From NCBI GenBank assembly GCA_002811645.1, contig PDIP01000069.1, forward strand, positions 18,618 through 82,617: 64,000 bases of DNA, written 5' to 3'. The notes beneath the pieces were generated by a model that searched no databases, was not told the DNA's origin, and was given only the letters and a program-made list of their open reading frames with translations. The stretch's first letter is position 1; the number at the start of each line of letters is the position of its first letter. The stretch comes from Corallochytrium limacisporum Hawaii. Taxonomy: Eukaryota > Protista > Pluriformea. Below are positions 1-64,000 of the stretch, one piece after another. Both the position numbers and the translations under genes were made by a program.

Positions 1-373
1 CCCACAACTCTGGGGTGGTGGGGGTGGCTGGTAGTACTCAGGGGAGCAGTTGGAAGTGGTGGAGACACGGTGGAGCGACTGGTGACGCGGCTTATGCTCA
101 GACCAGCCGGCTGCGCCCTCGTTTTGGGATTTTGGTATTTGTTTCTGGCTGTTGAAAAATGTCTTTCAGTCCATTCTCATTGTAATGAATGTAACCTAGA
201 ACCAGACATGACGCGATCAAATTGAGAAAGGGTGAAACATAGGGCGAGTATCTGAACCCCCGAGAACTAGCCATGTAGAGCATCTCGATACGTAGCCCAA
301 AGAGAACCGGACAAGAAGAAATTTTATACCCGTTAGTGTAGAGAATAGATCAAGAGAAATACTACGTAGTAGA

Positions 374-1408
374 ATGGCACAGTGGCACAACTACAGCAAA
401 CGCTCGCCAGCCGTGCGACGGATCATGCAGGAAGCTAAGGAGCTCTCCGACCCAACCGGCCTCTACCACGCCCAGCCAACAGAAGATAACATCTTTGAAT
501 GGCACTTTACGATCCGCGGACCTGAGGGGACAGTGTTTGAAGAGGGCATTTACCATGGACGAATCCTGCTACCCACGGACTATCCATACGAACCGCCAGC
601 TATCATTCTACTTACGCCCAATGGACGTTTCGAGACCCACAAGAAGATTTGTCTGTCAGTAACTCAGTATCACCGTGAGAGCTGGCAACCAGCGTGGGGA
701 ATTCGTACAGTTCTGCTCGCATTGATCGCTTTTCTTCCGACGGAAGGCCGGGGGGCAATTGGCAGTCTAGACCTCAGCGAGGATGATCGGAAGACATTGG
801 CTGCCAAGAGCGGTGCGTGGAAGTGCGAAAAGTGTGGCGAGCGAAACGACGCCCTTGTCAATGACCGCGGCGCGGACGATCCGCAAGCTAGTGCCAATGA
901 AAAAGATCAGGAAGCAGTTAAAGCGATGTCGGCAGGATTCCAAGCGGAAGAGGCGGTGAAGGGCAATAGTTCAGCGAAGGAAGATGACAAGGATGGAGGT
1001 GCTGATAGTCCTGGTAGAAAGGAAGAAACGACTGGTTCCGAAGCAGCGACAGCTGCAGGGGTCCAAGGATCAAGCACAGCGCAGACTGTCCAAGCGACAT
1101 CCTCTTCAGAGACAGCAACAACCGTTGAAGGGCCGCCAGGGACTGGTGAGCCACCTGCACCAGCGGCCGAACAGGTCGGGACAACAGAAACTATCACTGC
1201 AGCGACTGACAGTTCCACTGGTCCTTCTTCTACGACCGGGGGTGCAGCCGTAGCCTCCCCTCTGACACCGCAGGAACGCCTCGACGCGGTCCAACCGTAC
1301 ATGGTTGACGAAAGTGGTAAAACTACACTTGACATGGGTGTCGCATGCACTTTGGTCTTGCTGCTGGCGTTGCTTGTTCGGCGCACTATAATTGAAGAGC
1401 TTGAGTAA
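374..1408 (+). CDS. UBE2J1: ER tail-anchored ubiquitin-conjugating enzyme E2 J1 (Ubc6 family)
   Basis: UBC fold with WHFTIRGP..F.EGIYHGRI, TPNGRF and catalytic ICLS. WQPAWGIRT and a CxxC (CEKCG) follow the UBC domain, then a low-complexity linker and a C-terminal TM (VACTLVLLLALLV). Intronless. Confidence 0.93.
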   Translation: MAQWHNYSKRSPAVRRIMQEAKELSDPTGLYHAQPTEDNIFEWHFTIRGPEGTVFEEGIYHGRILLPTDYPYEPPAIILLTPNGRFETHKKICLSVTQYHRESWQPAWGIRTVLLALIAFLPTEGRGAIGSLDLSEDDRKTLAAKSGAWKCEKCGERNDALVNDRGADDPQASANEKDQEAVKAMSAGFQAEEAVKGNSSAKEDDKDGGADSPGRKEETTGSEAATAAGVQGSSTAQTVQATSSSETATTVEGPPGTGEPPAPAAEQVGTTETITAATDSSTGPSSTTGGAAVASPLTPQERLDAVQPYMVDESGKTTLDMGVACTLVLLLALLVRRTIIEELE

Positions 1409-1705
1409 AGGACAAGTCCTGTTGTTGTATAGTCCGATCTCAAGTTCATAATGAATGTATGACGAGTAGAAACTGTAACTTGGTAATCGATGTCTGTTGT
1501 GGCAAGTTTCTCGAGATGTGGCGGGGGGGCAGCCTGATGTTGGAAGAGTATGGAGGGCTGCAGCTACTCTAGACAAACAGAATAAAATTGGAACGTCCCG
1601 AAGAGCAGACAAATTCCAAGCAAACCATTGAATTAGTGAACTCTTTTAAACCATGTGTATTGTTCAGATGTTAGTTCTTAGAACGGAATGCTTTCCGTGT
1701 CCCTA

Positions 1706-4700
1706 TCACTCGGCTCCCAACGACTCCAAGAATTTGTCCATGTCATACTCCTCGCGGTAGGCCTGATGCGATTTCTCCATAGCTATGTCCATGCGAGCCA
1801 TGATTTCCTTTAGTGTCTCTTGTCGGCCGGAATCCTCACCACCACTGCCACCGGTGCCGGACGATGCCGATGCCTGAGCAAGGGCCGCTTCGTCGACGTT
1901 GAAGAGATCGAGCATGTCTTTGGTGTCCATGTCCTGTAGCGAGGCCGTGTCTCCTATGACCCGGTCGCTCATGTACTTCTTGAACTTTTGGAAGCTCATC
2001 ACGCGTTTTTCGATCGAACTGCGAGTGATGAGACGGTAGACGTTCACAGTGCGCTTCTGTCCGATACGATGTGCACGGTCCATGGCCTGAATGTCCACGC
2101 TCGGGTTCCAGCTATGCTCGTAGAAAATGACTGTATCTGCAGCCGTCAGGTTCAGGCCAAGGCCACCAACCTTAGTGGTTAGGAGCAGCAGGTCAATTGT
2201 TGGATCCCTGTTGAAAGTGTCAACAATCGGCTGCCGGTCCTCGGGTTTGACATTGCCGTCGAGGCGTAGGTAGCTCACTGATGGCATGTGGGCCTTGAGC
2301 AGATACTTCTCTACAATATCAATCATCTCCTTATGGTGGAAGAAAATTAGGCCACGGTGGTTGGAGATGACCGTACCCGTGCCACCAGAAGCAAAGTCTT
2401 CGTCCCCATTGTTTGCGGTGGCGCTGTCATCAGTTCCAATTCCACAGTCCAGGAGCAGCTGCTTCAGCGATAGCAGTTTTGGAGCGCACTGCAGTTGGTA
2501 GAGGTCCGCGTGATTAATTCCCTGGGCTTTGAGCAAGTCCTGGTAAGTTGCCCACTGCTTCTCGAGCACCAATAGAGGATGCTGAGTTATGCGCAACATA
2601 TGCCGCAAGGCATTGAAGGCCTCACCCTTTGGTGGTGCCTCCTCTGACATCATCCTCTGCTGTTGTTTCTTGGCGTAGGCTGTGTAGAGGAGGCGTTGCA
2701 CCTCACTCATGTCGCAGTGCACGTCCTGGATGATCTTGGGTGGAAGATCGTTGAGGACATCCTCTTTCATGCGACGAAGCACAAACGGCGCGATCTGCCG
2801 GTGTAGGGCATCCATGGCCTGCTGACCTGCCTCCTGCTCAACCTCGCTAGCTTTGGCATCACGTGCCTGTACAATAATGCGACCATATTGTGATTCGAAT
2901 TGTTGTCGGCTGCCCAAAAAGTTTGGCATCAGATAGTCGAAAAGGGACCACAAATCGAGTACATTATTTTGCACTGGCGTACCCGATAGAATCAAACGAT
3001 TTAGAGCACGTATCTGCTTCACTGCAATCGACGTCTTGGACTTGGAATTGCGAATTATGTGTCCTTCATCCAGGACAGCATAAGTGAACTCAAACTTCTG
3101 CAGCCATTCAATGTCATTGCGTACGATGTCGTAGGTGCTGATGATCACGTCGTGGTCGTATATCGGTTCACGCAAACGCGTCGCGCGGATCGAGGACGGT
3201 CCCACGTACTGATAGGCCTTCAGGTACGGACAGAACTTCTCAATCTCATTTTGCCAGTGTGCAGTGAGAGTGGGAGGGCAAACGACGATGGATAGCGCCT
3301 TGCGACCCGCGTCCGCGTTCTCCTTATGGATAGCAGCCATTATGCAAATAGTCTGCAGGGTCTTGCCCAGACCCATGTCATCACAGAGGATGCCATGTAA
3401 TTTGTACCGGCGCAAGAAATCGAGCCAGTTGACACCTTCCTGCTGATATCGACGTAGCTCCGCATTGATCTGCACAGGTGGAACAAAGTCTGGAATCTTC
3501 GAAGTATCCCTGAGCTGATCAATAAAGGCGTGTTCTGTGCGCTTACGTTCTTTCATGGCTTCAGTCATGCCATCGGGCTCCTCGCCGCTGTCCAAGGGCA
3601 TGAGATTGACCAAATGTGCAAACGTTCGAGTAGCAAGTTTTCGCACTTCGTCAGTGGGATCGCTCATGCGGCCCAGCACCGGCACAAGGAAGAAAACAAT
3701 GAAGGGCACAATACTCAGTCCGATCTTCTCCACCAAGAAGAAGATGGCCTCCATGATGCCCTGGCGACGCTGTACTGAGTTGGGATCGCTTAATCCTGGC
3801 AAGAGATCCTGAACCATCCACTCGACATTGCGTACCAGGTCGATGCGGGACACTTCAGCAGCCACGCGACCGGACATATGCCGCACAGACATGAGACGGT
3901 GCTCGATACCCTGGCGCAGAAAACGCTTCAGATTCAACACTTCTGAATGCAGTTCCTGAGGCAGGTATGGAATAAGAATCTCCAGAATCTGCATACCGTC
4001 GATTAGCGGCTGGGCCTCTTCCAGGAGCAGGTCACCCGATGGCTCCCACAGCGACCCTAAACCCGCACGCATCATGAGACTCTCCAGTGCAATGTTCCGG
4101 AGATCCGGCAGTTCTGCCCAAAGTTTGTCCATAAAATGACTAGGCAGCGCAGTCAGGCACAGTTCAGAACCCCGTCGCTGTAGCATAGTGTTCCGCTGGC
4201 TTTCCGCTGTCTTTTGCTGCTTCTCCAGGCTCTCTTCTTGCTGTGTATCGACCTCCATAACTTCACCAAGTTCGCCATCAACTCCGGCGTTCCCGCGACG
4301 TTTTCGATCGCGCTTCTTGGATGCCAATGCAGCAGCCTCCTGAGCGGTGGCAACGTCAATGAGCCGCTGGACGCGGATGCCATTTTCAATGTCTTGCGGT
4401 TGTGTCGTGGCCTGTTTCTGTTGCTGCCCGGGCATGACCACAGACTTGTCTGCGACAAGCGGTGTTTGCGAGCGATCACCACAGGCATCCTGGGCCAGGA
4501 AGGAGATGAGCTTACCATTGGGGCACCGCTGGCGTGGCACCAGAGGCTTCATCAAATGCGCCATAGCATCGCCGAAGCGGGCCTGCAAAATGAAATTCTC
4601 ATCGTGTCGCACAGCACGCTTCAGGGACTTGATCAGTGGAGTAATCTTTTCGGGAAGATGGGCACTGTACACAATACAGGTAACCAGCAGGGCGCTTTGC

Positions 4701-7462
4701 GTGTGCAACATGCGATCGCTTTCCGAAGAGATAAATCCAATGATGGATAGCAGAGTCAATCGGCTGCGCGTTATTTCAGCCCGAGCAGCCCGCATGCCGT
4801 TTGCAGGCAACATTTCCATCCAAGTGTCGTGGACTGTAGTAGCCAAAGCTGTGGCGTCTTCCACAGAGAACGTCTGCGGGTTTCCATATCGCTGAAGGGC
4901 CGTATCACTGAGACCAGCCTTGCGGAAATTGACCATGAGTAGTTGGCAATCGTTGCGCATCTTGCGGATCAGATTGCCAAACTCTGGTGTCGTGTTAACA
5001 TGGTCTTGCACGCTTCCGCTGCTTTCGATCTCAGTGATGCGTGAGAGAATAAAGCTGTGCATATTAGCTGGGAAGTTGTCCGGGCTGATGGTTTTGGCAG
5101 CGTAGAAGCTCTTAGCGACCTCACTCAGGAAGATAGCTGCCACTTCCTGGCTAACCGCACTCGGCGACTGCAGAAGGTCATATACTATAGTTTCCGTCAG
5201 GTCATAACCCGAGCTTGGCCATCCCGTCATCATGTGCGCCAGTGCTGCAGACACTGAGGTCACACGCAATGCCCGCTCTTGCATGTTCAAAGGCATCTGG
5301 AAAGATATTGTCTGGGACGAAAATTTGCGGTTGTCGCCAGAATTCTCTGTATCTTTCTTACGGCGCTTCTTGGGCTTTTGGTCATCGTCGCTCTCATCTT
5401 CCTTCTTGACGTCACTATCCTTGGTTCGAACTACCGGATCTGCATGCCGCTGCTCACGCAGAATATCAAGCTTAGTGTTGTCATACGTACCTCCCGGGGG
5501 TGTGCTCAAAAGCAGCAGCCAGCGCCTGATGTTTTGCCGGACTCCATTCTGCAGACAATCAATATCGCAAATTATCTTAATATTGCGCCATACCTGCTCC
5601 GCTTCATTGTAAATCTCGTCGTCGGCTTCAAGTAGCAGGCACTGGAAGACATGATTAAGCAGATCTACCACATGATCATTGTACCACGCAGTGAATAAAG
5701 AAGAATCCACTCCTTCGGAGATACCAGGCTTGACATCTTCGTTGCCGTCTTCCGACTTCAAACCAGCATTTTCTAGGTTGAGGTTGACGATACGGCTGAG
5801 TGTCTTGATGGCCGCCTTTCGTACCTCTGATGAAGAATGACGCAGAAATGGGTAAATGCGCGGTAGTAGTGAGCTCAAATTATTGTCAGTTTTGTGTTCT
5901 TTGGTCTGGTAGTATTTGACAATGAATTCAGCCAGGACACGCATTGAGGCTGCTGTGCTCACGGTCAGTTCGTCAAGATTGTCCAGCGTATCCCAAAGTG
6001 TGGCCACAACCCGCTCTGTGGTATAACTGTCGTCAATAATGCCATCGACTAAGTACCGCATTGCGTCCGCCACAACAGTCCGTACATCGTCATCGTCGTC
6101 CAGTAGCCGCCTCTCCAGAGTAGCCATAGAAATCTCAATCATCTTTGTGCGCAGCTCTGTCTTAGCACCTTTGGCATCCTCTTCCTTCTCGGCAAGCTGC
6201 GCCTTTACGGCAAAGACGTACTTCAATCCCAGAGCGCCCCCGTGGCGGGCATCCCAGTCTTCCCGTGAAAGGAGAGTTGTCAAGTGGCGCACTACCAAGA
6301 GGATGAGGTCATCATCCAAATATTTGGATATTACTCCGAGGAGCTGACCTGCAGTCTCACGAACAGGTGCTACGGCCAAGTCACTAACATAGTCTCCAAA
6401 CTGATCTAGTGCCAGCACACATACCACTCGCATGCAGACATCCTCTAACCAAATTTGTGTCGCGCGTTGCAGCCACTTTTTTGGAATATCGGCCATTTGA
6501 CCTGCGGTAACACCATGCTTTCGCACAATGCTTCGCAGAGATGCGGCACAACTGTGACGAATTTCCCAATTTTTGTGGAACAGTTGGTGGCATAGCAGCT
6601 CTGTGAATCCCATAAATGGCCAGTCATCAACGTCGCTGAAGACAATAGTGCTGTCAGATCCGTCCTCGTACTTTACAGTCGCTGCTCCGCCCACAGCACC
6701 AGAGCCGTCGTCCTTACCTGAATCCTTGCTAATGGCACCAAAGGCGCTTTCCAGTTCACTGCGAACTTTCTTCTTTTTCTGTGCCCGCCGGGCCATGTGC
6801 CGCTGGCGGATGCTCATGCGATCTTCAGTGTCCTTAGTCATGGCGCTCTCGAGGTCCTCCAAGTTCTTTCCACCTTTCTTAAATGCGGTACCCGCCGTCT
6901 CCTGCGCCATTTTGATATCCTCCTCGGTGGCAATGCTGTCAATGTTAACAAACCGTGACAGATGTTTCATTTCCTTGTCTTCAGACTTTAGACCCAGCCG
7001 CTCGAGCAGAATCTCTCGCTGCTGCTTCATGCGCTCTTCGTCTTTAAGTTCACCCGATACCACCTCATAGGCCACGCCACCAGATGCCAAGAGCGGCTTG
7101 GCATTGGCTAGTATGGCCTCCAGATCAATGTCTGTTGCACTCAGTTTCCCAGCTGATAGGAGAGCCAAGACATCCGCATCAGACTCTATTGCCGTCCCAG
7201 AATCGCTCTCCTGCTTAACATCGCTTCCACTGGTGGTCCATACCGGTACGGCCTTGGCAATAGCATCAACCGCCTGAATGGCTGCGGCTCTAGTCTCCTG
7301 TTTGGGTGATCCGAGATATCCCTGTACCCGGAGCAGCAGGTTCTGTGCATCGTAGGGAGATTGGCGCGCAATCTCACCGATTTGATCCGCTGCTGCCTTT
7401 CGTGTGCTAGCATTAGACCCGCTGTCTAAGAGGCCTAGTAATTTGTCTAAACGTGTGCTCAT
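1706..7462 (-). CDS. BTAF1: TBP-associated SNF2 ATPase BTAF1/Mot1
   Basis: N-terminus RLDKLLGLLDSGS..TRKAAADQIGEI, HEAT region (WEIRH, LDQFGDYVSD..VAPVRET), SNF2 motifs CDDMGLGKT, DEGH, SGTPVQN, GGLGLNLT, QAMDRAHRIGQ. 1918 aa single ORF. Confidence 0.97.
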   Translation of the reverse strand: MSTRLDKLLGLLDSGSNASTRKAAADQIGEIARQSPYDAQNLLLRVQGYLGSPKQETRAAAIQAVDAIAKAVPVWTTSGSDVKQESDSGTAIESDADVLALLSAGKLSATDIDLEAILANAKPLLASGGVAYEVVSGELKDEERMKQQREILLERLGLKSEDKEMKHLSRFVNIDSIATEEDIKMAQETAGTAFKKGGKNLEDLESAMTKDTEDRMSIRQRHMARRAQKKKKVRSELESAFGAISKDSGKDDGSGAVGGAATVKYEDGSDSTIVFSDVDDWPFMGFTELLCHQLFHKNWEIRHSCAASLRSIVRKHGVTAGQMADIPKKWLQRATQIWLEDVCMRVVCVLALDQFGDYVSDLAVAPVRETAGQLLGVISKYLDDDLILLVVRHLTTLLSREDWDARHGGALGLKYVFAVKAQLAEKEEDAKGAKTELRTKMIEISMATLERRLLDDDDDVRTVVADAMRYLVDGIIDDSYTTERVVATLWDTLDNLDELTVSTAASMRVLAEFIVKYYQTKEHKTDNNLSSLLPRIYPFLRHSSSEVRKAAIKTLSRIVNLNLENAGLKSEDGNEDVKPGISEGVDSSLFTAWYNDHVVDLLNHVFQCLLLEADDEIYNEAEQVWRNIKIICDIDCLQNGVRQNIRRWLLLLSTPPGGTYDNTKLDILREQRHADPVVRTKDSDVKKEDESDDDQKPKKRRKKDTENSGDNRKFSSQTISFQMPLNMQERALRVTSVSAALAHMMTGWPSSGYDLTETIVYDLLQSPSAVSQEVAAIFLSEVAKSFYAAKTISPDNFPANMHSFILSRITEIESSGSVQDHVNTTPEFGNLIRKMRNDCQLLMVNFRKAGLSDTALQRYGNPQTFSVEDATALATTVHDTWMEMLPANGMRAARAEITRSRLTLLSIIGFISSESDRMLHTQSALLVTCIVYSAHLPEKITPLIKSLKRAVRHDENFILQARFGDAMAHLMKPLVPRQRCPNGKLISFLAQDACGDRSQTPLVADKSVVMPGQQQKQATTQPQDIENGIRVQRLIDVATAQEAAALASKKRDRKRRGNAGVDGELGEVMEVDTQQEESLEKQQKTAESQRNTMLQRRGSELCLTALPSHFMDKLWAELPDLRNIALESLMMRAGLGSLWEPSGDLLLEEAQPLIDGMQILEILIPYLPQELHSEVLNLKRFLRQGIEHRLMSVRHMSGRVAAEVSRIDLVRNVEWMVQDLLPGLSDPNSVQRRQGIMEAIFFLVEKIGLSIVPFIVFFLVPVLGRMSDPTDEVRKLATRTFAHLVNLMPLDSGEEPDGMTEAMKERKRTEHAFIDQLRDTSKIPDFVPPVQINAELRRYQQEGVNWLDFLRRYKLHGILCDDMGLGKTLQTICIMAAIHKENADAGRKALSIVVCPPTLTAHWQNEIEKFCPYLKAYQYVGPSSIRATRLREPIYDHDVIISTYDIVRNDIEWLQKFEFTYAVLDEGHIIRNSKSKTSIAVKQIRALNRLILSGTPVQNNVLDLWSLFDYLMPNFLGSRQQFESQYGRIIVQARDAKASEVEQEAGQQAMDALHRQIAPFVLRRMKEDVLNDLPPKIIQDVHCDMSEVQRLLYTAYAKKQQQRMMSEEAPPKGEAFNALRHMLRITQHPLLVLEKQWATYQDLLKAQGINHADLYQLQCAPKLLSLKQLLLDCGIGTDDSATANNGDEDFASGGTGTVISNHRGLIFFHHKEMIDIVEKYLLKAHMPSVSYLRLDGNVKPEDRQPIVDTFNRDPTIDLLLLTTKVGGLGLNLTAADTVIFYEHSWNPSVDIQAMDRAHRIGQKRTVNVYRLITRSSIEKRVMSFQKFKKYMSDRVIGDTASLQDMDTKDMLDLFNVDEAALAQASASSGTGGSGGEDSGRQETLKEIMARMDIAMEKSHQAYREEYDMDKFLESLGAE

Positions 7463-8107
7463 AGTTCCACGTCTGTCTTATCTCTTTCTTCACGCGACTA
7501 CTTTCCATGCCATGGTGGTCTCCTTACTATTTCAGTGTCATGGATAATTTTAAAATAACTCTAGTGATACTCACAAAGCCTTAGGGCCTCGATCGTTTGT
7601 GCCGACATTAACACGTCGTAGCGGGTTTTCTTTATATTGTTCTTTTCCAAGGATATTTGTCTTTGACATAGGTGCGCATTGTTCGTGAAACAAACCCCAA
7701 TGCCATAGACACACTAAACTCCTGCGATACCCCAAAACCCGGCTAAGTGAGACAGTGCCAGTCTGCAGTGCTTTATGAGTGGGAACGAAGCAATGCGCTC
7801 CGTCGCTCCTTCCCCCCTCCCTCCTTTCCTCGGTCCGTGCGCGGGTGGGCCCCGAACTTTAAGGCCGGTAGAAAAAAATCAGCGGCCGATAGAACAACAC
7901 AAAGGCAAAATTCGGTGATAAGGGACTTTGACAAGGTGGAGACGCGACGTTGCCTCGCGTGGGCATTTAATTTGGTAACTGTGGGAGTATGGAATTGAGG
8001 ATCGGACCAGATCTGCAGGAGGGGAGGAGGTCCCAAGAATCGTTTTTATTGTTTCCAGAGCATGGGATTGGCTGTGCTTGGACTATTACGGGCGGGTCAT
8101 CAGTGCC

Positions 8108-9262
8108 CTATACAATGAACGAATGCTCGTCACTATTGCTTAGCATAATGGTAATGATGCCAAGCGGGAGCAGCACGGTGGTGAGTATGTTCATGACAAT
8201 ATTTACCAAGTCGTTTGTGAGGAAGTCCAGACCGGTGCTGTACTTGATGGGTTCGTGTTTGGATGGATCCCGGCGAAGTTGCTCCGCAGTGATGACCCGC
8301 CCGCGGATATCTATGATGGAGCGCTGAAAGATGGCACCAAGGACACTGTCTAACACTGAACCCATCAGACCGGCCAGGCTTGCAAAAATCAAAATAAACG
8401 AAAAATAATAGACCTGATTGTGAAAGAAGGAGTCCTTGGCGGGCACGGTACTGATCAAGTTGTATCCGTCGCGCTGTGGAGGATGGCTGTGGATGTACAC
8501 CCAGTCGTGTTCACCGAATGCACTGGTCACAAGAGAAGTGATTGCGAATACCAGACCTATTGCAAATCCACCCCCGACAGAAGCCATGAGACCCTCAACC
8601 GACACAGCTCCGTTCACACCGCGGGGCACGTGCTCCAAGAACAATACATGCCACGGGTTCTTGCCCAGGGCAGAACCGATTTCGGACGCCCACGTATCTG
8701 CACATGCCGCAGACAGTGAGGCCAAGATACCTCCAAGGATTTGCCATGCGCTCACAGCCTGGGACGTCTTTGTCTGATACACTGAGGGGAACGGCATGAC
8801 ATCCACCGTCCCAAAGTGAACCAGGCCGAGGAAGCTGAGCAGGGCAGCGGGGCCTCCATTGCACCAGACTTGCAGAGCGTTACGTCCACCTTCGCTACCA
8901 CTCGCCCGTTCTTCTTCAAACTGTGCCTTAATATCACTCTTCCACCGGGTCAGTCGACTACTGGAAAGGAAGAAGAACAGCAGTGCCAGGCTCCCAGAGT
9001 AACTGAAGGCACAGATCGGGAGCCCCACGCTGACCGCTGCAAGCAACCCGGTATTGTCTAGTGACTTACGCTTGATTGACCTTGTGATCATGAGCGTTAG
9101 CACTGCTGCTGTGTATAACAGGCGGTACCCAGAACCTGACGCCGCCCAGAACCGCGCTGTCCGTGATCGATCTAAAAACAGCACGAAGATTGTCATCCCC
9201 AAAAGGACAACAGAGGCTAATGTAGCACTTTTTTGTAGCAGCCCACTGTCTATTGAACTCAT
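8108..9262 (-). CDS. TMEM19: DUF92 family transmembrane protein TMEM19
   Basis: FFFLSSSRLT, GGRNALQVWCNGG, ADTWASEIG, VPRGVNGAVSVEG, GSVLDSVLGAIFQ, LTNDLVN motifs. Confidence 0.93.
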   Translation of the reverse strand: MSSIDSGLLQKSATLASVVLLGMTIFVLFLDRSRTARFWAASGSGYRLLYTAAVLTLMITRSIKRKSLDNTGLLAAVSVGLPICAFSYSGSLALLFFFLSSSRLTRWKSDIKAQFEEERASGSEGGRNALQVWCNGGPAALLSFLGLVHFGTVDVMPFPSVYQTKTSQAVSAWQILGGILASLSAACADTWASEIGSALGKNPWHVLFLEHVPRGVNGAVSVEGLMASVGGGFAIGLVFAITSLVTSAFGEHDWVYIHSHPPQRDGYNLISTVPAKDSFFHNQVYYFSFILIFASLAGLMGSVLDSVLGAIFQRSIIDIRGRVITAEQLRRDPSKHEPIKYSTGLDFLTNDLVNIVMNILTTVLLPLGIITIMLSNSDEHSFIV

Positions 9263-10061
9263 GTTTTGTAGGGTGTTCTACACTTGACTAAAAACGCACA
9301 TCACACAAAGCTTTTAAGCATTCGCTAGCATGCTAATTCTCTTGCAAACACCCGGTGCCACCATGCTTAGTTCTTGAAATAGCCCGTGCGGTTCTCCTCA
9401 AGTCCCTACGTGGTATTGATTCGTAGGCCACAATCTACGAATCGGATCCATCAAATTACGGTGAATCCGGGGAGGGGGCAGCGTTGCAAAGCTTAGGCTC
9501 TTCGCAATATGCTCTGCTGATCGATCGATTCACACATTATTTCGCACTTCGAAACCCCCCTCAATTCCGCTGGTTCACTCATTACTACTTTAATGGACTT
9601 CAAAGTTCCCATTCAACACATTTGCTACCGCAACACAAGGTTCCCGGGACCCGCCCTTCTCGACAGAGCCTTACTGGGGAGAGGGGTCCTGTGCGCGTTC
9701 GGATGTCGAGCTGATGGATGGGGGAAGGGTTGATCATCGGCAGCTATTAGTGACTGAGAGTTCACGCGAACAGAAGGATCATGCCAGCCGAACTACTTGT
9801 GCACGTACGAGCATCTTCATCGAGAAATAGCAGGTCTTAGAAATAGTTCGAAGGAATGCAAAAGCAACAAACAAGCAACCGTACTGCAAACGATAGGAAA
9901 GATAGCAGCCTTTCGGGACATTCTCGCAGACAACCCTTAAAACAACGAGATTTTGTTGGCGTCACGTAAGAGGTACTCTTCGATACTTGAATGGTGATTT
10001 GACCGCTTGTTATCTATTAGTGAGACTTATGCTATGTACATTATCTGCAATGATTGGTGAT

Positions 10062-13049
10062 TTAGCGACGCTTCGGTACATACACTTCACCAAACTTGGC
10101 CATGTAGTCTGTGATGAACTTGTGCACATTACCCTTGTGCTTGGCCTCGAATCCCCAGGAGTGCTTGTACTCACGATCTGCGCTGGCTTTACTCTCCGCC
10201 TTTTTGTGCTCCTTGAGCACGATCATATGCGTCATTTTGCGCGCGAGGAATTTGAAGTCCTCCTTAGACTCAATTCGTCCAGTTATACATGTTTCCTTGC
10301 GGTATTTCGACAGGTAGCGAATGACTTCCTGCGACACTGACTCTTTAAACTTGCCGGCACGGGGTTCAGAGCTGAGGAGACGTCTGACAGCATCTTCGTC
10401 GCCGCCCCCGCCGCTGACTCCACCACCACCACTGCTCCGGGACTTAGATACCTCCTTTGACAACGATGACAATCTGCCGCCACCCCCATTCTGCTGCTTT
10501 GACGAGGTTCCGGCCGTGAGCACGGCGTAGCCGTACTCCCGCGACTTGCCACCACCACCACCACCACTCATAGATCGTCGTTTGCGTCGCTTGGCATCTG
10601 GCAGCCGTTGATCGGCATCAGGATCTTGAATGGGCTGTCCTTGTGCCTGTCGGAGGACTCTGGTTGGATCAATGACGAAAGCACGCTTTTTGCGCTCCTC
10701 TTCATCCTCTTCGTCAGCGTAGTCCATTCGTCCGTGCCCTGAGGCCAGCTGCTGTGATGCTATTGTTGACGGGTGATGGTAAGCCCCACCTCCACGACGA
10801 TCCTTATCTCTGTCTCTGCTACGATCGTGATCTCTGCGGTCATCCCTGCTGCGGTCACGGTCCCTGCCACCATTACCATTGTGCGGTCGGTTCCATGACG
10901 TTTCGCGTGTGTCTGGGTTCCAATAGTACGGCCGTCCGTCGGCGTCGTGTGCAACTTGCCAAGGCTCAGGCAAGGGACTGTCGTCCCTACTTCTTTCCCT
11001 GCCACGTTCTCGGTCTCGATCCCTGTCACGGTCTCGGTCCCGAATGTCCTCAGACATCGGGGACCGTCCATCGCCACCACCCCCGCTCTTGCGCGACGCT
11101 CCAGGGCTACTGCGTTCGCCGTCGCGATCCCCGCCGCTCCGGAAATTGTCGCGGCCACGACTGTCCGAACGGTCTGTGAAATTACCGGCATTGCGGTCCA
11201 GCGGTATTTCATCATCCTCTTCCTCTTCCCCGTCCACATCCATAGAATCATCGACTTTGGTTTTCTTCGGAATCCGGAATTCCTGTGTCAGTTTCTCCCA
11301 TTTTTCATAGAGAGTGCGAGCAGTGTCACGCAGATTCTCTATTGTATCTTCCTGCTTTTCGTGATCCCCTTTGGAAGTCAATGTATCTTCTACTGCTCGG
11401 GCAGTCTCCTCTTCTTTCTTGATCTTTTCACTCGCAGGGATCATCTGGCCATTCTTATCGAGGATCTTGGCAATGCAACCCACTACTTTGTATAGATTAG
11501 TCGACGTCACAATGTTGCGATTCGGAAACACCATTTTGTTGAGGACCTTCAACATGTACAGGTAGAAAGCAATGTCGTCCGGTACCACGGGCAGGACATC
11601 GTCCTCTTCAAGGTCCTCGTCATCCTCTTCCTTCGCCTCAGTCTTCGGTTCAGTCCCTGAAGCAGACTCATCCTTGAGGTCATCCTTGGAGCCACCAGCA
11701 GATGCAGTGGTACCGCTGGTAGTAGCAGCATGGGACTCCACCATCTTCAATTCCCCTTCCATGTTGCTCAGCCAAATGGCCAGAGTGGTCAAAGCCTGCT
11801 TAGTCTTGAAGAACTCAAACATGAGCGATTCGGCCAGGCTCGGACTGATTCCTGACGTGTTCAAGGGGTCTTCTGCTCCATCTGATGCTCCATCCTGTTC
11901 TTGGTCTTCTTCTCGCGTTCCGAGTTCTTCACTATCACTATCTTCATCATCGTCCGCAATGACCGACTTCTTCTGTGTTTTTGACTTAGATGATGCTGAC
12001 ATGGTACCCTCTGTCTTGTGCGCTCCTCCATTCCGATCACTGCCCGTATGCATGGCATCCAGAGTGTTCTCCAAAATGGGGAGCAGAGTGCTCAGTTCAT
12101 CCGCCAGAGTTGTCTGGCACAGCAGACGCGCAAACCTTTGCATATTCTCTTTGGTACTGATGGCATGACTCTCATTCACAATCTGTGCAATTTTGTCATC
12201 GAATGGCAGCAGCTCATACTCGCCTTGGTACTTCCGACCACCCCGCGACCCCACACCAGTTTTTGTGCGAATACCACCGACCTCTTTGGTCTCTTCGCCG
12301 CCAATAATTCCTCTACAGTTACTGCTTCCACAGTAGCACTTCTGGGCTTCACTGCCATAGCGCTCAAATTGGTAGTCGAAGCAAAGTTCGTCGCCGTTCT
12401 TCACAGTTCGCGTAGTGAAGAGGCCGATACGGAGCCGTCCATTCACCATCCACTTCTGAGTCACTGCGTTGGGGTCGCAGGAATGATTCAAGAAGCGGGC
12501 GGTACCACCCTTCTTTGTTGCATCAATGATTTGTTCGTTGTTCAAAGTCATGAAATAGAAATGCGGCAATTGTTCCTCGTGGTATTTCAGCACGCGCTTC
12601 TGGAATTCTAGGTGGTCAATCACTTCACCCACGTACTCGAGAATGAACGCGTTCGCATCCAGATCTTCGCGGGTTACCAGACCCATGCCCTTCTTTTCCG
12701 TTTGTATGACTTCCGTGTTGGCGTATTCTTTGCGTTGGAATCGTTGATTGCGGCAGTGCTTGCCCAGGGGACATGACTCCGGGTCACATTCGATAAACAT
12801 ATGGCGATTCAGACATAGTTCCCCACAGTGGTCTTCTGGATCTCCTGTGTACGTACATTCGCAGACCAATGTCTCGTTCTTCTTCTTTTTCTTCCTTGTA
12901 GCAGACTTCTTGTCCTTGGGTTTGAGGTAGATGTTCCCATCGATTTCAGCAAAAGCTACTGTTCCCAATCGGTTCTCACCTATAACCTTTCCATTGCCAC
13001 TGTCGCCATCGTAGGCGCGTGCTAGCGCAGCCTTTTCTATTGATGGCAT
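10062..13049 (-). CDS. SETD2: H3K36 methyltransferase Set2/SETD2 (AWS-SET-postSET, WW, SRI)
   Basis: AWS (CGELCLNR..IECD..CPLGKHCRNQRFQ), SET (RFLNHSCDPN, ELCFDYQF), postSET (CYCGSSNCRG), WW (LPEPW..DGRPYYWN..TRETSWNRP), C-terminal SRI (GRIESKEDFKFLARKMTH..KFITDYM.KFG.VY). Confidence 0.96.
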   Translation of the reverse strand: MPSIEKAALARAYDGDSGNGKVIGENRLGTVAFAEIDGNIYLKPKDKKSATRKKKKKNETLVCECTYTGDPEDHCGELCLNRHMFIECDPESCPLGKHCRNQRFQRKEYANTEVIQTEKKGMGLVTREDLDANAFILEYVGEVIDHLEFQKRVLKYHEEQLPHFYFMTLNNEQIIDATKKGGTARFLNHSCDPNAVTQKWMVNGRLRIGLFTTRTVKNGDELCFDYQFERYGSEAQKCYCGSSNCRGIIGGEETKEVGGIRTKTGVGSRGGRKYQGEYELLPFDDKIAQIVNESHAISTKENMQRFARLLCQTTLADELSTLLPILENTLDAMHTGSDRNGGAHKTEGTMSASSKSKTQKKSVIADDDEDSDSEELGTREEDQEQDGASDGAEDPLNTSGISPSLAESLMFEFFKTKQALTTLAIWLSNMEGELKMVESHAATTSGTTASAGGSKDDLKDESASGTEPKTEAKEEDDEDLEEDDVLPVVPDDIAFYLYMLKVLNKMVFPNRNIVTSTNLYKVVGCIAKILDKNGQMIPASEKIKKEEETARAVEDTLTSKGDHEKQEDTIENLRDTARTLYEKWEKLTQEFRIPKKTKVDDSMDVDGEEEEDDEIPLDRNAGNFTDRSDSRGRDNFRSGGDRDGERSSPGASRKSGGGGDGRSPMSEDIRDRDRDRDRDRERGRERSRDDSPLPEPWQVAHDADGRPYYWNPDTRETSWNRPHNGNGGRDRDRSRDDRRDHDRSRDRDKDRRGGGAYHHPSTIASQQLASGHGRMDYADEEDEEERKKRAFVIDPTRVLRQAQGQPIQDPDADQRLPDAKRRKRRSMSGGGGGGKSREYGYAVLTAGTSSKQQNGGGGRLSSLSKEVSKSRSSGGGGVSGGGGDEDAVRRLLSSEPRAGKFKESVSQEVIRYLSKYRKETCITGRIESKEDFKFLARKMTHMIVLKEHKKAESKASADREYKHSWGFEAKHKGNVHKFITDYMAKFGEVYVPKRR

Positions 13050-14426
13050 GATCGGACAGTTTTATATCTTGCGTCTATTCTTTACCTATCTCATCATCAT
13101 AGACCCCAGTTTTGTGATCCTCACATTTTGCAGCACAACCTGTCTGCAGAATTCCGGAACGAAGTATCTTCCTCCATAGACATCGTCCATGCTCTTGATC
13201 TGTATTCAGTGTATGACAGTTTCAAATAACTACCACTATAAAGTTACATCACATACCATTCCAGGGCAATACACACTAAAATTTGGAAACCATGAGTGAC
13301 CGACACTAAACCAAGGCAAACGGAGACAAAATCGATTATACCACTCAGTTCCCCCAGTGGTTATCTTTCCAACAAACCGAAGGAGGGACGACGGGTGCTG
13401 GCGCTGCAATAGGCAGGCATGTGAATTTGTGACCACTCGGATAGTTCTCCTGCTATTGGCGCTGGAAAATGCTTCCCAACTCCCGTCCCTCTCCGGGCTC
13501 TCGCACTGTTTCATCCGGCAGCCAGCAGCCAGTGGAATGAAAGCCAGGAGAAAAAAAAGGCGCGACGCGGAGGAACGGGGGCAAGAACGGAAAGAGAGGG
13601 AAACGAAATTCACCAAGAGTTGGGCGACACTCGGAGTACCTTGTGTGGCAAGTGAAACCGGCGGGGGAACGGGGGAACAGGAAGGGAGGCCGACAAGCGA
13701 AACCGCAGGGAAGGTTCCAAAGGGTCGGTGGAGGCCGGATAGGACCATGATGTCAACAGTGATGCTATTGCTTAGCACGCTGAGAGGCAATAGAAGGACC
13801 CATTTTTCTTGATAGGAATTGCTTGTATTGAAGAAAAAGTAGTAAAATTCGTGCTCAAAGGATGGATTTCAAAGATGTACAAACGTTCACGTCACACACA
13901 GTCACAAAGGAAGAGGGCCACTACTCTGTGATGCTGATTGGTTCTCTCCAAAAGCAGCAGATGCCCTCCTCTCTCAACATCTTCAGGAAGAGGCTCCATA
14001 CGGTCCACAACAGACGTGGTAATATTTCTAACCACGATGACGCTGGCGGGCATCATCCTTGGCAATTGGTACAGTCTGTACAGATTCATCCGGACGCACT
14101 CTCTTGGTTGGCGGCCAGAGTGATTCTCGGCTGGTCCTATCCTGGCATTGTTGATGCAGTATGTTTTCTCCAAGCGTAGTTCAAGTCTGATGCTTTGGTT
14201 GTCCATCGGTGTGTGAAACTATGTTGTGCTCAATCAGGTTGTTCCATCTTCTCGTCAGTCCTTAGATAGTTTGCAAGATTTAAAATGGTAAATGGAGTTT
14301 GTGCAACTACTAAATTTGCACACCCCAGTGCTAAACATCAGGTTGAAGTTAATGACAAAAGAAAAGTATAGGTTGATCCGGTTGTTTGAACTGACATGGT
14401 AGAGATGATGATGTAAATGTTCTTCT

Positions 14427-17400
14427 TTAAGCTTCAGGTTGATACCACCACTGGCATTTGTAGCGTTCCATGTCCGACTTGGCCTTGTTCTCATTGCCAT
14501 CCTCTTTGAAATCCTTGGGAGACAGACCGGCCTCGGTCATCAGGCCGCGAGCCTTGTCACCATCAGTCTCGGACTTGATGTGATTCAGCACAGCAGCAAT
14601 GAGAGACATGGCCCGGTCAGCGGCAATGAGTTCGCTGCAAGCGTCTTTGAGCCAATTCAGGCCCAGCAGACCGGTGATGGCGGGCTTGCTCACAAACGGT
14701 GCCACGTACTGCGGAACCTGAGGGTAGTCAATCTCATCGTAGATGTCCTCAGAGTTGAGAATGTCCTCAATGCCGGCCTGGTAACCATCCTTTGCAATCA
14801 CATCATCACGCAAAAAGTCTGTCAACAGACTGCTCAGCATAGGAATGTTCTTGGGGCGGTTAAACGTGTTCGACACCAGAAGGGTGATTGCGAACGGGAA
14901 GGCCTCGGGATTGATCTTAAGTTCATCAACGCACAGTTTGGCCTCCTTGTAGTCCTTGTTCATCTCGTACTCGGCCACAATGCCATTAAGCTTCCGGCTC
15001 AGTTCCTGATCAGTGTAGCTCTTATAGTCACCGCCAGCGTCGCTGCCATCGTCGCCTAATCCACCGGTTGGGGTGCTCGCACCACTAGCCCCGGCCGAGC
15101 CGCCTTTAACTGCCTGTGCAGCGCTAGCGGCCTTGCCAAAGGCTGGGCGGTTGGGCAACTGGCGTGGCAGCTGTGGAGTGGAGCCCGGAGACTGCTTCGG
15201 GGTGGAATCCTTCGAGTCCTTGCCGGCAAACCATGACTTCTTTGGTCCTAAAGTCATGCCTTCGACCTGCACTGAACCCTGGGTGCGGTTGCGAGGACCG
15301 CCAGGTGGGGGCATCTTGAAGTTGCCCCGGCCACCACCGCCGCCAGCGTTAAAGCGGCTCGAAGATCCTTGGCGAATGAGACGCTGCGTTTCTTGCTGCT
15401 CTGCCTGGTGGTCTGCCATGGCCTGTTTGTGTACCTCAGCAATTGTGGCGGGACCGTACTCCTCACGGCGCGCGGTCCAGTTGTTCTGACGCATTTCAAT
15501 GACATCCTTGAGCATGAAACGCATACGGGCGCGCAGACGCTTATCACTGCTCAGATCTGTCATCTGCTTGAAATAGTGTTCCATTTTGGGCTTCTCGCCA
15601 TCGAGCTTGTCGACGATCGGACCGACTGTAGACATGAGCTTGCACAAACATTCAATGCGTTCCTCATCGTAGAGCTCTTCGCTCTCTTCATCGTTCGGCT
15701 TCAGGAGACTAGAGAAGCAGACGTGCATGACATTGGTGGCCAGCATCTGCAGCTTGTACAGCTCACCAATGAGACGCATCAGACCAATCAGACGGCGCTT
15801 CAACTTTCGGTTGTACTCCATCTTCTTGATCTTCTCTTCGCCCTGAGGAGTCTCGCGAATCTCCTTGTCTGAGATCAGATTGTTCTCGGCAAAGAACTCT
15901 TCTTGGCACTTGTTCAGCAGCTGACGACGGAAGGACAGTTCCTGGACCTTAGGTTTCTCGGCAGCACCGCCGTCACCCGCAGCGGCACTCTCGCCGGTTG
16001 CACCACCCTCACTCCCTTCTTTGCCCGCCTCACTACCACCTACTTCCTCGCGCACTTCAATCTTCTTCGCGAGCAGCTGGCACAGCTGAGCGTACATTTG
16101 ACTAAAGTTGGGCTCATCCAGAGCCTTATCCAGGATCAGGGTAATAAACTCGTTCAATCGGTACTCAGAGTTGATCTCTAACAGCAACATATCGCGGCTG
16201 AGCTTGTCGAACTTCTCGAGCGTTAACTTGTTCAGAATGGCCTTTGCCTTGCGGAAGATGACCTCGTCCTGCGATTCGGCACTGTCATCCTTCGGTCCCC
16301 GCTGGATCTTATAGCCAGTGGCACTAGGTTTGAGCACCTCCTTAGGTCCTTGGTTGTAGCGGTTGGACTTGCCACCGCGTCCAGCCATTCGACCAGTGCC
16401 CTTCCACTGTGCAGAGCCGCGACCGCCCTGGTTGACAAAGTTGGGCAGGAAGTTGGCACCAGAACCGCCGCGCTTGGGACCACCGTGTCCCTTGTGGGAG
16501 TCCCCACCGACAGATTCGTAGCGGATGCCCAGGTTAAGTTGAGGAGGGCGGTAGTTACAGATGCGCTTGAACTGCATCAGCCATTCGATGGAGTACTTCT
16601 TGGGACCGTCGGTGTGATCGGGACGCCACATGTCGCTGTCTTCTGGGTAGATGAGCACAGCGGGTTCCTCTTCTTCATCCTCCTCGTCCTCGACTTCTTC
16701 ACCATCTTCGGCTTCATCGACTTCGTAACCCTCGCCAGAAGCAAGAGCCTCTTCGGTCGGCGGCTCAGTGGAAGTAACTTCCTCTATGTCCGTAGCCTTG
16801 GAGTCAAGAACACCATCCAATGTATCCTTGGACACAGTGTCGACTGCAGTGGCACCATTCACCTTGGGCTCGCCTTCAACCTCAGTGGAGGCCTTCTCCG
16901 TGACGGTAAGATCGTCCGTAGACTCCGTTACGGTGACCTCGGGAGTAGCCGCAGTAGCGGGTGCATCCTTGCGCTGGTAGCTCACAGCCTCTCCAGTCGG
17001 CTTCTTGATAGTCAGCGGACGCGGCTTGTCATCCTCGCCTTCCTTGCCGGAGCTTGGGTACGGCTTGCGCACTGTAACTGGGACAGCGGCAGGGCCAGCA
17101 GAAGCAGGCGTGGGCTTAGTGGTGGCTTTTGCTTCCGTGGCCTTTGGCTCGGGTTTTTCCGCAGGCTTCTCTGCTGCCTTTTCCACAGGCTTCTCTGCCG
17201 GCTTTTCTACGGGCTTCTCAGCAGGTTTTTCCGTGGATTTCTCTGCAGGCTTCTCCTCACTCTTCTCAGCGACACTGGTGCTGGAAGTTGTTCCGCTAGC
17301 TTTCTTGCTCTCGTCGATCTTGACCTCCTCACCGGTAGGCTTAGTGATCTTCAGAATCTTCTTCTCGCGCGGCTTTGGGGGACCGGATGCGGACATAGAG

Positions 17401-18263
17401 GAAGTGCGGCTGCGGCTCGCCGGTCCTGCAGGAGAGACGTTGCCACTACCATCACCACTGATAGAGCCGGGCACAGAACCTGGGGTGCCCTGCTGGCTGC
17501 CCATGGGTGGGCGCTGGCCAAAGCCAGGCATTCCGACTCCGGGCATACCATAGGTCGGGTAGTAGGCCATGTTTGCATTGAAGCCACGGCCAGCGCCTTG
17601 GGGATAGCCCTGCTGTGGGAAGTAGGGACGACCCGCGCCCTGGGGACCAGGCATTGTGGGACGTGGCATGTCTGCACCGGTAGCACCGCCCTGACCGAAG
17701 GATCCACCCTGGCTGCCCTGGCTGCCGGGCTGGGACTGAGGTCCACTTTGGGCACCACCTGGAGCACCGCGGGGCATGCCATAGGCACCCTGCGGCATCA
17801 TATTGTATTGACCATACTGTCCAGGCTGCATGTATTGTGCTGGATTGTAGCCCATCTGCGCCGCTGCTGCCGCTGCCGCCTGTTGGGATGGATACGGAGG
17901 ACGGAAGCTACCTTGACCACCAGGACCACCGCCACGGCCGCCACCGCGTCCCATGTGACCTCCGCGGCCACGGCTACCGGAACCTTGTTGTCCGCCGCCC
18001 TGTTGCATGTTTGCGTAGTAGGGGACCGCTTGGTTGGCACCACCGCCCTGCTGAGGTTGCTGTCCACTCTGCTGGGGGACCTGCTGGTTACCGCCGGTAC
18101 CCGGCATGGACATCTGCTGCTGTTGAGGAACCTGTTGCTGACTACGAGAACCGCCCTGGCCGCCCTTGCCTCCGCGGTGGCCGCCACTACCGCTGAAGTC
18201 CTTGCTGCCGCGAGGCTTACCGCCGCCCTGACTAGGCTTTGCCTGAGCGCCCTGACCAGACAT
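14427..18263 (-). CDS. EIF4G: Translation initiation factor eIF4G (4E-binding motif, MIF4G, MA3)
   Basis: YxxxxL-phi motif YSIEWLM at 16575-16595. MIF4G: KAILNKLTLEKFDKL, KALDEPNFSQMYAQLC, FRRQLLNKCQEEF, LIGELYKLQML, ECLCKLMSTVG, RMRFMLKDVIEMR. MA3: IVAEY..KDYKEAKLCVDEL. Confidence 0.96.
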   Translation of the reverse strand: MSGQGAQAKPSQGGGKPRGSKDFSGSGGHRGGKGGQGGSRSQQQVPQQQQMSMPGTGGNQQVPQQSGQQPQQGGGANQAVPYYANMQQGGGQQGSGSRGRGGHMGRGGGRGGGPGGQGSFRPPYPSQQAAAAAAAQMGYNPAQYMQPGQYGQYNMMPQGAYGMPRGAPGGAQSGPQSQPGSQGSQGGSFGQGGATGADMPRPTMPGPQGAGRPYFPQQGYPQGAGRGFNANMAYYPTYGMPGVGMPGFGQRPPMGSQQGTPGSVPGSISGDGSGNVSPAGPASRSRTSSMSASGPPKPREKKILKITKPTGEEVKIDESKKASGTTSSTSVAEKSEEKPAEKSTEKPAEKPVEKPAEKPVEKAAEKPAEKPEPKATEAKATTKPTPASAGPAAVPVTVRKPYPSSGKEGEDDKPRPLTIKKPTGEAVSYQRKDAPATAATPEVTVTESTDDLTVTEKASTEVEGEPKVNGATAVDTVSKDTLDGVLDSKATDIEEVTSTEPPTEEALASGEGYEVDEAEDGEEVEDEEDEEEEPAVLIYPEDSDMWRPDHTDGPKKYSIEWLMQFKRICNYRPPQLNLGIRYESVGGDSHKGHGGPKRGGSGANFLPNFVNQGGRGSAQWKGTGRMAGRGGKSNRYNQGPKEVLKPSATGYKIQRGPKDDSAESQDEVIFRKAKAILNKLTLEKFDKLSRDMLLLEINSEYRLNEFITLILDKALDEPNFSQMYAQLCQLLAKKIEVREEVGGSEAGKEGSEGGATGESAAAGDGGAAEKPKVQELSFRRQLLNKCQEEFFAENNLISDKEIRETPQGEEKIKKMEYNRKLKRRLIGLMRLIGELYKLQMLATNVMHVCFSSLLKPNDEESEELYDEERIECLCKLMSTVGPIVDKLDGEKPKMEHYFKQMTDLSSDKRLRARMRFMLKDVIEMRQNNWTARREEYGPATIAEVHKQAMADHQAEQQETQRLIRQGSSSRFNAGGGGGRGNFKMPPPGGPRNRTQGSVQVEGMTLGPKKSWFAGKDSKDSTPKQSPGSTPQLPRQLPNRPAFGKAASAAQAVKGGSAGASGASTPTGGLGDDGSDAGGDYKSYTDQELSRKLNGIVAEYEMNKDYKEAKLCVDELKINPEAFPFAITLLVSNTFNRPKNIPMLSSLLTDFLRDDVIAKDGYQAGIEDILNSEDIYDEIDYPQVPQYVAPFVSKPAITGLLGLNWLKDACSELIAADRAMSLIAAVLNHIKSETDGDKARGLMTEAGLSPKDFKEDGNENKAKSDMERYKCQWWYQPEA
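17150..17270 (-). repeat. Coding 12-nt tandem repeat ((A/V/T)EKP)n within eIF4G
   Basis: AEKSEEKPAEKSTEKPAEKPVEKPAEKPVEKAAEKPAEKP in the translation. Confidence 0.85.
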
Positions 18264-20935
18264 GCTTACGGACGGAATGGTTGCTGTTTAATTAGCAGAA
18301 AACGCCTGAGGTCCGGTTTCTGTACGACCTCAGAATAATAAGCACGTAGCAAGTAAATAAAATTCACCCGTAGAACCCGAGCTAGATTCTAATCGAATGA
18401 AAAAATAAATGGTAAGGAAACGTAGACTAGGTGATCCCGTATTTCCTCAATCAAGTCGAACGCAAGTTTGAACGAACCCGAATTCAAATTGAATGAGTAA
18501 TCCCCGAAACTGAGAATATCCGTTTCCGAATTAAACCACTTCTTCTGGAAGAAAGATTCTTTTTGGGGAGAATGTACTTTCGCAGGGAAAGTACAGCTAG
18601 ATACGTAGATGAAACGTATCTGAGCTGACTTATAATAAGAGTTGAACTCCGAGGATCACAGAGAAACTTTTGCTGTTAATATTCACCATGTGATCTGAAA
18701 TACCACATGCTAATACAGTCCTATCTATTACTGTTTTCATCGTGTGGATACATCCACCCGCCAATCGCAACCATCAAAATGGACTTGGCTCAAACCGGTT
18801 GTGCGGTACCCATTGCCAATGATTGCGATTCATCCTACCACGGGGTTTAAGCGATGTGCGGTAAAGGCAGGAAGCACACACTCTCCCTCAACCAAGTGTC
18901 ACCGACCCACAAACCTTCAAACACAGCTGGAGCTTGGCACCGTGTGAGGAGAGTGGCTAGGAAAGCAGGGATCACTACACACAGCCACCCCACCGCGTTT
19001 AACACCGCTGCAATGTGGGTGCCCGGCAAAGAAGAGTGGGCGCAGGTAACATTTTGGGAGCGAAAAGTCCATCCCTGTCTGCCCCTTCCGTACTCCGGTG
19101 CAAATTCATCGCTCTGTTCCCGAAACACACTGGCAGTCACACAGACGGGGTGCCCGCACTTTCCCCGTGGTCAATGAAAGTAAGGAAAAGATCAGGAGCC
19201 ATTCGGTATCGCGATGCTCCCTTCCGCGTGGGACCACATTACCGACACTGGCGAGAGGGGAACCACAGAAGAGAGATGGAAGGGCAAACGTGGAAGGCTA
19301 AAGAGACAACAACGCAGACACACACGCCCTCCCACCGCCCCATTTTCAGCCCCTGACACTCCTTCCCTGGCTCCTGCACTCTTTCTTGCCAGCCATACCC
19401 TCACACACTAAACAAACTTTTGGTCCATGTCTGCAATAAGTTTTTCTGCGTTTAACAAACCTGCATTGCGGCCACTCTACGGCAGGGGAACGCCAAGACC
19501 ACTCTTACCATTCCTCTATTTATCCGGTGCCCGTTGTTCCACACACCGGTTTCCGGCTCAGACGTAGGCCGCCTGAGGTACGCATGCGGCACCAGCTTTT
19601 AGCGGGAAGAAGACCGGTTGAAACTTCAGACGTTGCCCAACAGACGCGGTCGGGTTTTCAATACTTTAAGTATGCCTGTATGAAATATGTTCGGTTCAGG
19701 TGGGGTGCTGATCGTCGAGAAGGAAGAGTGGAGGGCATTGCCGTAGAGAATTAGAATGAATAGAAGAAAAATACAAGAACATGCCGACGAGAAGCAGCAG
19801 ACAGCCAAAGCAGTGTGAAGGAGAAAAACACGGGAATTGGGGTCATTGTCCGTGTATAGCTTTCCATCATGTGGATGGCTCCATCGTGTAGGAGGTCTCC
19901 TGCGACGCCCGGGGGAGCTGGCGCTTGCCTTGGTATGTATGTCTCAGCAGCGTCATCTTCCGTCCCATTTAACAAGTTTGTCTCACTCTGAGGGTACCTG
20001 GTTCGCATCGGAAAATTGGGAAGCCATTCATGCATACGAAGCGCAATCCCAATACTCGTGCATCCAATATCTCACCGAGTAAGCTATCACAGGTTGTAGC
20101 ATAAAGCATTGATATAGGGGAAGAAGCTGATGGAATGAGAGTCCAAATTGCCCGTCCGTCGATGTTGAACGATGTTCCCACCGGGCCTGGAGGACAGTAG
20201 GGCCATAGGCACCTATCGCAACACACGCAGAATATTATCTGCGATTTCTTATTCAACCCCTGTTGCTGTACTTTCCGTACCAGCTGGCAAGTACTGAAGC
20301 TCGACTCCTTTCCCCCTCCCGTCTTGTCTCCCCAGTGCCACTCTCTTCCCCCCTCCCTCTCCGGGGTCGGGGAAATTTCACACACAACTCCCAAAACACA
20401 CACATTTGGGACGGATGGAGAAAATCTCACAAAGTTTCTCGACTATAGTTTTGTGTAAAATTACGTATTGCAACACTTTTATAGCCGAAGTACTGGAACC
20501 GAAGAAAATCCCTAGAGCATACTAAATGGACTGAAAAAGCCACAACTTGGAAGCCCATCGCTATACTGCAAGAGCCACGGGGCAACAGAAGCTGTATAGT
20601 AAATGTACTACGGATGGGTTTATTTGAGGTAGTCTACTGGGGCGGTTGGTTGGACCAGACAGTGCCGTTTTCTGCACTGTTGACATACGCATTACTGGCG
20701 GATCCTTGTAGAGTGTGCTTTGTGTACTCATACAGTTCCTTTACATGTAGGCCATTTAGAATTATTATTGTGCTTAACCGTGATGGCGCCATAACAGCAA
20801 TCTCCGCACAAAGAAAAGCTATTTCCAATCGCCATCGTTGTGCCACAAGGCAGATAGTTACTTCTTCAATTATCCTAATCATATTCGGGTGATCGGGTCA
20901 ATAAATACTCGGAGTTATACTATCAAATAGCAAAC

Positions 20936-21454
20936 ATGGGCGGTCACCGGTACAGCCAGAACAAGGTCAACAAGCAGTGGGACATGACCAAGTGTGCCTC
21001 TTCCAGCGGTTCCTACATGCGTGTTCACTTCAAGAACACTCATGAGACTGCTCAGGCCATCAAGGGTATGAGCATCGATCAGGCCACCCAGTACTTGCAG
21101 GACGTCAAAGCCCACAAGCGCATCATTCCTTTCCGTCGCTTCCGCTACGGTGTTGGTCGTAAGGCACAGACCAAGGAGTTCAAGACCCCTCAGGGTCGCT
21201 GGCCCGAAAAGTCTTGTGACTTCATGCTGAGTATGCTGGCCAACCTGAAGAGCAATGGTGAGGGCAAGGGACTCGATGCCGGAAGCCTGATAATTACTCA
21301 CGTCCAGGTCAACATGGCCCCTGTTATGCGCCGCCGCACCTACCGTGCTCACGGTCGTATCAACCCTTACAAGAGCCACCCCTGCCACTACGAATTCATC
21401 GCTGTGCCCCCTGCCGAGACTGTGCCCCGCCCCGAGGCCGTCTCCAAGCAGTAA
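20936..21454 (+). CDS. RPL17: 60S ribosomal protein uL22 (RPL17)
   Basis: [58 protein letters not shown]; strong codon bias. Confidence 0.97.
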
Positions 21455-21932
21455 GGTTGAGTACTGTTCAAAAATTCTTTTTTATTCAGCACTTGGCAGT
21501 TAGCAAGCAGTAGTGCTTCTTCAATGAACAGGGATCTTTTTGAACACGGTCTTTTGAATTGGGGAAGAACAAGCATGGCATAGTAAGCATTTCAACTGAG
21601 CATGAGACATTGGTGGTGTGTAGAGTCCCTTGGACTGCCACCACATGTCGAAGTCAAACATAGGCATCTTATCAATTTTTTAAAGGTCTGCTCGTTTCCA
21701 GTTGGTGGACAAAAGAGCAAACCCTGGCATATCAAAGTGGTGACATGGTCACTTCTATCCTTTACACCCACCGCTTTGGATCTGGTTGTGTGAAGAAGAA
21801 GCCCTTCCATTGCAACACAAACTTCTTACATAGATTTCATATGACTTTTAACGAACATCACTGAATTTTCAATGACTTACAAGCTCGTGGTGATGTGGAA
21901 TCACTGGACTAGGTGGCTTTAGAGGACATGAC

Positions 21933-23027
21933 TTATAAGGCAGCATTCTTGGCGGAGCTCACATCCTTGGCACCAGCGGGCCTCGGCAGGCCAGCAATGA
22001 TGACGTGCACCATGTCCCGGATACGCTCCGGTAGCCGATTGATGGCCATGAACATGTGTCCATTGGTGGTCACTGTGTAGTTCAGCTTTGGATATTTTAT
22101 GGTAATGGCATGCACGTACGCATCAACTACCTTGTTCGCGTCCTCTGAGAAGGTCAGCAAGTTTGTGGCACCTTGTTTGAGACCGTTGAAGAAGTCATCG
22201 CCATAATACCGCTTGGTCTCTTCGGAGAGCTGTGTGAAGGTGGTTTCCATCTGTCCAACTGCACGACTGGTCAATGGTGTAATGGCAAATCCGGGTGTGA
22301 GGGTGACCACATCGATCCCTTGCAATGCCAGTTCCTGGCGCAGACAAGAGCTCCAGCCCATGACTCCGTGCTTGGCCCCACTGTACGCTCCGCATCCCAT
22401 GGATGACGTCCTGCCGTAGATACTGGCCATGTTGATAAACCGTCCGTAGGCCTTGCGCACAAGAGGAATGAAGAACTTGTTTGTACGCATGACTCCCAAC
22501 AAGTCCACATCCACAATGTGGGTTAGTGTGCTCATGGAGGTCAAGTCAATCAGAGTGCCACCCGCAATGCCAGCGTTGGCCACCACGGCGTACACCCCTC
22601 GACTACCAGATACCCGTGCACAATATGCAGCCGCGGTTTGCACATCCTCGTCTTTCGTAACGTCGCATTTGATAGTGTGCAGGCGTCTGCTGGCCTTTCC
22701 TTCCAGTTTATCCATAGATGCCTCTGCATAGCAAGCTGCAACAACTTCAAATCCCATTTTATCCAGCCTCAGAGCTAATGAATGGCCGAACCCTGTGTCA
22801 CAGCCGGTAATGAACACAACCTTTCCTTCACATTTTCCTATGCGGGCATATCGGCGATAGATCGCACGAATACTAAGCAGGCCGGTCAGGGCTGTTGCGC
22901 TTACTAGACCATAATACCCCTGAGGATTTGTCGCGTACAAATTGTCCAGATGTCGGGGGATGTCTTTTGTTATTTGGTATGCGACCTGCTGCGCAATTCT
23001 TTTTACCTCTGACGCAATCGAGTCCAT
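21933..23027 (-). CDS. Short-chain dehydrogenase/reductase, RDH/17-beta-HSD/BDH1-like
   Basis: VFITGCDTGFG, VANAGI and YSGAK (YxxxK), with an N-terminal hydrophobic anchor. Start moved from the track's TTG (23078) to the first in-frame ATG at 23027. Confidence 0.9.
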   Translation of the reverse strand: MDSIASEVKRIAQQVAYQITKDIPRHLDNLYATNPQGYYGLVSATALTGLLSIRAIYRRYARIGKCEGKVVFITGCDTGFGHSLALRLDKMGFEVVAACYAEASMDKLEGKASRRLHTIKCDVTKDEDVQTAAAYCARVSGSRGVYAVVANAGIAGGTLIDLTSMSTLTHIVDVDLLGVMRTNKFFIPLVRKAYGRFINMASIYGRTSSMGCGAYSGAKHGVMGWSSCLRQELALQGIDVVTLTPGFAITPLTSRAVGQMETTFTQLSEETKRYYGDDFFNGLKQGATNLLTFSEDANKVVDAYVHAITIKYPKLNYTVTTNGHMFMAINRLPERIRDMVHVIIAGLPRPAGAKDVSSAKNAAL

Positions 23028-23657
23028 CGTGACCCGAAGAATAGAATGCCTTGTCGTTGGAGGACTGCTACCTTCCAAAAACCTGGCCCACAGACTGCAA
23101 CGCTACCATGCCATATTACATTGCCACATGACTTACCCTAACTACCTTCTCCACCGGTGAGGCCCCATTTGAGCTCAACCCAAACAAAAGAATGGAGACC
23201 ACTTGTGGACGTCCTAACCCACTTCCCCGCAGTCTGGCTGTGTGCACTCAAAGAATGTGTACAGTACATTTAGTATGCACAATTCAATGCCTCTCACTCT
23301 CTCGCTCCACCTTCTCGTTTTGTTTTCCGATCCTCAGGAGTGGTAGCCAGTGGTGGCCTTACCGCGAAATTTGTAAGATGGTGGGTAAGTGGAGGTGCGT
23401 GATGATCCCGGGATACCTGGAACGGTCGGGGGGCTCCACGAGTAGGCATCGGCGGGGAGAAAAACGGAGGAACACAGAACTGGTGTGCAGCCGGGCTACG
23501 AGGAGTTTCTTCGTCCTCAGGTCCTTCAAAGCAAGAAGTCGGAACGAAACACAAGGTGGATGCTAGCTGCCAAGTATTCGCTATCATGGGTGTCTTTCGC
23601 TACTACATGGTCAATGGTGACTAGTCTGGTCGGGTGATAACAACCGACTGATCGATT

Positions 23658-24830
23658 ATGAATCTCGACCGCCAAATCCATACAGCTTTGCAAGGAGGCC
23701 ATTTCCATTATACGACTCTCAAAGACCGGCTAACCAACACTGCTGAAAAATTGTGGGAACTGCAAAATAGAAGGACTGCAAATGGTATCTTCGTGACCAC
23801 GGACGAAACTCTCACCGAAGACCTTTTCGTTCTCCCACAATGGCGAGGCCGGGCACATGAACTTACCTCCGTGAACCTTGATTGCTGTGGACTGACGGCC
23901 ATCCCAAAGTCTCTTCAGGTATGCCACAACTTGAAACACTTAGCAGCTGGACAAAATCTGATCCGTATGTTACCTGAGGAGCTGCTCGAAGCCATAACAA
24001 ACTCCATCGAATACATTGAGCTGAGCCATAACCTTGTGGAAGAAATCTCCCCATCCATCGGGATATTTTCCAAGCTTGGGTACCTAGACTTGAGCGAGAA
24101 TAACCTTAGGTGCTTTGAACTCAGAGGATCGACCCCATTGCCAAACCTGAGGAATCTGCGACTTGATGGCAACGATCTGCGAGCGTTCCCAACAGACATT
24201 TGTGCCCTTACAAATCTGGAGGAATTGAACCTGAGTGCTAACCGTATTCCCACAATTCCGGATAGCATTGCTTATTTGGGTAAGTTGCGGACATTATATC
24301 TCATGAACAATGAGATCGAGGTGATTCCCTTGGCATTCGGGAGCTTGTACCGCCTGGAAAAGGCCTTCTTGAGTAGCAATTGCATCAGAGCAATTCACCC
24401 GGACGTCTTCCACACCCTCACCAGTCTGTGTTGGCTCTACATCTTTGACAATCAGCTGGAAGATTTGCCAGATTCCATTGGAGAATGCAGTAGTCTCCAC
24501 CACTTGTACGCGCAGAAGAATCGACTGAGGACTTTCCCGGCTTCTGTCTGTCATCTGCGCAATCTTCACTTTGTCAACGTGTCCCACAACCAGATCACCA
24601 GTTTTCCCCTGGAACTGGGTCTCCTTGTGAATGTACAGCAGTTCACGTTTGATGACAACCCCATGATCTATCCGGATACAGATCAATTGCGGGACCTTGG
24701 CATCATTGAGCATGGCCCGGGTGTCCGAGTGCCGCTGATCACGTTCATGGCAGGTGCCCTCTGGCAGGCCCAGAGGGCAGACGACTATCAACACACAGAT
24801 GACATGGATGTGTCCGCAACAGAACGCTGA
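23658..24830 (+). CDS. Leucine-rich repeat protein (about 11 LxxLxLxxNxL repeats)
   Basis: Repeats such as LRNLRLDGNDLRAFP, LEELNLSANRIPTIP, LRTLYLMNNEIEVIP; capping DNPMIYP. Confidence 0.88.
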   Translation: MNLDRQIHTALQGGHFHYTTLKDRLTNTAEKLWELQNRRTANGIFVTTDETLTEDLFVLPQWRGRAHELTSVNLDCCGLTAIPKSLQVCHNLKHLAAGQNLIRMLPEELLEAITNSIEYIELSHNLVEEISPSIGIFSKLGYLDLSENNLRCFELRGSTPLPNLRNLRLDGNDLRAFPTDICALTNLEELNLSANRIPTIPDSIAYLGKLRTLYLMNNEIEVIPLAFGSLYRLEKAFLSSNCIRAIHPDVFHTLTSLCWLYIFDNQLEDLPDSIGECSSLHHLYAQKNRLRTFPASVCHLRNLHFVNVSHNQITSFPLELGLLVNVQQFTFDDNPMIYPDTDQLRDLGIIEHGPGVRVPLITFMAGALWQAQRADDYQHTDDMDVSATER

Positions 24831-26310
24831 GCGACACGAAGATAATGACTCAATCACTCACTTACACATTCATACTCACTTGTATTTGCACGCACACATA
24901 CAGAGCTAGGCACAGGAACAGAAAACAGGGTACAGAGGCGAGTGGGTGGCAGCAGCGGCATGTGGAAGAGTGTTCCTACGCGTGTGCTCAGAGTTCCCAT
25001 CCGCTGGAGGGGGGGGCAGCGCCAGTGGTCCCATGCACTGCATAATATACTGAACTTAAGCCCTTCCGCGGCAGATGACTCGCCGAAAGTCGAGAAGGCC
25101 CGGCGGCAATCAAACATTGGGGGCATTTCGCTGATCTGCTTAGTAGGGAAAAGTGCTATGTGAACCGCCATGGGCACCAGCGATTGCCTTGGTACCAAAG
25201 AAGCATTGAGGAAGTTGGACAAGGAGGATACGGTGTGCGCAAGTCAACAATTAATTTACTACACAAAAGTCACCCTAAGTGTAATATAAGCAATTTGCAT
25301 TTGCGAACGCACAACCCGAATACGCGCACACGCAACCCTTTAGTGACAATAGATGGCCCGATCCTCTCGCCACCAGATAGTTTTCGGCCAGGGTTCCCTT
25401 GTGATGGATTTTGATCGGAGCACCTAGAAATTGTCCCTGCCACCGGAACCTATGCGTAGATTGTGAGTCCAATTTAATTGTGTGTAGAGTAGCGCATACC
25501 CAATTGTCCGTCTGGCCGTTGACTCTCTGGTGGTACCCTCATTTGCGGCGGTTGTAAACCCTAAACCAAAGCTCCGTGTCACTTTATTGACACAGCAAAC
25601 CCCGCCTTTAGGGACAATGTGGGTCCCTCCCTCCGCCGCCGCAGTGTTTGCATTACACAAACAAAACAAAAAAAATGGAGTTCAATCACCCCTCCCCGTT
25701 GCGCCAATAACAAACGACCAACGCTTTCCCCGCACCCCTGCTGCTCTCCCACAAAAACTTCTCGGAATCGTTGCCACCTCAGTTGCCCGCATCAGTTGGC
25801 TTTTGGTTTCTGCGTAACAGGGTGGTGTCAATCGACACTCCCAAAGGCGGGAAAGAAGCCAGTCTGCGCAAACCAGAGTTTAGATAAGAGGGATGCGGGA
25901 GGGGGAAATGTGTCTGTGAGGAAACTAAGTCAGTACCAACTGTGTCAGTTACACGTAACCGATAGCATCTCATTGTTAGTCATCGTCTTCATTTTTCTAG
26001 GCAGGGGACCAAACACTACCCAACAATTGCGGCGACACAAACGAAAGAATCGCAGTGCTCATACTTTCACTTAGGTCGTGCAAAAGGCCCGGGGGGGGGG
26101 GGGAGTTGGGGTGAACGTGAAAAAAACACACATTTCGGATCCTGTGTGGTCGCATGAAACTCATTGACTCTGCTACTTTCTGATTTGTTCATTGTGATGA
26201 GACCTACTTCAGGCCTTCACAGTGAGTAGCCTTGTGTACAACTGACCTGTTTCCACAGTTTTCGAGATCGAACAATTTCGGATAAGCATTGTATCACATC
26301 GCTCACAAAC

Positions 26311-26853
26311 ATGACCACCCTGCTCCGTCGCTTCACTACTGTTGCTGCTGCCGGTGTTGCAGTTGCAGGCTTCTACAATGGGCCCCAGTTCATCGCTCAC
26401 TGCAAGTCCCTCGTCGCCGACGCCGAGGTGGTGCGTCAGAAGTGGAAGAAGCTGGAAACCTTCGACTTGAGCGAGTACAGGTTCACCAAGGATATTGGTC
26501 CCTCGAAGGTCTACTACCCCCTCCAGAACAAGGAGGGTGGTATCTTCCGCCTGGCTGTTCGTGAGCACATCCCCTACTCTGCCGAGACCATGGCCCAGAT
26601 CTGGTGGGACTTCCCCCGTCGTGTGGACTGGGAGCCTGAAAACACTACCTACTGCAAGGTCCCTGCGCAGGAGTCTGCCACTGAAAAGACCGTCCACTTG
26701 TTGACTGCACCCCGTCCCCTTGTCTCTCCTCGCGATTTTGCCTTCCGTAGCAACCGCTTCGATCTGCCCGGTGGCAAGATTCTGATGGTGCAGTCTGATT
26801 GCAGTGACGACGTTGAATGTGATCCCGTCGGTGTCCGTGGTAACGTAAACAGT
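26311..26853 (+). CDS. START-domain lipid-transfer protein, exon 1 (spliced product 233 aa; possible mitochondrial presequence)
   Basis: WDFPRRVDWE and PRPLVSPRDFAF are START motifs. The coding-like frame meets a GTAAGT donor at 26854 in phase 0. N-terminus MTTLLRRFTTVAAAG is Arg/Thr/Ala-rich with no acidic residues. Confidence 0.88.
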
Positions 26854-27480
26854 GTAAGTATTGTTCATTGACGACTAGCAATGATTGCGTCCGGGATTCG
26901 GGTACGTGCAAGACACGTTCTGTAACTTCTTGGAGCATGAAACATCCAAAGAAGCACCATCCAATCAGTTTGGGACAACCGGTATATTCATGCGCGCAGG
27001 TGGGCTTCGGATTATCTTTCTAGAAGACTATCACTTCTCCCCTCTACGCTCCATCCTCTACCCTTCACAGTCACAGTCCACTCTCAACTGACTTCGATTG
27101 TGGTGAATCGGATGTCTCAGACAGGTGGGGGTTGCTTGCCTATTTACTGGGAAGTGTGTATCAGTGGGAGCGTTACGAACTCCCAGTGCTGCTGGACTTT
27201 CTACCCCAACCCCCCTAAACCCCCCGCCCCCAAGCCGGCCCGAGGCCTTTCTCGTTTATCGAAAAACGGAACCTGGCCAAAGAGGGGAACCTCCGGAGGG
27301 GGCTGGAGTCGAGCGGGAAGGTCAGCGGGAGAATCAAATCGCATGAGCATACGCTTGCTAGAATTGGATTGGTGTATTGGTGTTTTCTGCATATGTTCAT
27401 TGCATGCTTTTTTTCATTCATTTTAATCAGAGACTAACCAAATTTGTTCAAATTTCTTCATTTCATCTTTCTCCCTACAG
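26854..27480 (+). other. Spliceosomal GT-AG intron, 627 nt
   Basis: Donor GTAAGT at 26854, branch point GACTAAC at 27432-27438, pyrimidine tract, acceptor TACAG ending at 27480. Removal restores the START C-terminus in frame. Confidence 0.9.
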
Positions 27481-27639
27481 TACATCATGTTTGAACCCAC
27501 TGGACCTAATTCTTGCCGCGGAATCTACGCTGTCAACGCTCACCCTAACGGTTGGATTCCTGGTGCTGTTGCCGACGCCGCTGCTGATGACGCTGCCGCA
27601 GTCTTGAATCTGATGGTTGACTTCAAAGCAAGGCAGTAA
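27481..27639 (+). CDS. START-domain protein, exon 2 (not in ORF track)
   Basis: YIMFEPTGPNSCRGIYAVNAHPNGWIPGAVADAAADDAAAVLNLMVDFKARQ*, matching the last START strands, the P.GWIP motif and the C-terminal helix. Confidence 0.88.
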   Translation, partial: YIMFEPTGPNSCRGIYAVNAHPNGWIPGAVADAAADDAAAVLNLMVDFKARQ

Positions 27640-28061
27640 GTCTTCCCAACTGCAATGCGCGCTTGCAATAAATGTAGTAAATCGCAATTTTCCAATATTC
27701 AATTAGAATGTCCTTGACTCTATGAATTCAATGCCAGATATTGTATCCACTTGTCACCTAATGATATTGATAAGTATGCATACATTAAATCTTAACTTCG
27801 AAGATTGTTTTGCTTTCGAGAAACAAATGCGAGTTTTAATCCGAGTCCCGGAACCACATATTATCCTACTTTGTTCGAATTCAGGTTTATAGTTGCTAAA
27901 TCGTTAAATACAACAACTAGCCTGCAGTACCATCTGATAGAGCCACCTACTTTGAACTAGACTGGATGGGATAAGAGTTTCGTTTGAGGACAAGATCAGT
28001 CGTTTCGAATGCTTATAGGAGGAAATTCTAAAAGATTATCTTTGTATACATGAAACATGAA

Positions 28062-29864
28062 TTAGGCCAGGATGGGGTAGGCAGAGCGAGTGGCAATACC
28101 GCACATATTGTCCTGATTGCGGGCAATCTTGAAGTAGCCATTATCGCCCCAGAACTCGCTCCACGAGTTCTTGACAAGCCAGTAGTCGCGAAGGTGCTCA
28201 GGCAGGCTGGGGTCAGTGCCGTAGCCAACGATGGTGACAGCGTGGCCAGTGTCGTGACCGCACTCTTCATTGTAGTAGACTCCAGAAGAGTAGTAGATCA
28301 TACCCGCTCCCTCAGGATTGTAGCCAATACCAACAGCACCCTGAGTGGCCACAGCGTCCTTCATGGCCTCTTCATCACCGTACGGGATCATGACAACTTC
28401 CTTGATCACAGCGTGCTCCCAACGACCAGGAGAGTAATTGGGTTTCCAGCGGCAGAAGTCGGACATGTTCTCATAGGAACCGTACGCATCCTCAGTGGCA
28501 ATACCACCGGCATCCATGGCGTAGTACAACGCGAAAGGAACCTCACCGCCATCGCAACCGTTACTAGAGTAGTCCCAAGCACAGTCAAGGAAGTGCTGCT
28601 CGGCAAAGCTGACCAATTCGCCGTACTTCAGGAAGTATTGTGTCTCCACTGTAGCGGCGGCGGAAAAGGTCCAGCACGAACCGCACGCTACCTGGTCCTT
28701 CACCCGGCCCACAGCAGAGATTGTACGATAATCGACAGCCTCGGGCAACTCCTTGCCAGACATTTGATGGAATTTCCAAGGTTTGTGCTTCTCAATGGCC
28801 GGAGGGTAGGTGTCCTTGAGTGGGTAGCCCTTGTCATCAGGATCACCCTCGGCGTCATGCATAGCCTTTAAGGCCCAGTCCTTGTTCTTCTGGCTCTGAC
28901 CAGCACATTGGAGAATGTGCTTCAGCTCCTCCTTTTCTTTATCTGCAAACTGGTTTACGGCGAAGGTGGTGAAGTGGTTGTCGCGGTTCAGCTTGTTGAT
29001 CTCAGCGACGTTCTTGCGGTAGGTCTGCTCCCGAACTGCGTGCTTCTCCATGTCATCGGCGTAGGTCCAACCGTGCTTCTCGACATGGGCATCAAACTTC
29101 TTACCAACGCGGTCGACAGCATCCCGGACCATCTTGAGTTCGTCCATCACAGCGCTATGGTGGTCAACGCGGTCGTACGGACTCTCGGAGCACCCAGAGG
29201 GCGGGGTGAGCATGGACTCCTCAGCGCCGGACTGGAAGCTGTGGTAGTGCAGAGCGTAGTGATCGTAGTGAGAAGTGAAAGTAAATTCGTATCCCACAAA
29301 GTGCCACAGATGGGGAGTGTTCTCAGCATCGTCAAAGGCCCAGAAGGCGTAGGTGTTGGTTCGGGTTTCGACGTGCTCGAGGGCAAGCCACTTGTTACAG
29401 GTGGCGTGGGGGTCCTCGGGGCATTGTTCCTTGCCGACATATGAGTACTTGTCAAAGTCAGGGAGCATGCCGCCCTCAGAATCGAGGATGTAATCAGACA
29501 CGTAACAAGCCATGTGATCCTTGGTGGGACGTGTCTCCCAAACCAAGTTCTTGCCGTAGTCCATGACGTAGTTGGCCAAATTGTCGTAGTAGACGACATT
29601 TTCGCGACGTCCAGGAATGTCGACATAAGCGGTCAGTTTTTCCTCGAGGCGGGCAGCCTTGACCTCAAAGGTAGCCTCAATGGTGTAGCGATCTGGGTAG
29701 GCGGGCTTGAGTTTCTTGCCCTGGTTTTCATCGCTAACCTGGACGGTGTGGCCCCAGGTATCGTTAACCTTCTCCAGGCTGGCAGCGCTTGGCCGCTGGA
29801 TTTTCTTGGCCTCCGTGGCAACGCCGGCCAGGCTGGCCAGGGCGACGGCAGCGAAGAACTTCAT
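28062..29864 (-). CDS. Secreted/lysosomal papain-family cysteine protease, 26/29-kDa proteinase (CfaD-like) architecture
   Basis: Signal peptide, about 200-aa N-terminal extra domain, I29 prodomain (E...R...Y..N...I...N, NQFAD), catalytic QVACGSCWTF, GHAVTIVGYG, WLVKNSW. Confidence 0.92.
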   Translation of the reverse strand: MKFFAAVALASLAGVATEAKKIQRPSAASLEKVNDTWGHTVQVSDENQGKKLKPAYPDRYTIEATFEVKAARLEEKLTAYVDIPGRRENVVYYDNLANYVMDYGKNLVWETRPTKDHMACYVSDYILDSEGGMLPDFDKYSYVGKEQCPEDPHATCNKWLALEHVETRTNTYAFWAFDDAENTPHLWHFVGYEFTFTSHYDHYALHYHSFQSGAEESMLTPPSGCSESPYDRVDHHSAVMDELKMVRDAVDRVGKKFDAHVEKHGWTYADDMEKHAVREQTYRKNVAEINKLNRDNHFTTFAVNQFADKEKEELKHILQCAGQSQKNKDWALKAMHDAEGDPDDKGYPLKDTYPPAIEKHKPWKFHQMSGKELPEAVDYRTISAVGRVKDQVACGSCWTFSAAATVETQYFLKYGELVSFAEQHFLDCAWDYSSNGCDGGEVPFALYYAMDAGGIATEDAYGSYENMSDFCRWKPNYSPGRWEHAVIKEVVMIPYGDEEAMKDAVATQGAVGIGYNPEGAGMIYYSSGVYYNEECGHDTGHAVTIVGYGTDPSLPEHLRDYWLVKNSWSEFWGDNGYFKIARNQDNMCGIATRSAYPILA

Positions 29865-30534
29865 GGTGATTAGGCTTTGTTGACTCTAAACTGTAACCCT
29901 TCAACCTGATGGGGAAGGATAAGGAAGGTTATGCAAATCCACGGTACCTAGTACCTTACTTAATGACAGACACGAAAACAAAAACAGGATCGACTCAGTA
30001 TACCGCTACACAAATAAGTACACCTAGATCAAAAGCTTCCGAGGATGGTATCACCACCAGCGCCAATCTTGTATTCGTCCTTTTCCGTTCCCAGAGTCTT
30101 GTATCAATGGCACTCCCAATGAGAAACCTTGCACACAACAACAAAGTCCGACAGTCACGGAAGGAGAAGTAAGAACTGGCGTTTCAGTCCCGCGCACAGG
30201 CGGAAATTGTTTCATTGTCTCAGTATCTGTCCAGTGCCCCCTTCCCAGGAGGCTGCGGGTGTCCTCAGTTGATCTCTTGCAGACGGGAAAAGTCCCCCCA
30301 GCTGGTCACGGGAAAATTTGCGCGTAAAAATTCAATAGTTAATGTATGAGTGAGTCTCACCAAAGAAGCACGCAAGTGAAAGATACTGGACACGGACACA
30401 CGCACTCGCACGACAGATGCACCCGATGTTGGGATCGAGGCAAACACTCTCATTCCAATCTCCGAGCATGTAATTCGGGAGAGTGTGTAGTTGCAGATCC
30501 AGTCGATGAAGCTTTCCGAGAAGTGCTATCGCGT

Positions 30535-30582
30535 GTATGTGCGTGTGTGTACGTATGTGCGTGTGTGTACGTATGTGCGTGT
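30535..30582. repeat. 18-nt tandem repeat GTATGTGCGTGTGTGTAC x about 2.7
   Basis: Directly visible. Confidence 0.85.
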
Positions 30583-31794
30583 ATGCCGTCCGATTGCCTT
30601 CCATCGATCGCCAAAGAATGAAACTAACCGTACAACACTTGCGGGCCCTCTACCATTTTCCCAAATCAATCACTCTCCGATGACGCAAACCGGGGCAGGA
30701 AAATGGCTTCTAAACAAATTTGTTCGCCTCGATTGCCACAGTTTTGGCTGCTTTCCTCTGTGTTTTCATTTTCAATTGGGACTTACAGGTCTCTTTGCTT
30801 TGTATTTGGTAATGTTTGGCCTTGTGCCATTGTGATGCTGGGAAACGGACGAGCAAAGGCACTGGGAGTTTAGATCTGACTAACCCACCTGACCCGCACC
30901 GTACACTGAATATAGCCAACGAACCCGTGTGAATCTCCTGCGGCTTTGGGTAGAGGAGGGGGGGGGGGTTGTCAGAAAACAAGCAGAACCTGAGGTGTCG
31001 GCGACAGCACAAGTGCACAGTCAGTACGGATCTAAGGTAGAGGGGCTGATGATGTGGTGCTGAATCTCGGGGAATGGTTTGTGGGTGTGTGTGCCTGTGC
31101 GCGCGTGTGTGTGCTGAGAGAAACTCTGCGCAAGCAGGCACTGCCAAGTTGGACAAAGACTCGTTGGTAGGCCGCACCTGCGGGATACACTCAGTTCAGG
31201 GACGAAAAGCAAGGTTGAACCAATTGGAGCCCAGCCCCATAAGATAAATGGATATGTAGGTTTTGTACAGCTTGGAGATGTGAACCCATGTTCTTGTATT
31301 TGTGTATGTAACCGGTGAGTGTACGGATGAACTTAGAATGCCTTATCATGTGTGGAGCAGTTCTCGATGATGTCGATGGGAAAAGGATTGATGAGCATGA
31401 TGAAACCCCCTGGAATAGGGGACCAAACCGAATTGACAGCATAACCCACTGGTCCCAACTGCGCCAAAATGCGCGGTAGAGAAGAAAGAGGGGATATTCA
31501 CGAGGGCGCACGCGTGTGGGGGTTGGGGGCGGTGGAGGTAGGACTATTACGACCTCTGTCCCCGGCCCCAACCGTGTCCTTGGGAGCAGATGAAGTGCAG
31601 TGATAGCACAGATGACAAATGGTTCAGGGCGCGATATGCGGTAGATACATGCGTTAGAAGACAAAAGAGTACTACAACCAGCGTTTGATGTGAACGAGTG
31701 TACAAATCATTGCTTACCAGCCAGGAATAAATCCTCATCAATTTATTCTCTTCCCATGGGCTGCCGTATGGTTCCGGATGGCCAGATTCGCATA

Positions 31795-31836
31795 TGGATT
31801 GGCGTTGTGTGGATTGGCGTTGTGTGGTTTGGCGTT
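31795..31836. repeat. 15-nt tandem repeat TGGATTGGCGTTGTG x about 2.8
   Basis: Directly visible. Confidence 0.85.
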
Positions 31837-32910
31837 CATGGAGAAGTGTTGGTATTCTTGCATTGCAGGACCAACTGGTAAAACCTTACCATGCTTTGCG
31901 TGCGTGTGGTATGTTTCTATTGTAACAACCTAAGAAACGATGGCTATGCACACGTGTCTGGGTGTTTGTATGCGTGAAGAGATCTATGCGTTTTCCTTTA
32001 TGTCTGCCGTTCCTTGTTTTGTGCAGTGAGCCATTCTCCCGTGTTCCTCGATGATTGTGAGTGTGTAGGATAGAATTTGCTTCGGATTTTCTCACAGAGT
32101 TCCATAGGGGTCGTTAGCTGCCAGTACAAATAGGTAGAACACATTCGTAGACCTGAGAAACTGAGAAACATAGTCTATTCTTTTGATTTTTTGTGTGCAA
32201 CTACTTCTGAGCTGTTGTGGACAATGTGCTCCGTACTTAGGGGCGGTCACTTCAGGACGTAACAACTAACCGCCCACTACTCGTATAATGAATCTACCAA
32301 ATTTCGTGTGTGGGAAACTTTGTGGATAACGGCAATGGTGCAGGAAACAGAATCATTCTTCGGGAGACGACAGAGGAACAGGAAACGAAACAGGAGGTTT
32401 CACCGTTTCCTATACTTTTTATATGGCAGAATGCTGGCAACAGGGAACAAGTGTTCACTGATTATTCGTTCAGAACCGGGTTTTGCAAGCTTTTCGCAAT
32501 TGAAAATTTAATTGCCACGGAGAAGTCCGCTTGGTTGAAGGTAGGCGGACCTCCAGCAAGCTCTGCGACAAAAAAAAAATTACGGCCACGGTTCAGTTTC
32601 ATGGTGGCGGAGATCGACGAAAAGGTGCCGATCCTCGAGATCTGGCCGGGACGACGGAGTGTAGGTGAAGATTGGCATTGATGAGATGGAGATGGACTGA
32701 CAGAGACGGTATGTTCCGTATGGAGTCACAGATGTCCACACGCATTTCGGGATCATGTTCATATACACATGTGGGAACCACAGAAATCTACGCTATGACT
32801 GATTCGTCCGGATGTGGATGGACTATTGAATGTAAGCATCTAATGGAAAATTGACATGCTCAGCATGTCGATTACAATGTCGTCGATTCTGCGATTGTGC
32901 AGTTCTCATT

Positions 32911-34356
32911 CTAGTCAGCAATCACTGCCTTGTCGGATGAAGTGTCCATCCATACTTCTGTGGACTCCGCAGAGAAATCCGATATTGACCGAGCAAATGC
33001 ATACCTGCCCCTTGCAATGATCAGCGCAACGCCGCTGAAGAAAACGCCGAGACAGGCCCATATGAGAGCTAAGCGGTAGGCCCACTCAACACCACCGCCA
33101 ATCTGTGCAGCTAGTCCACACAGGAACGGGCCCAGGAAGAAACCGAATATATTCAAGAACACCGCAGATACACTGCTTGCCATGGACCGGAAGGCACGAG
33201 GGGCAGAATTTATGATCAGGCCAGTGGCTATGGGCACCACAGAGCCGCCGAAGAACAGCAGGCCCCACAACCCAATGACGACACCGATTAAATTCATGAC
33301 CAGCAGAGCAGGCACCGTACACGCGCAGGCAGCCAAGGCCAGACCAAAAACTGTTCCGACCGGCACAGCGACCTGGGCACCAGCATATCCCCCGAGACGG
33401 TCCATGAACCATCCGCCAAAGATGACACCGCCAATCGGAGCGGTGGCGGAGACAAAGGAGAATGAGTAAATGACTTCGGCACGCGGGATCTCCACGTACG
33501 TCTCCAGGTATGGCGTGACCCAGAGCTGAATCCCGGTCACCACAAAATAGACGGTGCACAGACACAGCACCATGCCGATATACATACCGTCCTTGAGGAC
33601 ATGGACGGCCTGCTGGAACAATGACATGTTGTAGAGTTCCCTGTTCTGCTTATGTTCCTGAGTGAGTTCCTCGGACTGTTCCTCGAATTGTTGGTCCAGG
33701 TCCAGCAGACGGTGTGGTACAAAGAATAAAGACAGGACTGGAAGGAAAAGGGCACCGACCTGAACATAGAAGGGCACTCGCCAGTCCACGTCAGCATGCG
33801 TTGTCAGGGCTCCAGCTATGATGTACCCCAGAGTAATGCCAATGGGCACACCAGCTTGGATAATACCCATCCAGATTGTACTCTTGGCTTCCGGCGAGAA
33901 TTCATGCACCCAGACGGGCATGTAGACGACCATGGGCGCTTGTGTGATGCCAATGCAAAGCCGACTAAGCATCATGGTGTTTGCATCCGGACTAATTGCA
34001 AACATTATGTTGGCAATGACATTGGCAATCATGCTATACGCAATGACCCGCCGTGTGTGGTACTTTTTAAACAGGGGGCTAGCGCTAAAGGACCCGACAC
34101 ACAGACCCAGATATGTCATGCTGGCCAAACTTCCAGTTCTTGCAAAGCTCATGTTCATCTCGGCCATGATTCGGGTGACATTTGCAGCAATGGCACCCGC
34201 ATCAAAGTTGATCAGGATGTTTATGATACATAGTGCGGCAAACATGCCTTTCCTATCGCGCAGTGGCTGTAAGCTACCCACATTCTCTGTCAGAGACGAC
34301 TCGGACCCCACGGACGCTCCCGAAGCCCGAGAAGTATCTACTACCTTCGCGCCCAT
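32911..34356 (-). CDS. MFS transporter, Spinster-like
   Basis: About 12 hydrophobic segments; INILINFDAGAIAA, SRLCIGITQA, GITLGYIIAG, WRVPFYVQ, GVIFGGWFMDRLGG. Confidence 0.88.
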   Translation of the reverse strand: MGAKVVDTSRASGASVGSESSLTENVGSLQPLRDRKGMFAALCIINILINFDAGAIAANVTRIMAEMNMSFARTGSLASMTYLGLCVGSFSASPLFKKYHTRRVIAYSMIANVIANIMFAISPDANTMMLSRLCIGITQAPMVVYMPVWVHEFSPEAKSTIWMGIIQAGVPIGITLGYIIAGALTTHADVDWRVPFYVQVGALFLPVLSLFFVPHRLLDLDQQFEEQSEELTQEHKQNRELYNMSLFQQAVHVLKDGMYIGMVLCLCTVYFVVTGIQLWVTPYLETYVEIPRAEVIYSFSFVSATAPIGGVIFGGWFMDRLGGYAGAQVAVPVGTVFGLALAACACTVPALLVMNLIGVVIGLWGLLFFGGSVVPIATGLIINSAPRAFRSMASSVSAVFLNIFGFFLGPFLCGLAAQIGGGVEWAYRLALIWACLGVFFSGVALIIARGRYAFARSISDFSAESTEVWMDTSSDKAVIAD

Positions 34357-34790
34357 GCCGAAGTTCTCTGTAAGTGATGGATGGAGGATTGGCTGAACCT
34401 TCCTATCGATATCTGACGCTAAATCACCGCACAGTGTCGTTTTGGTCTCATTTTCTTAGCGAATCTTCCCGAAGAGCTTTGTTTAGTACCTTGCTTTATT
34501 GTATAATTGAGCAAACTACGTCAGAGAAGCCTATAGATTTCGAAGCATAATGTTGCATGTACTACCTTGAGGTGCATCTGGTGATATGTGTCTAGCAGGT
34601 CGTGGGTCATCAGCAGAAGTATGATACTTCATTCCACTTCATCTGTGATCACGAAGAAACTTCAGTAAGTTTGTCTTCTACACAGAGGCGCATCCAAGGA
34701 AGAACGTCACCATCATGATGGACATTTCAACCACAATCCTTTCCCATTCTGTCCCTCTCGCGCGGAACAAGCAGGGAACCCCCTATCGCT

Positions 34791-35176
34791 ACCATTGCGG
34801 TTGGGAGGGGGTCCTCGCCGTACTGAAAGAACCGGGAACTCGGTGAGCACGTACGGTCGCCACTTCGATTTCGTCCCCCCCCCTCCCCAACCACAAGACT
34901 GAGAATGGTGAAGACCGGGGGAAAGGGAGGAGAGCTGCCCCGGGTCTCTTCCCTTTCTCCCTTTCGGAGACTTTCCTAAGCAAGGGTGCCATATGTTCAC
35001 TATCGAATTGCGATGGAGATGACGCAATCGATGGAATCGCCGGACTCCCCTCTCCCTCCCCCGACCCCGGGGGCCGCCGGGGGTTCCCCGTTGTGCACCC
35101 GTCGTCCCACAGCGGGTTCCCCTTACTCGGGGCCTTCCAAGCAGTGGGGTGGGGTTGCTGGGCAGGGCAACCCCAC
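34791..35176. other. Cluster of strong stem-loops upstream of the MFS gene
   Basis: Stems 34799-34811/34879-34892, 34817-34823/34851-34857, 34918-34933/34945-34960 (16 bp) and 35149-35159/35166-35176 (11 bp). Confidence 0.7.
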
Positions 35177-36035
35177 GCATTCTCCGTGGTCATTTGTAGC
35201 AGATCCCGAAAATGATGTTTCTCTAGTATAGTGTACAAGTACCCTGTAAATACAAGAAGTAGGTCTCGCAGCTATCCCTCCGTGGAGTACCCTCAGCGAG
35301 AAATCAGTGGGCACGGCGAAGATATGCACCAAGCGGATTGCATAGTAATACTAGTATGATACGATGTCGATTCCTTCTTCCCAGGCCCGACAAAGCGGGC
35401 GGACGTTCACAACTACGCACTGTAGAAGAACCCGGTTTGACGGGCTCCCTTCGTCCCCAGACCAATAATATGGCAAGGGAAGCCAATATCCGAGTGAAGG
35501 CGCAGCGAGGAATGGAATCGGGTGTTGGGTGCGAATAAGGGGAAATCCAACGGTCACACACAACACAACAACCGTCCCCCCCCCTTTTCCCTAGTTGGCT
35601 GGTCAAACCCAGTCCAATTCAAAATAATGATAAGGAGATTTAGGTTATCAGGTTATCATTCCCGTCACCCAATGGGCCCCTCTGTTTGCCACACAAAGTA
35701 CCACCACCATCTAAAGGTTTTTCTGTAGTGGTGGTGGTGGTAGTACATACACAGTTGCCCGGGGTTCGCACCGTTCATTGTGACGCTCAGTTTAAAACAA
35801 CAGCCCAAAGAAGAGAGATAGCGACGGTCCGGGTATCGGGTACCAATATTTTCTACTTGCGGCTGGACCGGCCCCAAAGGGCCGAAAACAAGAAAAAGAA
35901 AAACGGCCTTGGAACCATGGGACCGGGCCCCTCCGCTCCTCGGTCTCTACCACGGACCCCTGGAGTACCAAACCAACCCCCCCCCCCCCCCCAAAAATTT
36001 TAACAGCCCTTTGGGGGGGGGGGGGGGGGGGGGGG

Positions 36036-36100
36036 NNNNNNNNNNNNNNNNNNNNNNNNNNNNNNNNNNNNNNNNNNNNNNNNNNNNNNNNNNNNNNNNN
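36036..36100. other. Assembly gap (N) flanked by poly-G and poly-C
   Basis: N run. Confidence 0.99.
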
Positions 36101-36407
36101 CCCCCCCCCCCCCCGAAAATGATGTCAACTGCCTTGTGAGGGGGTGTGGGGTGGTGGGGAATTGGCGCCGGGCTTCGTTGGCTCTGTCTGAAGCCGGCAG
36201 AAAAATGACCGGAAGGAGTCGGCGAAGATAGGCGGGCAAAACGTACTCACGACCGGAGGAAGTGAAGGTCAAGAGAAGAGGGACGGCCCCCCCCCGCCGG
36301 GGGGGGGGTGTAAAAATAAGGAAAGAGAACGTAAGGGGCGCGCGGAGTGAAGCCAGCGGCTGGGCTGTTTGCTAGTGGCCCCCCCCCCCCGGGGGCCTCC
36401 CTGCTTG

Positions 36408-36649
36408 NNNNNNNNNNNNNNNNNNNNNNNNNNNNNNNNNNNNNNNNNNNNNNNNNNNNNNNNNNNNNNNNNNNNNNNNNNNNNNNNNNNNNNNNNNNNN
36501 NNNNNNNNNNNNNNNNNNNNNNNNNNNNNNNNNNNNNNNNNNNNNNNNNNNNNNNNNNNNNNNNNNNNNNNNNNNNNNNNNNNNNNNNNNNNNNNNNNNN
36601 NNNNNNNNNNNNNNNNNNNNNNNNNNNNNNNNNNNNNNNNNNNNNNNNN
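36408..36649. other. Assembly gap (N)
   Basis: N run. Confidence 0.99.
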
Positions 36650-37021
36650 GAGAGACTGAGGCTCAAAGGGGGCAGGGCGGGGGGGGGGCCAAATCCCAGA
36701 GTTCGCGCGCTTTAGCCAAAAGGAAAATAGCCGAGGCTTGTTCGTACACCCTGTGTGAGTTTGGACGGTTTCTTGTGTGTAGTGTGTGTGGTCAGTGTGT
36801 TTGGATCACATCACTCGCAAGTGCACTTGGGAGTTGCACGGTAGAGCAATCAGCGCCGGCGAGAAGTAACAACTGGTCCGTGGCCGATTTCCCTTTCTTT
36901 GAGGGAGTGTGCGTTGAGTTTTGTGTTCGCTTCATGTTTAATTTTATATAGAGATTGGCTGGGTTTCTGCACTGTTGCGTTGGGCAAGATGGATAAATGC
37001 GTGGGCACCTTCAAGAACCGG

Positions 37022-37079
37022 GAACGGGAATGCGGAAGCGTCCGGCGGGTTCGGATGTGACTTTCGCATTCCCTAGTTC
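37022..37079 (+). other. 58-nt hairpin upstream of TMEM11
   Basis: GGGAATGCGGAAG/CTTTCGCATTCCC (13 bp) plus CGTCCGG/TCGGATG (7 bp) and GAAC/GTTC. Confidence 0.7.
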
Positions 37080-37685
37080 GTGTTGGTACATACAAATTCT
37101 TGACGTGTACGGACTGTTCGTAAAGTGTATCACTGAGGAAACCATAATGTGCTAAATGCTAGCTTGCCGAGCGCGACCTCGCAAATTTGTTCAGGCTGCT
37201 TCCCGGATTCTCTTTTGGTATTTCAAAGTCGACATCAAATCGTCGGAACCAATGATCTTCCGTCTGCCATACACCACATACCAAAAGACTTGCCGTCGAA
37301 CTTTAGTGTGTGTAAATCTCGTGACAGTTTCTCTTTCCAGTTTCTCTTTGATACTTTGTTATCTTTGTGCTTTTGAAGGAATAGCCAGCTCAAAACGGAT
37401 CAGAGAGCAGGCCTTCTTTTGCGTGAAGAATACATCCTGCGCAAACAGAATAGAGCAGCAGTTTCGTTCTGACTCAGTCAGAACTTGGGCGCAACGAACT
37501 TGCAGGGATAGAAAGAGGACTTTGGTTTGGTTTCGACAGGTGCGAAATTCTGGTTAACAGTCCCTTTTTTGTTTGTTGTACTAGTAGTGATCTTCGGCAT
37601 CACACTGTAAGACAAGGTCAAGGTCTCCAAGTGTAAGCAACAGCCAGTTGAAACAGCAGCAAGGTTTGGCTTATCATTCACAATT

Positions 37686-38339
37686 ATGGTACGTGTGGGC
37701 TCGGAATTGCAATCACCCGGCTCCAGTGGCTCTGGGGAAAAATCGTCTAACTTTAGCGAAGGCGGTGAGGACGACAACATTTGGATCATAATTTACCAGT
37801 GCGATCCCGAATTCACTGCCGATGCCGAATTGGAACTGGAAGAGGCTCTGGCCAAGAAGGTTGGAGTGATTGTGATCGACCACCGTGATTTGGGAGAACG
37901 CATCACGGCTGCTATTCGTCTCGGGAATTTGGTACACAAAACTGCGGTCCTCAGTGGGCTGGCCTGCATCTTCAGCGCGTCTTTCGGAAGACTGCTTCCC
38001 ATTGACTTCTACTACTTTGGATTGCCAGCCGGGCTGGTGTCTATGGCCTGTGCTGCATTCTACGATCTCAGCTGGCAGAGTGACCCTGCCTGCAAGTACC
38101 AGGAGGACTGGGAAGGAACATCGCTACTGGATGTTCCTCTGGAGAACATTGAGAGCCCATCACCGGTTGTGCTGGTGCGCAGAGATGACACATACCGCAA
38201 GATCCTACACAACTTTATGAGTCTCAGTGCAGCACTGTTCTGCGGTGCAAAATTGTACAACGTTTGGCAGCGGATTTCATCTAGGGTGGGCAGCAGAGCT
38301 GCTGCCTCACCCCAAGTCACGGTCGGAATGAACATCTAA
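37686..38339 (+). CDS. TMEM11: Mitochondrial transmembrane protein 11 (PMI)
   Basis: ELEEAL, GNLVHKTAVLSGLAC, LPAGLVSMACAAFYDLSWQSDPACKYQ and SPVVLVRRDDTYRKILHN closely match the TMEM11 pattern as I recall it (GNCLHKTAVLAG, SWQFDPCCKYQ, PVVLVRKDD..RK.LHN). Confidence 0.93.
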   Translation: MVRVGSELQSPGSSGSGEKSSNFSEGGEDDNIWIIIYQCDPEFTADAELELEEALAKKVGVIVIDHRDLGERITAAIRLGNLVHKTAVLSGLACIFSASFGRLLPIDFYYFGLPAGLVSMACAAFYDLSWQSDPACKYQEDWEGTSLLDVPLENIESPSPVVLVRRDDTYRKILHNFMSLSAALFCGAKLYNVWQRISSRVGSRAAASPQVTVGMNI

Positions 38340-38777
38340 TAGAAGAAAGCAAACTGAAAGACGAACGAAGACACGAAGCAGACGGACTTACGGAAGTCAT
38401 TCTATTGAAGCAGAACAACAGGATCAAGGAAAGAACGGGGAAGGTGGAATTACAGTGCGAGACGAGGAAGACCTCTGATTGACAAGAACATTGGCGACGG
38501 AGGAATCCCATAACTCGTTGCGGAGAATCATGGCAAGCATTGCAAGATCGCAGGCTGTCTTAGATGATCGATTCGGCTGGGTGGCGATTCGAAAGGCTCA
38601 CAGCACTCCTCTCCATTTGACTCTTTTATTTATACCAACTTTAACTTTTTATCTGATTTGCACTGAACCACCAGTGATGTGAGCAAATCTCAGAAAATAA
38701 GATCGCTTAAAATCTTGTATATAAGGCAAAACAATAACACTTTCATGTTTCTTCAAAGTGTGACACGTGGTGTTCAC

Positions 38778-41700
38778 TCACTGGATCTTTATGTACGCCG
38801 GCGGATCAATGCGGTTCTTGACCACTTTGATTATCCACAAGGGGGTCACACTGATAGCTGTGATCACCACAACTTTCCACCAGAATTCACCAGTCTTGAT
38901 AAAGTCCAGATCAAAGTACGTGGGCAGGAATACGATGCTAATCATGTAGATAACCAGACTGAGCAATTCCGCGAGGATCATTGTCCAGTGCCAGCGGTGC
39001 ACTCGGAGTGCCACCACTATCAGTTCTGTTAGGATTAGCGACGTGAAAGTAATGCTTACAATATGGAGCATTTCACTCTCAAACAGGAACAGAGCACCGA
39101 GCATAATTGCCGACCCCTGGTACACAGACACCAGGAACCAGCCCAAAAAGGTTTTCAGGCTCAGACTGCGACCCTTCACCAAGTCCTTGTACAGTTCCGG
39201 GAAAAGCAGGGCTTGCTCTGCATTCATATCCTCGTCTAGGACCAGTGAGAACACTGGCATCATGGTATAGACAGTGGCATAGCCCACGAGTAGCGCCCCC
39301 TGGTATATGGGCACAGCGGCGTAATAGAAGGTCGCACTAAAGATCGCCTGAATCACACTGATGATCAGACCACGATGAATCACAAACTGCGACAGCGATG
39401 CACTTCGGCGGTAAGCATTGTGTCCGTGCCAAAGCAGCAGACGGGCGAGGTAGCGAAAAGACCCAATGCTAAAATCTGAAGCCAGACTGGCCTGCATCCC
39501 TTCCTTGCCGACCATACCAATGCCGACATCTGCAGCCTGAATCATGCTAACATCATTGCCACCATCCCCTATGGCGGCGGCGATCTTGTGGGTGTAGGAT
39601 TTGACCAGAGTCGTAACCTCGGCCTTCTGAGTGGGACTGCATCGACAGGCCACCACTGTGGCCGCTTGACTGGCCAACGCGATAAAATCTTCCTGCAGTC
39701 GACCGCTCAAACAAATTGCCAGAGACTGTCCGTCAATGATCAGCGGTGCACCCGTCTTGCGCGCGTATTCGTTGAGGGCGGCATGGGCCTCGGCGGCTGT
39801 GGTCAGTCCCTGGATGGTGTGAAAAGGTGACTTGCGGTCAATCAATCGACTGCTCTGTGCAATATTCGTGGCAGTCTCCACCTTGTCACCGGTAAGCATC
39901 CAAATGCGAATGCCTGCGTTCCGGATCAACTCGATTGTTTGTTTAACATCTTCTTGTAACCGGTCTTCCACACCAGTTAATGCCAGGAGCTGCAGATCGC
40001 TCTCAATCTCCGCGATGGCATCACTAATTTTTACATTTCGATCGACCATGGCGGCTCGGGCACTCTTCATGGACGCTGCAAACGAGCGGTAGCGTTCCTT
40101 CGAGAGTTCGGAGCGCCCAAAGACGAGGGTGCGTAAGCCCTCGCGGGCCATATTGTCCGCCTCTTCGGCGAGCCAATCGTTGGCTGTAACGATTTGTGCC
40201 ATGACACTATCAGCGCCTTTCATGTAGAAGAAAATACGGTCCGTCTGCTCGTCACGCACAATGATCCCCATACGCTTGCGTTCAGAACTGAAAGGGAAAG
40301 TGTCCAGGATTTGGTAATGATACTGCTGACCTGATTTGGTGTTCATGGTACCATTGTTAACCTTCTTCAGAGACGTTACACCGGGGATGCTAAATTGTTC
40401 ATCGGTAACGGAACCCGATCCCAATTCTAGAGTCATGCTCGTGAGGTCACGATAGTGCAATCGCAGGCCAACACCCTCCGCAAATTCCACCAGTGCAATC
40501 TCATCTGGACTGGATGCTTGATAGCTTACACCAGTGATTGTATCAACCGGCGTGACATTGTGGCACAGTGCCATGGCTACGATAGCATCCGTCACATACG
40601 GGGCCTGTAGATTAGCTCGCCGAGTTGGTTTGATGGTTGTTGATGATGTCTGGACTGGAGCAGCCGGTGTGGTGGTGGTCACAATTGCGTCAACGCTGTC
40701 CAAACTTCCCAAGAGATTGCCAACAGCCTGTGTAGTCTTGTTTTTGTCACCGTTGTCGCTATAGTCATGCTGCTGCCGCTGCTGCTGGTGGCGGGGTAGC
40801 GATTGTTGTCCCTGTTGCGCCAATTCGGACTGCCGACGCTCCAATTCTTCCTTGAGCACTACTGACACATCGTCGAACGCCTCCGAGTCATAGGACGTCA
40901 GGCCAATGTGGAACTTGCGGAAAATCATTTCATTCCGCGTCAGGGTACCTGTCTTGTCTGTCAGCAGGTACTGCACCCGTCCCAGTTCTTCTGGCAAGTT
41001 GCTGTTTCTAACCACGGTGTTCGGAATCTCATCGTCCTTCATTATGAAATAACTATGCACGATTTTAGCCATATCCAGGTTGACGCGCAGAGAGATGGGA
41101 ATGATCTGGCTGAAGAGGAGGACAAATCTGAAGAGCACAATGTACCAAACTCCATAGAACCCGCGGAGGATGACCATCATCAGGGCCATGAGCAGTGTGA
41201 ACACAAATAGAATCTTTGACAGGTCATTGACCTGTGTGTCAAAACGACCAAACTTGGACGGTACCGACGAGTTATTCATGGCAGCACGAGTCTCTGGGCC
41301 AGTGTAGATGACAAGGCCTATTGCCGTGCCTGCCGATAACACGGTGTTGGCCCAGAGCGTGTTTTCAATGCTGAGTGGGTCTTCAGATGGGGCGTTGGGG
41401 CCATGTTCTTCTGCTGCTGTCGACGACTGGCGGTGAATCATCATGCCACCCTGCCCTTGACTTCCACTGGTACTGGTACTAATGTTGCTCCGCTTGAGCT
41501 GGGTTTCCGTCCGCTGCTGACCATGGCTTGCAGTGCTGAATGACTGCATTTCCACACCATGGCCTGGGTACTCGTGCATACTTCCATGGTCACCATGGTC
41601 GCCAACAAAGTCCTCATCATCCACTAAGAACTGGTCTTCATGGTGTCCTATGCTCCCGCGCTCATGCGACGCGCGGCTCTGCGTACCGTGCCGAGAGTGG

Positions 41701-42878
41701 TGATGGCTGCCGTTCCGCAGGGGCGCGGCAAACGATGCCGATCCTCCGACAGTGTCACCCGATGAGGATGGTCCTTTAGCGTAGCCTTTGTTGCGTAGCA
41801 TCCGCCCAACGAACGAATGGATGTTCTGATTCGGCGGCTCCGCTTCCACTACCGTGTCTCTGAGCCTGAGCACTTCCATGTCGTTGCGCAGACTCTGAGT
41901 TACGGGACATGCAAGTCGAATCTTCCAGTCCGTCTCACCGTCTAGTTGGTCGGTACGAATGAAGCAAGCGCCCGAAGCATCGCTGGTGCGCAGCAGCACG
42001 CAGTCCGCAGGCACCCGTTGATCCTTCTGCAATACCAGGAGCTGCCCCACACGGACATCCTCGGATCTGAGGGGCACGCTGCCGTCGGGGGTCAGCTGCG
42101 TGAACTCTTCTCTGTTAATCCGTCGGTCACGCTGGAATCGCAGAATGTCGTCGTAGATTTCCTTGGCCATCGTAACGCTTATCACGAAGGCTAGTGGGCC
42201 CCAGTAAGTATACAGGTACCCTATTCGCAGAGCTGGAATGAACTGGCTTAAGCAAATGACCAGGAAATAAAAGTTAAGAAAGTAACGAAATTGCTCCCAA
42301 AGCACTTTAGGCAGGAACGTAAACACCGAGTATTTGGTATTATTGATACCATTTGACGGATAGTCAGGGCGTCGTTGTGGTGCATCAACCAAAAACCCAC
42401 CGTCCTCTACTCCAGTGGCGCTCTTTTTACGTCCGCCGTGTGCTGCCCGACCGTTCGCATTGATCACACGTGCAGATGTCAGAGACAGGCGGCTGCGGCC
42501 GAAGCAGCGAAGCCAAAAGCAGCCACGGTGATTCCTTCCCTTACCACTAAACATCTCGGACCCACTGGTCCCTAATGCTTCGTCCATCTGTGCCTCACTG
42601 CTTAAGAGTATGGAAGGATTGTCTCCTTGGTCTCCGATCCCGGGCGTGTTGGCTCCTGACATTCGCGGGTCCATGTCATCGTCGTAATGGTCCATATCAT
42701 GCCCATCTCCAGACATTCCTCGCTGCAGTCCTCCTTCATTGCCAACTGTTTCATATCCATCGCTACCGGCCGACGGTCCTTCGTCGAAGCGGTGGTATCC
42801 GCGTCTGTTTTGAAACAACGACCGTGTTGCGTTGAAACGATTGCTACGCTGACTATTATAGTAGCCTGACCCACTCAT
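38778..42878 (-). CDS. ATP9: P4-ATPase phospholipid flippase, class II (ATP9/Neo1)
   Basis: FIRTDQLDGETDWK, IIPISLRVNLD, DKTGTLT, YQASSPDE, WMLTGDK, CRCSPTQKA, IGDGGNDVSMIQ, QFVIHRG. Confidence 0.95.
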   Translation of the reverse strand: MSGSGYYNSQRSNRFNATRSLFQNRRGYHRFDEGPSAGSDGYETVGNEGGLQRGMSGDGHDMDHYDDDMDPRMSGANTPGIGDQGDNPSILLSSEAQMDEALGTSGSEMFSGKGRNHRGCFWLRCFGRSRLSLTSARVINANGRAAHGGRKKSATGVEDGGFLVDAPQRRPDYPSNGINNTKYSVFTFLPKVLWEQFRYFLNFYFLVICLSQFIPALRIGYLYTYWGPLAFVISVTMAKEIYDDILRFQRDRRINREEFTQLTPDGSVPLRSEDVRVGQLLVLQKDQRVPADCVLLRTSDASGACFIRTDQLDGETDWKIRLACPVTQSLRNDMEVLRLRDTVVEAEPPNQNIHSFVGRMLRNKGYAKGPSSSGDTVGGSASFAAPLRNGSHHHSRHGTQSRASHERGSIGHHEDQFLVDDEDFVGDHGDHGSMHEYPGHGVEMQSFSTASHGQQRTETQLKRSNISTSTSGSQGQGGMMIHRQSSTAAEEHGPNAPSEDPLSIENTLWANTVLSAGTAIGLVIYTGPETRAAMNNSSVPSKFGRFDTQVNDLSKILFVFTLLMALMMVILRGFYGVWYIVLFRFVLLFSQIIPISLRVNLDMAKIVHSYFIMKDDEIPNTVVRNSNLPEELGRVQYLLTDKTGTLTRNEMIFRKFHIGLTSYDSEAFDDVSVVLKEELERRQSELAQQGQQSLPRHQQQRQQHDYSDNGDKNKTTQAVGNLLGSLDSVDAIVTTTTPAAPVQTSSTTIKPTRRANLQAPYVTDAIVAMALCHNVTPVDTITGVSYQASSPDEIALVEFAEGVGLRLHYRDLTSMTLELGSGSVTDEQFSIPGVTSLKKVNNGTMNTKSGQQYHYQILDTFPFSSERKRMGIIVRDEQTDRIFFYMKGADSVMAQIVTANDWLAEEADNMAREGLRTLVFGRSELSKERYRSFAASMKSARAAMVDRNVKISDAIAEIESDLQLLALTGVEDRLQEDVKQTIELIRNAGIRIWMLTGDKVETATNIAQSSRLIDRKSPFHTIQGLTTAAEAHAALNEYARKTGAPLIIDGQSLAICLSGRLQEDFIALASQAATVVACRCSPTQKAEVTTLVKSYTHKIAAAIGDGGNDVSMIQAADVGIGMVGKEGMQASLASDFSIGSFRYLARLLLWHGHNAYRRSASLSQFVIHRGLIISVIQAIFSATFYYAAVPIYQGALLVGYATVYTMMPVFSLVLDEDMNAEQALLFPELYKDLVKGRSLSLKTFLGWFLVSVYQGSAIMLGALFLFESEMLHIVSITFTSLILTELIVVALRVHRWHWTMILAELLSLVIYMISIVFLPTYFDLDFIKTGEFWWKVVVITAISVTPLWIIKVVKNRIDPPAYIKIQ

Positions 42879-43613
42879 GGTTGCTTTTTCTGTCGGAGTG
42901 GTGTCTGTACGTCTTTACCAACTACCTTAGATGGTCTGTAAATGTCTGTTACGTCCCAGGCATGGGACGGATACATTGTTCCCGTCGCATGTTCCCCACT
43001 TTTGTAAACGTCGAACACCTTGTAAATTTCGATACTCTTATCTCTTTTCTTCATCCATTGTACCACACTTCGAACACAGCTGATCTCTTACATGAATTCT
43101 GTACTCTGTGGTTCTGGCGTTTTCAAATAGCCATAGATGAGACCTATTGTGTATGTTTCCCATTTTCTTGCGTTCCCCGATGCCTTCCGACCCCGGAGTC
43201 TCACAGGCCCTCTGAGTTGGCGGGTCCGGTGATTCCTCGCGCCAGCAGTCACTCAGCTAGCTGCACGGGGACGAGAAGAGCAGCAAAATTTTGGCCCCTC
43301 CCGCAGGGGCAAAGAAACAACGAGTGGGGTAGAAGACGCGAAGCAACAAAGTACCCGAACGATAAGCAATTCACCTGATGCGTCCCAGGTTTAGCGGTCT
43401 GGGGGAGCGGGGCAGAATGGAGGTTTAGCAATACATGATTTCACATAGTCCCGGAGCCCACCCAAAAAAAAAAAAAATTAAAGGGAGAGGGAGTGGGGGG
43501 ACCGAGAGAGAGTTAGGTAGCGATAAAAGCCAATCGATGAATCTGTCCAGGGGATATCGTTATTATGGGTTTAATAAATGGTCATTGTCGAAATGGGCCA
43601 TCAAGGTTAACGT

Positions 43614-46600
43614 TCAGTCGTCGACTCCCGCTGACTGTTCTTGCGCGTCCTGCTGCTGCTGCTGCTGCTGCTGATCACCACCGGAACCATCTTCGCTGCT
43701 GTTGCCCTCTTCGTTACTGTTGCCCTCTTCGTCCGCGGCCTCAAGCGCGTCCCAAATGGTCCGCTCTTTCAGTTCACTCGACTGGCTTCCATCAACCCCC
43801 TCAGCAGCATTGCTGCCGAAGGCGCCCGACTTCCTCGGCACACGGTGCCACTCCTCGCCGTTAGCATCTGTCATTGTTGTCGTGTATTGACTTGCTGCCG
43901 CCCTGGTTCCTGACTCGAACCATTCGTCCGCCGCTTCGTGCGCAGTGCCATCGCCACTGGATGCCCGCTGTGCGCCGTCGGCGGCTATGGCTTCGAACAG
44001 TGACGCTGGCTGATCGGCAGCAATCGTGGCCGAGGCCATGGACTCGCGCAGTTCACGGACCTCCTGCTCCTCTTGCAATGACCGGAACAGACGCAGATCC
44101 CGCGCCGCCTGGCTCAAGACCATTGACGGAATTGCGCACTCCGGCGTACGCCAGACCCGCACGCTACGACGCGGTTCCGGGTCAATGCTCTCAGATTCCA
44201 GGCGATAGACCTCTGCAAGCTGGTGAACGAGATCACGTTTCAGACGGCTCATCACTGGCAGATCCATCAAAGGTGGCCGTCCCCTGTCAGTGACGAAGCG
44301 ATTGAGCGTCTGTTCAACGTCGAGGATGAAGTCGGACTGTGGTCCACGATCATGCACTGCTCGGAGCAACTCGTCCGGATACTTAGGAACGTGTTGCAAT
44401 TGTCCAGCACGGTGTCCGCCGGCACCGCTGCCGTCGCCATCGATTCTCAGAGCCTCGGCCATATCCCGATCCCGTCGCAGCTTTTCGCATGCCAGGTCAC
44501 AGCGCAGTTGCGGGGGCCACAGCGTGTAGACATTGGAGTTGCGTAGAGCAGACACATTGCTACTGGTGTGGCTAAGTATTTTGTCTTCACCATTGGCGGC
44601 CTTCGCTCCTTCTGCCTTTGCAGCTATACCCCCCTCTGCATCTCCTGCCTCGGCCGCAGCGTCACTGTTGTGAACAACCGTCCCTGACTCCCACTCACCC
44701 GGATCCAACGCCTGCAGCGCGTCCTGTAGCACAGAGATGTCACCACCCTTCAGGCACCGCACCTGAGCATTCCTGCGTCCGCAACCACAGTGTGCCTTGA
44801 TTTTCTCCTGGCACGGTAGCAGCGGGCACGGCAGCTGCGCGTGGCAGGGCTGGTGGCAGGAGTGCTCGCAGAGATCCCGTGGTGCACCACAGGTTTGTCC
44901 ACAACACCGTTCATCCGGAAGTATACCTCCGGGGTAGAGCTCGCGCCGGTCGTCCGTCAAGCAGTCGCCGGCATGACAGAGTCGCTTGCAAACATGACGT
45001 CCACATGGCAAGAATTTTTTGCACTTTGCGCCACAGCTCACGCCAGCCTCGGCAATGTGGCACGGTACATTCTTGCGCAGGACGTGACCACCCGCACAGC
45101 GACGTGTTACTCGCGCGTGACACGGCGCGCAGGGTCCATCAGGGTGACAAGTGTGCGTTGCAAGGTGTCCGCAGGGTTGCGCGCGTGGGCACGGCTGGTC
45201 GCAGACTGGAGGCTTTGTACCACAGGGCTGTGGGGGTTCCAGTCGCTGTGCACCGCAGGCGCAGGTTAAATCGTTCCATATCGCGTGCAAACAGGGTGGA
45301 CAGGGACCCTTATGGCAGCGCTTCTCGCAGGCATGCTGGCCGCAGCGCAACATTTTACCACAAGGTCGCTGGCAGTCGTGGAGAGCTGTCGAAAAGGCCC
45401 GCTTTGCCTGCAATGTCCTGGACAATCCGCTTTGGCTGGTGTGTTTCTTTCTGCCGCCACCGGTAGAGGCAAATGCGCCATTGCCCGGGCAGCAGCGCAG
45501 ATTGCAGCGATGGCGTCCACAGTCAAGGAGATCACCACACGGTTTCTGGCACTTTGGCTGGCGGCGAAGCTCTACCTTGGCACTGAATGGCGCGTTGCCC
45601 TCTGGGTACCACGCGGGCAGAGTTATCGCAGCAATGAACTCCTCAAAGTTGTCCTGAGTACCAGTGTCCGTTGCTCCTCCGCCTGCTCTCACCGTCGTAC
45701 CTGATGAGTCCCGCTGCTGCTCTGCGTCGGGAGATGTCGCTGCGGCCTGAGGACCGGACGCCGTCGTCATGCAAACTTCCGCACAGACGCCCTCCACCAT
45801 TGTCCGACCGCAGCGGCACTGCGCTCTTATATACGCTTGGCACGGTGGGCACGGTCCATCCGTTTCCGGGTCATGACAAAGCGCCTGACACCCGTGGCCG
45901 CAGTCCAATTCCTTACCACAAGGTTTTCCGCAGCTGGGAATGGCATCGGTGCAGGCCGTGCGCTGGATTTCGTCCGGAAGGCATGTCTTGCCGCATGGAC
46001 AGCGTGTTACCTGACTCGGAGCTCGAGGACAGACCCCACACGCGCCACGATGGCATTCACGTCGGCACTGATGCTTCTCGCAGTCGTATTTTCGGTTGCA
46101 GCGATTGCCACAGCTCCACTGCGACTCGACTAAACTAGGGATATCTGGAAACAGTCCGTCCTCGCTCAACTGTCCGTACACGAAGTTGTCCTCCCCACAC
46201 TCTAGCCTCCGGGAGTGTTGACCACAGAAGCACTCCTGTTCCTGCACAATACCACAACTCGGGGCGCATTCTCCAGGGTGACAGATTCTTTCACAGCGGT
46301 GGATCCCGCAAGGCATTGGCCGACGGCATGTCGCCCCGCAGCTCGCAATGGAAATATGACTGCACTTCTGTTGGGTCGAGGTTACACCGCAGTGGCACGG
46401 GACAGTGATAGTTGACTGGCAAGGGGGGCATGGTCCGGCATGGCACTGGTGTACGCAAATGTGACCGCAGGGCACGAGCGCACCGCCACCGTCTGTGTGG
46501 ACACGATTGGTGGCGTCATTGCTATCATCCTCACTTCCTGCAATGACCGTCCGACGATGCAGTAACTTCCGAGCGCATGTCTCTCCGCAGGAATGGGCGT

Positions 46601-47657
46601 CGAGGTAGAAAGAATGCTGCGGATCAGTGGTTTTCCCGCAGAAACATCGATACCGCGTCGGATGGCGGGACTGGCCCGCATTGCAATTCGGACAGCGCCA
46701 GTTCACGGTCACCTGTTTACCAGTCCCACTGTTATTGCCGACACCTCCAATCGCTGAGGCGATCTCTGTTGCCACATTGCTGCTACCCTGGAACACCGAT
46801 GGTCCACCCACATTTTGGGTAGGTCTGCTTGACTTAGCCCACTGTCGAATGCACTTGAGATGGTACACCGCGTAGCAGGTCTCACAGCTCCAGATGCCTT
46901 GCTTCCACCGCACGTGCTCTGTACAAATATGACACTCGTGCTCTTCTTTATTCAGAGCAGTTCTCAGACCCCTGGCCAATTCTCCCAAAGCACTGTCTGT
47001 GTTCTTGTCCATGATATCACGGCCCTTGGACAGGCCACGGGTTTCATTCTGGCGTCGGGTGCGACCGGCCTTGATCCGGACTTTCTGGTTGCTCTGGTCT
47101 ATGTTACCAGCGGTCGATTCGTCTTCTATCGCTTCAGTTTTTATGGAATCATCGGTACTAATTGCCATCCGACTGGCAACACCCACAGTCACGCCGGCCT
47201 TGCCACCGCGCCCGCGCCTTCGACGGTCGCTTCGGGACCTACGACCGCTCTTTTCGTTTTCGTTCTGAGGGGGCAATTTGACATCGCTCTCTTTGCTGCC
47301 CGCAGCGTCGTTATCCTTGCTACTACTATTATCCCCACCAGTGTTGTTCTTCTGTGGCTTTGATTTCTGTAGCTGGCTGTTGGTGTTGGTGTTGGTGTTG
47401 GTGTTGCTACTGTCATTGCTGCCACTGTTCTGACCAACAGGCGCTATTTCCTTAATGGCACTGCCACCATCATCCTTCAGACTCTTGGGACCTCCTCTCC
47501 GTCTCCCGCGGCCTCGATTTCGACCGCCTCGGTTACCACTCCCGCCAGCAGCCGGCACAGGGTTGCCATTGCCGGTATGGTCCGACGGCTGGCCGGTCGA
47601 GGGACCGGCTGCGACGGGTCCCACGTCCTCAACCATGACTGTGTTTTGAAAGAACAT
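43614..47657 (-). CDS. NFX1: NF-X1 type zinc-finger protein (RING, NF-X1 repeats, R3H)
   Basis: RING CHIC..IWSCETCYAVYHLKCIRQW..WRCPNC; YRCFCGK; multiple CG.H.C...CH.G.C..C repeats; R3H (MSRLKRDLVHQLAEVYRLESESIDPEPRRSV). Confidence 0.93.
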   Translation of the reverse strand: MFFQNTVMVEDVGPVAAGPSTGQPSDHTGNGNPVPAAGGSGNRGGRNRGRGRRRGGPKSLKDDGGSAIKEIAPVGQNSGSNDSSNTNTNTNTNSQLQKSKPQKNNTGGDNSSSKDNDAAGSKESDVKLPPQNENEKSGRRSRSDRRRRGRGGKAGVTVGVASRMAISTDDSIKTEAIEDESTAGNIDQSNQKVRIKAGRTRRQNETRGLSKGRDIMDKNTDSALGELARGLRTALNKEEHECHICTEHVRWKQGIWSCETCYAVYHLKCIRQWAKSSRPTQNVGGPSVFQGSSNVATEIASAIGGVGNNSGTGKQVTVNWRCPNCNAGQSRHPTRYRCFCGKTTDPQHSFYLDAHSCGETCARKLLHRRTVIAGSEDDSNDATNRVHTDGGGALVPCGHICVHQCHAGPCPPCQSTITVPCHCGVTSTQQKCSHISIASCGATCRRPMPCGIHRCERICHPGECAPSCGIVQEQECFCGQHSRRLECGEDNFVYGQLSEDGLFPDIPSLVESQWSCGNRCNRKYDCEKHQCRRECHRGACGVCPRAPSQVTRCPCGKTCLPDEIQRTACTDAIPSCGKPCGKELDCGHGCQALCHDPETDGPCPPCQAYIRAQCRCGRTMVEGVCAEVCMTTASGPQAAATSPDAEQQRDSSGTTVRAGGGATDTGTQDNFEEFIAAITLPAWYPEGNAPFSAKVELRRQPKCQKPCGDLLDCGRHRCNLRCCPGNGAFASTGGGRKKHTSQSGLSRTLQAKRAFSTALHDCQRPCGKMLRCGQHACEKRCHKGPCPPCLHAIWNDLTCACGAQRLEPPQPCGTKPPVCDQPCPRAQPCGHLATHTCHPDGPCAPCHARVTRRCAGGHVLRKNVPCHIAEAGVSCGAKCKKFLPCGRHVCKRLCHAGDCLTDDRRELYPGGILPDERCCGQTCGAPRDLCEHSCHQPCHAQLPCPLLPCQEKIKAHCGCGRRNAQVRCLKGGDISVLQDALQALDPGEWESGTVVHNSDAAAEAGDAEGGIAAKAEGAKAANGEDKILSHTSSNVSALRNSNVYTLWPPQLRCDLACEKLRRDRDMAEALRIDGDGSGAGGHRAGQLQHVPKYPDELLRAVHDRGPQSDFILDVEQTLNRFVTDRGRPPLMDLPVMSRLKRDLVHQLAEVYRLESESIDPEPRRSVRVWRTPECAIPSMVLSQAARDLRLFRSLQEEQEVRELRESMASATIAADQPASLFEAIAADGAQRASSGDGTAHEAADEWFESGTRAAASQYTTTMTDANGEEWHRVPRKSGAFGSNAAEGVDGSQSSELKERTIWDALEAADEEGNSNEEGNSSEDGSGGDQQQQQQQQDAQEQSAGVDD
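43650..43673 (-). repeat. (CAG)8 polyglutamine tract at the NFX1 C-terminus
   Basis: (CTG)8 on the + strand. Confidence 0.95.
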
Positions 47658-48124
47658 TGATCAGGAATACATGTGGTATTTTTGGCCAGTGAAAGTGAAC
47701 AGCATCATATAGCTGTGAAGCCAGTGTTCAAATTTTGCACCGTGGTGAAATGTTGTGAATGGACACCCATGTTCCGGGGGCTGAGAACGTGGGGAGGGTT
47801 GTTCCGGAGCGAGAACTCAGCCCCTTCCAGTGATGAGACCCACCAAGAACTCAGCCACATCGAAAAGCGCCAAGCCGTGGAACGAAGAAATCAAGATTTC
47901 GTCCTAGCAAACAGACAGTAATGTTTCTCTCGTTCAGGTTATCTCATCTATTCAATCTCTGTAGATTAGTTTTGTCCTACCTATACTGCTACTGAATTAA
48001 ATCAATACTCTCTAATCAAGTGTCGATCCTTACTTTTGACTCTTACCGGTCGCTCTAGAAAACCACACTACAGACCTTTGGGGCCTATTTTGTGCTTCAG
48101 CTTGCTCAATAAAGTCCCTTCGGT

Positions 48125-48248
48125 AGTTGTTGCCGGAATATCGACCGGTAGCCTGGAGTTTAGTCCCCCCCGGGGGGGGAGGGAATTGAGGCTGGACAAG
48201 CCGGGGGAATTAAACTCCACCGTTCTTAGGGGCCGGTTGATAGCGACT
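48125..48248 (+). other. About 125-nt nested hairpin upstream of NFX1
   Basis: Stems 48125-48130/48243-48248, 48139-48149/48232-48242, 48155-48164/48209-48218, plus C-run/G-run pairing. Confidence 0.65.
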
Positions 48249-49254
48249 TGAGATGGGTTGCGGGCGGGTCGAATACACCGCGGCGGGCGCAAGTGGTGGT
48301 GGCCAACACGGCATCAAATCCACAGTCTCCGCGTTGTGCGGGCTTGTGATCTTGGGAACCCCCAAGACGAATCCGTTTCAATTTTCTTAAGGAAGTCTTA
48401 CCATGGTCCTATGATGTCCTTGCAATACATCGTCTGACTGTTTACTCAACGTCTCCTCTCGTCCAGTCGAATGCGACGGGTCGGTCTGCAAGGATATTTG
48501 TGAAGCAGTCGATCGCAGGTTTACGATTTCCGCAGAACATGATCCTTCCGTGTCCGTTCAAAACGTTCGTTCAATATCATATGAGTGAATCATAGTTAAC
48601 GTAGGTACTACCTCCAGAAGAACAATTGAATTTCACGTAGGCTTTTTGAAGGCTTCTCCCGCCAACTGTTACAAACACCGTCGCTGCGCACGGATCCAGG
48701 CAAGTAAGTTGTTGATGGGATTCGGGGAAGTGTTCGGAAGTAAGGAGAGCGAGTGAGTAAACCCACAAGGCTGTCCGTTGGGGGTTTTGTTTTCTGGCCC
48801 TAAGGGCATTCTCGAGAACCTTCACTAGCTGCTGATATTTGGGCTCGGCAAACTAATTAAAAACCTTTCTACTTCGTTGGGGCAGGGCTTTCGTTCCCTT
48901 TCCATTCGTTGTCGAGGGTCCAGGCTGTTTTGCATTGCATTCGTTGAGGTATCGAAACAGTTTCCAGGTACTTGCCAATCCTTCCCACTTTTGCCTGTTT
49001 TCCTTTTTTTCCTTTTTTTTTTTTTGCAGCCGCTGAACCCATTACTCCCGTGCGGGCACTCGAGATCTGGAGTGACGGAGATCGAACCATGCAAAAGGGA
49101 GGGTGTGAGGTGGGAGACGGTGCGGCAAACCAGTCAAACAAGAAATAGACTCCCAACAACGGGGGTGTACTGAAACTATCGGTTACTGGGGATGGGAGAC
49201 GGGAAACGGGAAAAAAGAGGAGGAGACGTTGGTAGTAGCTCTCTCTACCCCCAC

Positions 49255-49467
49255 NNNNNNNNNNNNNNNNNNNNNNNNNNNNNNNNNNNNNNNNNNNNNN
49301 NNNNNNNNNNNNNNNNNNNNNNNNNNNNNNNNNNNNNNNNNNNNNNNNNNNNNNNNNNNNNNNNNNNNNNNNNNNNNNNNNNNNNNNNNNNNNNNNNNNN
49401 NNNNNNNNNNNNNNNNNNNNNNNNNNNNNNNNNNNNNNNNNNNNNNNNNNNNNNNNNNNNNNNNNNN
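49255..49467. other. Assembly gap (N)
   Basis: N run. Confidence 0.99.
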
Positions 49468-50435
49468 CCACCCACCCAAAGACAATGTATACTCTCACTG
49501 ATTTCGCACATCCGGTCCCGCTAACACCAAGAACGTTAATACTACTGCCCGATAAAAATGTGCAAAGGTTTCTCAATCGGGGAGTACGCGGAGCTCCGTT
49601 TCGGGAAAGTCAACTGAGCCGGTACTGACACTTTGGGGAAATTTACTTCCTTGGAGGGGGTTTTGGTGGGCTGGGAGTGTGTGGTATGGGGTCAGCTGAG
49701 GGTGGGGTGGTACGAGGGCAACGGTGACTGAGAAAGACGATAACCCGCTCGGAAAAGGCAAGTGCAGAACGAGAATGTATGCACCCTGCGGTCTCCGGAG
49801 CGAAAGAGGGTGACCCGCCCCGGGGGGAGGGGTGTAAAGAGGAGCAGGGGAAACGGTGGGCCCGAGACGGGGAGGAGTCACTGTTCAGCAAAGCGCGCCT
49901 CCCCCCCCCCCTTCCACGAATTCGGAGCAGAGATTGGGCGGTGCGCAAGCAGAAAAAAATACCGGCGGCAGTGTGGTGTGAGTTAGGCAGTTGTTGGGGA
50001 TTGGTGGGGGGGGGTTTCCACTTGCGCCCTGCCCCGGCCCCTAGTCCCCCCGGTAGACGGGGTGAGAGATGGGTTGTCTCGGTGGAATGGGGCGGTGGGC
50101 CGGTGTGCCTGCCAGGTGAACAGCGTCAATGTGTTAGGCGTTGGTTAGTTTGGAGCGAGTCGAAAGGAAAAGGAACACAGCTCTTTCACTTGCTGCAACT
50201 GTCCCAGTGCAAGTCTCATGCTATTTGATGCGTTTGGGTGCGCGAGACTGCCTCTGCCGAGGGAAATCTGTGTTATGGAACAAGTCCACCTACAATAGTC
50301 TGGTTTGAGACCTATAGATACGACACACTGAGTCGCTGTGATAATGTTGAAAAGATATTTACGGATATGACGGAGTTAGCACAGAATCGGTAAGAGCAAA
50401 ACACCGAAAGGAATCGAGCAGAAACCACAGAAGGA

Positions 50436-53400
50436 ATGACAGAGACGCCGAGGTCCGGGGCTGCAAGCCCTCGGAGCCCGATGCACAAGCGGATTCTGCA
50501 TTTCTTCCAGAACCATCGCTTTGCAGCAGTCTGTGTCCTTTTCTTAGTGCCATTACTATGCATTGTTTCCATTGTGGCAGTAGTTCTTGGTCCAGGGGCT
50601 CCGGGTTGGCACTGGCCCGGTGATCCGCGCCGGCCTCCTCCTCCGCACCACGGCAACAGCACCCATCACAAACACCACTTGGACGAGACCTGTGCATTCC
50701 CGAAGAGGGCGAGTAATGACACTTTTGAACTACCTCAGTGCAAGGGCAATTTCATCGGTGACGTAGACGAGATTGCAAAGCAGGTGGCATGGATGTACGC
50801 CCCGGTCTTGCACTTCCACCCAAAGGAACAGTACTTCCTGCAGGACGTGAATGTCTGGTTGAACGAAAGCATGGTCTACCAAGAAGATCGTGCCCCGAAG
50901 GAGTACTCTCCAGAGGTCCTCTATACCACGGTTATGGGAGAGTACGCGCAGTTCAATGCCTTCAATTCATACATGAGCGTGTACCGGACTTATGAGGACA
51001 ACCTCGACGACAAAACTTGGCAGAACGTATTGAAGGGAGCACCGTTTGATGAGAATGGCCATTCTACAGCACCGATCTATTACTCTGCGTTCGAACAGAA
51101 TGGCAACCTGGTGCTCAGCTATCAATTCTTTTACAGTTGGAACGGCTGCACCGACCAAATCATAGATGTTCTGAACATTACTGAACGGAACTACACTATA
51201 GAATCTGTGAACTATGTGCTTTGTGATTCTGGTGCTCACGAAGGCGACTGGGAACATGTGAGCGTAGCGATCTGCCCTCAAGGAGACGTGTCCGCGAACC
51301 AAGAAGTGTTCAAGCCCGAGGATTTCAAGGTGAGCCAGGTCAGCTATAACCAGCATATGTGGAACGAAATCTACAACTGCGAGAACGAAGGTGAATGTAA
51401 TTTCTACGAGGGCAACACTACCCACATCAATGCTTATCCTGGACTGAATTCGCATGCGACGTACAGCCGCGTGTACGATGAGTCTGTTGTTTACTGGGCC
51501 TTCGTGCCCCCGGTGATTGCGGATCTGCGCGGTCTGTTCTTGGTTGATCGCACTGCAGAGAGTGACAAACTCTTTGTTCCGCGTCCGGACAATGTCGTGC
51601 GCATACCACGGCCCCATGAGCTGGGCAAGCATGATCTGATGAATTGGGTCATCTTCAAGGGAGAGTGGGGCGTTCGTCTTACAAATCAACCGCGAACCAT
51701 AACGTGCATGAACGGCACAGAGTATGTGGACTGTCCCTCTAACCAAGTCTTTGCAGAAGTCACTGGTATCCTGGGCATAGAGGAGGATTCTGAAGGAGAG
51801 ACGTGGCCCCGGAAATCGCCTGAAGCCCGGACACCCTTAGCCAGACGCCAGGGGGGAGACCATAGGGCCTACTCTGAGAATGACCAGGAAATGGTGAAAT
51901 CAATGGTGGAAGAAGTCGATGTGTATCGCCGAATGGGCGAGGCGGGCATCGATCCCCACATTGTTTCGACCCTGGCAATGTTACAACTCCAGCAACCACC
52001 ATCATCATCACAGTATTCGCAACGCAACGGTGCCCTCGTGTCTCTAGACGGCGGAGACACTGCTGCACCTCCTCTCGGGCCACCTGGAGAAGATGCGCCG
52101 CCCGGAGGGAAGAAGAAACACAAGCAGCGCAACGTCCTTGAAGATGCCCTGCGCTCACTGGCCACGCGTACGGAAAAATCACCAACCGGCGGGTGGATGA
52201 AAGACTTTGCCACATACTGGCAGGAAGGACAGGACGCACCAGTCAATATGGCACCGCCCCTGAATGAGGACGATTTCACCTTTCAAGCCGAGAGTTTCAT
52301 GGCCCGCTGGCATGGTTACGGATCTGGACAATCGTACTCAACTGATCGCACGTCTTCAGCTGACGGTATCCACGGCAATGGCATGACTTCCCTACAAAAG
52401 AAACCGCATACCGGCGCTATCGGTCGAGCCGTGACATCAATGCGATTTTGTCCAGGTGAGCGTGTGCTGTCATACTCGGTAGTCGACCGTGAACGCATGG
52501 CCCACTACGAACACTCAACGAGTCTGGTGTTGCAGGGAGTAGTCCTGCTGCTCGGTTTATTACTGTTTGGAATCTTTGTGTCGCTTCTGTTGCTTACACC
52601 AACCAGTCTGAGGGACATGCACGCTGTCATGAAGATCCATGGCGCCAAGGACATTATCAAAAACCCTGACATTCGGGAGAGCCGGGGCGCCCTGCGCACC
52701 AGTCGCAGTGTTAGGAGCAGCAGAATCAGTGGCCTGGGGCCGACGCGGCCCAGTGTACAGGTTACTGTGCCCAACGGCAACGACGCGGACAGCACGTGCC
52801 CCACCGACTACGGAACCATGGTAAATGGGGATACAAACCGCGACAGTGGTGATGCACTCTATGCAAACGGAGCACAGGATGAGGAATACAACGAAGATGG
52901 CCTAGAACGCCAGCCGTTGCTTTCAATGACGAGTGAGGAGTTTCTGGAGCCTTGGCCCGACACCTTGGGTCATTGGAAGGTCAAGCTCGGACACAAGAGT
53001 TCCATCCGCGTCGGTTCCCAGCATATGTGGTTACTGTTAGCTGGCTCATGTATTCTCATGGGCATTGTTTGTGTGCTGCACGAAAGCATGATGATTTTTG
53101 AAAGCGTCGGACAGCTGAGCCCAAGTCCGATGTGGACCAATATCAAAATCACGTTCGCGGTTGTTTTACCCTTCATTGGTCTTGCCAACGGTTTCTGTGC
53201 CTGCATAACAATTCTGTTTTGGGGTAATCGCTATCTGCACCCATTCGCAAATCGGCGAATCCAGAGGACCTACGAGGAGAGTCTGCGCACAGTGTTTGGA
53301 GTGGCTATTTCCATCGAAGTGGTTAGTCTTAGCCTAAGCGTGCTGATCACTGGAGTCGGCATATGGATGAGTGGCACCCGGGAGATCCTAGTGGATACGT

Positions 53401-53636
53401 GTGCACGGGCTGCGGTGCCAATCTCAAATGTCTGCCTTGATCTGTCCGTGGCCGGTGTCTCGAAGTTTGTGTGCGGTCGTGACATTCTGCATTTCTGCGA
53501 TGAGTGGGCTGCCGTTTACTTGAATCTCTTCCCCTGGGGCGGACTGCTGTTGTTTGTGGGACAGAGTCTTCTACTTTTGCTCACAGTGATTGCGCTTTGG
53601 AACAACATTTTCTATTTCGTTCTGGCGAAACTTTAG
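50436..53636 (+). CDS. Vps62-like domain membrane protein with a C-terminal myelin-proteolipid-like tetraspan module
   Basis: Vps62-like motifs YAPVLHFHPKEQY, YQFFYSWNG, HEGDWEHVSV, NSHATY, FKGEWG; six predicted TMs; C-terminal TC..VCLDL..GV.K.VCG..IL.FC. Confidence 0.85.
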   Translation: MTETPRSGAASPRSPMHKRILHFFQNHRFAAVCVLFLVPLLCIVSIVAVVLGPGAPGWHWPGDPRRPPPPHHGNSTHHKHHLDETCAFPKRASNDTFELPQCKGNFIGDVDEIAKQVAWMYAPVLHFHPKEQYFLQDVNVWLNESMVYQEDRAPKEYSPEVLYTTVMGEYAQFNAFNSYMSVYRTYEDNLDDKTWQNVLKGAPFDENGHSTAPIYYSAFEQNGNLVLSYQFFYSWNGCTDQIIDVLNITERNYTIESVNYVLCDSGAHEGDWEHVSVAICPQGDVSANQEVFKPEDFKVSQVSYNQHMWNEIYNCENEGECNFYEGNTTHINAYPGLNSHATYSRVYDESVVYWAFVPPVIADLRGLFLVDRTAESDKLFVPRPDNVVRIPRPHELGKHDLMNWVIFKGEWGVRLTNQPRTITCMNGTEYVDCPSNQVFAEVTGILGIEEDSEGETWPRKSPEARTPLARRQGGDHRAYSENDQEMVKSMVEEVDVYRRMGEAGIDPHIVSTLAMLQLQQPPSSSQYSQRNGALVSLDGGDTAAPPLGPPGEDAPPGGKKKHKQRNVLEDALRSLATRTEKSPTGGWMKDFATYWQEGQDAPVNMAPPLNEDDFTFQAESFMARWHGYGSGQSYSTDRTSSADGIHGNGMTSLQKKPHTGAIGRAVTSMRFCPGERVLSYSVVDRERMAHYEHSTSLVLQGVVLLLGLLLFGIFVSLLLLTPTSLRDMHAVMKIHGAKDIIKNPDIRESRGALRTSRSVRSSRISGLGPTRPSVQVTVPNGNDADSTCPTDYGTMVNGDTNRDSGDALYANGAQDEEYNEDGLERQPLLSMTSEEFLEPWPDTLGHWKVKLGHKSSIRVGSQHMWLLLAGSCILMGIVCVLHESMMIFESVGQLSPSPMWTNIKITFAVVLPFIGLANGFCACITILFWGNRYLHPFANRRIQRTYEESLRTVFGVAISIEVVSLSLSVLITGVGIWMSGTREILVDTCARAAVPISNVCLDLSVAGVSKFVCGRDILHFCDEWAAVYLNLFPWGGLLLFVGQSLLLLLTVIALWNNIFYFVLAKL

Positions 53637-54190
53637 GGAGAAGAGAACAAGGACAACGTCTCGCCATCATCACACTAAATATCATCCATAAATATATCCT
53701 TAATCTTGACTATGACACGTCCTCTTCATTGCCGCCATTGCTGTAGATTCTTAGTTGGATCTGGCAGGGATCCCGAATAGATTCGGAGAGCACGACTGCA
53801 GGATACACTAGTAGAGAGAGGGGTAGAGGCCCCGTTTTAGACGTCTTCTTCACAGAATGTCTCGAGGGTGTACATGAAAGGATGAAGATCTCTATTTTGA
53901 AACGACGCATTGAGGGGAACGGGATCATGGCCTCGAATGGTGCTTTGAACTACGCACTATTGCCCACTATCGCTTTCCCATGCCGCGTACGGGCGAAAAC
54001 GAATGTCTGGGCGGACGCAGACCAAGTTATCGCAGTAAAGCATCATCATATCCTTGATCCTTCCCCTAGTATGTGTCATCTCGATCGTTGGAATTTGACT
54101 GCTTGATCACTTCGCTCACTTAAGGCAGTCACTGTGTCGTCATCGAGCAACATGTCTTCTCGACTGTCTGTTTCACTTCAGAGGTAGCGA

Positions 54191-54228
54191 TGCATGTGCA
54201 TGTGCATGTGTATGTGCATGTGCATGTG
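54191..54228. repeat. (TGCATG)n hexamer microsatellite
   Basis: Directly visible, about 6 units with one variant. Confidence 0.9.
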
Positions 54229-57200
54229 AAGGGTCTCTGAAGCCACTAGTGTCCGTTTAGGTCATTGACAGTCGCTTTGCCCGCGCCCAAACCACAATTC
54301 CGGCTGAAGTGACAAAAGTACCCCCGACGGTAATGGCAGCAGTGATAGTTCAAACGAACGGCACACTCAACTCCTTTCTCCAACTCAAACGCACTGCGCG
54401 GGCCAGCACCCAGCCATGACCGGCTTTAGATTTAAGCCCCCCAATTTTGATGATGGTATGGGCGGGCACATGACGATGAGGGGTCAGACTGACGCAGAAT
54501 CGGACGTGCTGTGGAGTCGGCACAGCCCTGACGATACTTCTCGGGACATTCTACAACTCCAAGGAAATACATGAGAGATAACCGAGAGATGGGCGGTGCG
54601 GAGGTCAGGGCACAGGTCAGGGCTCAGTTTCAAAACCTACCATGACCCAATGCAGCGCTCAACACCGTCTGGATGCTTAGGCCTCTCCAGCCAGCAAGGA
54701 GGGTCAGAGGAGGCTGTTTTCTGACTTCGTTTCCTCCTGGCGAATGTATACTATATACCCCCACCTCTTCCTCCCCGAAGCGTAAGCCGTGCAACCATCA
54801 CCTAATCGTCATCAGAGGTGGTCGCCGCGCGCACGGTATGAGCTTATCAAACATTGCACAAGATCCGGTTGTCGGTCCGTTGCTGGGAAAGGATCGCACA
54901 TTCAAGCCTTGAATGCGAGCAAGGCGGTTTCGTGGTACGGAAATTAAATCTGTGCCATTTTTTGCTGGAAATCTTGCTGGGGGGGGGGGTGCTAATGACA
55001 GAGCGCACGGGCGCGCGCTTACAAGGGATATTGTTCTGCCATTTGCGGACGTGAGTTTACTCTGTTCGTGTAACCTGGACCCAACGACAGCAGTCTGAGG
55101 TAAAATTCGCTAATATTCGTTTTGTTGCTCACACTTCGTACTGAATACCGTGATGGTGGGTAGCCAATGTATACTAGGTCTCCTTTCACCTGTTGCCCCT
55201 CACACCCCGCCCTCCTCCCCTGGCTCCCCCCTCCTTTCTCCTTGGCTGCCAACGACAAGAGAGACGCGTGATCATGCGAAATACGCCCTAAACACACCAT
55301 CGACATCATCTGAAGGGCAGGGTTTGAACATCATAGAGAATAACACGTTTCCTAAATCTATTGTTCCATTGCTCTTGCGCATGTGCTGTGTGAACAGTAC
55401 GGAGGGCCAAACGCACACCCTTCCGAAGCGAGGCTTTCATCCACGTAAGGAGAGTTCCAGCATGCACATTGACATGTTGCAGGGTCTTCGATCTCGTGGA
55501 TCGTCAATCCTTCGAAGGTCGATCCATGGACCACCAATTAATCACACAGATATTCATAGCAAACAAACAGCGCTCTTCCTAAGTTTCAATGAACACCTCA
55601 GGAAAGTGCATGTTCAAGTGTGTGCGGCCTCGTCCGAGCTCAGGCCCATACAGCCATTTGCCTCGCTTGCTCTTGAGTCTTCGATTTTCTCCGCATAGTT
55701 AACAACGAAAATGAGCAATCCAACTCACATCTCATGAGCCCAGCCATGTCCACGAGCACGAAAACAGAAGCAACTGGAGCTGTGACCTCATCGCACAGCC
55801 CAAGATGCGGGAAAGCAAAAGCAAAGGGGCTTCCGCGCTGGCAGTAAATCAATGAATCTATTCAGTGCGGGCCTCTCGCATTGTACGGCACAAGAAATTA
55901 TGAAAGCAAATTTTCAGAAGTATTGGGTCATCGATACTTGTAAAATTAGCAAAGTGGTGACTGAAATGCTCAACGGAATGGGAGCCTCCGTGTGCAATTG
56001 ATCGCCATCTACCGCACACTACGGGTCCCACACTGCAACCCAAGGATTGAGAGACCGAGTCGGTAAGAATGCCCCTTGGTATTCTATGGGGTTTCAGTGG
56101 TAAAACTACGAACCGCCGACACAGGCATGCCCATCAATCAGCAGCTTCGTTCTAATCCGTCCAAGATACCAACATCAAGACACACACCGACGGGCATCAT
56201 CGACACCGAAGAAAACATCAAACAGGGGCCCGGAGTAGCAAAGTTACCATCTCTCCTATCCGTTAACGGCAATTACGCTTCACCGAAATATCGTTAACGG
56301 CAATTCATCCACTTTCAACAGCGGATGTTTGGACAGTGCAGATGGTTTTCAAAGCTCAACAATCTGAAGGGGATGAACGTTCACAAACTGCGAATGGACC
56401 GACCATTCATCAAACCATATAGAACCCCGTCTTGACGCTTTCGCGCCACTGCTACACCAACTTTCTCTTGCGCACGTGCATCCCAACTACTTTATCACAG
56501 CTCACAACTGGAAGACACGGACATACACGATCATGCATCTGATGATGGCCATGGTGTATCTTATGGAGACCTAGAAGACTAATGATAAAGAGAGTTGGAA
56601 AGCGGGAAATAGAAGGTGTGCACCGGACACATAGAAAGAAGTGAACGGGCCCTTCCAGCAACCTACGGACAGACCGGCTCCAAAAATTAGAAAAATCAAA
56701 TGCCGTTAGGGGAAGGAAATTTAGTCCATTGTAAATTTATGGCGAGACTCGCACCCAAATATAGCATGTTGGCTTTGTTTTCCCTTCCTCTTTTAGAACT
56801 CCCTGTCCCGTGGGTAAGTTGGTGTCAGGTACTCTGAGGTGCCTCCACCGGGGGCACTCCAGAGCCGCGGTGGCGCACAGTCACACAAGAGCGCCTATAG
56901 AGGGCGAAGGAGAAAAAAACAGAGAGACACAGAGGGTGAGATTGGACACAGAGCAAATACACGCGGCAGAAGCTAGCGGACACGGATTAAGGGACATGAG
57001 AGATCAACAGCTCGGTAGAAGAGAAGTGGACACAGGAAGAAATCGCGGGAGTGAGCACCTCTTAAAGGAAAGCGGCTTTTAAAGTAGTACTTGTGTATGA
57101 CGTGCTCATTCAGAGGCTATTGTTGGCTGCCCAGCTGTCCTCGCAGTCCCCAACATCTACAAAGCACCGAAAGTAAAGTGATACGCATTGTTCCAGACAT

Positions 57201-60200
57201 TCATCCTCTGCTTCCCAGGAACCAAAGGACGCGTATAGGTTTAGCATGCTAAGTTTAATCAAAGAAGCATCTCTCGAATCAAGTGACAACAGACAATTGT
57301 CCGCGGAGGTAAAGTTCAAAATTCTATATTATCCTCTATCCTTTCGCTACTGGCGCTGTGTTGAAACGGCGTTTAAACTGTGCAGGTATTTGACACCAAA
57401 GGGGACACAAGGATGGTCGACACAATGGACAACCCTCGAGATTCTCTACATCTCTTTGTAGGTCGCACAGAACGATTGCCTCTCGCCGCCGTGTGAGGGT
57501 TCGCTGTTACACTATCTCTACCAGCCAAACCGAAGAAGCGGGGTTGGCTTGCTCCGAAGGACATGGAATGGCCATGTGTGCGATACAAATGCTGATCAAA
57601 GGGACATAGGTGACAGTCTTTCCTGAGTATGAGTAATGGAATCATTGGAAAGTGTACACGGTTCGAATTTCACCATTCTCGTCGCTGAAGGAACTGTTTC
57701 TGTGGGTCTTGGAAAAGGAAGCGGTTTGGAAGGACCCGCACATTGTAGCGGTCGGCCTCTTGCGTGCTCGATCGGTGGATGGTTAAGCATTGTGCCATTT
57801 TTCTTCCTTTTTTTTCATTTTTTTTTCTTTTGGGTAGTCCCATGAACCGTGAATGGAGCGCCTCACGCGCCTCGCGGGCAATTTTCGGACCAGAACCAGA
57901 CCACCATCTCCTTAAGAGCCATGGCAAGAAGGACATCTTTTACACACGCTCTAGATGGACGATGGAAGTATGCCGAGCATATTTTGCAGGACTTGATCGA
58001 TTACTAGCACAAATAAATACCGTAGAAATTTTTCCTTCGGTTTTGTAGGCCGTTGCTATCTGTTAGTTATCGCCTCCGCGATTCAGTTCTGTTCCAAAGT
58101 AACCGTCATCAATTCCGGTCCTTTGCAAATGATAAATTCCTTCCCAATACCACCTCCTCATATATTGACGTGAAATGACGAATATACAATCGATCTCTGT
58201 CTTCGGGACCGTGCAGTGTGTGAGACCGGCCAGGCCAGGGGCGAGCAGTCCCAGTGTTTTCTAAATATTTGCGGACCCTTGCCTCCAGTGAGCCAGCACT
58301 CCTTGCGCAGGAAGTGGGTCAGCGTGCAACGTAGTGACAGACCAGAATGATCATACGGTAGGGCGAGACAGAATATACTGCAGATCCGAGATGGCCATCA
58401 AGTTAAACATACACACACCACTACTACATCAGCGGTTGTACAAGAAAACAGAAGGTAGGCCACCACTAATTGCATAGCGCTTTGAAACCGCACAGTTCTA
58501 CCCTCAGTTGAGGCACCTGCAGGTGCGCCTGCATCGCAGTTGTGTGTTCCATCTGTACGCCGTCACAAAGGGATGTGTTCACCTGGTCCCAACCTTACAG
58601 CCACGAGAATCTTCAAGAATAGCCAAGCCTGGCAAGGTCCATTGCTGACTGGACGGACACACAAGGACAAAGAGTGCTATAGAATGTGAGAACTAATGAG
58701 ACCTTTCCTTGCAGTATGGCGTTAACAACTGGACTCTCCAGGCCGAGTAGCTGCTGGTGTGTGCATATTTTTGGCAACAAATTCATGGGTGAGTGAGCGA
58801 CCAAGAGTCACACCACGACCGCCTACTAATGCTCAGGGTCCTTAATTACTTCTTGTTCAACGGCACACACGCATGCATGTGCCCATTCGATCTGCCTCCA
58901 AGCCCAGCTGGACATACCCCAGGAGTTTTCGATATCCGAACAAGGGCAACCTTTCGTTCCGACAGGCCCCCCCAGTCCGATCTTACGGCTCTCAATGTGC
59001 AGGATTGTGTTGCATCTCACATGCATGCTAGTTCGATTCATTCGACGAACTTCTCTTACTTCTTGCTGGCTGCTGGATGGTCAGACCCATGCACCAACAC
59101 TGTCTCCTTCAAACCGTGAAGGATCGACCGTCTAGGGCACTCACTCAACAGCATAGCAATTATCGCCAAAGCACGTCTCACCGGTTTAAAGGTGTGTACC
59201 AGATGCGTATTGATAGACCCCTCCTTCGCAGACGTTTTGTTGGTCTTGGACTTTTTTTCACAGCGCTTCGGGTATCTAATACCCAAGGCGCGGTTTCTCA
59301 AGGCAACATTCTCTGGAAGCCAATCAGATGGGTTGACGACTACGGTAACACGGTGCCGCATGAGGCAGGGCAGTCAGTCTTTGTGTGTTCTCTTTTGCTG
59401 GAGCTGCGCACTGAAAGGCTTCGAGGGCGACATTAAGTTTTTGCTCGCCCGTAGGGGGGGGGACCTGCCCAGCCACCCACGGCAAGCAAATGTAGCCGTT
59501 CATCCTCCGCAGGCGCAAAAGTCGACAAGATAATTCTGAATCGGTGGGGTGATGTGTAAGTTGTCTGAGAACGTTGGGGTAAGTCATACAGCTGATCGTC
59601 TCCACAGTTCCGGGGCTGGTAAGAACTAAAATCACTTGCTTTCCGTAGCGAGCCAAAACACAAGAAACCAAGGCGGTTAACTAACGCCCCAGAACCTGAA
59701 AATGTCTCCGCAAAACAAGAGATAGACGTCGACGGGCAAGGGATGCGTCATTATCAGCATCCCAGTCAGGATGTGATGAATAACGAAAAACACTCCACAC
59801 ACACACGCACAGAGAGAGAGAAAAAATATTGCCACCCGCATTCTCCCACCTAAGTAAAAAACTCACACATTCTCAGTGACCCGCCTGTCCGGGGAATGGG
59901 GAAGGGAGGGAGAGGAGGAGAGAATGTTTTTATTTTGCTTCTTTTTTTTTTTATAGGAATTTCACAATGTCTACCCGGGCCCGTCGCTTTCTTCGTCGTT
60001 AACGAAGGCCAGGATCTTTACCCGCAGACAAGCGACGAAAACCCAAAAAAGAAAACAGAAAACAAAGGAGGAGGCTTGATTCGTGCGTCCTACGCCTGCT
60101 GCCGGTGCAAGAGTTGCGACGGATAGAGCGAGAGAGAGAGAGAGAGGAAGAATTCGCAAAGCAAAATTACCAAACTATCCTCCCGGGTAAGCGGGGTGAG

Positions 60201-61172
60201 TGACAACGACGATTCCCCCTTAGCCCGCAGAGATGGGTGAGCTCGTTCAGGCGAAAGCAAAATCCCAGACCTTATCTATACACCTTTTATACGGTTTGTT
60301 TTGCTGTTGAAATTTTGCCATTGCTTTCCTGCACTTCATTCCCACTCCCTTTCTTGTCCAACTCCCTTGGGCGCCGCGCGTCCAGGCACGAAAGGTCGGA
60401 TTCGTACTCTCTCCCATCATCGTTTAGCGGACATAGTAGTTGAAATTTTCACTTTCATGCACCTTCCCATACATTCCATGTCCACGTCCACAAAAAAAAC
60501 AAAAAAAAGGAAAATACCCAATTTTAAGTTTCTTTTTAGTTTTTTTTTTCCTTCTCGCCCTCCCCCTTCTCCAACCGAGGAGGGGAGTGCTTATCCCCTT
60601 GATTCTTGTTCTCTCTCTATTGCCTCTCATTCGTTCCAGCCAGAACACAGCTGGGGCAGACGAATTGGAAAAAGAAAAAAGAAAGGGAGGTGGGCAAAAA
60701 TAACTGCAAGCTTGCCGTCTCCCCTTCCCCCTCCCCCTTCCTTCTCCAGGGGAAGGGACCCCACTCCTCCCGTAGAAAAGAAACCCACAAAGAAGAAAAG
60801 AAAAAAATAAACGAACCGCGAGGGACCTTATATGCGACCATAGTCAGTACCCCAACATTCATGAGACTTTGTGAAACAACCATCATTGATCCACGGTCAT
60901 ATTCTCCGATTTTTTTTAAAACTTTGTGGTTGAGCGGGGTTTCCTCTGCCTGCGGCAGATTGAAAGGTACTTCTTATAGCCAAAGAACAGGGGAATCTGG
61001 TTAGAAAGATGGTGGTGGGATTGTTTATCCTTTCAAACTTTCCGTTTATCTTCAACCGCCTACCTCCACTATTTTACCCACCGTGCTTCTGTTTTTTTGG
61101 GGGGGGGCAAGGAAAGATTGGGTGTCGGGGGTAGGGTAGGGAAGTCGGAGTCGGAGATTAAGGGCGAGTTTT

Positions 61173-61174
<2 letters not shown>

Positions 61175-61231
<57 letters not shown>

Positions 61232-61305
61232 CCACAGAGAGCAAAAAAAAAGAGAGAGAGAGAGAGAGCGCGAGAGAGAGAGAGAGAGAGAGCGAGAGCG
61301 AGAGA
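61175..61305. repeat. Compound microsatellite, (GT) about 26 units followed by interrupted (AG)n
   Basis: GT run 61175-61226; AG run 61251-61305. Confidence 0.97.
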
Positions 61306-64000
61306 TAGACACCCTCCCTCGGGGTCCACTACCTCTCTCTCTCTTTGAGCCAAAGGAAAAGTTCTTGCGAGAGACTGAAAACAGATTTTTTTCTTCAGTT
61401 GACTATCTGCCAGCGCTTCAAATGGTGGCAGTATGGTGTTGGAAAGGACGAAGAAAAAGTCGAGTTGTTGCGGTGCGGGGGCTGTGTTAATGGAAGGAAG
61501 CGCCGTCTAACCGATTTCAGTGGGCGGCACGGTTTGGCAACCCCAAGCTCAGGGTGCGGTGGCCGGTCTTCGCATCAGAGCATGATGGCTCATCCATTTG
61601 TTATTCTTCGTTTTCGTAGACTATTTTGGTTGTTGTTATGGTCTCTAAAGTAGGGAGACCATGTGTCGGTGTACACGGGTGTGGAAAGAGGGGGTGAAGG
61701 GCTCGACGATGCCAACGAGGTATGAACAAAGTCTTCACTGACAATCAATACACATCGACCTACCAACTCTTACTAATTCATGCTCCCACTACCAATCCTA
61801 TACCCCCAGGCCATTGACCAATGGTGTGGTCCGTGGGTATACAGTGCGCAACAAAAATGGAAGTGACACGTACGACAGTGGCATCAGAATGTATCCTCAG
61901 TGGATATGCGCGTGTGGTGCGGTTCAACAAAGTGTGTCAACGGAGACGGTCATCGACACAACACAATTCCATCCGTCACCACCATAATGGAATCTATCTC
62001 TCGCTCTCTCTCTCTCTCTCTCGGGTCGAAAGCTGGATGGCGTGCGCGCACCACCACACCCAAGCATCTGGCACGAGCAATAGATATATTCACCGAATCC
62101 AAGATGCAATAGTAGTCATATGGCGTTCTTGGTAGTCCGCGTCTTGGTACCTGTCGACCATGCACTCCCATGGACCAATTTGCTGTCCTCCATGTCCCAG
62201 CATGGCTCCCGCTAAACTCCAGAAAACTCATGTGATTTGCTTCAACAAAATATCCAAAGTTGTCAATGCCAATACTAAACATCCGGCCCAAATGCGACCG
62301 CTTGTGGGAGAAAACCCCAGTCTCCTTTGTCATGGCAGCGAGGGCGGGTGACTTGACAGTCCCCTTGGCGAGGGGAAAGGATTCGAGGCGAGGAACCCCG
62401 GAAGGGGGGGGGGAAGCCAGGGCGATGGCCAGACACTGAAAGTCTTCGGATCACCCAGTTATCTTTCTTTCCATTTTGTTGAGGCGCCACTCTTTTTCCA
62501 CTAAAACAACTGCTGGTCAGACATCCTTCGAGAGTGTAGGCAGCATCACGAGCCACCGTAACAAGGACATGAGTAACAACGAAAAGCAGAGCGGATCAAG
62601 GCAAAGCCGAGCGGAGTGTGAGAGCGCGGGAGAAAGAGAGAGCCGAGGGGCGGGGGGACCCTCGCCTACCGCGGTGATTGTGCTGCGTGTGTGGTCTGCT
62701 ATTTTTCTGCGATGGGACCAAAAAATTGAAAGGCGCGGGCGGGAGGACAAGTGTGACAGCGAGGAGACTGCCGGCACTGATGTGACGACACACACACACG
62801 AGAAAGGAAGACGAAGGTGGGAGGCCGGTTAGCAAGAAAAGAAGGATTGGCAAATGCCAATCTTACTTTAACAGGACCGATCCATTGCCATTTTTCCTCT
62901 TTGCTGAATCTTAAAGGTTTGGTGAAAAAGGAAAGAAAACCAGAAAGAAAAGAATCTACACATCGTCATCGTCATCATTCTTCCTCCTTTTTATACGCTT
63001 TGGCTGCTGTGTTCTACTTTGTCTTCGGCTGCGCTCTAAAACATGGCTACGGCAGTGTTCTTTTCCTTTTTTTACTTTTCCTTGTCCGAACTCTTCCCCC
63101 ACTGGCTTTTATTCCTCCTTTTTTTTTTTACTTTTTACTTCGGTCCGCCTAAGCTTGCCTGAGATAGCGATCGTCATTCGTCATGGTGGTTGTTTCATTT
63201 GGAGGTTCAAGGCAAAGGATCACTGCAGCGGTGATGACAATGGCGAAAGAAGAGAGCCAGATGGCAATATTCACTGTACATCACAGTACATTAAGTATTG
63301 GAAAGAACAGCATAACGAACACGTAGAATTTGAACAGACCTGCTCTCGTACGGAGTCGTATCCAAGGCAGGAAAATGATTTTACCTTTCTTCCCCGATAT
63401 TTTTTCTTTGCTCTCTAGCTCCTGCTCACCCTCTAGACCATAGTTTTGTTTTTTCTTTTCGTTCTTTTCTTTTGTAAAGACTTCGGCCGCCATTGTTTCT
63501 CTTTTTTTTTAAAGGAAAAGGAAGGTTTGAAGCAGGGCACCTAAGAGAAGAAACCATCAGCGCGCATGAAAGCAAAAAAAAAGAGACAAGCACGGTCAGC
63601 AGCAAGTACAACAACAAACTGGAAAGCCAAACAAGCCAGAGTCTAGAGTCGTGGATGTCCGTGTCCTGCAGAGACGAGGTCTACTTCAGAGTCTCGGTGG
63701 GTGCGTCGCATGTGAATGCGTGTGCGTGTGTGTATATACGCGTGGGTTCTGTATTGGAAAGTGGGAAGACGAGAATGTGAAGAACCGGGGCGCCAGGGTT
63801 TTGGAGGGCATCGTGTGCGTCTGTGTGTCCTCCCCCCCCCCCCCTCTCTCCGCGCGGGCGAGGGGGGGGAGGGGGAAGTGAGAGAGAAAAAAAAAGAAGG
63901 GGGGGGGAAGCGACAGCGGTACCACCCTCTGTCTGGTATGTCAGGGTCAAAACTCCGAAAAACTTGACTCCCGAGGATCTTTTTCAATCTTGATTGTATA

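Follow-up and report, generated by a model that had tools for sequence, protein, structure and literature searches.

Within the 64,000-nucleotide stretch of DNA analysed here (the window), which comes from the unicellular holozoan Corallochytrium limacisporum, positions 50436–53636 (+) hold a single-exon open reading frame (ORF) of 1066 amino acids, free of internal stop codons and of N, that encodes an ectodomain of predicted NLP/Vps62 fold, a transmembrane (TM) helix, and a PLP-like four-helix module. An earlier reading made from the letters alone (the sequence-only reading) had rightly guessed a unicellular host and had suggested RNA-seq as a check for a single transcript. In each of two runs from two studies (X1 and X2, whose status as RNA was guessed), one gapless contig (50279/50281–53714/53709) spans the whole ORF, and read depth in both presumed-RNA runs is nil just beyond the contig ends at ~50280 and ~53710. 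A single unspliced transcript, with a probable extent of 50279–53714 (+), is therefore likely, and the gene is probably expressed. Compared with the window, a second sample carries nine coding differences, six silent and three substitutions, the latter all in low-confidence linkers. Two overlapping 8-codon upstream ORFs (50344–50370 and 50367–50393, +) lie inside the probable 5′ leader, where translational damping is possible. The neighbours at 374–47657 of the window are intron-poor housekeeping genes with no evident link to this one (E2 enzyme, Mot1-type SNF2, DUF92, Set2, eIF4G-like, LRR protein, MFS transporter, P4-ATPase, and NFX1), along with a papain-family protease whose pro-region is unusually long (600 aa).

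Hydropathy identifies six hydrophobic segments, at residues ~29–51 and ~697–722 and then at ~863, ~903–930, ~953, and ~1031–1059, the last four being those that the sequence-only reading had pointed out. The topology it proposed, with a lumenal sequon-rich domain between the first two segments, needs N-x-S/T sequons to be confined there, and their distribution agrees: all seven (residues 74–426) fall between segments 1 and 2 and none afterwards. The N-terminal segment (50520–50588, +), preceded by basic residues, is a signal-anchor or uncleaved signal; the claimed signal-anchor is a peculiarity of this copy, and in many full-length homologues the N terminus is instead formed by a segment resembling a signal peptide. 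Beyond it lie the core of the lumenal or extracellular Vps62-type domain (residues 99–449; 50730–51782, +), with conserved cysteines and five of the seven sequons, and a low-confidence insertion (residues ~452–580; 51789–52175, +) inside the predicted NLP-fold domain, where homologues are much shorter. A conserved segment (residues 582–602; 52179–52241, +), which includes W595 and P602 and reads G-P-T/x-G-P in homologues, would close the fold. The stalk carries a juxtamembrane cysteine, Cys672 (52449–52451, +), invariant in 32/32 alignment rows, and leads to an extra transmembrane helix, TM-A (residues ~697–722; 52524–52601, +), with a conserved Pro722 at its end. The cytosolic linker (residues 723–860; 52602–53015, +) is disordered and basic at its start, is not conserved, and has no common signalling motif; an acidic dileucine-type motif within it (residues 824–829; 52905–52922, +) is missing from the paralogues. 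In the C-terminal PLP/M6-like module (residues 861–1066; 53016–53633, +), helices are modelled at pLDDT mostly 80–95, and hydropathy, sequons, and the model together give a PLP-type arrangement in which both ends of the four TM helices are cytosolic and the second outer loop is large. This loop, placed between helices 3 and 4 as the sequence-only reading had it, bears four cysteines (C989, C1000, C1013, and C1021, spacing 11-13-8; 53400–53498, +) whose counterparts are invariant in 40/40 sequences.

The Vps62-like label originally attached to the ectodomain is supported. This protein scores 17 bits against Vps62 (PF06101), under the cut-off of 22.1 bits, while P0002, P0003, and L011 score 27.7, 22.7, and 40 bits, and the Atlas score for Vps62 is 0.95. 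On the predicted model, the ectodomain very probably has the NLP (Nep1-like) beta-sandwich fold of plant-pathogen toxins, recognised with Foldseek E-values >1e-3 and 10–16% identity; the VIA alignments stop at model residue 526–527, or residue ~598 of the protein. An HEGDWE motif (residues 268–273; 51237–51254, +), in which H268, D271, and E273 are conserved, is the counterpart of the NLP heptapeptide, the role of which has been described (PMC12513423, PMC13159263). The exact GHRHDWE heptapeptide is absent, the ectodomain reading A-H-E-G-D-W-E, and Pfam searches of this protein and its relatives gave no match to PF05630 (NPP1). NLP proteins bind GIPC sphingolipids (PMC6743777); a fold shared with them shows no function.

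The relationship of the four-helix module to PLP/M6 is indirect. The profile search that the sequence-only reading had recommended failed for the protein itself: neither it nor its two paralogues match Myelin_PLP (PF01275, gathering cut-off 23.8 bits) in Pfam, the best fused-type member reaches 16.6 bits, and PDB sequence searches with the module were blank, no PLP structure being found in the PDB by sequence. Language-model features (Atlas) place Myelin_PLP in all of the top 18 clusters at 0.90–0.91, a ranking that is weak alone because the recognition value lies under threshold. A profile of four fused modules, with no PLP sequence included, found 78 proteins among 1.84 billion, and three of these, short proteins that stand alone, exceed the Myelin_PLP cut-off over almost the full length of the model (55.7, 44.0, and 31.8 bits). 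Reversed and window-shuffled controls scored ≤18 bits against 38–96 bits for real sequences. The reciprocal search of the whole genome with the three stand-alone proteins recovered exactly the three fused modules, and HHalign of 24 fusion-only modules against the stand-alone proteins gave 99.2% (E 3.4e-19, 199 columns), the profile-level homology covering all four helices. No other tetraspan family, the outcome named beforehand as telling against the assignment, competes; Tetraspanin appears weakly in 1 of 40 rows. By these four routes (language-model features, transitive HMM, reciprocal genome search, and profile-profile alignment), the module is very likely homologous to PLP/M6, through a link that is transitive via Pfam and protist intermediates. 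The by-eye match of a C-terminal stretch to human PLP1 carries little weight, as that stretch is not conserved in the paralogues. M6a has an IPYAS motif and palmitoylated cysteines (PMC8129562); an IPYAS-type motif and palmitoylatable cysteines before helix 1 are absent from this protein and both paralogues, although the motif is present in the stand-alone members and partly in the fused protein P0045. Given these two missing hallmarks, the lack of a Myelin_PLP match, and the transitive link, we place the module outside the Pfam family, as a sister subfamily to PLP/M6 or a remote homologue.

In the Corallochytrium genome (286 contigs, 24,109,830 bases), both paralogues (781 and 805 aa; Clim_evm2s90 and Clim_evm53s202 in EukProt) share the layout without the long insertions, and whole-genome profile searches found no stand-alone PLP-like gene. 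The ectodomain alone occurs in three further genes (L011 3088–4317 and 7217–8599, −; L012 724–2250, +). The L011 pair is in tandem and has no obvious signal peptide, and in the L012 copy the C terminus consists of a Ser/Thr stalk and a hydrophobic tail resembling a GPI-anchor signal. The genome also encodes two Tweety proteins and one full-length prominin (L021 1366–2736, +; L022 1453–2724, −; L023 1363–3939, −; Pfam 72, 69, and 307 bits).

The search for the same architecture across eukaryotes, also suggested at the outset, showed it to be widespread yet unannotated. Both domains occur together in about 28 proteins, and since these include two same-genome paralogues and about 25 others, the architecture is not due to chance. 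Beyond Corallochytrium, the fusion is found in green algae, red algae, a diatom, and a rhizarian (named sources: Chlamydomonas schloesseri, Edaphochlamys, Micractinium, Erythrolobus, Timspurckia, Seminavis, and Leptophrys), and the named public records are hypothetical or uncharacterised. For the relative L015, whose gene contains introns, the exons were read one at a time and the joined model was left out. The sequence-only reading had seen a bearing on the pre-animal origin of the family; an origin before animals stands, but because the architecture occurs in algae and a rhizarian, its scope is pan-eukaryotic and not holozoan. In the tree, the Corallochytrium copies lie outside the green-algal clade and group with red algae and diatoms, where branching is not settled. 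A Diacronema lutheri record (P0015, EukProt) probably reflects contamination of that proteome, as its strongly supported position is within chlorophyte-type sequences. Early-eukaryote descent with many losses is the simplest reading of the distribution, though old eukaryote-to-eukaryote transfer may be an alternative. The nearest protist relatives of M6 are the stand-alone proteins at L020 8001–8861 (from Thecamonas), L019 449–1432, and L016 23–814, which already carry PF01275 in precomputed database annotation; the Thecamonas trahens protein (AMSG_03863, XP_013759766.1) is encoded on a 558-kb genomic scaffold. P0045 (L018 177–3743), a fusion in which helix 1 is preceded by an IPA-type PLP motif and which has a ~550-aa disordered tail, is a possible intermediate between the fused and stand-alone forms. 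PLP/M6 has been called 'novel metazoan' (PMC5620054) and described from arthropods to mammals (PMC3438117). Neither this architecture nor non-animal PLP proteins are described in the literature covered, a scope outside which the main PLP phylogeny (PMID 19497142) and most subscription papers fall; within it, both parts are known kinds, and their union and spread are new.

The best explanation is that the protein belongs to a family of secretory-pathway or plasma-membrane proteins that is unannotated and widely spread among eukaryotes. Its architecture comprises an N-terminal signal or anchor, a glycosylated, disulfide-rich NLP-fold domain of Vps62 type, a stalk, an extra TM helix, a cytosolic linker, and a bundle homologous to PLP/M6 whose outer cap contains four cysteines. 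By analogy, it could be a lipid-recognising organiser or sorter of membranes, a head-group binder mounted on a PLP-like bundle, a proposal to which we give slightly less than an even chance. The NLP-fold crevice (H268, D271, and E273 with H307 and H340) may bind a cation and hold, on the lumenal or outer face, a glycan or the sugar head group of a glycolipid (a GIPC-like sphingolipid). The bundle would oligomerise in sterol/sphingolipid-rich patches and shape or organise membrane as does M6a, which tubulates it (PMC3230579), at the cell surface or on endolysosomal/vacuolar membranes. Animal PLP/M6 and the apusomonad stand-alone proteins would be the same bundle minus ectodomain and extra helix. 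Counting against this proposal are the missing direct Myelin_PLP match, the transitive link to PLP, the sub-threshold Atlas recognition value, and the low identity and high Foldseek E-values for NLP; the protein also lacks the juxtamembrane cysteines whose palmitoylation directs M6a to rafts.

The same anatomy could instead serve a lumenal metal-dependent enzyme, such as a lipid or glycan hydrolase, whose helix bundle presents or moves the lipid substrate in the manner of a Tweety-like lipid handler. We consider this unlikely: the NLP fold is not known to be catalytic, the module lacks Tweety's long outer helices, the TTYH score is close to helical-bundle background (a designed bundle gives 12.3), and there is no sequence link to Tweety, a weak test given the thin Tweety profile. 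The large glycosylated ectodomain on a stalk, the three paralogues in a holozoan, and the action of M6 proteins at cell surfaces, where they induce protrusions (PMC3230579), would also suit a cell-surface receptor for adhesion or recognition (in colony formation, mating, or contact with prey or a wall) that binds glycans in trans on another cell or wall and signals through the linker. Yet the family occurs in walled algae and diatoms of very different lifestyles, the linker shares no conserved signalling motif, and yeast Vps62 behaves as candidate cargo for Erv41-Erv46, the receptor for ER retrieval (PMC4298680), indicating an internal role; a receptor is distinctly improbable.

It is very improbable that the module is a non-PLP tetraspan bundle that acquired its four-cysteine loop by convergence or was drawn in by profile drift through hydrophobic helices. 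That no fused member has a direct Pfam match above cut-off, that the IPYAS motif and N-terminal cysteines are missing, that mouse M6a spaces its second-loop cysteines (C162/174/192/202) 12-18-10 (PMC3438117), and that the fused profile itself picked the three stand-alone proteins would all fit such a bundle. However, the Pfam membership of those proteins does not depend on the way they were selected, controls with shuffled sequences fail, no other tetraspan family competes, and P0045, a fusion, keeps an IPA-type motif ahead of its first helix. The predicted NLP fold and heptapeptide-like motif might finally suggest a membrane-tethered cytolysin or defence protein that releases its domain to damage foreign membranes, but the protein is anchored by five or six helices, is conserved in free-living algae and an osmotroph, and is of Vps62 rather than NPP1 type, with large insertions and the low identity given above; we regard this as the least probable of these readings.

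PLP/M6 proteins rank among the main membrane proteins of myelin and neurons, and debate continues on how they act at the molecular level; the occurrence of homologues in Corallochytrium, an apusomonad, a diatom, a rhizarian, and both green and red algae moves their origin far back. [quoted passage not shown] Tweety and prominin would share this unit, and may share with the present protein a 1+4 helix topology with a disulfide flap ahead of the last helix; the NLP-fold fusion would be the surviving link, and animal PLP/M6 would have been trimmed of ectodomain and first helix. If so, myelin proteolipids would be members of a single ancient superfamily whose proteins bind lipids and bend membranes. 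The partner fold, known for sphingolipid head-group binding, suggests, by Rosetta-stone logic, that the family originally served to handle glycolipid-rich membrane, and gives the obscure Vps62 domain a fold-based candidate function. Chlamydomonas and Corallochytrium, the latter reportedly transfectable (bioRxiv 10.1101/2020.11.12.379420), make study possible without animals.

Among known systems, PLP1/DM20, GPM6A/B, and Drosophila M6 (PF01275) share with this module four helices with cytosolic ends, a short first and a longer second outer loop with four cysteines, and profile homology via the protist stand-alone members; the Corallochytrium module differs in being preceded by a ~600-aa ectodomain, an extra helix, and a cytosolic linker, in lacking IPYAS and the palmitoylatable cysteine cluster, and in its shorter C2-C3 spacing. 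The stand-alone protist proteins share the 11-13-8 spacing and reciprocal HMM matches, and two of three have an acidic dileucine motif, but they lack the ectodomain, keep IPYAS/VPYAS and cytosolic-loop cysteines, and pass the Pfam cut-off. Vps62/Tda6 proteins resemble the ectodomain in the motifs A-P..H..E and H-x-G-D-W-E, with matches at profile positions ~229–432, the C-terminal part and not the beta-tripod repeats, whereas the present protein adds conserved cysteines, long insertions, and fusion to a multipass membrane module, and this copy is sub-cut-off. Unlike NLP proteins (NPP1, PF05630; PDB 3ST1, 3GNZ, and 6QBE), it is not a soluble secreted protein, and its domain is larger, at 10–16% identity. 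Compared with the Tweety/TTYH and prominin five-helix proteins, it has no long outer helical hairpins and no sequence similarity detectable with the thin Tweety profile.
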